From: Flavobacteriales bacterium
GTDB lineage: Bacteria > Bacteroidota > Bacteroidia > Palsa-965
Length of the DNA stretch: 35,271 nucleotides
Reading direction: 5' to 3'
NCBI GenBank assembly: GCA_040377305.1
Contig: JBEIPA010000041.1
Coordinates: 1 to 35,271, forward strand
Below the pieces are notes generated by a model. That model searched no databases. It was given only the letters and a program-made list of their open reading frames with translations, and had not been told where the DNA came from. The translations under genes were made by a program, and so were the position numbers. Below are positions 1-35,271 of the stretch, in pieces; the first letter of the stretch is position 1; every line of letters begins with the position of its first letter.

Positions 1-129
1 AGTTACTTCTTGAGTTTGATTTAAAATTTGATGAAACAACAATAAAATAATTATATATTACAACGTTCAATTAAAGTAAATTTCTCCGCTCATTACAAAA
101 CTTCTATTCACTATCTCGCTCAAGCGAAA

Positions 130-137
130 TAAGTTTG
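130..137 (+). promoter_or_regulatory. possible Bacteroidota -7 promoter box (TAAGTTTG) for the EEP/giant-protein operon
   Basis: Matches TAnnTTTG 23 nt upstream of the ATG at 161. Confidence 0.35.
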
Positions 138-160
138 GTTAAAACAAAACTCATACACCG

Positions 161-1537
161 ATGCCATTAACTATTACCACTTTTAATATTCAGACGTTTG
201 GGATGACACGTTGCGACAACATAGATCGCATTAGAGCTGTTTCCCGAACCATTTGTGAGCTAAATCCACGTCCCGATATTCTTTGTCTGATTGAAATCAC
301 CGCGAGCGATTTTGATGAGGTAAACTGGGTTTGCATCTCGCTGCGCGTTTGGATTGCCAAGACCTATCTCGAACTGGGACGCACAGAAACTAAATACAAT
401 TTCATTCATACATTTCACAATGGTTTTGAAACGTACGTATATTTCTATAATCCCGATACGGTAAATCCATTGGTTCTTGAAAGTGGTATAAAGGAATTAT
501 ATACCATCGAATCGGGGCAAAAAGACTGGTATCCGTTGCTCGATACTTTGAAATTCAAAAAAGTATCGAAAACCGATACCAAGGCCAATCAAAGTTACTG
601 GCACAGGCTCGATAATTATTTCCCATTGCTTCATTTTAATAATCGAGGAACCTGTCGTTCGCTTGGATTGGGACTATTTGAATATAACAATAAGGAAATT
701 GGCGTATTGGTTTGGCACAACAAGGCCGGCAATGGAAGTATCTCTTATGGTTATATGCAATTGTTAGCCGGATCGGATCTTTGCAAAGCAGGGAAACTAA
801 CATTTAAAGACGAGAACAATAACAAAAAAACACTTGACAATTTAGTGCTGACTGCCGACTTCAACGTTGATTTAGTTCAAGCCAGTCAATACATTAACAA
901 CCCTTATGATTCGTATACGGATATGACAATAGCGGTTAAAGGAAATTCTGCGCTGAGCTATCTGAACGAATACAGTTTCAATCGTTTTTATCCCGATCCG
1001 GACAAGGTCTTGATTCATGCGTTTGACAATTCTTTATTCTATTCAAAAGACTTTACCATTGATCGGGCCTTCATCAATCCATTGGTGAGCAACCTCAAGG
1101 GGCAACGGGATTATGTGATTAAATTTTTAAACAACAGCGAGTTTATCAACAATGACGACGAAGAAGAACTTACCGATAAAGAAGACTTGCTGAACCATTC
1201 TTTTGCCAATAGCCTGGAAGGGATTTTAATTAAGTACAAAGGCCCGATGTACAATAAACAAAAGCGGGAAACAATAATTCTTGATTTTATGGAATGGCGG
1301 GCGAAGCTCCGTAAAAACGGGTATGCACCACTTCTGACATCGAAAGAAATTCTTGGCGATCGTTTTATTTCTTTTTTCGCCGAAGCATATAGCATTTATG
1401 TCGGCACAACAGGGTTTCGTAGTCACAGCTACCCCCGGATATGTGGGGATTTTGGTAGCGTAACAGATGGCGATGCGGTTTTCCTCCTGCGAAAATTTGT
1501 TAGTGATCATTTACCCGTAACCCTCATTCTTAAATAA
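161..1537 (+). CDS. endonuclease/exonuclease/phosphatase (EEP, DNase I-like) family protein
   Basis: EEP catalytic motifs in the expected order: N-terminal TFNIQTFG, LCLIEI, LTADFN (GDFN-like), AFDN, C-terminal SDHLPV; no signal peptide. Confidence 0.85.
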   Translation: MPLTITTFNIQTFGMTRCDNIDRIRAVSRTICELNPRPDILCLIEITASDFDEVNWVCISLRVWIAKTYLELGRTETKYNFIHTFHNGFETYVYFYNPDTVNPLVLESGIKELYTIESGQKDWYPLLDTLKFKKVSKTDTKANQSYWHRLDNYFPLLHFNNRGTCRSLGLGLFEYNNKEIGVLVWHNKAGNGSISYGYMQLLAGSDLCKAGKLTFKDENNNKKTLDNLVLTADFNVDLVQASQYINNPYDSYTDMTIAVKGNSALSYLNEYSFNRFYPDPDKVLIHAFDNSLFYSKDFTIDRAFINPLVSNLKGQRDYVIKFLNNSEFINNDDEEELTDKEDLLNHSFANSLEGILIKYKGPMYNKQKRETIILDFMEWRAKLRKNGYAPLLTSKEILGDRFISFFAEAYSIYVGTTGFRSHSYPRICGDFGSVTDGDAVFLLRKFVSDHLPVTLILK

Positions 1538-1546
1538 GCAAGGCAG

Positions 1547-4500
1547 ATGAACGAAACCTTATATCAGCTCATTCGCAGTTGCTGGACTTCTGATGGCAAC
1601 TTCTCATTAGGCGCAGCGCAACTTACCGCCTCTCCGGCAAGGACAGTTCTTGCAAAACATTTTCCAGGCGAAACGCTTCTGCTTACAGGCGCAACAATGC
1701 CTGTATTGGAAAACGGATTTGTAGTAATTCAGGAAGCGACTTGCGTTTCCAAACTGCTCCAATTCAATTCGGCAAAAGTCACTGCACGTTTTTATGTCGA
1801 TGCTGCAAACAATACGCACTTTGATTTAACGACAACAGATCAGGCCTTAACTTTTCGTTTCAATGAAAGTTTTCCTGCTATAAAAGACCATGCCAATTGG
1901 GGCGGATTAACATTAACGCAAGCCACACTTCGGTTAGATTCCACCTTACTTACCAATACCGTCTGTCGCGATTTGGAACGCATGTATGCACCCAAACGAT
2001 TTCCGGAAACATCTGAAAGTCGTGTTGTAAAAGGATGGAAAATTTCCGGCTTACCGGGATTGCCCGAAGGCTGGTCATGGATTTACGATTTGCTGGGAAA
2101 CCGCTCCCGATTTCGCATCGAAGGCCCCTTGGAAATACTGGAAGGTAAGCCCCGTTTTTTGCTGGCAACACCAATGTACGAACCCGTAGCCATCGGCCAC
2201 CTGAGACCGGCCTTTGCTTTCGAAATGATTGGCTGGCTGGCAGAATATGGTTTGCCCGAAGGAGAAATTACACTATCCAATTTTAGTTATCGCTTTCGCG
2301 CGCAACTCACTCCTCCTATTGGAACACAACCGTTAACGCTATTTGCCAAGTGGGGACTATCAACACCAGATCAATTGCAGTTTACCATCGATGCACAGCT
2401 TGATCTCGATGGCGCAATTCAAACACTCGATTCTTTTTTCAATCTACCCCCCGAACAAGGATTAAGAACATTAATCCCAACCCAGAATTTTCCGGCTGTC
2501 AACACGATCAAATTAAAAACGATTGATTTTGATATTTCCTTATCGCCCTTCCGGCTGCAACGCTTAACCGCAAGGCTGGGGATGGATGAAAGTGCAAGCC
2601 AGGTTATTTTCCCTGAACTCGTAACAGCCAAACAATTTGAACTCGTCGCTGATTTGTGGCCCGGAACTGCCGGCTCTCCCAGAATGAAACTGAATGCCAG
2701 TTGTGGTATTGTACTCCATACGATGAGTCAACCCATACGCCTCAATTCGCGAATTGGTCTTCCATCCTTGAATTACAGTATCGGATTAGATCCCGTTCAA
2801 ACATTCAATATCTCCGGTTTTGTACATTCTCTTTTTCCTTCACTTGGTAATTTGCCCGCCGTATGGTGCGATACATTATCCTGCGCAGGAAAAATATATC
2901 CGCCTGAACTGCTTTTTGAATCTGCTTTTGAATCCGATATAGAGCTCGATTGGCTGTCGCTCAAAATTCGTTCGTTTGGTCTTTCTTTTAGCGCACGACG
3001 TACCGGCGATGAAAATATTATTGACGCAGAAGCATTTGTTGCCGCAACCCTTGCCGGCCAGTTTGATGTTATTTTGCATGGTTCCATTTCACGTGATCAG
3101 CTCAATGTATCCGGCACTATTTCTACTTCCGAAAAACTGCGGCTTCCTCAAATCCTTCCCGCAGGCATTCGCCTTCCCGATTATTTCAATACCTGGGAAT
3201 TTGAAAAAGGCTCGCTCGAAGTGCAGCGAGGAACAACCAACCGCGTGAAGTTTTCTTTGAAGGGAAATGTTATGCTGGATTTTGGTTCGATCGGAAATAT
3301 TGCAGCCACCTCGCTCGATGTAACGATTCAAAAAGAAGAAGGAAAAGACTGGTCAGTTAAGATTGAAACAAGCGGCTCGATCAAAGTCTTTGCCATTACT
3401 GATCAGGGGCCGGTAAACTGGCTCGTCGATTTAGCAGGTACAGTAACCATCAATGCCAGTTCACTTTCCAACTGGAGCATGGTCTTTGCCGCCAATGAGG
3501 GAAGCGGAAGGATCGGGCCGGTTCCATTGCCTGTTCCGAAACGAATTGAAGGTATTAACGTTACACCATCAAACGTTACTGTTTATCCCAAAAGCGTAAG
3601 TATTTCGATGGAAAACGGGAACTGGAAATTTGATACAAAAAGTATTTTCAAATTAGACACGTTTGCTTTTTTGCAAAACTTGATTCCTGAAGCAGGAACA
3701 GAAGCGCATTTAATTATTCAAAAACTGGAAGGTGTTTATTCAGCATCACTTGAATTAAAAAACCTGATTGGATTTACTATCCCAATCAATATCCCCGAGC
3801 GCCAAAATATGCCCGCCATTAATCTGGGCAATACGCGCTTTGAATTGACAAAGGCCAGCATTGCCGTTTCCAATCGCTTGGGCCTAACCTTTAGCGCCGA
3901 AACAAGCTGGTTCTTGCCCGAATACATGAATGAATTATTTGGCATTGTAGGAAGACCCGAAGACCACAATCCAAAGTTTCGTTTTTTTAAAACATACAAA
4001 CCCGCAGGGCAAGTTCCCACAGATGCATTAACGCTGAAGTTTCAACTGGGGCTTGCTACAAACGGGCAACCGTCGGGAAGTGTTACGCTTAATGCGCTTC
4101 CGATCAATCTTATTCAGACCGATGGCGACAAATTTGTTTTGAGTTTTGGCCCGGCAACAGATCCCGGCAAGTATGGAAAAATCAAATTTGCCAAGCCCAT
4201 ACTCGCTTACAATGCGGTGAAGGGTTTTGAAATGGAACTTGATTTTGAAATCGAAAAAGATCCGGCTATTCCGTTGAAGCCACTGATTGATTTACTGAAA
4301 AATGCAAAGCTCGACGCCATTGCCAATCTGCTTCCCGATCCACTACCAATCCCGATTTCAGATCCGCCACGCTTTTTTGAAAACGGAGCATTTAACTGGA
4401 CCTTGCTGGAAGCCTTAGTTAAAAAGTGCTGGCCCAATGACACCGAATTGTTTCCGAAAATGAAAGCCTTGCTCGAACCGATTGCTCATCGCTTTGAACA

Positions 4501-7351
4501 ATTGCCCGATACTTTGAAAAACTATTTGCAACCTCCGGGGATTCGCGGACTGAAGTTCAAACTCACCGCATCGCCGACCGGAAATGTAGAACTTGGTTTT
4601 GAAATGAAACAGGATCCCGGTGTAAAACCGGAAGATCCATCGGAGATGAAACGCAGCGCACAGATATTGTTGATTCCCGGACTTCCGCTGGTGTTCTTCG
4701 GCCTGCGTTTGCGTAAATTCCATTTCGGAGAATTGTTTGGAGGGCAATTGTTCACCACGCTTATAGATGCCGATATTGATGTGTTTGATATGCCCTCGTT
4801 GATTGCTTCACTCGTTGATAATCCGGATGTGAAGTATTACGTTGGCGATTCGAAAAAATTCAAACGCACGATTCAACTCTACGATTTGCGTACGTTTATT
4901 GTTTGGCAAACACAAATACCGATTTTCATTCCTGCATTTTACCGGCATGTTGGTATCGACTATTATGGATTAGGCGATGTGCGTTTTCAATCGGGTTTTG
5001 GATTTCCGGAACCGGAATTTGATCTGGTCAAACTGGGAGAATTAATAAAAGACCTTGTAACCTTTGCACGTGACCCTGCGGCGCCTATGCCCGAAAACGC
5101 GGACTACCGCCCAATGGATCTTGCATTCAAAATGGGGCCCTTGTATCTGGAAACCGGCGCATGGATGGGGAAAAAAGTGATTGGCTGGAAAACGCCGCTC
5201 ACTCCGCCGGGTGGAATTACACTCAGCAGTTTGCTGGCCAAAGTACTCAACACCATCAAGTTTTTCAGTGTGAATAAATTCATCACCAGCATTCCGTTTG
5301 AAAACAGGCATGCAGAAGGTGCATTGGCGAGCGAATTTCTGGGCATGAGTCTGGGTGGTAAATTTTTGTTGTCAACGCCTTACGAATTTGTCAATACAGA
5401 AGCAGGGCGCTGGAATCTTTTGCCGGAACAAACCACGCAACTGATGAGCGTATTGCCAACTGGCGTAACAAAAGATACGCCGGGTGTTGTACTTTTCCTG
5501 CGCGGTGAATGGACATCTACATTTGGTTCATTGCACACTTCTTTCGGTTTGATCGCCATTGACAGTAAACGTTTTGCTATCGGATTCCGGTTTGATGGAA
5601 CACTGGCCAGTTCCATTCAGATTAATTCAAACGCATTCGTTACGATCAATCCACCCGAAACACCTTTTGCGTTTTCGGGAACGAGCAAGGCGGTGTTGAA
5701 ATATGCCGGCATGGAATTTTTCAACGGATTCATCACCGCTTCGGGCAATCACCGGCGTTTCGATTTTTCAGGGCAATTGAAGTTAACTGAACCCGGTCAA
5801 ACCTTCAACATCAATGGCAATGCAGCGGTAGCCGGCCATTTTGATCAGAATTCATTTTCTATTTCGGGCGGAGCCAACGTTTCATTTTTGATTTTCCAGG
5901 GAAGCGGTTCGTTTAAAGTAGAAGGTGTTTCAACTGTTTTAGCCAAAGGAACCTTAAAATTAAATATCCCCGGAATACTTGTTTTAGATAGCACTTTCGA
6001 TTTATCACCAACGGAATTTACGCTGCGTACATCATCAAATTTGTTTAACGTTTTCCCAACGACGATCGAAGCGGTGATGAATAAACCCGCACAAACCATT
6101 GCCTTTACGCTGGAATCACAGCCGCTCAATAATTTGTTTGGTTTTTACTTGTCGTTCAATGCGCGGTTTGGTTCGAACGCCGAACAAACGGGTACGTTTA
6201 AAATCAAATTAGTTGGTCAGGAATTGGTGAATGGTACTTGTAAACTTCAGGATGCCAATACGTTTAAGATTGGAGGAACATTAACGCTTGGTTTACTTAA
6301 CTTTAGTGTCAACGGAACTTTTTCCTCTTCCGGATTTTCAATAGAAGGAAGTACATCGTTTGCAAGCATTGCCAGCATTGGCGTAAGCATCACCAATCAG
6401 GGCATTACGTTTTGGGTTGAAGCATTTGGTTTACCAAGAAGCAATACGGCTTTGAAATCGTGCAACGACACGCTTTACCTCTGCAGTTCAACAGGGAATG
6501 CGAAATTTTATATTGATCTCAAAAACGCGCTTAACTCCCGCGCGAAAGACTGCCCCTGCGGACTCAAAAGGTTTGTGCCATGTCCGTATCCGGAAAAGGC
6601 CGAGAACTTCCTGTATGTAACTTACCTTGTAAATGACTTGTTTACTGCAAAGAAACAGGGCAAGGGCATTTTGAGCCGAAGCCATAACAATCACAAGCAC
6701 CATTCAACGGTAAGAGTGGTGAATGCAGCGCAGAAATCGTTCTCGATTGAAGTTCGTCGCCATGGCCATCACAAGGATATATTCAGCGAGATGTTAGACT
6801 TTATGGAAGATCGTTTAGGCTCGCACTTCGCTTTTCTCATAGCGAGATACATCGGCAATGTTAATGGAGCTGCTATTGTTGTCCGGGAAACAACCATCCA
6901 TCAAATGCATAATGGGCAAGTTACTATTGTCGTTTCCTTCCCTTCGGCCATTGAGCATTTTCAACGCATTGAAACTACATTAAGTTTCGCCAATCCAAGA
7001 CATGCCAGCGATTTGATTGCAGATGAAATGATGCGGTATTTTTACGAAAACGAATGGCCCGATCAGCAGAAGCTGCTTCGAAAAACCAGAAAGAAAACTG
7101 CAGTAAAAAAAGTAACTGTTCTAAAAGCGAATACGAAGAAAACGATTGCCCTGAAACGTGTTGCTAAAAAAGTAACGACTAAAAAAGCGGCATCGAAAAA
7201 GCCTGCTGAAAGAAAGCCCGTTGCGAAAAAAGTAATCGTTAAAAAAACAGACTCTCAAAAACCTGCCGGGACTGGAAGGAAAACAGTATCGAAGAAAGCC
7301 GCTGGTAAAAAGACGATTGCGAAAAAGCAAAAGAGAAGAAAAAATTCTTAA
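1547..7351 (+). CDS. very large hypothetical protein (1934 aa), beta-strand rich, with a Lys/Ala-rich histone H1-like C-terminal tail
   Basis: Uninterrupted 5.8-kb ORF 9 nt after the EEP gene; alternating hydrophobic/Gly-Ser-Thr strands; tail such as KKVTTKKAASKKPAERKPVAKK. Confidence 0.85.
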   Translation: MNETLYQLIRSCWTSDGNFSLGAAQLTASPARTVLAKHFPGETLLLTGATMPVLENGFVVIQEATCVSKLLQFNSAKVTARFYVDAANNTHFDLTTTDQALTFRFNESFPAIKDHANWGGLTLTQATLRLDSTLLTNTVCRDLERMYAPKRFPETSESRVVKGWKISGLPGLPEGWSWIYDLLGNRSRFRIEGPLEILEGKPRFLLATPMYEPVAIGHLRPAFAFEMIGWLAEYGLPEGEITLSNFSYRFRAQLTPPIGTQPLTLFAKWGLSTPDQLQFTIDAQLDLDGAIQTLDSFFNLPPEQGLRTLIPTQNFPAVNTIKLKTIDFDISLSPFRLQRLTARLGMDESASQVIFPELVTAKQFELVADLWPGTAGSPRMKLNASCGIVLHTMSQPIRLNSRIGLPSLNYSIGLDPVQTFNISGFVHSLFPSLGNLPAVWCDTLSCAGKIYPPELLFESAFESDIELDWLSLKIRSFGLSFSARRTGDENIIDAEAFVAATLAGQFDVILHGSISRDQLNVSGTISTSEKLRLPQILPAGIRLPDYFNTWEFEKGSLEVQRGTTNRVKFSLKGNVMLDFGSIGNIAATSLDVTIQKEEGKDWSVKIETSGSIKVFAITDQGPVNWLVDLAGTVTINASSLSNWSMVFAANEGSGRIGPVPLPVPKRIEGINVTPSNVTVYPKSVSISMENGNWKFDTKSIFKLDTFAFLQNLIPEAGTEAHLIIQKLEGVYSASLELKNLIGFTIPINIPERQNMPAINLGNTRFELTKASIAVSNRLGLTFSAETSWFLPEYMNELFGIVGRPEDHNPKFRFFKTYKPAGQVPTDALTLKFQLGLATNGQPSGSVTLNALPINLIQTDGDKFVLSFGPATDPGKYGKIKFAKPILAYNAVKGFEMELDFEIEKDPAIPLKPLIDLLKNAKLDAIANLLPDPLPIPISDPPRFFENGAFNWTLLEALVKKCWPNDTELFPKMKALLEPIAHRFEQLPDTLKNYLQPPGIRGLKFKLTASPTGNVELGFEMKQDPGVKPEDPSEMKRSAQILLIPGLPLVFFGLRLRKFHFGELFGGQLFTTLIDADIDVFDMPSLIASLVDNPDVKYYVGDSKKFKRTIQLYDLRTFIVWQTQIPIFIPAFYRHVGIDYYGLGDVRFQSGFGFPEPEFDLVKLGELIKDLVTFARDPAAPMPENADYRPMDLAFKMGPLYLETGAWMGKKVIGWKTPLTPPGGITLSSLLAKVLNTIKFFSVNKFITSIPFENRHAEGALASEFLGMSLGGKFLLSTPYEFVNTEAGRWNLLPEQTTQLMSVLPTGVTKDTPGVVLFLRGEWTSTFGSLHTSFGLIAIDSKRFAIGFRFDGTLASSIQINSNAFVTINPPETPFAFSGTSKAVLKYAGMEFFNGFITASGNHRRFDFSGQLKLTEPGQTFNINGNAAVAGHFDQNSFSISGGANVSFLIFQGSGSFKVEGVSTVLAKGTLKLNIPGILVLDSTFDLSPTEFTLRTSSNLFNVFPTTIEAVMNKPAQTIAFTLESQPLNNLFGFYLSFNARFGSNAEQTGTFKIKLVGQELVNGTCKLQDANTFKIGGTLTLGLLNFSVNGTFSSSGFSIEGSTSFASIASIGVSITNQGITFWVEAFGLPRSNTALKSCNDTLYLCSSTGNAKFYIDLKNALNSRAKDCPCGLKRFVPCPYPEKAENFLYVTYLVNDLFTAKKQGKGILSRSHNNHKHHSTVRVVNAAQKSFSIEVRRHGHHKDIFSEMLDFMEDRLGSHFAFLIARYIGNVNGAAIVVRETTIHQMHNGQVTIVVSFPSAIEHFQRIETTLSFANPRHASDLIADEMMRYFYENEWPDQQKLLRKTRKKTAVKKVTVLKANTKKTIALKRVAKKVTTKKAASKKPAERKPVAKKVIVKKTDSQKPAGTGRKTVSKKAAGKKTIAKKQKRRKNS

Positions 7352-7485
7352 ACAGCTTCTACGTTAAAGCCACTGTACTTGTCGGGCCGAGTGTTATGTC
7401 TGTGGGGAAGCGCATGATACGAGGTCTTGTTGACCGGGAATCTACTGTTCAGTCAAAACGAAGGTTGTCAGTCCCGGGCGCATTG

Positions 7486-7620
7486 CTTTATAACGGTTTG
7501 CGGATTGGCGTTGGTGGGCTTTTGAAACCGCAAACTATCTACCAGCGCCAAAGTTTATTAATTGCTCAAATGTTTGTATTCGTACTGTCCGACAACTAAC
7601 GCAAAGCCCGTGTTACCTGC
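7486..7620 (-). repeat. attC-like recombination site, long variant (~135 bp), closing the cassette array
   Basis: Minus strand reads GCAGGTAAC...GTTATAAAG; shares the TAACG-TTTGCGGATTGGCG end with the four 90-bp repeats; lies just after the stop of 7627..8268. Confidence 0.7.
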
Positions 7621-7626
7621 TGTGCT

Positions 7627-8268
7627 TTATTTAGGTGTGCTAAGATTATTGTCAACAGTCAACTTAAATTCAATTGTAGAATTCAAATCTACCCGTCTGT
7701 ACACATTATTCTCTGTAAGTTCTACAAACTGTAATGTCATTCCTTGCCATGCAATTTGATTTTCACTACTTGCATGGACGTGTATTTTATTTGAAAATTC
7801 ATCGCTACTATTTAAAATTATCGGATTCCAATCGGATCTAAAATCAACTTTAGACGCTACAAATAAAGCAGCATCTTTTGAAATCTCCATGAAATCTAAT
7901 TCACCATAAGTATTGTGTTTAATGTTAACGGTGTTTCTGAGAAAACGAACCAATCCATCTTTACTTCTTTCAAACATTGAACCGGCATAAATACTACATT
8001 GTCTTCTTTTGTCAATAAGTTCTCCATGTTTCAATGAGTCAGCTAAGTCAGAAAATATTTTATATGGTTCTGATTTCTGAAGTAAGTCTTTAGGTTTCAA
8101 ACCATGTGAATTTTCTGGAAAATGTTTAATAGAAACAGCTAGCGAAGATGCCTTGTTAGTGAAGTCGGAGATGGATGTGTTTATTGAAAATGGAAAACTT
8201 AATTGTCTATTAAGAGTTTCCCATGGTTTAATAATGTCGTTTAGAAATTTGATTTTCTCTTCTGTCAT
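7627..8268 (-). CDS. cassette-borne hypothetical protein (possibly HEPN-like)
   Basis: 213-aa AT-rich ORF bounded by core boxes; FSDLADSLKHG loosely resembles HEPN-type helix-end motifs. Confidence 0.75.
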   Translation of the reverse strand: MTEEKIKFLNDIIKPWETLNRQLSFPFSINTSISDFTNKASSLAVSIKHFPENSHGLKPKDLLQKSEPYKIFSDLADSLKHGELIDKRRQCSIYAGSMFERSKDGLVRFLRNTVNIKHNTYGELDFMEISKDAALFVASKVDFRSDWNPIILNSSDEFSNKIHVHASSENQIAWQGMTLQFVELTENNVYRRVDLNSTIEFKLTVDNNLSTPK

Positions 8269-8305
8269 CGGTCAGATTTTATTAATGTTCGGTCGTCAGA
8301 GCATT

Positions 8306-8395
8306 GCAGGTAACGTTTTGCGGATTGGCGCCGCGCGCTTTTCCTTCTAATAAATATACGTGAAAAGCGGGTGGTGCCAATGCGCTGTTAGCGGC
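8306..8395 (-). repeat. attC-like 90-bp hairpin repeat
   Basis: + strand GCAGGTAAC-gttttgcggattggcgccgcgcgcttttcc...gaaaagcgggtggtgccaatgcgct-GTTAGCGGC. Confidence 0.85.
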
Positions 8396-8891
8396 TGGCT
8401 TTCGTTGAGGGGAATTGCCAAAGTATTTCATGAACCAATCCTTGATAATAATTTTCTGAAGCCAAATATGAACTGACCACAAGAATAAACAAATTTATTG
8501 CGGCCAACGTCAAGGTGAGTTTTTGCCAGGGACGCTTTAAGTAATATTTGAGTACTAGGAAATTTATCGCGGCCAACACAAACACTAAACAAACTGAAAT
8601 CAATGCGTACTTCAAAAAATAGTGTTGAGCTTGGTTTCTGTGAGCAGCAAGTGACTCTTCTAGCGTCGATTTTATTCCGACTTCGGGCCTAACAATAAGC
8701 GCGAGAGTTAATATCATTCCCCAAGAAACCAGAAGAGTGATGCTATTCAAACTGTACAATGCAGTAAGTTTTAGGGCAATATACTTTTTTCTTAGTGTAT
8801 TGTATATTAATGCTACTGCCAACAGAATCCAAGTGGTGAAGGCAATATATTGTCCAATGAATAATAGCGTTGAGATTATTTCGTGTGCCAT
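8388..8891 (-). CDS. cassette-borne integral membrane protein (~4 TM, 167 aa)
   Basis: Start moved to ATG 8891 (MAHEII) because the ORF-track extension lies inside the repeat; the TAA stop is embedded in the GCCGCTAAC box. Confidence 0.8.
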   Translation of the reverse strand: MAHEIISTLLFIGQYIAFTTWILLAVALIYNTLRKKYIALKLTALYSLNSITLLVSWGMILTLALIVRPEVGIKSTLEESLAAHRNQAQHYFLKYALISVCLVFVLAAINFLVLKYYLKRPWQKLTLTLAAINLFILVVSSYLASENYYQGLVHEILWQFPSTKASR

Positions 8892-8900
8892 TGGTTGCTT

Positions 8901-8990
8901 GCCCCTAACGTTTTGCGGACTGGCGCCGCGCGCTTTTCCTTCAAATAAATATACGTGAAAAGCGCGTGGTGCCAATGTGCTGCTAGATGA
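8901..8990 (-). repeat. attC-like 90-bp hairpin repeat
   Basis: + strand GCCCCTAAC...GCTAGATGA; interior near-identical to 8306-8395. Confidence 0.85.
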
Positions 8991-8996
8991 CGTTGA

Positions 8997-9688
8997 TCAG
9001 AGTGAATCGTGGATTTCTTCTCCATTCCGATATTCCTTTTGGAATTCAATTTCCCATCTGGACCATAGTTGATAAATACTCCATTGGCTTCGCCATTCAA
9101 ATATTCGTTAGTCGCACGAATCTTCCCATTTTCAGAATAGAAAGTTTTCGTCCCGTTTGGTCTACCATCTGCGTATGTGGCTTGAACAGAAAGATTGCCG
9201 TTTTCGAAGTATGAGCGATATGCTCCATCATATTCTCCAGAAGAATTATAGTGCAGTTCCGTGCGGTCAAAGTTTACACCATTTGCAAGGAAATTGACTT
9301 TGTAACCATTGTCATCTTTGATTATTTCAATGCGATAATCATGTGAATTCCATCTGTTCGTTTTCCAGTTACCAACCTTAAAGGTGATGCTATCAGAAAG
9401 CGAGATGAGGAATCGATTCGGCCCATATTCATAACCGACGGATGCAATTTTATTGCCGGACTCAATTATTTTGCTTTGACCTTCTTCGGTATTCCAGATT
9501 ACATCGACACTTTTCGGATCAACACCTGAACAGACTAATTCTACATTGTTGTTGCTGAAAATGTAACTTGAAACGCGACCTAAAAAGGAATCGGAATTAC
9601 GGAATACAAACTTTAAGAGAAGAAGTCCTAGCAAGACCAGTGTTGCCTGGGTAATTAGTATACGTCTTGCTTTCACACGGTTTTTCAA
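8997..9688 (-). CDS. cassette-borne membrane-anchored MORN-variant repeat (YwqK-like) protein, probably frameshifted near the 3' end
   Basis: N-terminal TM; repeats YFENGNL..Y.DG..NG, YSENGKI..EY.NG..NG. One extra A in the run at 9037-9040 gives KKEYRNGEEIHDSL* ending at 8997; as sequenced it reads through to 8876. Confidence 0.75.
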
Positions 9689-9690
9689 TG

Positions 9691-9780
9691 ACCTCTAACG
9701 TTTTGCGGATTGGCGCTGCGCGCTTTTCCTTCTAATAAATATACGTGAAAAGCGCGTGGAGCCAATGCGCTGTGTGCGTA
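9691..9780 (-). repeat. attC-like 90-bp hairpin repeat
   Basis: + strand ACCTCTAAC...GTGTGCGTA; same interior as the other copies. Confidence 0.85.
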
Positions 9781-9782
9781 GA

Positions 9783-10367
9783 CTACGAAGCAGGATAATT
9801 ATTCTTGTCGAGATGTTTAGGGTCCAATTCGTTTGACCAGAGTATACTCCCTTCATAATCCATTCCCACTTTGATTGGATGTGAAGGAAACTCTGAAGAT
9901 GACCAAATCACATCTTCGCCATTAGCTCCTTTAGTGATAGAACGTTTTACTGTGGGTTTCCAGCGTAACATTATAAATCTGTCAGTACTGGTATGAGGAG
10001 GCAAATTAATATCGCATGGCCCATCCGCATAACAATCAAATCGGTTTTGCAATTCGAAATTCACTGTGTCATCTACGTGGAAGGAATTCTCATACGAACA
10101 GATCCAGCTCGAGAACTTTATGGTGTCATTCGTGGGGTTGGTTAACGTAACGCAAACGTGCAAAATATATGACGAATCAGACATGCTATAAAGATCTGGA
10201 TCATTTAAGCTGTCGGATAGTTGCACGATGGATGGCAGATTCCAATTTACACCTCCCCATTTCGCGGTTAAGACCAATGAATTGGATTCTGATTCAGAAG
10301 CAGCATTATGATTACAACCAAGAGCGATGAATGAAAATAATATCGCTGTTATCGACAAGAGTCTCAT
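9783..10367 (-). CDS. cassette-borne lipoprotein of unknown function
   Basis: Signal peptide with lipobox IALGC; stop 2 nt from the repeat. Confidence 0.8.
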   Translation of the reverse strand: MRLLSITAILFSFIALGCNHNAASESESNSLVLTAKWGGVNWNLPSIVQLSDSLNDPDLYSMSDSSYILHVCVTLTNPTNDTIKFSSWICSYENSFHVDDTVNFELQNRFDCYADGPCDINLPPHTSTDRFIMLRWKPTVKRSITKGANGEDVIWSSSEFPSHPIKVGMDYEGSILWSNELDPKHLDKNNYPAS

Positions 10368-10374
10368 AATGGTT

Positions 10375-10463
10375 TACGCTAACGTTTGCGGATTGGCGCC
10401 GTGCGCTTTTCCTTCTAATAAATATACGTGAAAAGCGCGTGGAGCCAATGCGCTGTTAGTGGC
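10375..10463 (-). repeat. attC-like 89-bp hairpin repeat
   Basis: + strand TACGCTAAC...GTTAGTGGC; same interior as the other copies. Confidence 0.85.
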
Positions 10464-10468
10464 TGCAC

Positions 10469-10945
10469 TTACTCACTTTTGTTTTCAAACGTGTATTCTG
10501 AGAATGTACGAGCGAAAAAGTCTGGCAGCAATTCTTTATATGGTTTAACCCAGCTGTTGAGAACAAAATTGTCCAAGTCTTCAATGAGGGCGGCACTTAG
10601 GTTCACATTTGCCTTCTCACAAAATGCTCGGAAAATAGTGTATGCGACAATTGTCGGATTGGTGTCGATAAAATCGCGGCCCTCAATACTGTTTATTTGT
10701 ACTCGCCAGTTATTTTTGGAATATGAGAATCCGTACTCCAGTCCGTGTCTTGCAGCAATTTTCCAGGAATCAAATCCATTTTGTGGAACCGAATCAATAT
10801 AACCTTGGCTCATGCCCCCCTCGCCATGATAGCTTTCTACGATCTCATTTTTGTTCGACGTGGAATTTTCTACCGTTATGTCCACAACAGCAACTGATAC
10901 TATCCCATTTTTGACTTTGTACCATTTATATGAATTGCTGTCCAT
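10469..10945 (-). CDS. first cassette: hypothetical protein, possibly ribosomal protein S5 domain 2-like / EF-G domain IV-like fold
   Basis: 158-aa ORF flanked by GTTAGTGGC / GCCACTAAC; VQINSIEGRDFIDTNPTIVAYTIFRAF echoes the EF-G domain IV pattern. Confidence 0.7.
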   Translation of the reverse strand: MDSNSYKWYKVKNGIVSVAVVDITVENSTSNKNEIVESYHGEGGMSQGYIDSVPQNGFDSWKIAARHGLEYGFSYSKNNWRVQINSIEGRDFIDTNPTIVAYTIFRAFCEKANVNLSAALIEDLDNFVLNSWVKPYKELLPDFFARTFSEYTFENKSE

Positions 10946-10958
10946 GATTTACTGTGTT

Positions 10959-11068
10959 GCCACTAACTAGTTTATTTGCGCCACTTTTATTCGCTTATAC
11001 GCCCAATTTGGATGGCTTTACGAATGTTCATGGCGGATAATTGCAACTGAAATTTAGCAAATAAACTA
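10959..11068 (-). other. putative attI-like leader of the cassette array
   Basis: Has the GTT core box but not the 90-bp hairpin; 12-bp inverted repeat TAGTTTATTTGC (10968-10979) / GCAAATAAACTA (11057-11068). Confidence 0.5.
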
Positions 11069-11090
11069 TCGCAACATGGTGCCTGCATAA

Positions 11091-11130
11091 AACAAAAACG
11101 CGACCCGGTTCTCCGGATCGCGTTTTTGTT
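11091..11130 (-). terminator. intrinsic terminator downstream of the M16 peptidase
   Basis: aacaaaaacgcga-cccggttctccgga-tcgcgtttttgtt hairpin with A and T tracts. Confidence 0.8.
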
Positions 11131-11177
11131 CAATGTCTATTACCAACTTCTATTTCCTATCGCCTATTTCCTATTAC

Positions 11178-14100
11178 CTACTTCGTGATCTCCTCGTACT
11201 TACTTCCCTTCGGCTTCTTCACTTTCTTTTTCTTCTTCTTGCCGTTCTTGTCATCAACCGGAGGTGCCGGAGTAGGTTCAGGAGCTTTGATTTCTTTCAC
11301 GGGTGCAGGTGGAAGAACATTTCCTTGTGCGTCGACAACGGAAACGGTGTAACCGAGTTTCACGAGACGATTGTACAAGAGTGCGCTGTCGCCAACGACA
11401 GTGATGGTCATGTTTTCATCGCCGAGCCACTTGTGTGCAAGACTGTCGATGCCGGGCTTAGTCATGGACTGAAGAATCTGCAATTGCGTTTGCGTGTAAT
11501 TGTCGGGAAGATTGTAGTCGACAATATTCTTCATGAAGAACAATTTCTGATACGGATCTTCATAACGCAAGGCTTCTTTCTGAGAGATGGCGCGCTTCAT
11601 GTAATCGAGCTCGTCTTGCTTCACACCGTTTTTCTCGTATGCAGAAATGATGCTCATGAATTCGGCAACAGCGCTGTCCGAAGATGGAGCACGCACACCC
11701 GCTGATGCAGAGAACGCACCTGTGTATGAATTCGCAGCGAATCCGGAACGGGCACCATAAGTCCAGCCGTGTTCTTCACGCAAACTTAAGTTGATGCGCG
11801 AGTTGAAGTGTCCACCGAGTGAATAGTTCATCAAAGATGCGCGGTAGTATTCACCGGTTGCATCGTAAGGCATTGCCATGCGACCAATGCGTATTTCAGA
11901 CTGTGCTGCTGCTTTCTTGTCGTACAGGAAAATGGTTGTTGGTCCCGGAGTTGCTTTTGATTGCAGCTCGTTCGCAACTTTCAGCGCAACGCCTGTCGAT
12001 TTCCAATTCTGGAGGAACATGGCTCTCTTCATGATATCGTCTTTCTTGAGATCAGATACAACGACGAGACGAGCAATATCCGGAGAGAACATTTTCTTGT
12101 GATACGCTTTCACATCCTCCAGTGTAATTTTCTCTGCTGTTTCTTTGGTTCCGCTCATCGGAGTCGCCATGATATGACCTTCACCGAATAGCATCTTCGA
12201 GAAAATGAAATCGGCCATTGCAGCTGGTTGGGTAGACATATTCGCAATGTTCTCGAGCTGACGTTGCTTGACCAGATCAAACTCTTCCGCATCAAATTTC
12301 GGATGGAATATTTTCTGCTCTACCAACGCAAGCGTAGAATCCAGGTTACGCGTCATGCAAGTGATGTAAATCTGAATTTCATCGGCAGTGAGGTTGATAG
12401 AAATTTCACTGCCGAGCAATTCTGTTTTCTCTTCGACACGCTCTGCAGAATATTTTTCGGTAGACATATCGAGCATGCTTACCAGCATCTGTGCTGTTCC
12501 GGATTTCGCAACATCTTCCTGTCTATGACCGGCAGAAATACTCAACAACATGTAGGTGCGTGGAATCTCTTTATTCTCCGTACCGATGTATTTCAGCCCG
12601 TTTGCAAAAACACCGCGCCACATGGAAGGTGGAACTGGTGTTGGAGTAGAACCAGGAGTTGGTTGAACACCACGATTGAACGAATCAGAAGCGCGACGCA
12701 TGGTGAGACCTTGATATTCTCCACCTTCAGGAGCACCAACGCGGTGTTCAGGAATAGTGAAGTCATCTGCTTTTGCGATGAGATTGCTCATTCCTTTTGG
12801 AACAACGCTGAGTACAACAGAGTATTTTCCTTTGATGTACTTGTTGTAAACACGCATCACATCTTCTTTCGTCACTGCTTTGTAGCGATCCATATCTTTC
12901 GCAACCATATTTGGATTGCCAAAGAATGTGCTGTATGCAGCGAGTGTTGAACCTTTGCCCTGAACAGAAGTCAATCCGTCAATGAAGAGGCCCTCGATAT
13001 ACAACTTGAACCGTGTCATGTCGTCGTCTGATACGCCTTGTTTTTCGAATTCGACAAACGAGGCTCTCATGAGACTGTCGGCTTCGCGAAGATTGTGACC
13101 CGGATACATTCTGATCATACACATCGTTTGTCCGGATAACTCCTGACTCGAATTGAACATACTTGCAAACTGGGCAATTCCTGATTCAACGAATGCTTTG
13201 TAGAATACAGAACCTTTTCCCTGAGAGATGATTGTAGTCAATGCGTCGAGTGCGGCTTCATCGGGATGCATTGTTTCTACCGCAGGCCAGGAAGCAACGA
13301 GTTGTGGAAAACGAATATTGTCTTCGTACGAAATGTAGCGGTTGCGATCAAGTGTAGCAGGCATTTTCGCCATTGACTTCACTTCAGGTCCGCGCGGAAT
13401 GCTACCGAAATATTTTTCTGCCAGAGCGATAACCTGAGCCGTTGTTACGTCACCTGATACGGTTAGCGTAGCATTATTTGGTCCATACCAACGCAGGAAG
13501 AAATTTTTCAGATCCTGTACACCAACACGATCGAGATCGGCAACGTAACCGATAGTTGTCCACGAGTAAGGATGTCCAACAGGATACATTGCTTCTCCGA
13601 TTTTCTCCCACACCAATCCGTAAGGAGCATTTTCGTAACGCTGACCACGCTCGTTTTTCACCGTAGCGCGTTGCACTTCGAATTTTTTCTGAGTCACTGA
13701 ATCGAGCAGGAATCCCATACGATCAGCTTCAAGCCAAAGTGCAAGCTCGAGGTAATTTGAAGGAACTGTTTCGAAATAATTGGTGCGATCGCCATTGGTA
13801 GTTCCGTTGAGGTTACCGCCAGCTTCGTTGATGAGTTTGAAGTGTTGTTCATCGGCAACGTGTTCTGATCCCTGGAACATCATGTGTTCGAAGAAGTGAG
13901 CGAAACCGGAACGACCTTCCTGTTCACGGGCAGAACCAACGTGATACGTTACGTCTACGTACACAACAGGATCTGAATGATCTTCGTGTACTACAATGTT
14001 GAGTCCGTTTGGAAGCGTGTATTTCTTGTAAGGAATTACAAGCTTGCCATTGCCGTTTGTGGTAACGGTTTCAACCAGCTTTGCTTTAACAGGAGCTACA

Positions 14101-14186
14101 GGAGCGATCTGCGCGTTTGCCAATCCGGAGAAAGCCAGAATGGATCCGAGAACAAACGTGGGTACTAAGTGCTTGATTTTCTTCAT
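11178..14186 (-). CDS. M16 family (pitrilysin/PqqL-like) zinc metallopeptidase, exported
   Basis: Inverted zinc motif HFFEH in GFAHFFEHMMFQGS, NGTTNGDRTNY, second-half LREEHGWTYG; signal peptide from MKKIKH (ATG 14186). Confidence 0.93.
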   Translation of the reverse strand: MKKIKHLVPTFVLGSILAFSGLANAQIAPVAPVKAKLVETVTTNGNGKLVIPYKKYTLPNGLNIVVHEDHSDPVVYVDVTYHVGSAREQEGRSGFAHFFEHMMFQGSEHVADEQHFKLINEAGGNLNGTTNGDRTNYFETVPSNYLELALWLEADRMGFLLDSVTQKKFEVQRATVKNERGQRYENAPYGLVWEKIGEAMYPVGHPYSWTTIGYVADLDRVGVQDLKNFFLRWYGPNNATLTVSGDVTTAQVIALAEKYFGSIPRGPEVKSMAKMPATLDRNRYISYEDNIRFPQLVASWPAVETMHPDEAALDALTTIISQGKGSVFYKAFVESGIAQFASMFNSSQELSGQTMCMIRMYPGHNLREADSLMRASFVEFEKQGVSDDDMTRFKLYIEGLFIDGLTSVQGKGSTLAAYSTFFGNPNMVAKDMDRYKAVTKEDVMRVYNKYIKGKYSVVLSVVPKGMSNLIAKADDFTIPEHRVGAPEGGEYQGLTMRRASDSFNRGVQPTPGSTPTPVPPSMWRGVFANGLKYIGTENKEIPRTYMLLSISAGHRQEDVAKSGTAQMLVSMLDMSTEKYSAERVEEKTELLGSEISINLTADEIQIYITCMTRNLDSTLALVEQKIFHPKFDAEEFDLVKQRQLENIANMSTQPAAMADFIFSKMLFGEGHIMATPMSGTKETAEKITLEDVKAYHKKMFSPDIARLVVVSDLKKDDIMKRAMFLQNWKSTGVALKVANELQSKATPGPTTIFLYDKKAAAQSEIRIGRMAMPYDATGEYYRASLMNYSLGGHFNSRINLSLREEHGWTYGARSGFAANSYTGAFSASAGVRAPSSDSAVAEFMSIISAYEKNGVKQDELDYMKRAISQKEALRYEDPYQKLFFMKNIVDYNLPDNYTQTQLQILQSMTKPGIDSLAHKWLGDENMTITVVGDSALLYNRLVKLGYTVSVVDAQGNVLPPAPVKEIKAPEPTPAPPVDDKNGKKKKKKVKKPKGSKYEEITK

Positions 14187-14292
14187 GGTCAACAAATTTA
14201 GCAATATACCCCTGCGAAAACAGGTGAAAAAGGCTTTAAACAACATTAACGGTATGGGCGGTTTTTAGGGCTTATGAAGCAGTTAGAGTGCT

Positions 14293-14300
14293 TATCTTTG
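14293..14300 (+). promoter_or_regulatory. Bacteroidota -7 promoter box TATCTTTG
   Basis: Consensus TAnnTTTG upstream of the bacilliredoxin gene. Confidence 0.6.
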
Positions 14301-14352
14301 TATCGCAATTCAGGGCTTAAACGCCGCCAAAAACACTTAAAATAAAGAAGTC

Positions 14353-14766
14353 ATGTATCCTCCACAGCTGGTAATGCCAATGAAAGAAGAACTTGTTCGC
14401 GCAGGTTTTGAAGATGTAACAGGAGCTGATCGTGTTGATTCAGTAGTTAAAGAAGAAGGAACTGTTTTGATGGTTGTCAATTCAGTTTGCGGATGCGCTG
14501 CAGGTGCTGCTCGTCCGGGTGTTCGTATGTCGCTCGCGGGTGACGGAAAAAAGCCATCTAAACTTACAACTGTATTCGCAGGTTTCGATAAAGACGCAGT
14601 TGATCAGGCGCGTAAATATTTTGCACCTTATCCGCCATCATCACCGGCGATTGCACTGTTCAAAGACGGTAAGCTTGTTCACTTCGTAGAGCGTCATCAT
14701 ATCGAAGGACGTTCGGCTGAGATGATCAGTGAGCATTTGAAGCAGGCGTACGCGGAGTTTTGCTAA
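14353..14766 (+). CDS. BrxA/BrxB family bacilliredoxin
   Basis: VNSVCGCAAGAARPG and PPSSPAIALFKDG...ERHHIEGR signatures. Confidence 0.93.
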   Translation: MYPPQLVMPMKEELVRAGFEDVTGADRVDSVVKEEGTVLMVVNSVCGCAAGAARPGVRMSLAGDGKKPSKLTTVFAGFDKDAVDQARKYFAPYPPSSPAIALFKDGKLVHFVERHHIEGRSAEMISEHLKQAYAEFC

Positions 14767-14871
14767 GACAAAATTCAATTAGTCAATATGCGGATTAGTT
14801 GATTGGTTAATGCCGGGCGGTATTAATAATTCAGGAAAGCATGAACTAATTAACGTATTAACTAATCAACC

Positions 14872-14910
14872 AATAAAAATCCCCTGATGAAAGTCAGGGG
14901 ATTTTTTATT
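14872..14910. terminator. bidirectional intrinsic terminator
   Basis: aaaaatcccctga-tgaaag-tcaggggattttt between convergent genes. Confidence 0.85.
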
Positions 14911-14930
14911 GCGCGCTACTTCTGATCTGA

Positions 14931-15557
14931 TTAGTTCTCGTAAAATTCTACCTGTCCGGTTTCAACATTGTACATACCACCAACGAGTTCAACTTGTCCA
15001 GACTTAATCATTTCTGCAAGGATAGAACTCCGTTCGGTGATTGCATGCACCGTGCGATGAACGTTAATGTCTGCAACCTTTTCTACAAATACTGAATTCG
15101 ATGAGTTGCGATTTTGAGTTTCTGTTTTCTCATCGTCCACGGCTGGTCTGATCTTACTGAGAAGTGCTGTAAGATTGCCCATCTCAACATGATCACACGC
15201 ACCTTTTATCGCACCGCATTTGCTGTGTCCAAGCACAACAATGACTTTTGCTCCGGCAACTTTGCAGGCAAATTCCATGCTTCCAAGGATATCTTCATTG
15301 AGAACGTTGCCCGCAATTCGCACACTGAAAACATCACCGAGTCCCTGGTCAAAGATGAGCTCTGACGAAGTTCGTGAGTCGATGCAGCTCAGGATGATTG
15401 CAAAAGGATGCTGACCATCGGATGTTTCATTGACTTGCTGAAGCAAATTTCTGTTCGCTTTGAGGTTGTTCATGAAACGCACGTTCCCGTCTTTCAGAAT
15501 CTGTAAAGCTTGCGCAGGCGTTAGCTGACTTTGTGTTTCTTTCGATTGAGTTCTCAT
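14931..15557 (-). CDS. beta-class carbonic anhydrase
   Basis: Zinc motifs SCIDSR and GHSKCG; LGDVFSVRIAGN. Confidence 0.95.
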   Translation of the reverse strand: MRTQSKETQSQLTPAQALQILKDGNVRFMNNLKANRNLLQQVNETSDGQHPFAIILSCIDSRTSSELIFDQGLGDVFSVRIAGNVLNEDILGSMEFACKVAGAKVIVVLGHSKCGAIKGACDHVEMGNLTALLSKIRPAVDDEKTETQNRNSSNSVFVEKVADINVHRTVHAITERSSILAEMIKSGQVELVGGMYNVETGQVEFYEN

Positions 15558-15579
15558 TGTTGGGTTGATTTTAGTTAGG

Positions 15580-16473
15580 TTACATTAAGTAAAAATTGTC
15601 GGCCGGGTAAGGATCAGGGATATTCTTATTTGAAATCAATTGGCGCAAGTTGATTTCAATCGTTCGGGAGATCGCATTCATTGCGGTATCAGTGGGTTTA
15701 TTGGAAAATGGATCCTGCATGTGCGTCGCCGATTTCTCCAGTAGAAAAAACGCAGAAGAGATCAGAACAAGCAACGGGATTTCAAAATACCATTCCACGT
15801 TCCCCAGTGAAACAGCCAGTGTTACCACAAAAAGATAGATTGTGAAGTGCAGAAAACGGCTGTATGTTACAGGAAAGACAGTTGATTTGATCCGTTCTGC
15901 GCGACCCATTGAATCGCAAAACCGCACTAAAGTATTGTCGAGTTGTATGTGTGTAAACTGGTCAATGTGTTTATCGCGCTTCAGTTCTGCAAGGTCAGCG
16001 GCATGTAGCTTAAGCATGGCCAATGCTTTGTTGTTGTGTTTGCTTACCTCGTGTAAATCTTCTTCAGAAAGGAGATCCTTTGAACTACTCAAGGGGTCTA
16101 GTCCGCGGAGCTGAGCAGACAAGGTGTAGCACCAGGCAATTTGCCGATGCGCCATTTTGGATACCAATGTTTCTTTTCCGGCCGGAAGCAGTGTCTGCAG
16201 TTGCAGAACGAAACTTCTCGAATCGTTTACAATGCTGCCCCAGATCTTGCGCGCTTCCCACCAGCGTTCGTAGGATTGATTGAGTTTGAACGACAGGAGG
16301 ATTGAAATGGCTGTACCAATAAATGCCGGAATCGTAAGGGGCATCTCCGGAAACCAATCGGAATAAAGGTGTGTAATCAAATAGACTGCTGCTGTCATTA
16401 CCAGCGTAATCACCAGTTCGGACTTTACCTTACTGAATATGAAACTAGCCGGAATCTTTTTATTGAGAAGCAT
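15580..16473 (-). CDS. bestrophin (YneE-like) family ion channel
   Basis: SFKLNQSYERWWEARKIWG, ERIKSTVFP and QDPF motifs; start MLLNKK at 16473. Confidence 0.9.
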   Translation of the reverse strand: MLLNKKIPASFIFSKVKSELVITLVMTAAVYLITHLYSDWFPEMPLTIPAFIGTAISILLSFKLNQSYERWWEARKIWGSIVNDSRSFVLQLQTLLPAGKETLVSKMAHRQIAWCYTLSAQLRGLDPLSSSKDLLSEEDLHEVSKHNNKALAMLKLHAADLAELKRDKHIDQFTHIQLDNTLVRFCDSMGRAERIKSTVFPVTYSRFLHFTIYLFVVTLAVSLGNVEWYFEIPLLVLISSAFFLLEKSATHMQDPFSNKPTDTAMNAISRTIEINLRQLISNKNIPDPYPADNFYLM

Positions 16474-16489
16474 ATTTGTTGATTTAGGA

Positions 16490-16497
16490 CAAAGATA
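16490..16497 (-). promoter_or_regulatory. -7 promoter box (TATCTTTG on minus strand) for bestrophin/carbonic anhydrase
   Basis: CAAAGATA on + strand, 16 nt upstream of the ATG. Confidence 0.6.
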
Positions 16498-16515
16498 CAA
16501 ATACTTTCTAAAAAG

Positions 16516-16528
16516 ATAGTAATACTAT
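16516..16528. promoter_or_regulatory. candidate TetR operator palindrome ATAGTA-A-TACTAT
   Basis: Perfect 6-1-6 inverted repeat between the divergent promoters. Confidence 0.5.
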
Positions 16529-16588
16529 TATAGAAAATAATAATACCATAATAAATAGATATGATGCTTCTTTTTTGGATGAATTCGC

Positions 16589-16596
16589 TATTTTTG
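16589..16596 (+). promoter_or_regulatory. -7 promoter box TATTTTTG for the TetR gene
   Basis: TAnnTTTG 17 nt upstream of ATG 16614. Confidence 0.5.
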
Positions 16597-16613
16597 TGAA
16601 AACGTTAGGTTCA

Positions 16614-17285
16614 ATGGACTTTCAAGTAACATTTCGCGTAAACGAAAAGATGTATGTGAAAGACCCGGAGAGTTCGGAGATCGGTCGGGCAATTGTGAAG
16701 CATGGTATCGATCTTATTTACGAACTCGGTTTCGAAAGCTTTACATTTAAAAAGCTGGCGGTTGAAATCGAAACGACCGAGGCTACGATTTACCGGTACT
16801 TCGAAAACAAGCACAGGCTTCTGCTGTACATCCTCAATTGGTATTGGTCGTACATGGAGTTCCTGGTGATGTTTCGTCTGCAGAATGTAAAGGACACGCG
16901 TTCGCAGCTAAAGATTATTGTACATCTTCTGACACACGAGTTGCCGGAAAGTTCAGGAAGTCTTGACTACAACCGGAAGCATCTGAACCAGATTGTAATT
17001 TCCGAAAGCAGTAAGGCCTATTTGGTGAAGGATGTGAATGCGATCAATAAGGAGCAGGCATTCAAACCATACAAAGATCTTTGTGCAAAAATTGCAGAGG
17101 TGATTGGTGCACATGCGCCGAAGTACAAATTTCCGCGTTCGCTGAGCAGCATGTTAATTGAATCGGCGCACAGCCAACAGTTCTTCGCGTCACATTTGCC
17201 TCGCTTAACAGACGTTCAGTCGAAAAACCAGAGCGAATTCACCGCGCAGTTTCTGGAAGACCTGATGTTTCGGGTCTTGGGTTAA
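16614..17285 (+). CDS. TetR/AcrR family transcriptional regulator
   Basis: HTH GFESFTFKKLAVEIETTEATIYRYFENK; start MDFQV. Confidence 0.9.
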   Translation: MDFQVTFRVNEKMYVKDPESSEIGRAIVKHGIDLIYELGFESFTFKKLAVEIETTEATIYRYFENKHRLLLYILNWYWSYMEFLVMFRLQNVKDTRSQLKIIVHLLTHELPESSGSLDYNRKHLNQIVISESSKAYLVKDVNAINKEQAFKPYKDLCAKIAEVIGAHAPKYKFPRSLSSMLIESAHSQQFFASHLPRLTDVQSKNQSEFTAQFLEDLMFRVLG

Positions 17286-18271
17286 TCCTTCAAACCGGCT
17301 GGTGGCTGCGATGTGCTCCACCGTTCCTTCACCCACTGCTGTTGCTCTTCTGCAGTAAGAAAAGTCCATGCAACAATGCGTGAAGTCTTATTGCCTTGCG
17401 ACATCGAAACTGTTTTTACGTCAACTGCCTTGCGATGTTCAAGCTCTTCGTAAATGTCGCGCAGGTTTTCTTTCTTCGCAACGATGGTTGAATACCAAAA
17501 AACAGATTTCGGAAAGAAGGTACTTTGAATAATCATGAAGCGAATAAAACGTGCTTCCCCTCCTTTGCACCAGAGCTCGTTGAATTGTCCGCCGAAATTG
17601 AGATTGGAATCCTGGCGTTTTCCTCCGGAGAGATTTTTGTTCTTGCGGATATTTCCTTCTTTCGCTTCGATGAGTGACGTGTGAAAAGGTGGATTGCAAA
17701 TGAGCAGATCGAACTTTTCATCTTCCGAAAAAATTCCATTGATGATATCATCCGGATCGGCCTGCACGCGCAATTCGACCTGATCCTTCAGCAAGGAGTT
17801 TCCACTCACAATTGCCTGCGCAGCTTTCACTGCAACGGTATCGATTTCGGCGCCCACAAAGCTCCATCCATACTCGTGCGCACCAATGATAGGATACACA
17901 CAGTTTGCGCCAACACCAATATCCATGACGCGGATATTTTTGCCGGTTGGAATTTTTCCGTTGTTGCTTGCTGCCAATATATCTGCAGCGTGGTGAATAT
18001 AATCTGCACGTCCAGGAATTGGCGGACACAAATAAGCCGGCGGAATATCCCAGTATTCGATTCCGTAGTATGCGATCAGTAATGCTTTATTCAGCATGCG
18101 CACAGCCTCCGGATTGAAAAAATCAACACTTACAATTCCGTGGTCGTTTGCCAGAACAAATGGTTCGAGCTCGGGTAGTGCTGCTTTGAGTTTTTTGAAA
18201 TCGTAGCGTTCCCGGTGCTTGTTGCGGGGATGCATTTTATTTTTCTCCGAAGATGCGGGAGGCTTTGTCAT
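17282..18271 (-). CDS. rlmF: 23S rRNA (adenine1618-N6)-methyltransferase
   Basis: MHPRNKHRERYDF, LCPPIPGRADYIH, DIGVGANCVYP, CNPPFH, ELWCKGGE, QGNKTSRIVAWTF. Confidence 0.95.
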   Translation of the reverse strand: MTKPPASSEKNKMHPRNKHRERYDFKKLKAALPELEPFVLANDHGIVSVDFFNPEAVRMLNKALLIAYYGIEYWDIPPAYLCPPIPGRADYIHHAADILAASNNGKIPTGKNIRVMDIGVGANCVYPIIGAHEYGWSFVGAEIDTVAVKAAQAIVSGNSLLKDQVELRVQADPDDIINGIFSEDEKFDLLICNPPFHTSLIEAKEGNIRKNKNLSGGKRQDSNLNFGGQFNELWCKGGEARFIRFMIIQSTFFPKSVFWYSTIVAKKENLRDIYEELEHRKAVDVKTVSMSQGNKTSRIVAWTFLTAEEQQQWVKERWSTSQPPAGLKD

Positions 18272-18424
18272 GGGATAAAGGTACGGATAACTGTAGCCGT
18301 TCACTGCACACGGATTTCCGCATATATGGGAATCTGATTGCACACCATTTGCTACAAAGTCTTTCTGTTTTACCTAGGGCGTCTTTATGGCACGAACATT
18401 TGATTATCAGTGGAAAAACACACT

Positions 18425-18931
18425 ATGGGAACTGAGTTCAAAAATCTTGAAGGTGGTCCGGCAGGTGAGCGGATCAAAATGTTAGCGGAAGCAACACGTA
18501 CGTGTGCGATGATCACACGACTCGATCAACGTCCATTTCACGTTCGACCAATGGGAATTCAGAAGGTGAATGATGACGGAGCCATTTACTTTTTCAGTCA
18601 TCGCGATTCGGATAAGAACGCTGACCTGAAAGTTTCGGATGAAATGCATTTGATATTCAGTAATGAATCAAAATCGGAATACCTCAGTCTGTATGGTCAT
18701 GCGAAAGTGTACCGCGATCAGACGGAGATTAATGAAATGTATTCGCTATTTGTGAATACGTGGTTTGACGGAAAAGAAGATCCGAACATCACCATCATCC
18801 GCTTCGAGCCAAAAGAAGGTCATTACTGGGATACAAAAAACGGAAAGTTTGTTGCGCTTGCGGGAATGGTATTCGGTGCGATCACCGGGAAGGAAACGGA
18901 CAATAGTGTAGAAGGTGATTTGCGCACCTAG
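18425..18931 (+). CDS. pyridoxamine 5'-phosphate oxidase-like / general stress protein 26 family
   Basis: RPMGIQKV..DGAIYFFS, YLSLYG.A, WFDGKEDPNI..I.F.P..GHYWD. Confidence 0.85.
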   Translation: MGTEFKNLEGGPAGERIKMLAEATRTCAMITRLDQRPFHVRPMGIQKVNDDGAIYFFSHRDSDKNADLKVSDEMHLIFSNESKSEYLSLYGHAKVYRDQTEINEMYSLFVNTWFDGKEDPNITIIRFEPKEGHYWDTKNGKFVALAGMVFGAITGKETDNSVEGDLRT

Positions 18932-18933
18932 AA

Positions 18934-19695
18934 TTACGCAGGTGGCGTATGCTGTCGTAAGTACAGAGCTAAATAGATAGCCATTACATCCCACAGCATG
19001 TGAAACAGGATGAGGAATTTTATGTTCCGAAAAAAGGAATAATGAATGGCGAATAATATTCCAATGACGAATGGACCGACTACATTTTGGATAGTACCAT
19101 AGCCAAAGTGAATAAGCGCGAAGCAGAGTCCAGAGCCAATAATTGCAACAGCTTTGTTCCTGAAAAGCAATTCGAGTCGAGGCTGAAGAAATCCGCGGAA
19201 CAAAAGCTCTTCTGTTACGCCAGCGGTAATACACGTGAACACGATTAATAGGTGACGACCCGCGAAAATGTCAGTGATTGTTTGAAGCGAGCCTTCGGTG
19301 ATGAGATTCAGTTTCCGGAGGATGACGGACACGAGTGCAACCGCAAGGTAGACTGAGAATAGAGTGCCAAAAGTGAATGCGATATAGATTGGTACCGGAT
19401 GTTTTCGTTCTTCCCACAACAGCAGTTTTGTTTTCTCAATTTTATAAGCGTAATAAATGAATCCGGCAAGTAAGAACCAAAGGAGTATTCTTGAAACCAG
19501 GAAATTCGCGGCTTTGATTTCAGGTAAGGATGTGTCGAATCCGAAATACCTGAGATATGGAATCAGGCAGAGGTAGGGCAGCACGATCACGAGTACTGTG
19601 CTCAGCAGTAGTCGCTTTTTGGTCAGCGAAGATCCGTCGTGAACGGGAATCAATTTTCCAGTATTTGCTTGATCTGAATTAAAATTGGTTTCCAT
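18934..19695 (-). CDS. CPBP (Abi/CAAX protease) family intramembrane metalloprotease
   Basis: TEELLFRGF, FALIH and HMLWD motifs with multiple TM helices. Confidence 0.92.
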   Translation of the reverse strand: METNFNSDQANTGKLIPVHDGSSLTKKRLLLSTVLVIVLPYLCLIPYLRYFGFDTSLPEIKAANFLVSRILLWFLLAGFIYYAYKIEKTKLLLWEERKHPVPIYIAFTFGTLFSVYLAVALVSVILRKLNLITEGSLQTITDIFAGRHLLIVFTCITAGVTEELLFRGFLQPRLELLFRNKAVAIIGSGLCFALIHFGYGTIQNVVGPFVIGILFAIHYSFFRNIKFLILFHMLWDVMAIYLALYLRQHTPPA

Positions 19696-19716
19696 CCATC
19701 GCCATTATTTGAAACA

Positions 19717-19890
19717 TCAGTGTAGCGTTTTTCCCCCTCTGCGGCACGTTCGCCATTGCAGTGAATCGCCGACTTTATAATCGGAAACTGTTTCACGGCC
19801 GAACATGTACTTCTTTGCTTGTTCCGGATTCACAAGCGCCTTCCATACTTTTTCAACTGCTGCACTATTCGTAATGATATTGTTCACGTA
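19717..19890 (-). pseudogene. truncated SRPBCC/AHSA1-like gene remnant
   Basis: EKVWKALVNPEQAKKYMFG.ETVSDYKVGDSLQW is the N-terminal part of an AHSA1 domain; early stop and no good start. Confidence 0.65.
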
Positions 19891-20021
19891 TTCTTTGATC
19901 AAAGATAACGTTGTCCGTTGACGCAATGGACTAAGAAATACCGTCATTTGGAACATAACAGACAAACATTATTTGGAACAATCATCTTTAAATTTAACTT
20001 TATAACCTAAACCTTCACAAC

Positions 20022-20906
20022 ATGTCAACGAACATTACCAATCTTGCCTTCAAAGGAGGCGGCGTTCTCGGAATTGCTTATGCGGGAGCAATACAAGTAC
20101 TTCAGGATAAAAATATTCTCCAGCAGGTGAAGCGAGTAGCCGGCACTTCTGCAGGAGCAATTACAGCTGCATTGGTCAGCCTGAAATATACTGCCGGGGA
20201 AATTAATAGCATTGTGCAGGCTACCGATTTTAAATCGTTCGAAGATGGAATGAATCCGCTGCGTATTGCAACGAAGTACGGTTTGTATGAAGGCGATGCA
20301 TTCCTCACCTGGATGCAGCAGCAAATCACCGCCAAAGGACTTCCTGCAACCGCAACGTTTGCTGATTTTCAGGCGAAGGGCATGCTCGATCTTCACGTGT
20401 TTTCAACTGATCTCAACGCAAAAGGACTGAAAGAGTTCTCGTTTAGTACTACGCCGAATGTTGTCGTAGCAGAAGCAGTGCGGGCGTCGATGTCCATTCC
20501 GCTTTTTTTTAAAGCGTGGACATTCTCCAATAACAACCCCGACAATCATATTTATGTTGACGGTGGAATGATCTATAATTTTCCGATCACCATTTTCGAT
20601 AACGGAAGTCCGAATGAACAAACGCTAGGATTATACCTGGAAAATCTTGGTCCGGCACCTGCACCGAGTACGCTCGGGTATGATCACATCTTTCAGTACG
20701 TGCGCGACCTGTTCGATACCATGATGGATGCACAAGTGGTTGATTTCAGTAATGATCCGGAAGAGAAAAGCCGGACAATCATTATTGACAACCTCGGAAT
20801 ATCTGCAACCAATTTCGCGCTGACAAAAGATCAGCAAACGGCATTGTATAACTCAGGAGTGAAGTACGCTACGGCGTTTCTGGCGCAAGGAGTTCCTGTA
20901 GCTTAG
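20022..20906 (+). CDS. patatin-like phospholipase
   Basis: GGGVLG, GTSAG nucleophile, RASMSIP and DGG motifs. Confidence 0.93.
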   Translation: MSTNITNLAFKGGGVLGIAYAGAIQVLQDKNILQQVKRVAGTSAGAITAALVSLKYTAGEINSIVQATDFKSFEDGMNPLRIATKYGLYEGDAFLTWMQQQITAKGLPATATFADFQAKGMLDLHVFSTDLNAKGLKEFSFSTTPNVVVAEAVRASMSIPLFFKAWTFSNNNPDNHIYVDGGMIYNFPITIFDNGSPNEQTLGLYLENLGPAPAPSTLGYDHIFQYVRDLFDTMMDAQVVDFSNDPEEKSRTIIIDNLGISATNFALTKDQQTALYNSGVKYATAFLAQGVPVA

Positions 20907-20965
20907 GAATGCGGAAGGTAGATCGTGCGAAGTAGTTGGGCTCTGAACCGGTGTTCAGGTTTAAA

Positions 20966-21373
20966 CTATTTCGCACGCATTTTATTTCCGCGTGCATCGT
21001 GTGTTACTTCTGCAAGACCAAGCGCTTCCATGAGTGGAGGAACATACATTCCGAAACGTCCACGAAAACCTTTCTTCAAACCGTACCAGCCTTTCACGGG
21101 ATTTTTCGCTGAGCGCCCCCATTCTTCTACGGTTCCTTCTTTCGCCGGTTTCTGTTCATCGGCACTACCGAGTTCCATCCAATCGCCGTGCTTCTTTAAC
21201 ATGGCTTGAAGATCATCGATACAACGGGAGTCGTAGTGCAGAATGGTTTTTCCAACTGTGCAAACGAGAATTTCTTTGCCGTCTTTTTCATCAACATGCA
21301 TGGTGAAATCAGAAGACAGTGGAGGAGTCTTCAGCTTCATTGGTTTTTCTTTGGTACCGATTTTATGTTTCAT
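20966..21373 (-). CDS. conserved hypothetical protein (DUF6855-like)
   Basis: GTKEKP..LKTPP.SS, LGSADEQKPAKEGTVEEW, GWYGLKKG.RGRF; family name recalled from memory. Confidence 0.7.
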   Translation of the reverse strand: MKHKIGTKEKPMKLKTPPLSSDFTMHVDEKDGKEILVCTVGKTILHYDSRCIDDLQAMLKKHGDWMELGSADEQKPAKEGTVEEWGRSAKNPVKGWYGLKKGFRGRFGMYVPPLMEALGLAEVTHDARGNKMRAK

Positions 21374-21402
21374 TTATTGAAGGGGGTTTACATTGATAAT
21401 CA

Positions 21403-21909
21403 CTACATGCATGGACCTTTGACCATTGGTTCCGGGTCGGAATATTCCAGCTTCTTTTTATACGGGTAGAAGTATACGCCTTTCGGTCCTTCCTTCTGTG
21501 TGCCTTGTGCTTCGTATAGCTTATCACCCTTTCGCAGGAATGCAACTTCACGTGGCACGAGATGTCCTTCCATTACAGCCTGATAAATGATCCAGAGCGT
21601 GTCGCCATGAAAGTTGCCGGTGAATTCTCCTTTGACACCGTCTTTGCCGTCAATTCCCCAGCGGAAATTTCCCCAGACGCTATCAAGCACGATGGTGATT
21701 TCAATTGACTTGTGCTCGTCGCCTTGATCAAATCGATAACATTCGTTGATCACTTCCGGCATTCCGTGCTCCTCGTGTACAGAATCGGGTGGAGGAATTA
21801 ATACCTCGTAACGCGGAGCCTCGGAATCCGCTTTCGGTTTTTGCTCATCGCCACCACAGCTGAAAAGTGCATAGGTGAAGAATAGTGAGAGCGAAAGATA
21901 TTTTTTCAT
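21403..21909 (-). CDS. lipoprotein of unknown function
   Basis: MKKY...ALFSC lipobox. Confidence 0.8.
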   Translation of the reverse strand: MKKYLSLSLFFTYALFSCGGDEQKPKADSEAPRYEVLIPPPDSVHEEHGMPEVINECYRFDQGDEHKSIEITIVLDSVWGNFRWGIDGKDGVKGEFTGNFHGDTLWIIYQAVMEGHLVPREVAFLRKGDKLYEAQGTQKEGPKGVYFYPYKKKLEYSDPEPMVKGPCM

Positions 21910-21927
21910 GAAGAAAGGAAATGTGTG

Positions 21928-22719
21928 TTATTCGCCCTCTCCATCGGAAGGAACCGGTTCTGTAAACTGAACGGGTGGTGTTGCTTTGGTGTAGTTTCCG
22001 CAGAGATCCATAAACACAAATGTTACTTCGAATTTATCTTCAGTAACGGCGTATGGATTTCCGCCTCCAAAATCAAATTCTCCGGAGCACATGCTATGAC
22101 CAACCCCGATCTGACTGGAGATACCAGAAAGAATGTACGTGGTGGATTTTCCTGTCGTAAGATTTTTCACCGTTGTCCGCACAAGTATTTCTGAAGAATC
22201 TTTAACCGGGCAATCGAACATCACCATTTTCTGCGGACCGCAGCCGAATGCGATATACTGTTTATCGATTTCAACCGGATTTCGTTCTATCACAGGAGCA
22301 ACTGAATCTGAAAAGGATGAAGCAACAAACGTAATTGGAATGCGTTTGCGTGTGATGTAATCGTATTTTTCAATTTTTTCGTGAACAGGAAGATTATCAA
22401 TTTTGAGTGTGTAAGTCACACCCGTCTCCAGTGGAAATTCAGGACGCATCAGAGCCTGTGTTAATTGGAATTCACCAACCAGAATTTCTTTCACCAGCAG
22501 TACAATTTTCTTGTTGTCTGCAATGAGATAGATGGGATACTGCTTGTTCAATCCATTGATGATCTTTTGACTACTGCCATAACCCTCGAGAAGGAACAAT
22601 CCATTTTTCGGAACAGTGTCTGTTGTTGGAAATATACTTAGGTAGTTGGATGAACAGTCGGCTTTGATTTCGTTTAAACCAACAATCAACGAAATCGCGA
22701 AAAGAAAGTATCTCAGCAT
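21928..22719 (-). CDS. secreted hypothetical protein
   Basis: Signal peptide (..EIKA/DC), Cys-containing beta-rich body. Confidence 0.8.
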   Translation of the reverse strand: MLRYFLFAISLIVGLNEIKADCSSNYLSIFPTTDTVPKNGLFLLEGYGSSQKIINGLNKQYPIYLIADNKKIVLLVKEILVGEFQLTQALMRPEFPLETGVTYTLKIDNLPVHEKIEKYDYITRKRIPITFVASSFSDSVAPVIERNPVEIDKQYIAFGCGPQKMVMFDCPVKDSSEILVRTTVKNLTTGKSTTYILSGISSQIGVGHSMCSGEFDFGGGNPYAVTEDKFEVTFVFMDLCGNYTKATPPVQFTEPVPSDGEGE

Positions 22720-22762
22720 AAAGCCAAGTTAAGGAATTTGCCCATTGTGTGAATACGGATTT

Positions 22763-23389
22763 TCATTTATCGGACTTGAAATAGCCGAGGTACCATTCGT
22801 GCTGATCAAAGTCCTTCGCAGCTTCGTTCACCTGATGAGTGGGGTCAAGAAGCGAGTACAAAATTTCCAACGACTCAAATTCTCTCCAGCTGATGATTTT
22901 GTATCCGGCACGATGCAACTGAGCACCACACACGCCCATTCCAATTTGATACTTTTTGTTTTCATCATAGCGGTTACCATCATAGGTGACATGATTTCCG
23001 CAGGCGGCACTTACATCCATCATAATTGCCAACTCGATATCATGAGTTCGCGCAGTCTCCAGCATTTTTTCGGAGGCCGCGATCATTCCCGCTGTCCAAT
23101 CCTTTCCCGAAGGTGTGAGCACTTTCGCGCGCCCTTCGAGCACATCCAGTCCATGACCACCATATATATCGCACATCTCTCGCGGTGTTCCGAATGAAAA
23201 ATCTTCCGGACAAAACTGAATGAATTTTATGTTGTCGTACTGGAGCAATTTTAAGACACTTTGATATTCTCCATTGTCATTGCCGTCAATGCCGCATTTC
23301 ACTCCGAGCAGGCACGCGCTAACAAGGACTCTCAGTGGATTCTCTCTGGTGGGCTTCCGCAGATTCCGGAGATAGTTTTTATCGGGTAT
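22763..23389 (-). CDS. DUF523 / 2-thiouracil desulfurase family protein
   Basis: Frame extends upstream of the annotated GTG to include VLVSACLLGVKCG; FCPE...GTPRE and SAACG cysteine motifs; start uncertain (ATA at 23389). Confidence 0.8.
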   Translation of the reverse strand: MPDKNYLRNLRKPTRENPLRVLVSACLLGVKCGIDGNDNGEYQSVLKLLQYDNIKFIQFCPEDFSFGTPREMCDIYGGHGLDVLEGRAKVLTPSGKDWTAGMIAASEKMLETARTHDIELAIMMDVSAACGNHVTYDGNRYDENKKYQIGMGVCGAQLHRAGYKIISWREFESLEILYSLLDPTHQVNEAAKDFDQHEWYLGYFKSDK

Positions 23390-23414
23390 AATGATCTATT
23401 TATTACAAAAAGTT

Positions 23415-23795
23415 TTACGCTCCTGAATGCATATCAGCAATTGCAACTACGTCCCACACCTGCATGAATAAATTTCGTCCGCCGGCCGGATTGTATTTTC
23501 CGTAACGCGACTCAGCGAGTTCCATTGCAGGTTTGGTTTCTGCTCCGTGTTGGATCAACAGTTTTGCAACTTCAGCATGTGCTCTAAGATCAGCATCTTC
23601 CAGGAGATTATCCGAAATGCAAAACATTACGAGTCGCAGCGGTGTGTATGGTTGATTCCTGCGTTCAGATTCCGCCATTCCAACAAACGTTTCGTAATTG
23701 GGATTCGCGCCTTGCTCCAAACAGGTTTTCACCTCGCTTACTTTGTGATAAGTAACCGCCAGAATCAATTGATCGTTAAGCGCGGTTTGAGACAC
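23415..23795 (-). CDS. small ankyrin-repeat-like protein
   Basis: VKTCLEQGANPN, YTPL, VAKLLIQHGA. Confidence 0.7.
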   Translation of the reverse strand: MSQTALNDQLILAVTYHKVSEVKTCLEQGANPNYETFVGMAESERRNQPYTPLRLVMFCISDNLLEDADLRAHAEVAKLLIQHGAETKPAMELAESRYGKYNPAGGRNLFMQVWDVVAIADMHSGA

Positions 23796-23881
23796 GGGTG
23801 TTATTTACTAAGGTGAGTTTCGATGTGCTGCGTTAACCGGGACTTCAGCGTTTCAGGATACTCTGTCAGATCACTGCCGAA

Positions 23882-24301
23882 TCAGCCTTGTGTCAGCGAG
23901 TGGAAGATCGCATCGAAGTGTCCGGCTGTTTCGTCATTGAGCCTTTTGGATGTACTGGAAAGCGGAAACCCTACTGTACCGCGGGTTGGGTGCTGTACTG
24001 CAAGATCTTCACCGTACTTGTCAGAAAAAAGCACCCAGCGGAAACCAGCTTTGTCAACGAAATACTGTCCGAATGCTGCACCGAACATATTAACGAGATC
24101 ACTTCTTTCCAGTTCGCCCGATTGCATTTCACTCAGACCAATCTGAAAATAGATGTCGAGAGTTTTTAGATCGGGAACCTCCGTGAGTACGTTCCCCGTT
24201 TTTTTATCAATATATATTTTTAGTTCCTGCACCTGTGATGCAATCCAGTCGTTGGCATCCTGGTCTGTTACGGTGATTGAATGATCTGAGGAAATGCTCA
24301 T
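23882..24301 (-). CDS. hypothetical protein (DUF3806-like)
   Basis: FGAAFGQYF....GFRWV..SDKYGEDLAV...FPLS pattern. Confidence 0.65.
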   Translation of the reverse strand: MSISSDHSITVTDQDANDWIASQVQELKIYIDKKTGNVLTEVPDLKTLDIYFQIGLSEMQSGELERSDLVNMFGAAFGQYFVDKAGFRWVLFSDKYGEDLAVQHPTRGTVGFPLSSTSKRLNDETAGHFDAIFHSLTQG

Positions 24302-24325
24302 TGTAATGCTATTTAAATTTCAGTC

Positions 24326-25396
24326 TTAAAATTTATAGAACCATGTACACATTGGAAGTGGGAACGAAGTGTTCCGGGATTCTCTGAACATGGAAACACC
24401 TGCGATTGAAACCTGAAATGCTTTGCGGTCTGTACTTTGAAAGCGCATGCCAGGCATGATGAACAACGCGGTAGTTAAGCGGCGTTCGTTGGTTACCACA
24501 AATTTGTTCACGGCCGGAGTATATGGATTAGTGGTATAATCGGGCGGCGAGATTTGGGTCGTTTCTACATTATTTGATACACCTGAAAAAACACCAATCA
24601 TGGAGTCAAAAACGAAACTGGCTTTCGCGCCGACTTTAATAATTCCGGCAATTGAAAATATCGGTCCTTTGGTTAGGGGAAGAAGTCCAGTGTGATTCGG
24701 AATAGTCTCGTAAGAATATTCACCATAATACGTTCCTTCTTCATACATGAACTGACTTCCTCCCGCTTGTATGTATGCATAACCAGCTGCAAATGTCATA
24801 TTGGTCTTTCGCGTTCCGAAGGTCACATTCGCGAAGTGAAGGCCGCCAAATCCGCGAAAATTGTTGAGGTATCCGGATGATCCCATCAGTGTTCCAACAG
24901 AAAAATTCAGTTTTTCATTTTTTGTTGGAATGGAATACTTGGCGGCGGCTATCATGGGACTACCGATCCAGGTGGTCATAACTCCCAGCGAAAAGCGATC
25001 GCTGAGCGCGAAATGTACTTCCGGTCCGTACAGATTTACCAGCGCGTAGTCTTCTCCCTTTTTTATCGGCAGTGCATTCGTGGTAAAGCAATACCGTGTA
25101 GTAAACGGACCTGCCGCCTGATATTCACCACCCACGATCGCTGATTTATCCTCGATCTTCTTCATGCTCTTGATCTCCGATTTAGGGATGTAGATTTTTC
25201 CGAGGGCTTCGGTTTCAATCAACACTTCACGACCATCATCGCTTAAAATGGTTCCGATGTATTCGGTTCCATCGTGTTTGGTAATTACATAGAGCTGGGT
25301 TGAGGCAACAGTGGTATCCGTTGTAGTTGTCTGAGCACTCAACGCATTAGAAAACAGGATGAAAAATAGGGCGCTAAAAATCAGTAGAGGCTTCAT
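24326..25396 (-). CDS. secreted / outer-membrane hypothetical protein
   Basis: Signal peptide, small N-terminal domain, amphipathic beta strands, C-terminal WFYKF. Confidence 0.8.
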   Translation of the reverse strand: MKPLLIFSALFFILFSNALSAQTTTTDTTVASTQLYVITKHDGTEYIGTILSDDGREVLIETEALGKIYIPKSEIKSMKKIEDKSAIVGGEYQAAGPFTTRYCFTTNALPIKKGEDYALVNLYGPEVHFALSDRFSLGVMTTWIGSPMIAAAKYSIPTKNEKLNFSVGTLMGSSGYLNNFRGFGGLHFANVTFGTRKTNMTFAAGYAYIQAGGSQFMYEEGTYYGEYSYETIPNHTGLLPLTKGPIFSIAGIIKVGAKASFVFDSMIGVFSGVSNNVETTQISPPDYTTNPYTPAVNKFVVTNERRLTTALFIMPGMRFQSTDRKAFQVSIAGVSMFRESRNTSFPLPMCTWFYKF

Positions 25397-25579
25397 GAGG
25401 GCAAGTTATCTATTTAACCTCACGAACGGAAGCAGGTGGTAATAATAGACACAGGATATTCCCGGAAATATGGGATACGAGACACCTTCTAAGAGTTGGA
25501 CGTTGAGGATCACTGGAGGAGTAGAGTAGGCACAAATGTTTCCCTGAAGTGGGTAAGCCATCAGGGAGTCAAACCGACA

Positions 25580-26158
25580 TTAGTGTTTCGTCGATTTCTT
25601 TTTTTCAAGTCGTTTAAAGCCAAAAAATATAAGTCCGCCGCAAAGAAGAAGACCAACGATCGCAGGAATTAAAATTGATTTTCCTGCGTCACCCGCATTC
25701 TGAATGCTCCAGACCACTTTACCCGTGGCCATCAACGCAACTACACCCAGACCTATAAACAAGCTTCGCTTCCAGAATGCGAGTCCCAAAGCAATGAACG
25801 AAGCGGGCACGGTGATAATCAGCAGTATTTTCTTAGCGTCCCATTCACCGTAGAGCCAATCTTTTTCAAACTGCAGAAAGTATTTAACGTTGTCTGTTAC
25901 TGCATCCGGTCGCGAAAACCAGAACATACTGGTAAATAGACAGAATATGATTATTGAAATTCCCGACCAACTACGCTTATATGCAAAAAAGCAAAATGGT
26001 ATTAAGAATACGGGTCGGATATACCAACTCCACTGGTTATGATGTCTGTCAAACACCCAATCAAAGAATGCCTGATTTGTCATTGACATAACCAGAAAGA
26101 CTACTGTCAATGCAAAGAATACGAGTGCAACTATATTGTCTTTATTTAATGCTTTCAC
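25580..26158 (-). CDS. integral membrane hypothetical protein
   Basis: About 6 hydrophobic segments; RHHNQWSWYIRP. Confidence 0.8.
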   Translation of the reverse strand: MKALNKDNIVALVFFALTVVFLVMSMTNQAFFDWVFDRHHNQWSWYIRPVFLIPFCFFAYKRSWSGISIIIFCLFTSMFWFSRPDAVTDNVKYFLQFEKDWLYGEWDAKKILLIITVPASFIALGLAFWKRSLFIGLGVVALMATGKVVWSIQNAGDAGKSILIPAIVGLLLCGGLIFFGFKRLEKKKSTKH

Positions 26159-26251
26159 GTTTTACTCTTTTAAGACGGGCACTAGTGAGTTTTCTGATTC
26201 TTACATTGATCGTTAGCTGCAGTGCTCTGCAAATATTAAATGTTTACAGGG

Positions 26252-26755
26252 TTATGCATACAGGAACTGCTCATCGCCTTCCGCCATCTTCCGGATATTC
26301 TGCAAAACGCGTTTCATGTAAATCCTCCAAAATGTTTTTGTGAACAACCAATTCAACGGATAGAACAAGGCAGTGTCCGATTGCAAAGTGTACGTGTACT
26401 TGATCGAAATTTTGTTGGGCTCAAGTTCGGTGGTTTCCCATTCACCGGTGAATTTAGAAAAGCCCAGCATCCATGCCTGGAAATTGCTCACTTCGATTTT
26501 CCAATATTTGTTTTCGATTCGTTCAATCACTGTGTCATTGGAAGCCCAGCCTCCTTTTTGCGATAGTGATTTTGCAACGAATACCTTTTTTGAAGATCCT
26601 GGCTTTCCCCAGTGCTCGTCTTCCGTGCAATGCGTTACTCTTGGCATAACGCCGTAACCGGTATGAACTTTAGTTATATCGCAAAGCATTGGAGCTTTGA
26701 ATGCGCGTTCCAGCGAACAGTTGAATGTGGTACTGACTTTTGTTTTAAAGTTCAT
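26252..26755 (-). CDS. SRPBCC / polyketide cyclase-like protein
   Basis: 167-aa helix-grip-like pattern (CSLERAF, FTGEW, IKYTY, long C-terminal helix). Confidence 0.65.
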   Translation of the reverse strand: MNFKTKVSTTFNCSLERAFKAPMLCDITKVHTGYGVMPRVTHCTEDEHWGKPGSSKKVFVAKSLSQKGGWASNDTVIERIENKYWKIEVSNFQAWMLGFSKFTGEWETTELEPNKISIKYTYTLQSDTALFYPLNWLFTKTFWRIYMKRVLQNIRKMAEGDEQFLYA

Positions 26756-26797
26756 TGGAAGATGCGTGAAACTGTTCGTTCATGATGTTCGAATGAT

Positions 26798-27190
26798 TTA
26801 CGACAAAATGAATTCAATATGTTCGTGATCGCGGGTAATTTCCACAATGTCGTCGAATAATGTAGAGCCTTCTCCGTTTTTTGCATGTGCAATTGTTTCT
26901 TCCACATGTGGAATATTATCCGGATGACAGGTAGTGAGCATCTTTTCGAGATAAGGGATGGTTGCATTCCAGCCTAAATCGGTTTTGCTTTTTTCAGAGT
27001 TGATCCAAGTCAATGTAAAAGGCTCCTGATATTCAAGCACTCCAAATCCTCCACGCAAAACGTCGTTGTATGCATCGAGATTTCTTCCGATTTTCCAGTC
27101 AAGTCCTTTGGTCAGATTGCGTTCGACTTCGTCGTAAAATCCGGCGAGATCTGCAAAGTTGTTACCGTCGAGAGTAATAGCCTTTTTCAT
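26798..27190 (-). CDS. barstar family (ribonuclease inhibitor-like) protein
   Basis: ITLDGNNF.DL.GFYDE, GRNLDAYNDVLRGGFG, LTW.NSEKSK. Confidence 0.85.
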   Translation of the reverse strand: MKKAITLDGNNFADLAGFYDEVERNLTKGLDWKIGRNLDAYNDVLRGGFGVLEYQEPFTLTWINSEKSKTDLGWNATIPYLEKMLTTCHPDNIPHVEETIAHAKNGEGSTLFDDIVEITRDHEHIEFILS

Positions 27191-27259
27191 TGAAAAATTG
27201 ACTGGGTTCAGTTGTTGATCGTGATTTACGAAAGAGTAACTTTGAATAAAATTACACTA

Positions 27260-27784
27260 TTGAACGCAGAAGCAAAACGCATTGAGGATTATCCTTTTCT
27301 CGAAAACACTGGTGAGATGGGCGACCTCATTCTGAAATACGACTGGTCGAAAACCTGTCTTGGTCCATTAGATCAGTGGCCGGTAAGTTTGCGTATTACG
27401 CTTGGCAATATTCTGCATTCGGGATTTCCGATGTTTTTGTGGTGGGGAGAAGATATGTTGTGTTTTTATAACGAAGCTTATCGTCCAAGCCTTGGGGAAA
27501 ACGGAAGGCATCCTGGTATAGGAAAAAAGGCGATCGCAATGTGGGGCGATATCTGGCATGTGATTGGTCCACAGATACAACAGGTAATGCTTACGCGCAA
27601 ATCAGTGACGTTTGAGGATCAGTTGGTACCATTTCATCGTAACGGTAAAATGGAAGAGATCTATTGGACATACACCTACAGCCCCGCTTATGGAGAAGGT
27701 GATAAAATATTCGGTGTGCTCGTCACGTGCATGGAAACGACGAAGGCAGTTCTCGCCCGTAAAGACAAAGAAGAGAAAGCATAA
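27260..27784 (+). CDS. stand-alone PAS-fold protein (N-terminus of a sensor kinase type)
   Basis: GEMG..I..YDWSKT.LGP.DQWP.SLR, FPMFLWWG, FYNEAY, EEIYWTYTYSP; no kinase domain follows; start uncertain. Confidence 0.75.
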   Translation: MNAEAKRIEDYPFLENTGEMGDLILKYDWSKTCLGPLDQWPVSLRITLGNILHSGFPMFLWWGEDMLCFYNEAYRPSLGENGRHPGIGKKAIAMWGDIWHVIGPQIQQVMLTRKSVTFEDQLVPFHRNGKMEEIYWTYTYSPAYGEGDKIFGVLVTCMETTKAVLARKDKEEKA

Positions 27785-27822
27785 CTCCCCGTATACTTTT
27801 ATTCCAGAGACAGAAAAACCAG

Positions 27823-28386
27823 TTAGCTGTTGGTCGTGCCGGCTTGCTGAACCAAATACTGTTTGTACTGTTCCCTGTTCCAGCGATAGGTTATCATTAC
27901 ACAACCTGCCACAAGGATGCTGTAGATCAGCGGTGCGCTGTGTATGTTCTTGTAAGATTCAGTGTAGTTAATCAGCAGCCACATGATTGTTGAAACAAGG
28001 CCGGCAAAAACCAGGCAGCGTGTCATTACATGACCCATGTAGTGATTGAATCGGTTCAGGTCTTTTGGGAATTTATAGAAAATTGAAGTCCAGTTTTCTT
28101 TCTGTCCATGATACGTGTACGCAACAATATTGCTGAAGGTGTACCCACTTTGCTTTGGCAGAAGACTTCTTGTTTTGAAAGTGGCGAGATACGATGTGTA
28201 AATAACATACACCGTGAGAAGGCTCAGGATCAAAAGCAATGGCGTCCACGATAAACCGAATAAGGAGACCAATGGATTTGCTTCATTACTTAGATCGGGT
28301 GTGAGTTGGTTGGTGCAATAAGCGTCGTAGCTTCTCGAGAATAAAATCCAGATTGTAGTAGCAGCGAATTTTTGGGACTTCGTCAT
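27823..28386 (-). CDS. membrane hypothetical protein
   Basis: Several TM segments; D..T and EANPL motifs. Confidence 0.75.
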   Translation of the reverse strand: MTKSQKFAATTIWILFSRSYDAYCTNQLTPDLSNEANPLVSLFGLSWTPLLLILSLLTVYVIYTSYLATFKTRSLLPKQSGYTFSNIVAYTYHGQKENWTSIFYKFPKDLNRFNHYMGHVMTRCLVFAGLVSTIMWLLINYTESYKNIHSAPLIYSILVAGCVMITYRWNREQYKQYLVQQAGTTNS

Positions 28387-28501
28387 TTAGGTAGGTAGTT
28401 GGTTATCGGGCGCCAAAGTATTGACGTTTAATGATCCGACACAAACGGTTTACGAAAATTTGGGAAGAGTATGCAAATTTTGGGACGATTGCCTTCGCTG
28501 C

Positions 28502-28924
28502 TTAGTCGGCTTGCTTTGATCTATTCGCAGACGATGAAGAAAGATACCACTGTACAACTCCAAGTAAAACGATGCAACAGACGATACTCACTCTTTGTAT
28601 TGGTGAAACAGGATCTATCCATTCACCATTCCATGGTATTCTGAAGGAAGATCTGTAGAGATTTCCGAAGAAGAAGTGAAAGATCAGGTAGCTGAAAATT
28701 GCAATAGCTGCGTTGGCGGGAAATTGACGAGGATTTCTTCTTCGTGCGAGGAAATAATTTACTCCAATCATCCACACAAGGTTTCCATAGATGCAGATGT
28801 AGAAAAGAAGACGCTGTGAATCGCGAACGGCATCGTCTGTATTGTCGTAGTAGGGCAAACAAATGAAATAGAGAAATACCGAAGGAGCGAGGGTGCAGAT
28901 TATGACTTTCAACCAGTAGCTCAT
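28502..28924 (-). CDS. small membrane protein
   Basis: 4 hydrophobic segments; ATGA overlap with the upstream gene. Confidence 0.7.
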   Translation of the reverse strand: MSYWLKVIICTLAPSVFLYFICLPYYDNTDDAVRDSQRLLFYICIYGNLVWMIGVNYFLARRRNPRQFPANAAIAIFSYLIFHFFFGNLYRSSFRIPWNGEWIDPVSPIQRVSIVCCIVLLGVVQWYLSSSSANRSKQAD

Positions 28925-29394
28925 TCTTCGATGACTTGAATGGCATTGCTCATTGCTTCCTCGAGGTACTGAACGGTTACTTTCACATTGACATTGAATA
29001 CTCCTGCGCTGTCTTTTTCATACGCGTCGCGCCACAGCTTGTAGCCATCCATAAAAGGAGGAACTGTATGGTCTGCTGAAATTAATGTGGTTACACTGCT
29101 ATCGAGCGATGCCCATTTCATTGGAAGATGTTCAGCTTCATGAGAAACGCCAGCTGGAATATTTGGATTGATCACGTTGATATCATTGAGCCGAATGTGA
29201 ACGATTTTTCCGTCTTCAGGAAAGCTGTCGATTTTCAGAATGGTGAGCGTTGAACCTTCTTCTCCGGGACGTGTGTCGTAGTGCCAGACCTGACCGGGGA
29301 TGAACTTTTCGGTTGAGGGTTTGTCTCCTGATGATGTGCAGGATGACAAAACAACAACTGCCAATCCGATGACTACTGATGAGGTTAAATCCAT
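28921..29394 (-). CDS. lipoprotein of unknown function
   Basis: VLSSC lipobox; GQVWHY.TRPGEE.S.L.ILKID, H.P, F.DGY..W. Confidence 0.75.
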   Translation of the reverse strand: MDLTSSVVIGLAVVVLSSCTSSGDKPSTEKFIPGQVWHYDTRPGEEGSTLTILKIDSFPEDGKIVHIRLNDINVINPNIPAGVSHEAEHLPMKWASLDSSVTTLISADHTVPPFMDGYKLWRDAYEKDSAGVFNVNVKVTVQYLEEAMSNAIQVIEE

Positions 29395-29795
29395 GAAGCC
29401 AATTTTGTATTTCTCAATAAATACAGAACATCAATAATTGTCAGGAAGAAAATCAGAAAATTACACAGAGCGGTCGAAATCCAAACCGGATGAATGAACT
29501 GACCGGCAAAACCATATCCGAGCGCTGTGAGAAAAAGGATTGCAAAACCGAATAACGAAAATCCCAGCACCGCTAAATTGGAGAGTATGCCTAACCATTT
29601 AATTCTCCAGAATGCCGGACGAATTTGTCTTATGAGATTCAGTCCAAGTACCAGGAAGATAGCTACAAGGAATATTCCTTCCCAGGGAAATTCATCAGTG
29701 AAGAAGTAGTCAATCGCCAATGAAATTAACAGCACGACCGAAACCAAAGCGCTAATACGTTGAAAGAATTTGAATCTTGATTCTTTGTCGATCAT
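29385..29795 (-). CDS. small 4-TM membrane protein
   Basis: Hydrophobic 136-aa ORF. Confidence 0.7.
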   Translation of the reverse strand: MIDKESRFKFFQRISALVSVVLLISLAIDYFFTDEFPWEGIFLVAIFLVLGLNLIRQIRPAFWRIKWLGILSNLAVLGFSLFGFAILFLTALGYGFAGQFIHPVWISTALCNFLIFFLTIIDVLYLLRNTKLASWI

Positions 29796-29845
29796 GGTAT
29801 TCGTGTTGCCATTAAGAAGATGAGCAGAAATTTCTCAATACTCTA

Positions 29846-30208
29846 TTAGATCAGACTGACTACGAGGCAAACTATTCCGAGAAGTATAAAAACAGGAAAC
29901 CAATACTGGATTTTTATAGTTGCGAACGAATGTGAAGGGCTGTATTGAACTCCAAACAAACGTTGATCGTCTTGGTCATGAGCGCCTACTTCAAAAATAT
30001 CCTTCCAATGAAATTTGCCGGATTGTGCTGAGAATTCATTCTGGCCAGCGTTTAGTTTATTTCCAATCACCCAAATAATCCACCCGGAAATACAGAACAG
30101 AACCAGTTGTCCCAGTCCTACAAAAATACCTTTGAGCTCAAGCGGAAGACCAATTGCTAAAAGAGCAAATACCATGATGATCCAACCTTTTCCTCTCCAG
30201 ACGATCAT
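29846..30208 (-). CDS. small membrane protein
   Basis: MIVWRGKGW N-terminus and HSF..I.IQYW C-terminal motif. Confidence 0.7.
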   Translation of the reverse strand: MIVWRGKGWIIMVFALLAIGLPLELKGIFVGLGQLVLFCISGWIIWVIGNKLNAGQNEFSAQSGKFHWKDIFEVGAHDQDDQRLFGVQYSPSHSFATIKIQYWFPVFILLGIVCLVVSLI

Positions 30209-30211
30209 GTT

Positions 30212-30826
30212 TCAGTATCGTATTTTCTTAGTGACATTTTGCTCGATCTCATATTTTTCTCCGCGCTCTCCGAAATATAGAATGAGACCTGCAGTCTTAC
30301 TCCAGACCATTTCTTTTATGCGAAAACCGGTTTCAGGATAAATATGCGTACAGCTGTTTTTTGGTATCCAGAAACAATCTTTAAAATGATATCCAGAAGT
30401 CAATGTTACAGTAGTGTCAGTGATTTTCCCCCGACTATATTCTAAATTGAAAACGCGCAATACAGGCGGATCCGATTCAACCGTCTTGGTATACTGGATG
30501 AAATAGACTCCGGTGTCAAGTGAGGTGTCGTGCGTAAATGAACTAGTTATAAAGTAAGCTTCACAATCATAGGACGTCACCATCCCGTTACATTTACCGT
30601 CAGGTATTGAATGAATTTTACGGGCAATCAAAAGGGTATCTCGTTTCAGGGAATCGCTGGTCAATGCAAAAACAATGGTGTCGCCTTCTTCGTATGCATC
30701 AGCCCAAAAAGTTTCACCTGGGTCAAATTTCAAGACTATACATTCGCTGCAACCGGTCAAACCGCTCACAGTAATGCAGAATGCAAAACAGAATAAGACA
30801 TGATTTTTTATTTTGATCAGCGGCAT
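30212..30826 (-). CDS. putative lipoprotein
   Basis: LTGC lipobox after a hydrophobic stretch. Confidence 0.7.
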   Translation of the reverse strand: MPLIKIKNHVLFCFAFCITVSGLTGCSECIVLKFDPGETFWADAYEEGDTIVFALTSDSLKRDTLLIARKIHSIPDGKCNGMVTSYDCEAYFITSSFTHDTSLDTGVYFIQYTKTVESDPPVLRVFNLEYSRGKITDTTVTLTSGYHFKDCFWIPKNSCTHIYPETGFRIKEMVWSKTAGLILYFGERGEKYEIEQNVTKKIRY

Positions 30827-30881
30827 TTTGTTATAAACGGTAGAATTTCATTCGACTGCCTACTGCCCAACTGCTAACTGC

Positions 30882-31175
30882 CTACTTCTTCTCCACAACT
30901 TTCGGCACCTTAAAATAATCCGAATCGTGTTTAGGAGCGTTCATCAAAACAGCTTTGTGAGAGAGCGGCTCTTTCACTTCGTCTTCACGTAAATGATTCA
31001 CTTCATCGGTCATGTAGATGAGCGGCTCAATTCCATCGGTATTGATTTCATTGAGTTTCTCTACGAACCCGATCATGTTGTTCATGTCTTTGATCATCTT
31101 CTCTTCTCCTTGCGCGTCAAATTCAAGACGGGCGAGGTGAGCGATGTCACGAACGGTTTTGCTGTCGACTTTCAT
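30882..31175 (-). CDS. gatC: Asp-tRNA(Asn)/Glu-tRNA(Gln) amidotransferase subunit C
   Basis: IAHLARLEF, EKLNEINTDGIEPL, LREDEV, NAP....YFKVPKV. Confidence 0.95.
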   Translation of the reverse strand: MKVDSKTVRDIAHLARLEFDAQGEEKMIKDMNNMIGFVEKLNEINTDGIEPLIYMTDEVNHLREDEVKEPLSHKAVLMNAPKHDSDYFKVPKVVEKK

Positions 31176-31918
31176 TTCTGTTTGAGTTCGTTCAGGATGG
31201 TCTCCCGAACTGAGTGACGCAAAGATACCAAATCTGCCTCAGTGAGTCCCTTCGTGGGAACGGGTTTGTGTACCACGATTTTCGAGATTCCGGGACGACC
31301 GTGTGACTTGAAAAAGCCACCATTCTGTAGCAATCGCCAGTTGTTTTTGAACGTTACGGGCACAATGGGAACCTGGTGTTCAATAGCCATTTTGAACGCA
31401 CCGTTTTTGAATGGCTTCAGGTTTCCTTTCGATTCAATTGTTCCTTCCGGGAAAAGAAAAACGCTCTGACCGCTTCGCAATTTTTCACTCACGGCAAGAA
31501 ATGCGGCATACGAACCCGTGCGCGTTTTCCGGTCGACGTAAATATTCATATCGCGAAAGAAAATCCGGAACAACGGAGCCTTTTCAATTTCAGCTTTGCC
31601 CATGTACACGAAGTATTTCGGAATGGCAACGTAACTCATTACAATGTCGAGATACGATGCATGGTTGGCGACATAGATGCAAGCTTCCGGTAAATCCTCA
31701 GCCGGCGACTCCCGTTTGATGGAAACAAAAACTCCGGGAACGTGTGCAATCCATCGTGCCCAAAGACGCATGAGCTTAAATGCAGAAGTGTAGCGTTCAC
31801 GTTTAGTCAGCAAAACCGCGAATACCGGAAACAACACGACAAGTCCCACAACAAAGTTGAGGATGAAGAAGATTTTCCAGAGTGCACGCGGGAGGAGACC
31901 GGTGTAGTGGGCGAACAT
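31172..31918 (-). CDS. plsC: 1-acyl-sn-glycerol-3-phosphate acyltransferase (PlsC family)
   Basis: NHASYLD (HX4D), FPEGT, PFKNGAF, VPIVPV. Confidence 0.9.
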   Translation of the reverse strand: MFAHYTGLLPRALWKIFFILNFVVGLVVLFPVFAVLLTKRERYTSAFKLMRLWARWIAHVPGVFVSIKRESPAEDLPEACIYVANHASYLDIVMSYVAIPKYFVYMGKAEIEKAPLFRIFFRDMNIYVDRKTRTGSYAAFLAVSEKLRSGQSVFLFPEGTIESKGNLKPFKNGAFKMAIEHQVPIVPVTFKNNWRLLQNGGFFKSHGRPGISKIVVHKPVPTKGLTEADLVSLRHSVRETILNELKQK

Positions 31919-31936
31919 TCTGTAAAGATACCTATT

Positions 31937-32002
31937 CAGTGCGCAGTTTGCAGTACGCAGTACACAGTCAACGACTTACTGCGTACTGGGCAGTGCGAAC
32001 TG
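31937..32002. repeat. heptamer (CAGTNNN) repeat with an inverted arm
   Basis: cagtgcg cagtttg cagtacg cagtaca; CAGTACGCAGTA (31951-31962) is inverted at 31977-31988. Confidence 0.7.
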
Positions 32003-32010
32003 ATTTTCGC

Positions 32011-32018
32011 TACTTTTG
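32011..32018 (+). promoter_or_regulatory. -7 promoter box TACTTTTG for trpS
   Basis: TAnnTTTG 20 nt upstream of the ATG. Confidence 0.6.
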
Positions 32019-32038
32019 GGGCGAAATTCCACTGATAT

Positions 32039-33010
32039 ATGGCACGCATCCTTACCGGCATTCAGGCAACAAATATTCCTCACCTTGGAAATCTCCTCGG
32101 TGCGATAGTTCCTGCAATTGAGCTTTCGAAAGACCCGGCAAACAACAGCATTTATTTTATCGCTGACTTGCATTCACTCACATCAATTAAGGATGCGGAG
32201 TTTCTTCGTGAAAGTCGTTACGCGGTAGCAGCAACATGGTTGGCATTCGGACTCGATACAGAGCGAAATATTCTCTTCAAGCAGAGTGCTGTTCCTGAGG
32301 TAACGGAGCTCACGTGGTACTTGAGCTGCTTTATGTCGTACAACCGTTTGCAACTTGCGCATTCGTTCAAAGACAAATCGGCGCAAGGCATGGATGTGAA
32401 TACAGGTTTGTTTACGTATCCTGTTTTGATGGCTGCAGATATTCTGTTGTACGACACGAATTTTGTTCCTGTTGGAAAAGATCAGAAGCAGCACGTTGAA
32501 TTCACACGCGATCTTGCAGAGAAAGTGAACAATCACTATCAGCAGGAAATATTTGTGGTGCCACACGAGAAGATTGATGAACGTGTGATGATTATTCCCG
32601 GCGTCGACGGACAGAAAATGTCGAAGTCGAAGAACAACTTCATCAATATTTTTCTTCCCGAGAAGGACTTGAAAAAAGTGGTGATGAGTGTTGTTACTGA
32701 TTCGACTCCGATGGAAGCGCCGAAGAATCCGGATACGGACAATGTGTTTTCGCTTTACAAAGTAATTGCAACACCGGAACAAACTGCAGCGCTCCGCGAA
32801 AAGTATCTTGCGGGAAATTTCGGATACGGTCACGCGAAAACAGCTCTGCTCGAATTGATTCTTGATAAGTACAAGAATGAACGTGACGCATACGCACGCT
32901 ACATGAGCGACCGCGGATTACTTGATGCTGAGTTGAAGAAAGGTGCAGAGAAGGCGAGAGTGATTGGAGCGCCGGTGTTGGAGAAGGTGAGAGCGACTAT
33001 GGGGTATTGA
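32039..33010 (+). CDS. trpS: tryptophan--tRNA ligase
   Basis: TGIQ, HLGN, YPVLMAADIL, VPVGKDQKQH, KMSKS. Confidence 0.97.
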   Translation: MARILTGIQATNIPHLGNLLGAIVPAIELSKDPANNSIYFIADLHSLTSIKDAEFLRESRYAVAATWLAFGLDTERNILFKQSAVPEVTELTWYLSCFMSYNRLQLAHSFKDKSAQGMDVNTGLFTYPVLMAADILLYDTNFVPVGKDQKQHVEFTRDLAEKVNNHYQQEIFVVPHEKIDERVMIIPGVDGQKMSKSKNNFINIFLPEKDLKKVVMSVVTDSTPMEAPKNPDTDNVFSLYKVIATPEQTAALREKYLAGNFGYGHAKTALLELILDKYKNERDAYARYMSDRGLLDAELKKGAEKARVIGAPVLEKVRATMGY

Positions 33011-33051
33011 TTGCTGACAGCTGAAAACTGATTTGTAGACCAGATCATATT

Positions 33052-33089
33052 AAAAAAGTCCTCGTAATTCTACGAGGACTTTCTGTTTT
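33052..33089. terminator. bidirectional intrinsic terminator
   Basis: aaagtcctcgta-attc-tacgaggacttt perfect 12-bp stem between convergent genes. Confidence 0.85.
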
Positions 33090-33117
33090 GAATCAGCTAT
33101 CAAATTTCAGCTATCAG

Positions 33118-33588
33118 CTAGCTTCCTGCAGCGTAAGTTCTCTCCGAAATCAAAGTCCCGACTTCATTCCACATTTTCCATGCACCGGTTTTTTCTCCAT
33201 TCGTGTAGTGCATTTCCATGCGAAGATTTCCGTTGTCATCCCATACGTGCCATGCTCCGTCTTTTATTCCAAGCACATAATTCGCGTCGCTGATTTTCAC
33301 GCCGGCATTATTCCATGATTCCCACAGTCCGTTGCGCTGACCATTGAGATAATTTCCGGCTTCCATCTTCGCGCCAGTTTCGTGATAGTAAACTGCGTAA
33401 CCATCGAGCTGACCTTTGATGACATTGAATTCAGCTTTCGTAATTCCGTTTGCAAATTTCTGAGTATAGCTTCCGGTAAATGCAGCGCCGTTTTCATCAA
33501 CATACATTCCGTTTGAAAGAGTTACAGCTTGCGCATTCAATACAGATGCGAAGAGAACAAGAGCGAGAAGGATCAGATTGCGTTTCAT
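33118..33588 (-). CDS. secreted MORN-variant repeat (YwqK-like) protein
   Basis: Signal peptide; repeats G.W..W...G......Y..G.K.G. Confidence 0.85.
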   Translation of the reverse strand: MKRNLILLALVLFASVLNAQAVTLSNGMYVDENGAAFTGSYTQKFANGITKAEFNVIKGQLDGYAVYYHETGAKMEAGNYLNGQRNGLWESWNNAGVKISDANYVLGIKDGAWHVWDDNGNLRMEMHYTNGEKTGAWKMWNEVGTLISERTYAAGS

Positions 33589-33819
33589 AGAAGAGCGGAT
33601 TTTGCGTTCAACACTTTGAGGGTTTATACACCATCACGATACAAATATTCGACCTTCTTTGACCTTCACATAAGGATTACGTAATACTAAGTTAACATTG
33701 CCGTAAATAGCTGTAAATCAGGGATAAAAATTGAGCTGTTGACTAAAAAAAATGAGTTGAGGGGAAGTTAGAGATCGCCGGCGTCTGGATTGGGCCCCGA
33801 AAGCTAACGGGAGGACACT

Positions 33820-34140
33820 CTAACGCTGCTGCATTTCCACGTTAACCTGTGGTTCTGCGTCCTGACCATCAGCAACTACACTTGTTGTCGTGTATGTGAT
33901 GTAGTTGAACTCAAGCGTGTATGTTCCTCCGGGTAATTCAGGAAGGAAGAAGTTGCCGTCGAAGTTGGTATACGTTACAATGTCTGTTCCTTTAACGCGA
34001 ACTTCTACACCAGCAATAGTTTCATTGGAGGTTTTGTCGGTTACAGTGCCGGAAACAAAAATGACAGATGGATTAGGCGCTGCAAACACTGAAGTATTCA
34101 GTGCTAACATGAAGAGAATTGCTGCGAGTGCCTTTTTCAT
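33820..34140 (-). CDS. carboxypeptidase regulatory-like domain protein (single domain, secreted)
   Basis: VSGTVTDKTSNETIAGVEV.VKGT...YTNFDGNF.L..L..GTYTL. Confidence 0.85.
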   Translation of the reverse strand: MKKALAAILFMLALNTSVFAAPNPSVIFVSGTVTDKTSNETIAGVEVRVKGTDIVTYTNFDGNFFLPELPGGTYTLEFNYITYTTTSVVADGQDAEPQVNVEMQQR

Positions 34141-34243
34141 TGCAATACAAAAGTACTGCTGCCGTGTAGAGCGAATTTTAAGCAGGCATGAAGGCTATGT
34201 TAGTAAAGTGCGACCGAATATTACTGGAATGTAAAGTCGCCGG

Positions 34244-34606
34244 CTATTCCACCGGGATATTGCCGCTTAGCGTAACGGGACCATTCGAGCTGAACGAGGC
34301 ATTCTTCCAGAGATTTCCGTTAATGAAAATGTTGCAGTTAAGCGTGAATACCGGCTGTGTACAACCCACGGTGAAGGAAATGTATTGTCCTTGTTTGAGG
34401 GTAATCTTTCCGGAACTGTAAGTAGGTGTGCTGTACTGCGTCACCATTTGTCCTCCAGCGTGATCATTCGTAAACATGATGTCGTATGCCGGAGAAGCTG
34501 CTGAAGTTTCCGTAATGGAATACACCACTTCTGAAGTCGGGACTTCTTTCTTGCATGCGGTGAATGAGAGCGCGAGCAAAACGCAGAGATAGGCAACGGA
34601 CTTCAT
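34244..34606 (-). CDS. small lipoprotein
   Basis: FTACKKE lipobox typical of Bacteroidota. Confidence 0.8.
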   Translation of the reverse strand: MKSVAYLCVLLALSFTACKKEVPTSEVVYSITETSAASPAYDIMFTNDHAGGQMVTQYSTPTYSSGKITLKQGQYISFTVGCTQPVFTLNCNIFINGNLWKNASFSSNGPVTLSGNIPVE

Positions 34607-34690
34607 GTTGCTAGTTTACGGATTATACGCAGTATCAGAAGGGAAGTTTGGCAAATGGACACGTTTAGCCCGTAATTGGACGAAAATGGA

Positions 34691-34795
34691 ACGCGAAATG
34701 GAACGCGGATTTTGATGACCCGTATTTGCGAACACCTTGATGGATGTGCGCGGTAAACAGAACAAGCGCGCATCAGATTTTATGAGATTGATTTG
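34691..34795 (-). repeat. diverged inverted copy of the 108-bp repeat unit
   Basis: ACGCGAAATGGAACGCGGATTT, GGATGTGCGCGGT and TTATGAGATTGATTTG are colinear with the reverse complement of the unit. Confidence 0.7.
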
Positions 34796-34844
34796 TTAGG
34801 CTTATCTCTTGAAATCCAATACAGAGACGTTAAATCTACCGGAG

Positions 34845-35271
34845 TGATCCGACGGAAAAACTAACAACCTTCGTACTTCTAATCCGCTTCACATTCCGCG
34901 TATCAAACCTATCTCATAAGATCAGATTCAGAGTCGAAGTAATCACCGCACAGATCCGAGTGGAAAGCTAACAACCGTCGTACTTCTAAATCCGCGTTCC
35001 ATTCCGCGTAGCAAACCTATCTCATAAGATCAAATTCAGAGTCGAATTAATCACCGCACTGATCCGAGGAGAAAACTAACAACCGTCGTACTTCTAAATC
35101 CGCGTTCCATTCCGCGTATCAAACCTATCTCATAAGATCAGATTCTGAGTCGAAGTAATCACCGCACAGATCCGAGTGGAAAGCTAACAACCGTCGTACT
35201 TCTAAATCCGCGTTCCATTCCGCGTAGCAAACCTATCTCATAAGATCAAATTCAGAGTCGAATTAATCACC
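34845..35271 (+). repeat. non-coding 108-bp tandem repeat, about 4 units, alternating A/B variants, truncated by the window end
   Basis: CTAACAACC starts at 34861, 34968, 35076 and 35184 (periods 107, 108, 108). Confidence 0.92.

Follow-up and report, generated by a model that had tools for sequence, protein, structure and literature searches.

We consider it probable that the window, i.e., the whole 35,271-nt stretch of contig JBEIPA010000041.1 from a Flavobacteriales bacterium that was analyzed, carries an integrase-less satellite array with its own attI-like dock, the cassettes of which are likely moved in trans by a recombinase encoded on another contig (C19). As read from its sequence, the array appears to work like an integron served in trans, yet it is non-canonical. 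The features of the array and its upstream flank are as follows.

7491..7615, minus strand: R0, long-class attC-like hairpin, 125 nt, array end
7627..8268, minus strand: W5 gene, 213 aa, 32% GC, no family assigned, boxes 9/9
8311..8390, minus strand: R1, attC-like hairpin
8388..8891, minus strand: W4 gene, 167-aa hydrophobic protein, boxes 8/9
8876..9688, minus strand: W3 gene, MORN_2-repeat protein (PF07661, E 7.7e-11), 270 aa, boxes 6/9
8906..8985, minus strand: R2, attC-like hairpin, left core degenerate
9696..9775, minus strand: R3, attC-like hairpin, left core degenerate
9783..10367, minus strand: W2 gene, 194 aa, lipoprotein-like N-terminus by eye, boxes 7/9
10380..10458, minus strand: R4, attC-like hairpin, 79 nt, 3-nt bulge variant
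10469..10945, minus strand: W1 gene, 158 aa, no family assigned, boxes 9/9
10964..11068, minus strand: orphan attI-like head (dock), ~105 bp, recognized by HMM and shared core
11094..11128, minus strand: terminator-like hairpin 3' of the flanking M16 peptidase gene (11178-14246)

Five cassettes with unrelated genes and hairpin sites in between were found on the minus strand. The end boxes were complementary across each gene at 9/9, 7/9, 6/9, 8/9, and 9/9 positions from W1 to W5, reproducing both the placements and the scores of the first-pass annotation. When boxes were paired across genes, the variable bases (5-9) matched at 22 of 25 positions, the unique maximum among all 120 permutations (mean 13.4), versus 9 of 25 when they were paired inside one repeat; the earlier claim that the match spans genes and not repeats was thus upheld. 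Pairing was also observed in nine other cassettes elsewhere in the genome (34/45, p about 5e-5). In the window and in relatives, cassettes lie between G/TT crossover points whose core boxes are complementary, as in integrons. None of the six R' boxes of the window fitted GTTRRRY strictly, in agreement with the deviation noted previously.

The ATG of W1 lies 22 nt past the crossover, and a W1 homologue (53%) in another Bacteroidetes MAG is likewise located 3' of an attI-like motif. A W5 homologue (74%) was present in a Saprospiraceae MAG with different neighbors. A Pfam search gave zero matches for W2, and W4, whose stop codon falls within the left box, gave only sub-threshold matches to membrane families. 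PADLOC returned weak matches only for the cassette genes, and ESM Atlas returned hypothetical clusters. A hairpin had been described after each gene; all five sites are present, but the W3 frame, which starts with TTG, continues through its own repeat R2. Core boxes were damaged in two of the five cassettes (7/9 in W2 and 6/9 in W3), and no head-to-tail age gradient in box quality was seen across the array. The two damaged cores and the W3 read-through frame suggest that part of the array is decaying. At the other end, the hairpin at 11094..11128 isolates the array from upstream transcription.

Counted from YAAC through GTTA, R1 to R4 are 79-80 nt long, and they share 90-95% identity. An HMM trained on 52 long sites in other genomes recovered R0 (E 3.9e-8), which has a relative on contig C49 of the same genome. 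The window sites conform to a geometry in which the R' arm carries a 4-nt bulge and the R'' arm lacks an extrahelical base. Among 66 sites with 9/9 boxes, 45 had the one-sided 4-nt R'-arm bulge, 3 had a 3-nt bulge, and 18 had neither. In canonical attC sites, the central spacer is unpaired on both sides and the R''-L'' arm carries extrahelical bases (PMC2727003); the sites described here do not show this arrangement. A hairpin descriptor detected 68 sites in 229 kb downstream of relatives' integrases, the same loci on which it had been built. Control searches gave 3 sites with the mirror geometry and 3 on the opposite strand, and the 470 kb upstream contained 0. The strict genome-wide scan gave 10 matches versus 5 in a reversed-genome control and was therefore not used alone for counting sites. 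At non-Watson-Crick stem positions, bottom-strand G.T was preferred (116 versus 33; 59 versus 7 with two fixed positions removed), and both computed folding energies and this wobble bias lean to the bottom strand. Comparison of the repeat and head with phage and plasmid collections gave nothing beyond short chance matches. Flavo-1 was considered as the identity of the repeats and rejected since the repeats do not match it. A single Flavo-1 match fell beyond the array, 5' of an integrase gene.

The upstream-most box (10967) is in place as annotated, but it forms part of a distinct attI-like head that had been overlooked. An HMM trained solely on integrase-proximal DNA of other genomes (62 loci) had its best match in the genome at the window head (E 8.6e-8), followed by the heads on contigs C19 and C57. 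These results indicate that the window head is an attI-like dock without an adjoining integrase. The crossover is predicted at G10967/T10966. An identical 18-mer core is shared by the window head, the integrase-linked C19 head, and the orphan C57 head. The window head also holds a nested, covarying inverted repeat and, at 11056, a TAnnTTTG-like element with one mismatch; TAnnTTTG, a possible counterpart of the Pc promoter that lies upstream of attI in integrons, was present in 35 of 62 loci at no more than 50 nt from the integrase stop, compared with 228 of 9068 control windows. An alternative two-palindrome structure of the head was no better than shuffles (register off by about 2 columns), and a second match to the head core at 30532 (2 mismatches) lies inside a gene and was taken as chance. 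The genome contains at least three further integrase-less docks or arrays, and the first cassettes of the orphan arrays C17 and C49 also pair 9/9.

A recombinase acting in trans had been proposed, and a cognate candidate was found on C19. It is a 293-aa tyrosine recombinase (C19 positions 55804-56685) with SAM_4 and Phage_integrase domains, and it heads an array, directly 3' of its gene and in the same orientation, that has the same repeat and the 18-bp dock core. Thus, the suggested search for a tyrosine recombinase co-occurring with the repeats succeeded, whereas the IntI-specific insertion sought with it was missing. Alignment with IntI2 and a Shewanella IntI (about 30% identity) left gaps of 28 and 12 residues at this insertion, TIGR02249 positions 182-238 were unmatched, and the match to PDB 2a3v was split. 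The scores were 212 bits for TIGR02249 (cut-off 265) and 134 for NF011946 (cut-off 435). The genome contains seven PF00589 matches and no canonical IntI above the cut-off, so the array is not to be read as an ordinary integron, as it would have been with such an enzyme and strong attC scores. In trees, the C19-enzyme family, IntI, and IS91-adjacent enzymes were placed apart from XerC/D-like enzymes; long branches meet there, making the branching order unreliable, and the first tree included three truncated rows, while four rows were dropped or replaced in the second. A single-sequence AlphaFold model of the recombinase (pLDDT 41) was left out of the analysis. Since the IntI insertion has been described as essential to integron function (PMC8138268), single-strand chemistry by the C19 enzyme is put forward only as a proposal.

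Of 150 other genomes sampled from the phylum, 18 encoded close homologues of the C19 recombinase, with cassette arrays downstream; the system, initially called lineage-specific, is phylum-wide. In a count made on the loci from which the head regex was built, the head motif lay 73-150 nt past the stop codon of the enzyme family in 62 of the 73 loci for which sufficient sequence was available, compared with 35 of 2227 control windows. By position and footprint, it is a dedicated attI-like site that adjoins the integrase and heads the array. A hairpin site was found in 28 of the 38 loci having at least 2 kb downstream. Of 31 testable loci, 16 had 9/9 boxes in the first cassette after the head (shuffles averaged 0.77 and reached at most 4), and 15 stayed below 8/9 under a simple ORF rule. 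The array after the M16 gene was absent in 13 of 13 congeners examined. In the congener G013, a head matching that on C57 follows the same HAD-like gene, with a different first box, its four cassettes pair 8, 9, 8, and 9 of 9, and the array includes a repeat 90-94% identical to R1-R4. One orphan dock thus bears different cassette sets in two species. A comparison of cassette order among strains had been recommended; among relatives, gene content at such sites was found to differ. In addition, genome G015 (96% complete) has a head and zero integrase matches, indicating that heads can outlast the enzyme.

The array might instead be a fossil CALIN-like fragment of the same system, now inert after its integrase was lost or separated, which we regard as unlikely. 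Loss or rearrangement of intI is a recognized origin of CALINs (PMC8618304), the degenerate W2 and W3 cores and the W3 read-through fit decay, and cassette circles were not seen in the assembled contigs of one study, where the joints fall in repeat copies and are uninformative. However, no integrase remnant was detected near the window head, the window head and the integrase-linked head do not differ in their core, and the first cassette has 9/9 boxes, as do those of the C17 and C49 orphan arrays. The different cassettes at the HAD-like locus in two species also argue against a fossil.

It is less probable still that the C19 enzyme is a bystander and that the cassettes are moved by host XerC/D, another tyrosine recombinase of the genome, or a visiting canonical IntI. 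The seven PF00589 matches offer other candidates, the C19 enzyme lacks the IntI insertion and shares its catalytic-domain spacing with recombinases beside IS91 transposases, and heads exist in genomes lacking a detected homologue. Against this stand the regular succession of enzyme gene, head motif, and hairpin site in relatives and a genome without an IntI above the cut-off. The repeats fold as hairpins and set off terminator-like pattern matches, as REP/MITE-like elements or RNA elements (terminators, leaders) gathered between foreign genes would, in which case the box pairing would be incidental. This reading is already largely refuted, and we give it very little weight: pairing spans genes and not repeats, wobble leans to the non-transcribed strand, and Rfam gave only weak miRNA hairpin matches on the window, with zero families at the gathering score. 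Copies independent of gene ends, the earlier sign of such elements, did not appear; in the oriented C12, C17, and C19 arrays, copies are restricted to gene ends.

The satellite array shares with integrons, especially sedentary chromosomal ones, promoterless single-gene cassettes in one orientation, the G/TT footprint, the AAC/GTT core in which the bottom strand has a conserved G next to AAC, a predicted preference for folding of the bottom strand, and a SAM_4 plus Phage_integrase recombinase; as in Treponema-type integrons, in which intI is co-oriented (PMC3607928), the dock adjoins the 3' end of the enzyme gene. It differs from integrons in the insertion-less recombinase, the R'-arm bulge without an R'' extrahelical base, the lack of GTTRRRY boxes, a dock with a covarying hairpin, and several docks per genome. 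CALINs are clusters of at least two canonical attC sites with no intI nearby, and it has been proposed that some arise through an integrase that acts from another place in the genome (PMC8618304). The window likewise has a cassette array, here with five attC-like sites, without a neighboring integrase; unlike CALINs, it retains a recognizable dock of its own, and neither its sites nor its enzyme are canonical. The best NCBIfam match of the C19 enzyme was NF040815 (220.9 bits, cut-off 220), which, together with its best PDB matches, links it to archaeal XerA and IS91-associated tyrosine recombinases, and two IS91-adjacent enzymes have identical catalytic-motif spacing. By contrast, the genome has separate XerC/D-like genes, and no IS91 transposase was seen among the C19 neighbors. 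IntI1 did not integrate attC1 of phage P12002L (PMC9892861). The bulge of that site is related but, with respect to the genes of the phage, sits on the opposite arm; this is therefore not a clean test.

Complete integrons are reported to be nearly absent from Bacteroidetes, with one in Salinibacter (PMC9024848). The literature searched yielded fragments of the system but no description of it. One report describes a Riemerella anatipestifer gene that, together with 27 bp of upstream DNA and a 140-bp attC-like stem-loop, underwent homology-independent, site-specific integration (PMC13148043); gene, short leader, and 3' stem-loop are shared with the window. We infer from this description that the Riemerella system is that of the window. 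In Flavobacteriaceae and Acinetobacter, 'xerD' has been reported next to tet(X) (PMC7473080 and PMC11194056). In the relevant passages of all three reports, enzyme, dock, and array are unnamed, in which they differ from the present description. TnpF, encoded next to tet(X3), shares 51% identity with the C19 enzyme, and 3' of tet(X3) comes the first half of a long-class site; the DNA 5' of tet(X3) did not match the head HMM.

In the mechanism that we propose, a cassette would leave as a circle, its two boxes and hairpin re-forming one site, the bottom DNA strand of which would fold and recombine at G/TT with the dock. New cassettes would enter at the head, which would supply a promoter, as perhaps would each repeat. 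The 4-nt bulge and wobble pattern may take over the strand-choice signal from extrahelical bases, which would explain an enzyme without the IntI insertion. Several docks would be served by one enzyme, as a distributed integron analogue.

On balance, we lean slightly toward an undescribed distributed integron analogue of Bacteroidota, in which one small, insertion-less Xer-like recombinase uses folded single-stranded sites, read via a 4-nt bulge instead of extrahelical bases, and several self-contained, promoter-bearing docks dispersed over the chromosome, the window being one of them. Such a system would account for the capture of defense genes and of tet(X) and other resistance genes in the phylum, and it may be similar to integron integrases as they were before they gained the insertion. 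It would call into question the rule that cassette recombination needs the IntI insertion and extrahelical bases, and it offers a candidate enzyme and site for the unexplained Riemerella integration and the recurring 'xerD' beside tet(X). If active, it would be a large, unannotated gene-capture route in a major phylum. The window further indicates that docks can be present, and apparently undergo turnover, at a distance from the enzyme.

The array and its surroundings in the window, which is contig C12 of the genome, comprise the following features.

161-7351: two genes converging on the array end; one product (458 aa) has a faint endonuclease/phosphatase match, the other (1934 aa) a histone-like tail rich in lysine and alanine
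7491-10967, minus strand: five cassette ORFs (W1-W5, W1 nearest the head)
10964-11068: head, an attI-like dock
34691-34801: inverted partial copies of a 108-bp repeat
34803-35271: the 108-bp repeat in tandem, reaching the contig end

The five ORFs were separated by four 79-80-nt repeats (R1-R4, 90-95% identical) and one 125-nt variant (R0). The first-pass annotation had paired the 9-nt core boxes across each cassette at 9, 7, 6, 8, and 9 of 9 positions, and our recount was identical. Variable bases 5-9 matched at 22/25 positions across genes, the sole maximum among 120 permutations (mean 13.4), and at 9/25 when paired inside repeats. Leaders were 11-46 nt long, the frame of the third gene, W3, continued through its own repeat, and the cores of two cassettes were damaged. 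The GC content of the cassette genes was 32-41% compared with 45% for the genome (5.18 Mb in 60 contigs), and only W3 carried a Pfam family (MORN_2). A contig of sequencing run X1, which may be the source sample, spanned the M16 peptidase gene on the head side, the head, and the first cassette with zero differences, indicating that the head/M16 junction is not an assembly artefact; several repeat junctions were unbridged by X1 contigs. The 458-aa and 1934-aa proteins were not detected in the congeners' M16 flanks examined. The 108-bp repeat is unrelated to the cassette repeats and is possibly a REP/BIME-like family; contigs C2 and C35 also have nearly complete copies of it, and 12 further contigs have partial ones.

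Elsewhere in the genome, the short repeat was detected only on contigs C17 (2 copies) and C19 (7 strong and 1 weak). The C19 array begins ~90 nt past the stop codon of a co-oriented 293-aa tyrosine recombinase with PF13495 and PF00589 domains and intact catalytic motifs. The first-pass annotation had suggested looking for a tyrosine recombinase that co-occurs with the repeats and for the IntI-specific insertion. The C19 enzyme lacks this insertion: compared with two IntIs from plasmid records (~30% identity), the catalytic domain had gaps of 28 and 12 residues, which we infer to map to alpha-I2 and beta-4,5. The enzyme scored 212 bits with TIGR02249 (cut-off 265) and 220.9 with NF040815 (cut-off 220). 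In the membership tests, it fell outside IntI and the array sites fell outside attC. In VchIntIA, the gapped region contacts extrahelical bases, according to an excerpt of PMC3053210; the insertion may be dispensable in the C19 enzyme because its sites are without such bases. Tyrosine recombinases encoded next to IS91-family transposase genes (L115, L116) are ~39-41% identical to the C19 enzyme and have the same catalytic spacing of 90 residues, likewise without the insertion.

In nine further C19 and C17 cassettes whose limits we set manually, excluding decayed mid-C19 cassettes with unrecognisable boxes, 34/45 variable positions paired (p ~5e-5), and two cassettes paired poorly. Another integrase-less array was found on contig C49 (14802-19255; L015), with boxes paired 9/9, then 8/9; its second cassette (3 kb) holds two genes, an ATPase and a partner, matching the candidate defence system PDC-M62A/B. 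The same contig carries the 5' half of a head module ahead of a long unrelated ORF (45523-45574), and at C4:18770-18892 a long-class site stands alone, decayed and unaccompanied by any paired cassette.

The most upstream window box lay outside any repeat, in the head, whose 18-nt core was identical in the window, C19, and C57 and had two mismatches at the C17 array head. We collected 80 homologous recombinase loci, nearly all labelled Bacteroidota, 73 of them with enough downstream sequence. A head-like motif, its pattern picked after viewing the same sequences, ended 73-150 nt past the recombinase stop in 62/73 loci compared with 35/2227 control windows. An HMM built from these 62 regions, none from this genome, gave the window head as its best match there (11062-10964, E 8.6e-8), followed by C19 and C57 (E 0.11). 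In an alignment of 31 heads with that of the window, a nested 12-pair structure was 86% paired compared with 55% in shuffles; double changes occurred at all 12 pairs, counts inflated by kinship among the heads. TAnnTTTG, described as the sigma-A -7 box in an excerpt of PMC9723704, stood just past the integrase stop in 35/62 loci compared with 2.5% of control windows; in the window head, a copy of it deviates at one base. No recombinase remnant was detected near the window head. In six of the 11 loci without the motif (L017, L024, L049, L060, L064, L072), a conserved ORF begins ~30 nt after the recombinase stop, and the head may lie further downstream.

The first cassette behind the head paired 9/9 in 16/31 testable loci (shuffled partners: mean 0.77, maximum 4). 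A box-to-box walk through the relatives' arrays yielded 74 sites. Among the 66 with 9/9 boxes, 45 share one geometry: left YAAC-A, a 4-nt bulge, right C-GTTR, then a stem. A strand-neutral descriptor of this geometry found 68 sites 3' of the enzymes and 0 upstream, whereas its mirror image and the opposite strand gave 3 each; 28/38 loci whose downstream sequence reached 2 kb or more had one. Imperfect stem positions were G.T-compatible 116 times on the bottom strand and 33 on the top (59 and 7 once two fixed positions are set aside), which favours folding of the bottom DNA strand over an mRNA hairpin. In canonical attC, as PMC2727003 describes it, the spacer is two-sided and the extrahelical bases sit on the other arm, in contrast to the one-arm 4-nt bulge here. 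R1-R4 conform to the latter geometry, and R0 was matched by an HMM of other genomes' long sites. Each of R1-R4 bears TTG-N19-TATATTTA, read with what we take to be the -33 spacing. TAnnTTT[GA] occurred on the top strand in 20 of the relatives' 68 sites and on the bottom strand in 2 (loop-shuffled mean 8.3, maximum 17), a weak hint that promoters may lie inside the repeats. Phage P12002L, in which no homologue of the recombinase was found, has hairpins between the genes of a methyltransferase cluster (L128:29960-30090, 38005-38125, 38805-38960); seen from the coding strand, their 3-nt bulge lies on the opposite arm. According to PMC9892861, IntI1 did not integrate attC1 of this phage.

No description of this system was found in open-licence PMC papers and bioRxiv, subscription papers and bioRxiv supplements being outside reach. 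Excerpts of published work mention one complete integron in Bacteroidetes (PMC9024848), an integron-like subgroup with the IntI insertion "not fully conserved" yet essential (PMC8138268), the origins of CALINs (PMC8618304), co-oriented intI with one attI per integron in Treponema (PMC3607928), and xerD beside tet(X), its role untested there (PMC7473080, PMC11194056). For Riemerella, PMC13148043 reports site-specific integration, independent of homology, of a gene flanked by 27 bp of upstream DNA and a 140-bp attC-like stem-loop, which may be of the type seen here. PMC13616975 and PMC9345347 had no bearing on the system. On plasmid pHH1107 (L110:8001-10330), tet(X3) has cassette-like anatomy: it is preceded by TnpF, whose annotated CDS product shares 51% identity with the C19 enzyme, and followed by a long-class attC-like site cut down to its first half (E 3e-4 in a small search). 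The head HMM gave no match in the DNA before tet(X3).

Recombinase homologues were found in 18/150 other genomes of the phylum at E <= 1e-70 (15 at >=56% identity) and in 7/26 congeners at E <= 1e-60; one of the seven is the unpublished G012, from which we draw no conclusion. The M16 gene was present in 18 congeners. The M16 locus had no head, repeat, or cassettes in 13/13 congeners with 1.8-14 kb read downstream, from which we conclude that the window array is an acquisition of this lineage. The first pass had proposed comparing cassette order among strains; between this genome and the congener G013, cassette contents differ behind the orphan head (a head without adjoining integrase) preceded by the same HAD-like gene in C57 and G013. 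The two HAD-locus heads share the core and differ in the first box; four cassettes follow in G013 (8, 9, 8, and 9 of 9), with one repeat 90-94% identical to R1-R4, and the first C57 cassette extends past the contig end. G013 gave no integrase match, which is uninformative in a genome 82% complete. In another MAG, too, a head-like motif precedes a homologue of W1 (53%). The boxes of a W5 homologue (74%) are decayed, and its neighbours are different.

That the array is an inert fossil is unlikely, and it is the strongest of the rival readings. Counted against present activity are the damaged cores, no age gradient along the window array, no cassette circles in contig-only data, and the 96% complete congener G015, in which an orphan head (L126; G015:C117:11549-11613) precedes a short ORF and the search for a recombinase homologue (E <= 1e-60) was negative; beside these stand the differing contents behind the HAD-locus head. 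Movement of the cassettes by another enzyme is quite improbable. Least probable is that the repeats are REP or RNA elements; their boxes pair across genes.

We consider the array probably an integrase-less satellite behind its own dock, served in trans by the C19 recombinase. By analogy with integrons, this enzyme would recombine bottom strands at G/TT and excise cassettes as circles, and new cassettes would enter at the head. These results indicate a real cassette array working like an integron, with its own dock apart from the enzyme.
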